Source: a virus | Lineage: Duplodnaviria > Heunggongvirae > Uroviricota > Caudoviricetes | Strand: one strand, 5' to 3' | Virus record (IMG/VR): IMGVR_UViG_2693429623_000001 | Length of the DNA: 5,157 bases | Shown: positions 1 to 5,157 of the stretch, one piece after another | Layout of the letters: each line of letters begins with the position of its first letter | Numbering within the stretch: the first letter of the stretch is position 1 | Position numbers and translations under genes: made by a program | Notes under the pieces: model-generated | The model's input: the letters and a program-made list of their open reading frames with translations, nothing else | What the model was told of the DNA's origin: nothing | Database searches by the model: none

Positions 1-338
1 AACGCCGTTCCCGGCAGCACAAATGCCACAGGTTCATCCCGCGTGGCGTGAAGTGCATCAGTATGCAGCTTCACCAGTGCCACGACCGTGACCAGTTCAG
101 ACGTATCCAGAATCACGGTATCCGGCTGCGCTGATCCCACCTCATTTTCATGTCCGGTCAGCACATTTTCCCGGCTGAGAGGGGTGTCCTGACCGGCAGT
201 TTCATCCGTGTCATCAAGCTCCTCTTCCAGCTCTGCCACACGGAGCGCCAGTTCTTCTTTCGTCCCCGTCAGGCTGACATCACGGTTCAGTTGTTCACCC
301 AGCGAGCGGAGACGGGCAATCAGTTCATCTTTCGTCAT
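1..338 (-). CDS. FI: Lambda FI-like DNA-packaging/head assembly accessory protein, 5' portion only (ATG at 338-336; gene runs off the window start, about 61 nt missing if lambda-length)
   Basis: Minus-strand translation from the ATG at 338 gives MTKDELIARLRSL..., which I recognise as the gpFI N-terminus. A GGAGGAG Shine-Dalgarno lies at 348-342. The start sits 41 nt downstream of the E stop, as in lambda. It is absent from the ORF track because there is no stop codon inside the window. Confidence 0.85.
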   Translation of the reverse strand, partial: MTKDELIARLRSLGEQLNRDVSLTGTKEELALRVAELEEELDDTDETAGQDTPLSRENVLTGHENEVGSAQPDTVILDTSELVTVVALVKLHTDALHATRDEPVAFVLPGTA

Positions 339-341
339 GGA

Positions 342-348
342 CTCCTCC
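342..348 (-). promoter_or_regulatory. Shine-Dalgarno (GGAGGAG) for FI
   Basis: Reverse complement of 339-350 is GTGGAGGAGTCC, immediately 5' of the FI ATG. Confidence 0.6.
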
Positions 349-359
349 ACAGAGAAACA

Positions 360-377
360 ATGGCCCCGAAGGGCCAT
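360..377 (-). promoter_or_regulatory. RNA stem-loop in the E-FI spacer: 7-bp stem (AUGGCCC/GGGCCAU) with UUCG tetraloop on the transcript, followed by a U-rich stretch
   Basis: Plus strand 360-377 atggccc-cgaa-gggccat is a perfect 7-bp inverted repeat with a 4-nt loop. It starts 2 nt after the E stop codon (380-382). The downstream transcript reads UUGUUUCUCU, which is not a clean U tract. Confidence 0.4.
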
Positions 378-379
378 GA

Positions 380-1513
380 TTACGCCAGTTGTACGGACAC
401 GAACTCATCAGGGTCAGCCAGCAGCATCAGCGGTGCTGACTGAATCATGGTGAACTCACGCGCCGGATCGCCGGTGGTCACCCAGTTTTTCGGGTAACGG
501 GCAGAGGCGTTAATGCCTTCGCGCTGTGCGTCCGCATCCTGAATGCAGCCATAGGTGCGCAGACCGCGTGCCTGAGTGTTCCCCAGCACCATCGTGTTGT
601 CCGGCAGGAAGTTCTTTTTGACGCCGTTTTCCACGTACTGTCCGGAATACACGACGATGGCCACATCGCCATACATCCCCTTATAGGACACCGCTTTGCC
701 CAGGTCTTTNNNNNNNNNNNNNNNNNNNNNNNNNNNNNNNNNNNNNNNNNNNNNNNNNNNNNNNNNNNNNNNNNNNNNNNNNNNNNNNNNNNNNNNNNNN
801 NNNNNNNNNNNNNNNNNNNNNNNNNNNNNNNNNNNNNNNNNNNNNNNNCGACGGGTATCCAGCTTCTCCCTGACGGCTTTGAAGGAACGGAACAGCGCCC
901 AGCCTTTCGGATCGAACACGATGATATTCACCACGCCGCTGGCGTTCAGCGCGTAGGCTTCGATATCGTCGGTCGGGTCATACGTGGACTTGTCACGCTT
1001 GCTCCACTCCGTGACGCCGGACTGTGTGATGTTGTTCGCCGCACTGCGGCCCATATCCACCTCAACCGGATCGAAGGCTTCACCGGTCATGGTGTATTTG
1101 CCCTTAAGCACGGCAGAAACTGCCTGCATCTCTTCGACCTGAGCAATGGCCAGCTCTTCGTCACGCATGTTCTGCATGATGATGCGACGGCGGCGGTAAG
1201 CCGGGTCCGCCAGATTCTGCGGATCTTCATCCGGCAGGCGACGCAGGGTCATCTGCGGATTCACCTCATGCTTGGGTTTGACATATCCCGGCGTAAATTC
1301 AGAGGTGGAGCCGCCACGGGAACGGATAACCTCACCGGAAACAATCGGCGAAACGTACAGCGCCATGTTTACCAGTCCCGGAATTTGTGAGAGATAGACT
1401 TTCTCCGTAGTGAAGGGATAGCTCTCACGGAAAAAGAGACGCAGAAACAGCGGATCAAACTTAAATTTCTGCTCATTTGCCGCCAGCAGCTGGGCGGTTG
1501 TGTACATCGACAT
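380..1513 (-). CDS. E: Major capsid protein gpE (HK97 fold); CDS interrupted by a 139-nt N run (710-848) but frame is preserved across it
   Basis: The 386-aa track ORF contains MSMYTTAQLLAANEQKFKFDPLFLRLFF... and ends ...LMLLADPDEFVSVQLA, matching lambda gpE at both ends. The true start is the ATG at 1513 (MSMYTT), not the upstream alternative start at 1540. Stop is TAA at 382-380. Confidence 0.93.
   Translation of the reverse strand: MSMYTTAQLLAANEQKFKFDPLFLRLFFRESYPFTTEKVYLSQIPGLVNMALYVSPIVSGEVIRSRGGSTSEFTPGYVKPKHEVNPQMTLRRLPDEDPQNLADPAYRRRRIIMQNMRDEELAIAQVEEMQAVSAVLKGKYTMTGEAFDPVEVDMGRSAANNITQSGVTEWSKRDKSTYDPTDDIEAYALNASGVVNIIVFDPKGWALFRSFKAVREKLDTRXXXXXXXXXXXXXXXXXXXXXXXXXXXXXXXXXXXXXXXXXXXXXXXKDLGKAVSYKGMYGDVAIVVYSGQYVENGVKKNFLPDNTMVLGNTQARGLRTYGCIQDADAQREGINASARYPKNWVTTGDPAREFTMIQSAPLMLLADPDEFVSVQLA
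710..848. other. Run of 139 ambiguous bases (assembly gap or masked sequence) inside gene E
   Basis: Directly visible as n characters. Flanking sequence on both sides is in the gpE frame. Confidence 0.99.
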
Positions 1514-1526
1514 AAAAAAATCCCGT

Positions 1527-1551
1527 AAAAAAAGCCGCACAGGCGGCCTTT
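1527..1551 (-). terminator. Intrinsic-terminator-like hairpin in the D-E spacer: GCCGC-CUGU-GCGGC stem-loop followed by a 7-U tract on the minus-strand transcript
   Basis: Plus strand 1527-1551 is aaaaaaa-gccgc-acag-gcggc-cttt. On the late transcript this is a GC stem with A/U extension, then UUUUUUU, 17 nt after the D stop and 13 nt before the E ATG. Confidence 0.4.
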
Positions 1552-1568
1552 AGTGATGAAGGGTAAAG

Positions 1569-1901
1569 TTAAACGATGCTGATTGCCGTTCCGGCAAACA
1601 CGGTCCGTTTTTTCGTCTCGTCGCTGGCAGCCTCCGGCCAGAGCACATCCTCATAACGGAACGTGCCGGACTTGTAGAACGTCAGTGTGGTGCTGGTCTG
1701 GTCAGCAGCAACCGCAAGAATGCCAACGGCAGCACCGTCGGTGGTGCCATCCCACGCAACCAGCTTACGGGTGGAGGTGTCCAGCATCAGCGGGGTCATT
1801 GCAGGCGCTTTCGCACTCAATCCGCCGGGCGCGGTTGCGGTATGAGCCGGGTCACTATTGCCCAGCGGCTGGTAATGGGTAAAGGTTTCTTTGCTCGTCA
1901 T
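1569..1901 (-). CDS. D: Head decoration / capsid-stabilising protein gpD (110 aa)
   Basis: Translation [43 protein letters not shown]...FAGTAISIV matches lambda gpD. Start is the ATG at 1901-1899; the track ORF begins 2 codons upstream at 1907. Stop is TAA at 1571-1569. Length is 333 nt, as in lambda. Confidence 0.95.
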
Positions 1902-1910
1902 AAACATCCC

Positions 1911-2641
1911 TTACACTGGTGTGTTCAGCAAATCGTTAACGGCATCAGATGCCGGGTTACCTGCAGCCAGCGGTGCCGGTGCCCCCTGCATCAGACGATC
2001 CAGCGCAGTGTCACTGCGCGTCTGTGCACTCTGTGGTGCTGCGGCCAGAATACGGCGGGCCGTTTCCACGGTCATACCGGGGGTTTCGGCCAGCACGCGT
2101 GCCTGTTCTTCGNCATCAGACGATCCAGCGCAGTGTCACTGCGCGCCTGTGCACTCTGTGGTGCTGCGGCCAGAATGCGGCGGGCCGTTTTCACGGTCAT
2201 ACCGGGGGTTTCTGCCAGCACGCGTGCCTGTTCTTCGCGTCCGTGAGCCTCCTCACAGTTGAGGATCCCCATAATGCGGCTGTTTTCTGCCGCAACCGCT
2301 GCGGTGATCTGCGCGTTCACGTCCGGCTGCGCCGCGCTGGCGTTCTCGCCCTCCGTCGCTGGCACCACGTCAGTAACGTCAGCCTGCGAAGCAGTGGCTG
2401 AAACAGTTGTTGATTGAGTCTCTTTGGTCATTCGCCCTCCTGAGAGACGGGATTTACGTGCATCCAGTGCATCACGCATGACGGTGATCGCATCGGTGCT
2501 GTTAACAAGTTCATCAGCCAGTCCGGCATCAATGGCCTCCTGACCGCTGTACACTGCAGCCTCGGTATCCAGCACAGCCTGCACGGACAGGCCGGTATAT
2601 GCCGACACCTTCTGCGCAAACATCTGGCGGGTTGCGTCCAT
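1911..2641 (-). CDS. Nu3: Scaffolding protein Nu3, translated in-frame from an internal ATG of C (C codon 239); frame broken at the 2113 junction as assembled
   Basis: Internal ATG at 2641-2639 (MDATRQMFAQKV...) is 201 codons from the C stop once the 125-nt duplication is removed, matching the lambda C/Nu3 nested arrangement. A second copy of this start lies at 2811 in the upstream repeat copy. Confidence 0.65.
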
Positions 2642-3525
2642 CCGGGACTGCAGTGTCTCCCGGACGTCATCCGGAAGATGGCTGTAGGGGTTGCCATCCA
2701 CCTTATGGCTGCCGCTGTAAATCAGCGTGATTTCCACGCCCTGTTTCTCCAGTGCAGCGCCGTAATTACTGTGANCACCTTCTGTGCAAACATCCGGCGG
2801 GTTGCATCCATCCGGGACTGCAATGTTTCCCGGACATCATCCGGTAGATGGCTGTAGGGGTTGCCATCCACCTTATGGCTGCCGCTGTAAATCAGCGTGA
2901 TTTCCACACCCTGTTTCTCCAGCGCAGCACCGTAATTACTGTGAGCCATCATGACGCCGATGGAGCCTGTCCGGGCGGTCTGCGTGACCAGACGCCGGGA
3001 GGCGGCACTGGCAAGCAACTGACCTGCACTGCAGTTCATGTCGTTGGCAAGCGCCCATACCGGTTTTATGTCACGCACACGGGCGATGATGTCAGCGCAG
3101 TCAAATGCCCCCGCCACCATCCCGCCGGGCGTGTCCATATCGAGCAGAATGCCGTCCACCATCGGGTCGCTGGCAGCCTGTTGCAGACGGGCAATAATGC
3201 CGTTGTAACCGGTCATCCCCGAGTACGGCTGCAGCGCCCGCGTCCGGCTGACCAGCGTGCCGGACACCGGCAGCACGGCGATGCCGTTCATGACCTGATA
3301 ACTGCGGGCCTGTCGTGGTCCGTCATCATCACCGGATAATGCCAGCGTCGCGAGTGCCTCCTGGGCAGTCAGGCTGTCGCCGGACACCGCATCCGTCAGG
3401 CGGCTGATCCCAAGCTGGCCTGCAAGCGCACAAAAGAAAACCCGCGCATAGGCGGGTTCAAGCATCAGCGGCTCATTAAAAGCCATGCTGGCAATATGCG
3501 GGAGATTACGCAGCTCTGCTGTCAC
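1911..3525 (-). CDS. C: Prohead protease/scaffold gpC (S49 family; putative catalytic Ser166 in the NCSAGQ motif at 3030-3028). As assembled, the ORF is broken by two tandem duplications (2606-2944 and 1989-2237); it would be 1320 nt and intact without them
   Basis: GTG start at 3525-3523 preceded by AGGAGG, overlapping the B 3' end by 20 nt as in lambda. N-terminal translation VTAELRNLPHIASMAFNEPLMLEPAYARVFF... matches gpC. The C-terminus ...GAPAPLAAGNPASDAVNDLLNTPV ends with TAA at 1913-1911. Track ORFs 2722..3660, 2072..2737 and 1911..2096 are the three frame-shifted pieces. Confidence 0.85.
1989..2237. repeat. Imperfect direct tandem duplication: copies 1989-2112 and 2114-2237 (124 nt each, 4 mismatches) separated by a single n at 2113
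   Basis: Direct comparison of the two copies. Period is 125 nt, which is not a multiple of 3, so it shifts the C/Nu3 frame. Confidence 0.95.
2606..2944. repeat. Imperfect direct tandem duplication: copies 2606-2774 and 2776-2944 (169 nt each, 10 mismatches) separated by a single n at 2775
   Basis: Direct comparison of the two copies. Period is 170 nt, which shifts the C frame. Both copies encode the same gpC segment (AHSNYGAALEKQGVEITLIYSGSHKVDGNPYSHLPDDVRETLQSRMDATR[Q/R]MFAQKV). Confidence 0.95.
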
Positions 3526-5107
3526 TCTTCTCCTCCTCTGTTGATTGTCGCAGCCCGGATTCAAATGCTGCAGCCGCCCAGGCGGGCGGTTTAAGACCGG
3601 CTGCGCGGCGCTCCATCGTTTCACGGACCTGCTGGGCAAAAATTTCCTGATAGTCGTCACCGCGTTTCGCGCACTCTTTCTCGTAGGTGCTCAGTCCGGC
3701 TTCTATCAGCATCACCGCTTCCTGAACTTCTTTCAGACCATCGATGGCCATACGACCGGAGCCTATCCAGTCGCAGTTCCCCCAGGCACTGCGGGCTTCC
3801 TGAAAGCTGAAGCGCGCTTTTGAAGGTAACGTCACCACGCGGCGAACGATGGCCTCTTCCAGCCAGCACAGAAACATCTGGCTCGCCTGACGGGATGCGA
3901 CGAATTTTCGCCGCCCCATAAAGTACGCCCACGACTCGTTCGCACTGGCCCGTGCCGTGGAGTAGCTCATCTGGGCGTAATTCCGGGAAAGTTGCTCATA
4001 CGAGACACCCAGCCCGGCAGCGATATACCGCAACAGTGACTGCTCAAACACGGAGTAGCCGTTATCCGTGTCCTGAGCCGTCTGCAGGTTCAGTGAGTCC
4101 CCCGGCATCAGGTGCGGCACTTTTGCGCCTCCCAGACGGACCGGTGCTGCGGCGTAATACGCGGCAATTTCACCAATCCAGCCCGTCAGCCTTTCCCGCT
4201 GCTCCTTACTGTTCGCGCCCAGAATAAAATCCATCGCTGACTGCGTATCCAGCTCACTTTCAATGGTGGCGGCATACATCGCCTTCACAATGGCGCTCTG
4301 CAGCTGCGTGTTCTGCAGCGTGTCGAGCATCTTCATCTGCTCCATTACGCTGTAAAACACATTTGCACCGCGGGTCTGCCCGTCCTCCACGGGTTCAAAA
4401 ACGTGAATGAACGAGGCGCGCCCGCCGGGTAACTCACGGGGTATCCATGTCCATTTCTGCGGCATCCAGCCAGGATAGCCGTCCTCGCTGACGTAATATC
4501 CCAGCGCCGCACCGCTGTCATTAATCTGCACACCGGCACGGCAGTTCCGGCTGTCGCCGGTATTGTTCGGGTTGCTGATGCGCTTCGGGCTGACCATCCG
4601 GAACTGTGTCCGGAAAAGCCGCGACGAACTGGTATCCCAGGTGGCCTGAACGAACAGTTCACCGTTAAAGGCGTGCATGGCCACACCTTCCCGAATCATC
4701 ATGGTAAACGTGCGTTTTCGCTCAACGTCAATGCAGCAGCAGTCATCCTCGGCAAACTCTTTCCATGCCGCTTCAACCTCGCGGGAAAAGGCACGGGCTT
4801 CTTCCTCCCCGATGCCCAGATAGCGCCAGCTTGGGCGATGACTGAGCCGGAAAAAAGACCCGACGATATGATCCTGATGCAGCTGGATGGCGTTGGCAGC
4901 ATAGCCGTTATTGCGTACCAGATCGTCTGCGCGGGCATTGCCACGGGTAAAGTTGGGCAGCAGGGCTGCATCCACACTTTCACCCGGTGGGTTCCACGCC
5001 CGCAACTGCCCACCAAATCCGCTGCCACCGCCGTGATAACCGGCATATTCACGCAGCGATGTCATGCCGTCCGGTCCCAGAAGGGTGGGAATGGTGGGCG
5101 TTTTCAT
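3506..5107 (-). CDS. B: Portal protein gpB (533 aa)
   Basis: A 1602-nt ORF, exactly the lambda B length, translating MKTPTIPTLLGPDGMTSLREYAGYHGGGSGFGG..., which I recognise as lambda gpB. ATG at 5107-5105 overlaps the W stop as ATGA. Confidence 0.95.
   Translation of the reverse strand: MKTPTIPTLLGPDGMTSLREYAGYHGGGSGFGGQLRAWNPPGESVDAALLPNFTRGNARADDLVRNNGYAANAIQLHQDHIVGSFFRLSHRPSWRYLGIGEEEARAFSREVEAAWKEFAEDDCCCIDVERKRTFTMMIREGVAMHAFNGELFVQATWDTSSSRLFRTQFRMVSPKRISNPNNTGDSRNCRAGVQINDSGAALGYYVSEDGYPGWMPQKWTWIPRELPGGRASFIHVFEPVEDGQTRGANVFYSVMEQMKMLDTLQNTQLQSAIVKAMYAATIESELDTQSAMDFILGANSKEQRERLTGWIGEIAAYYAAAPVRLGGAKVPHLMPGDSLNLQTAQDTDNGYSVFEQSLLRYIAAGLGVSYEQLSRNYAQMSYSTARASANESWAYFMGRRKFVASRQASQMFLCWLEEAIVRRVVTLPSKARFSFQEARSAWGNCDWIGSGRMAIDGLKEVQEAVMLIEAGLSTYEKECAKRGDDYQEIFAQQVRETMERRAAGLKPPAWAAAAFESGLRQSTEEEKSDSRAA
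3530..3538 (-). promoter_or_regulatory. Shine-Dalgarno (GAGGAGGAG) for C, embedded in the 3' end of B
   Basis: Reverse complement of 3523-3540 is CAGAGGAGGAGAAGAGTG; the AGGAGG core sits 6 nt upstream of the GTG start. Confidence 0.6.
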
Positions 5108-5157
5108 ACATAAAATCCTGCAGGTCCCCTGCGTCGCTGTGTCATGCCGGTCTGCAC
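5104..5157 (-). CDS. W: Head-tail joining protein gpW, last 17 codons only (gene starts beyond the window end)
   Basis: Manual minus-strand translation of 5157-5107 gives VQTGMTQRRRGPAGFYV followed by TGA at 5106-5104, matching the gpW C-terminus. The stop overlaps the B start in ATGA. Confidence 0.85.
   Translation of the reverse strand: MQTGMTQRRRGPAGFYV

Follow-up and report, generated by a model that had tools for sequence, protein, structure and literature searches.

A frameshifting tandem duplication in gene C of a lambda-type scaffold is very probably a false duplication at scaffold joins

The gene C of a lambda-type draft sequence contains a long direct repeat that breaks its reading frame, and this raises the question of whether a prophage gene was really duplicated and disrupted or whether the repeat was introduced when the sequence was put together. 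The window analyzed here, by which we mean the whole 5,157-nt stretch of IMG/VR record IMGVR_UViG_2693429623_000001, is the complete draft scaffold CXCR01000210.1 (5157 bp; assembly GCA_001259815.1) in reverse complement. It holds the lambda head-gene block on its minus strand, namely a partial Fi, E, D, C with Nu3 nested inside it, B, and the start of W. Its identity is 98-99% to phage lambda, phage 434 and HK629/HK630, as it is to prophages found in about 3300 out of 5426 complete E. coli genomes. The head genes of MW057783.1, deposited as ‘Campylobacter phage CJLB-4’ (48,361 bp, host Campylobacter jejuni), also match the window with lambda's identity and layout, and this entry may be a mislabelled lambda or a contaminant.

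The genes of the window differ in their condition. The portal gene B (3506-5107, minus strand) is intact at 533 aa, and the head decoration gene D lies at 1569-1901 on the same strand. The major capsid gene E (380-1513, minus strand) is broken by a gap of 139 Ns, and the lambda-type gene C (1911-3525, minus strand), which encodes an S49 prohead protease/scaffold with Nu3 nested in frame, is frameshifted twice. The gene calls on the record split C into three fragments of 267, 221 and 54 aa, and E into fragments of 222 and 109 aa. Matched as an exact protein, the N-terminal C fragment led to one contig, which is this record. If the duplications in C were real, the head protease and the scaffold would be inactivated.

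The repeat that first drew attention to this gene consists of two direct copies of 169 nt, at 2606-2774 and 2776-2944, which are spaced 170 nt start to start and are 94% identical in a repeat search; Tandem Repeats Finder reports it with a period of 170, two copies and a score of 603. Its length and identity are far beyond chance. A lone N at 2775 is all that separates the copies: reading across the junction, copy 1 ends in ...CTGTGA, a single base follows, and copy 2 starts with CACCTTCTGTGC... The copies are unlike at 10 sites, nine of them transitions. When these sites are read in the gpC frame of lambda, on the minus strand, nine prove to be silent and one alters codon 244 from CAG to CGG (Q244R). 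The first-pass annotation had described two 169-nt copies around one N with 10 differences, nine of them synonymous and one giving Q or R, and the repeat search, direct comparison of the copies and translation in the gpC frame all bear this out. It had also held that a real duplication would frameshift C, which is correct in that the period of 170 is no multiple of 3 and the deposited sequence meets stop codons past the junction at 2775. The start codon of Nu3 (minus strand, CAT on the plus strand), located by mapping the lambda annotation by offsets, is itself duplicated, at 2639-2641 in copy 1 and again at 2809-2811 in copy 2.

Two further features of the window go without mention in the first-pass annotation. 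At 1989-2237, 660 nt away from the first repeat, there is a twin structure made up of a 124-nt copy at 1989-2112 and another at 2114-2237, with four differences between them and a lone N at 2113. Two of its differences are synonymous and the other two are A404T and K389E in gpC/Nu3, and this duplication also shifts the frame of both C and Nu3. The second feature is the run of 139 Ns at 710-848, inside gene E, where 31 nt of lambda are absent and the gap is oversized by 108 nt. The excess corresponds to 36 codons and by chance keeps the frame, and a mechanical ORF call of 386 aa (380-1540, minus strand) passes through the Ns. Together, the three N features split the window into four pieces, which we call c0 (1-709), c1 (849-2112), c2 (2114-2774) and c3 (2776-5157).

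All four pieces align without gaps to the lambda locus (L001): c0 to 710-1418 with 1 mismatch (99.86%), c1 to 1450-2713 with 21 mismatches, c2 to 2590-3250 with 4 mismatches (99.39%), and c3 to 3082-5463 with 35 mismatches. They stand in lambda order and orientation, and neighbors overlap in their lambda coordinates exactly at the single Ns, c1 and c2 by 124 nt and c2 and c3 by 169 nt. The twin's copies are the right end of c1 and the left end of c2, both equivalent to lambda locus 2590-2713, and the copies of the longer repeat are the right end of c2 and the left end of c3, both equivalent to 3082-3250. The N at 2113 marks the c1/c2 scaffold join and the N at 2775 the c2/c3 join, and each is an extra base without a counterpart in lambda. 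The record has only these two single Ns, each exactly on a repeat junction, an arrangement for which the naive chance is about 8e-8.

The position of the Ns bears on the possibility that C belongs to a decaying prophage and underwent genuine imperfect tandem duplications of 170 nt and 125 nt, for example through unequal recombination with a co-resident lambdoid prophage, with the Ns being low-quality calls. Both copies are indeed present in the deposited sequence, and prophage genes do decay, the portal gene annotated as a pseudogene in E. coli FACU 2024 being one example. However, a genuine duplication should present determined sequence that is uninterrupted across the junction, and at both duplications the junction base itself is an N. 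Both Ns would have to fall by accident exactly on the junctions, each as an extra base relative to lambda, and two independent out-of-frame events 660 nt apart would be needed, yielding copies that match different natural alleles.

Removing the repeats from the sequence restores an ordinary gene. As deposited, C is 1615 nt long versus the 1320 nt expected, and deleting either copy of each overlap gives a C of 1320 nt and 439 aa that has no internal stop and is 3-4 aa off lambda gpC. The ~439-aa frame homologous to lambda C is present after collapse, whereas the gene as deposited lies in three fragments. The collapsed gene is like lambda C/Nu3 in its length, in its GTG start overlapping B and in its internal Nu3 ATG, at 98-99% identity; we find no biological differences between the two, and the disruption is confined to the deposited record. 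The true C/Nu3 gene is almost certainly intact and single-copy.

The differences between the copies are those of natural alleles. Among 34 natural alleles that were sequenced independently, each of the 14 differing sites (10 in the longer repeat and 4 in the twin) is polymorphic, and both of its states occur. Exact matches to natural alleles exist for three of the four copies: 2776-2944 is identical to E. coli FACU 2024 (L027), 1989-2112 to loci L008, L018, L021, L023 and L027, and 2114-2237 to lambda, while copy 2606-2774 differs from E. coli FAM21845 (L026) at a single base. Such matches are difficult to reconcile with a homotype false duplication, in which the ends of a single lambdoid copy went unmerged and the 10 and 4 differences are sequencing or consensus errors. 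Contig edges are often a source of misassemblies (GapFiller paper, PMC3446322), and a positional bias of variant calls along contigs has been reported (PMC5368935), so errors concentrated at contig ends would not be out of place. Yet such errors would have had to strike natural polymorphisms, in exactly these two states, at 14 of 14 sites, to recreate real alleles in three of four copies, and to be synonymous in nine of 10 cases and transitions in nine of 10. The haplotype difference also runs through whole pieces and is not limited to their ends. Judging from these allele comparisons, sequencing error at contig ends does not explain the natural-allele matches, and we consider an origin from a single allele very unlikely.

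The excess of synonymous changes argues equally against a real duplication. Within the 169-nt segment, about 22% of possible single-base changes are synonymous, or 34% of transitions, and the probability of at least nine synonymous differences in 10 is 1e-5 under random change and 5e-4 if only transitions are allowed. Because the 170-nt copy breaks the frame, this bias can only have accumulated in two genes that were separate and intact, and not after a real duplication. The copies of a genuine duplication would diverge without coding constraint, whereas the observed ratio of synonymous to nonsynonymous differences is 9:1, a bias that would be impossible after a frame-breaking event.

Other sequences of the locus lack the duplication. 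When a 1801-nt query over both junctions was used, all phage and complete E. coli matches listed covered 1506 nt (1801 minus 125 minus 170) in three pieces, and 33 of 33 related loci retrieved had one copy only. In 24 of 24 IMG/VR contigs sharing the c3 allele the layout was colinear and single-copy, and the coordinates of the pieces again overlapped by 124 nt and 169 nt. The exact portal protein occurs in many assemblies, and in all seven places listed an intact 439-aa S49 peptidase gene adjoins it; the DNA of seven contigs with the identical portal protein is 1.3-1.6% different. We also searched with a junction pattern that allowed any base at the N and accepted both alleles at 2785, and it had 0 matches in a collection of 185,579 species represented by one genome each, 0 in 2.9 million viral contigs and 0 in 241 million metagenome records. 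Applied to the window, the pattern does find its target, so its N works as intended. The c3 haplotype had no match in the one-genome-per-species collection either, and among complete E. coli genomes no whole piece had a nucleotide-identical match, the best being 99.3% for c3 and 99.5% for c2. With the junction in none of the three collections, and one copy in the listed matches from about 3300 E. coli genomes, genuine duplication in a decaying C appears extremely improbable. We find it scarcely credible, too, that the duplications are real products of template switching, or of unequal exchange between a resident prophage and a second lambdoid one, with the Ns as coincidental miscalls at the recombination joints.

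The duplication is very probably an artefact of scaffolding or gap closing in a short-read draft, by which the overlapping ends of two alleles were placed one after the other with one N between them. The first-pass annotation had suggested as much, proposing that the copies are two diverged natural alleles rather than random error, and that overlapping contig ends had been joined by an N without being merged. The first part is upheld by the polymorphism of all 14 sites and the three exact natural alleles, and the second by the colinear overlaps at the Ns, the frame restored on collapse and the absence of the junction elsewhere. The hallmarks of a false duplication coincide here: an N lies exactly between the copies on the same scaffold (at 2775, and at 2113 for the twin), the adjoining pieces are colinear on lambda with overlapping coordinates, the copies are heterotype with allele-specific variants, and independent sequences of the locus (the matches listed, the three collections and the seven portal neighbors) are free of the duplication. 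A short multi-gap scaffold such as CXCR01000210.1 is also typical of collapsed or fragmented prophage repeats.

The difference between the haplotypes extends beyond the overlaps. Compared to lambda, c0 and c2 together have 5 mismatches in 1370 nt and c1 and c3 together have 56 in 3646 nt (Fisher p=4e-4). The relationship is reversed for IMG/VR contig L023, with 42 mismatches in 1370 nt for c0 and c2 and 32 in 3646 nt for c1 and c3 (p=1e-7). These comparisons would fit a scaffold whose pieces alternate in origin, c0 and c2 coming from a lambda-like haplotype and c1 and c3 from a different lambdoid one. E. coli FACU 2024 has c1-type and c3-type alleles on one prophage, with a middle segment unlike c2. 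Lambdoid phages are naturally mosaic, and alternating similarity is therefore corroboration but alone no proof of two sources.

Where the two alleles came from can be weighed as well. E. coli genomes commonly carry two or more lambdoid C genes (4490 places in 3164 genomes, at most 5 per genome), and the most likely source is two lambdoid prophages in one E. coli-like genome, the second of which we infer. The same joining of ends could also have acted on alleles from a mixed or contaminated culture, whether of two strains or with a free lambda-like phage, and the present data are compatible with both a mixed sample and paralogous prophages. The closeness of c0 (99.86%) and c2 (99.39%) to laboratory lambda would be in keeping with such a mixture. 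However, c0 and c2 carry 1 and 4 mismatches versus lambda, and the three at the right end of c2 match other natural alleles; that these pieces are non-identical to lambda argues against simple contamination with the laboratory phage. Since E. coli genomes often contain several lambdoid prophages, the one-genome version is simpler, and a mixed culture is the less likely source, one that we regard as rather unlikely.

The overlap itself shows mosaicism on a finer scale. Within the 169 nt, the c2 copy resembles lambda at the first 7 variable sites and L011 at the last 3, and the c3 copy is its reciprocal, resembling L011 at those 7 and lambda at the other 3. Natural recombination of lambdoid C alleles near lambda locus 3152-3213 would be enough to explain these reciprocal mosaics. 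Chimeric contigs, with a haplotype switch inside the overlap of c2 and c3, were considered and are needless, since both combinations are natural (L026, L027). We also considered a de Bruijn bubble, in which contigs would end k-1 past the last SNP, and rejected it because the distances are irregular (9, 15, 24 and 32 nt); owing to this irregularity, the k-mer size is not inferable. As a separate observation on E. coli FACU 2024 (NZ_CP147009.1; L027, 3731-5317), the annotation marks its portal gene as a pseudogene interrupted by a stop codon, and the gene shows one gap relative to c3; either genuine decay or an indel error of long-read sequencing could account for this.

A plausible course of events for the false duplication can be outlined. 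At least two lambda-type head-gene regions, closely related and locally about 2-6% different, would have been present in the sample, and the assembler, failing to resolve two near-identical prophage regions, would have broken them into small contigs. Read pairs would then have given the correct contig order. Neighboring ends would have held the same 169 nt of C (the same 124 nt in the case of the twin) in different alleles, and these ends, or their extensions into the gap, may have passed each other unmerged, whereupon a minimal gap of one N was presumably written. SSPACE and ABySS mark an overlap that they leave unresolved by a single "n". Extension from both gap edges, of the SSPACE/GapFiller type, would fit this sequence of steps, with the choice of software being conjecture on our part.

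Behavior of this general class is known from the assembly literature. Negative gaps are how ALLPATHS-LG and Meraculous record overlapping neighbor contigs. GapFiller grows both gap edges inward, base by base, and closure needs an overlap of at least 10 nt as well as an inserted length within 50 nt of the estimate (PMC3446322). The 139-N gap in gene E overestimates 31 nt by 108 nt, and this is a size error of the kind that would lead to rejection of such a closure. The Sanger high-throughput bacterial pipeline runs Velvet, then SSPACE, then GapFiller, and its authors warn of false joins by greedy tools (PMC5320598). For SSPACE/GapFiller we found general descriptions of negative gaps and closure, and no citable statement that exactly one N stands for an unresolved overlap. 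The closest precedent comes from vertebrate assemblies, in which false ‘heterotype’ duplications that flank gaps and derive from diverged haplotypes have been documented (Ko et al. 2022, Genome Biol 23:205, PMC9516828). In both settings, diverged versions of one locus lie adjacent on one scaffold with a gap between them, and the result is false gene disruption or gain. The vertebrate cases involve diploid haplotypes and span kilobases to megabases. In the present scaffold, by contrast, paralogous lambdoid prophages of a haploid bacterium are the probable origin of the two versions, the shared stretch measures 124-169 nt, and a single N forms the gap.

The biological significance of this duplication is negligible, and its lesson is one of data quality. 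From the fragmented calls for C (267, 221 and 54 aa) and E (222 and 109 aa), one might wrongly conclude that the prophage is defective or that its genes have undergone pseudogenisation. One N with near-identical direct repeats on either side is a simple, machine-detectable signature, and draft bacterial assemblies could be screened for it so that such false duplications are flagged and collapsed, above all in multi-copy prophage regions.
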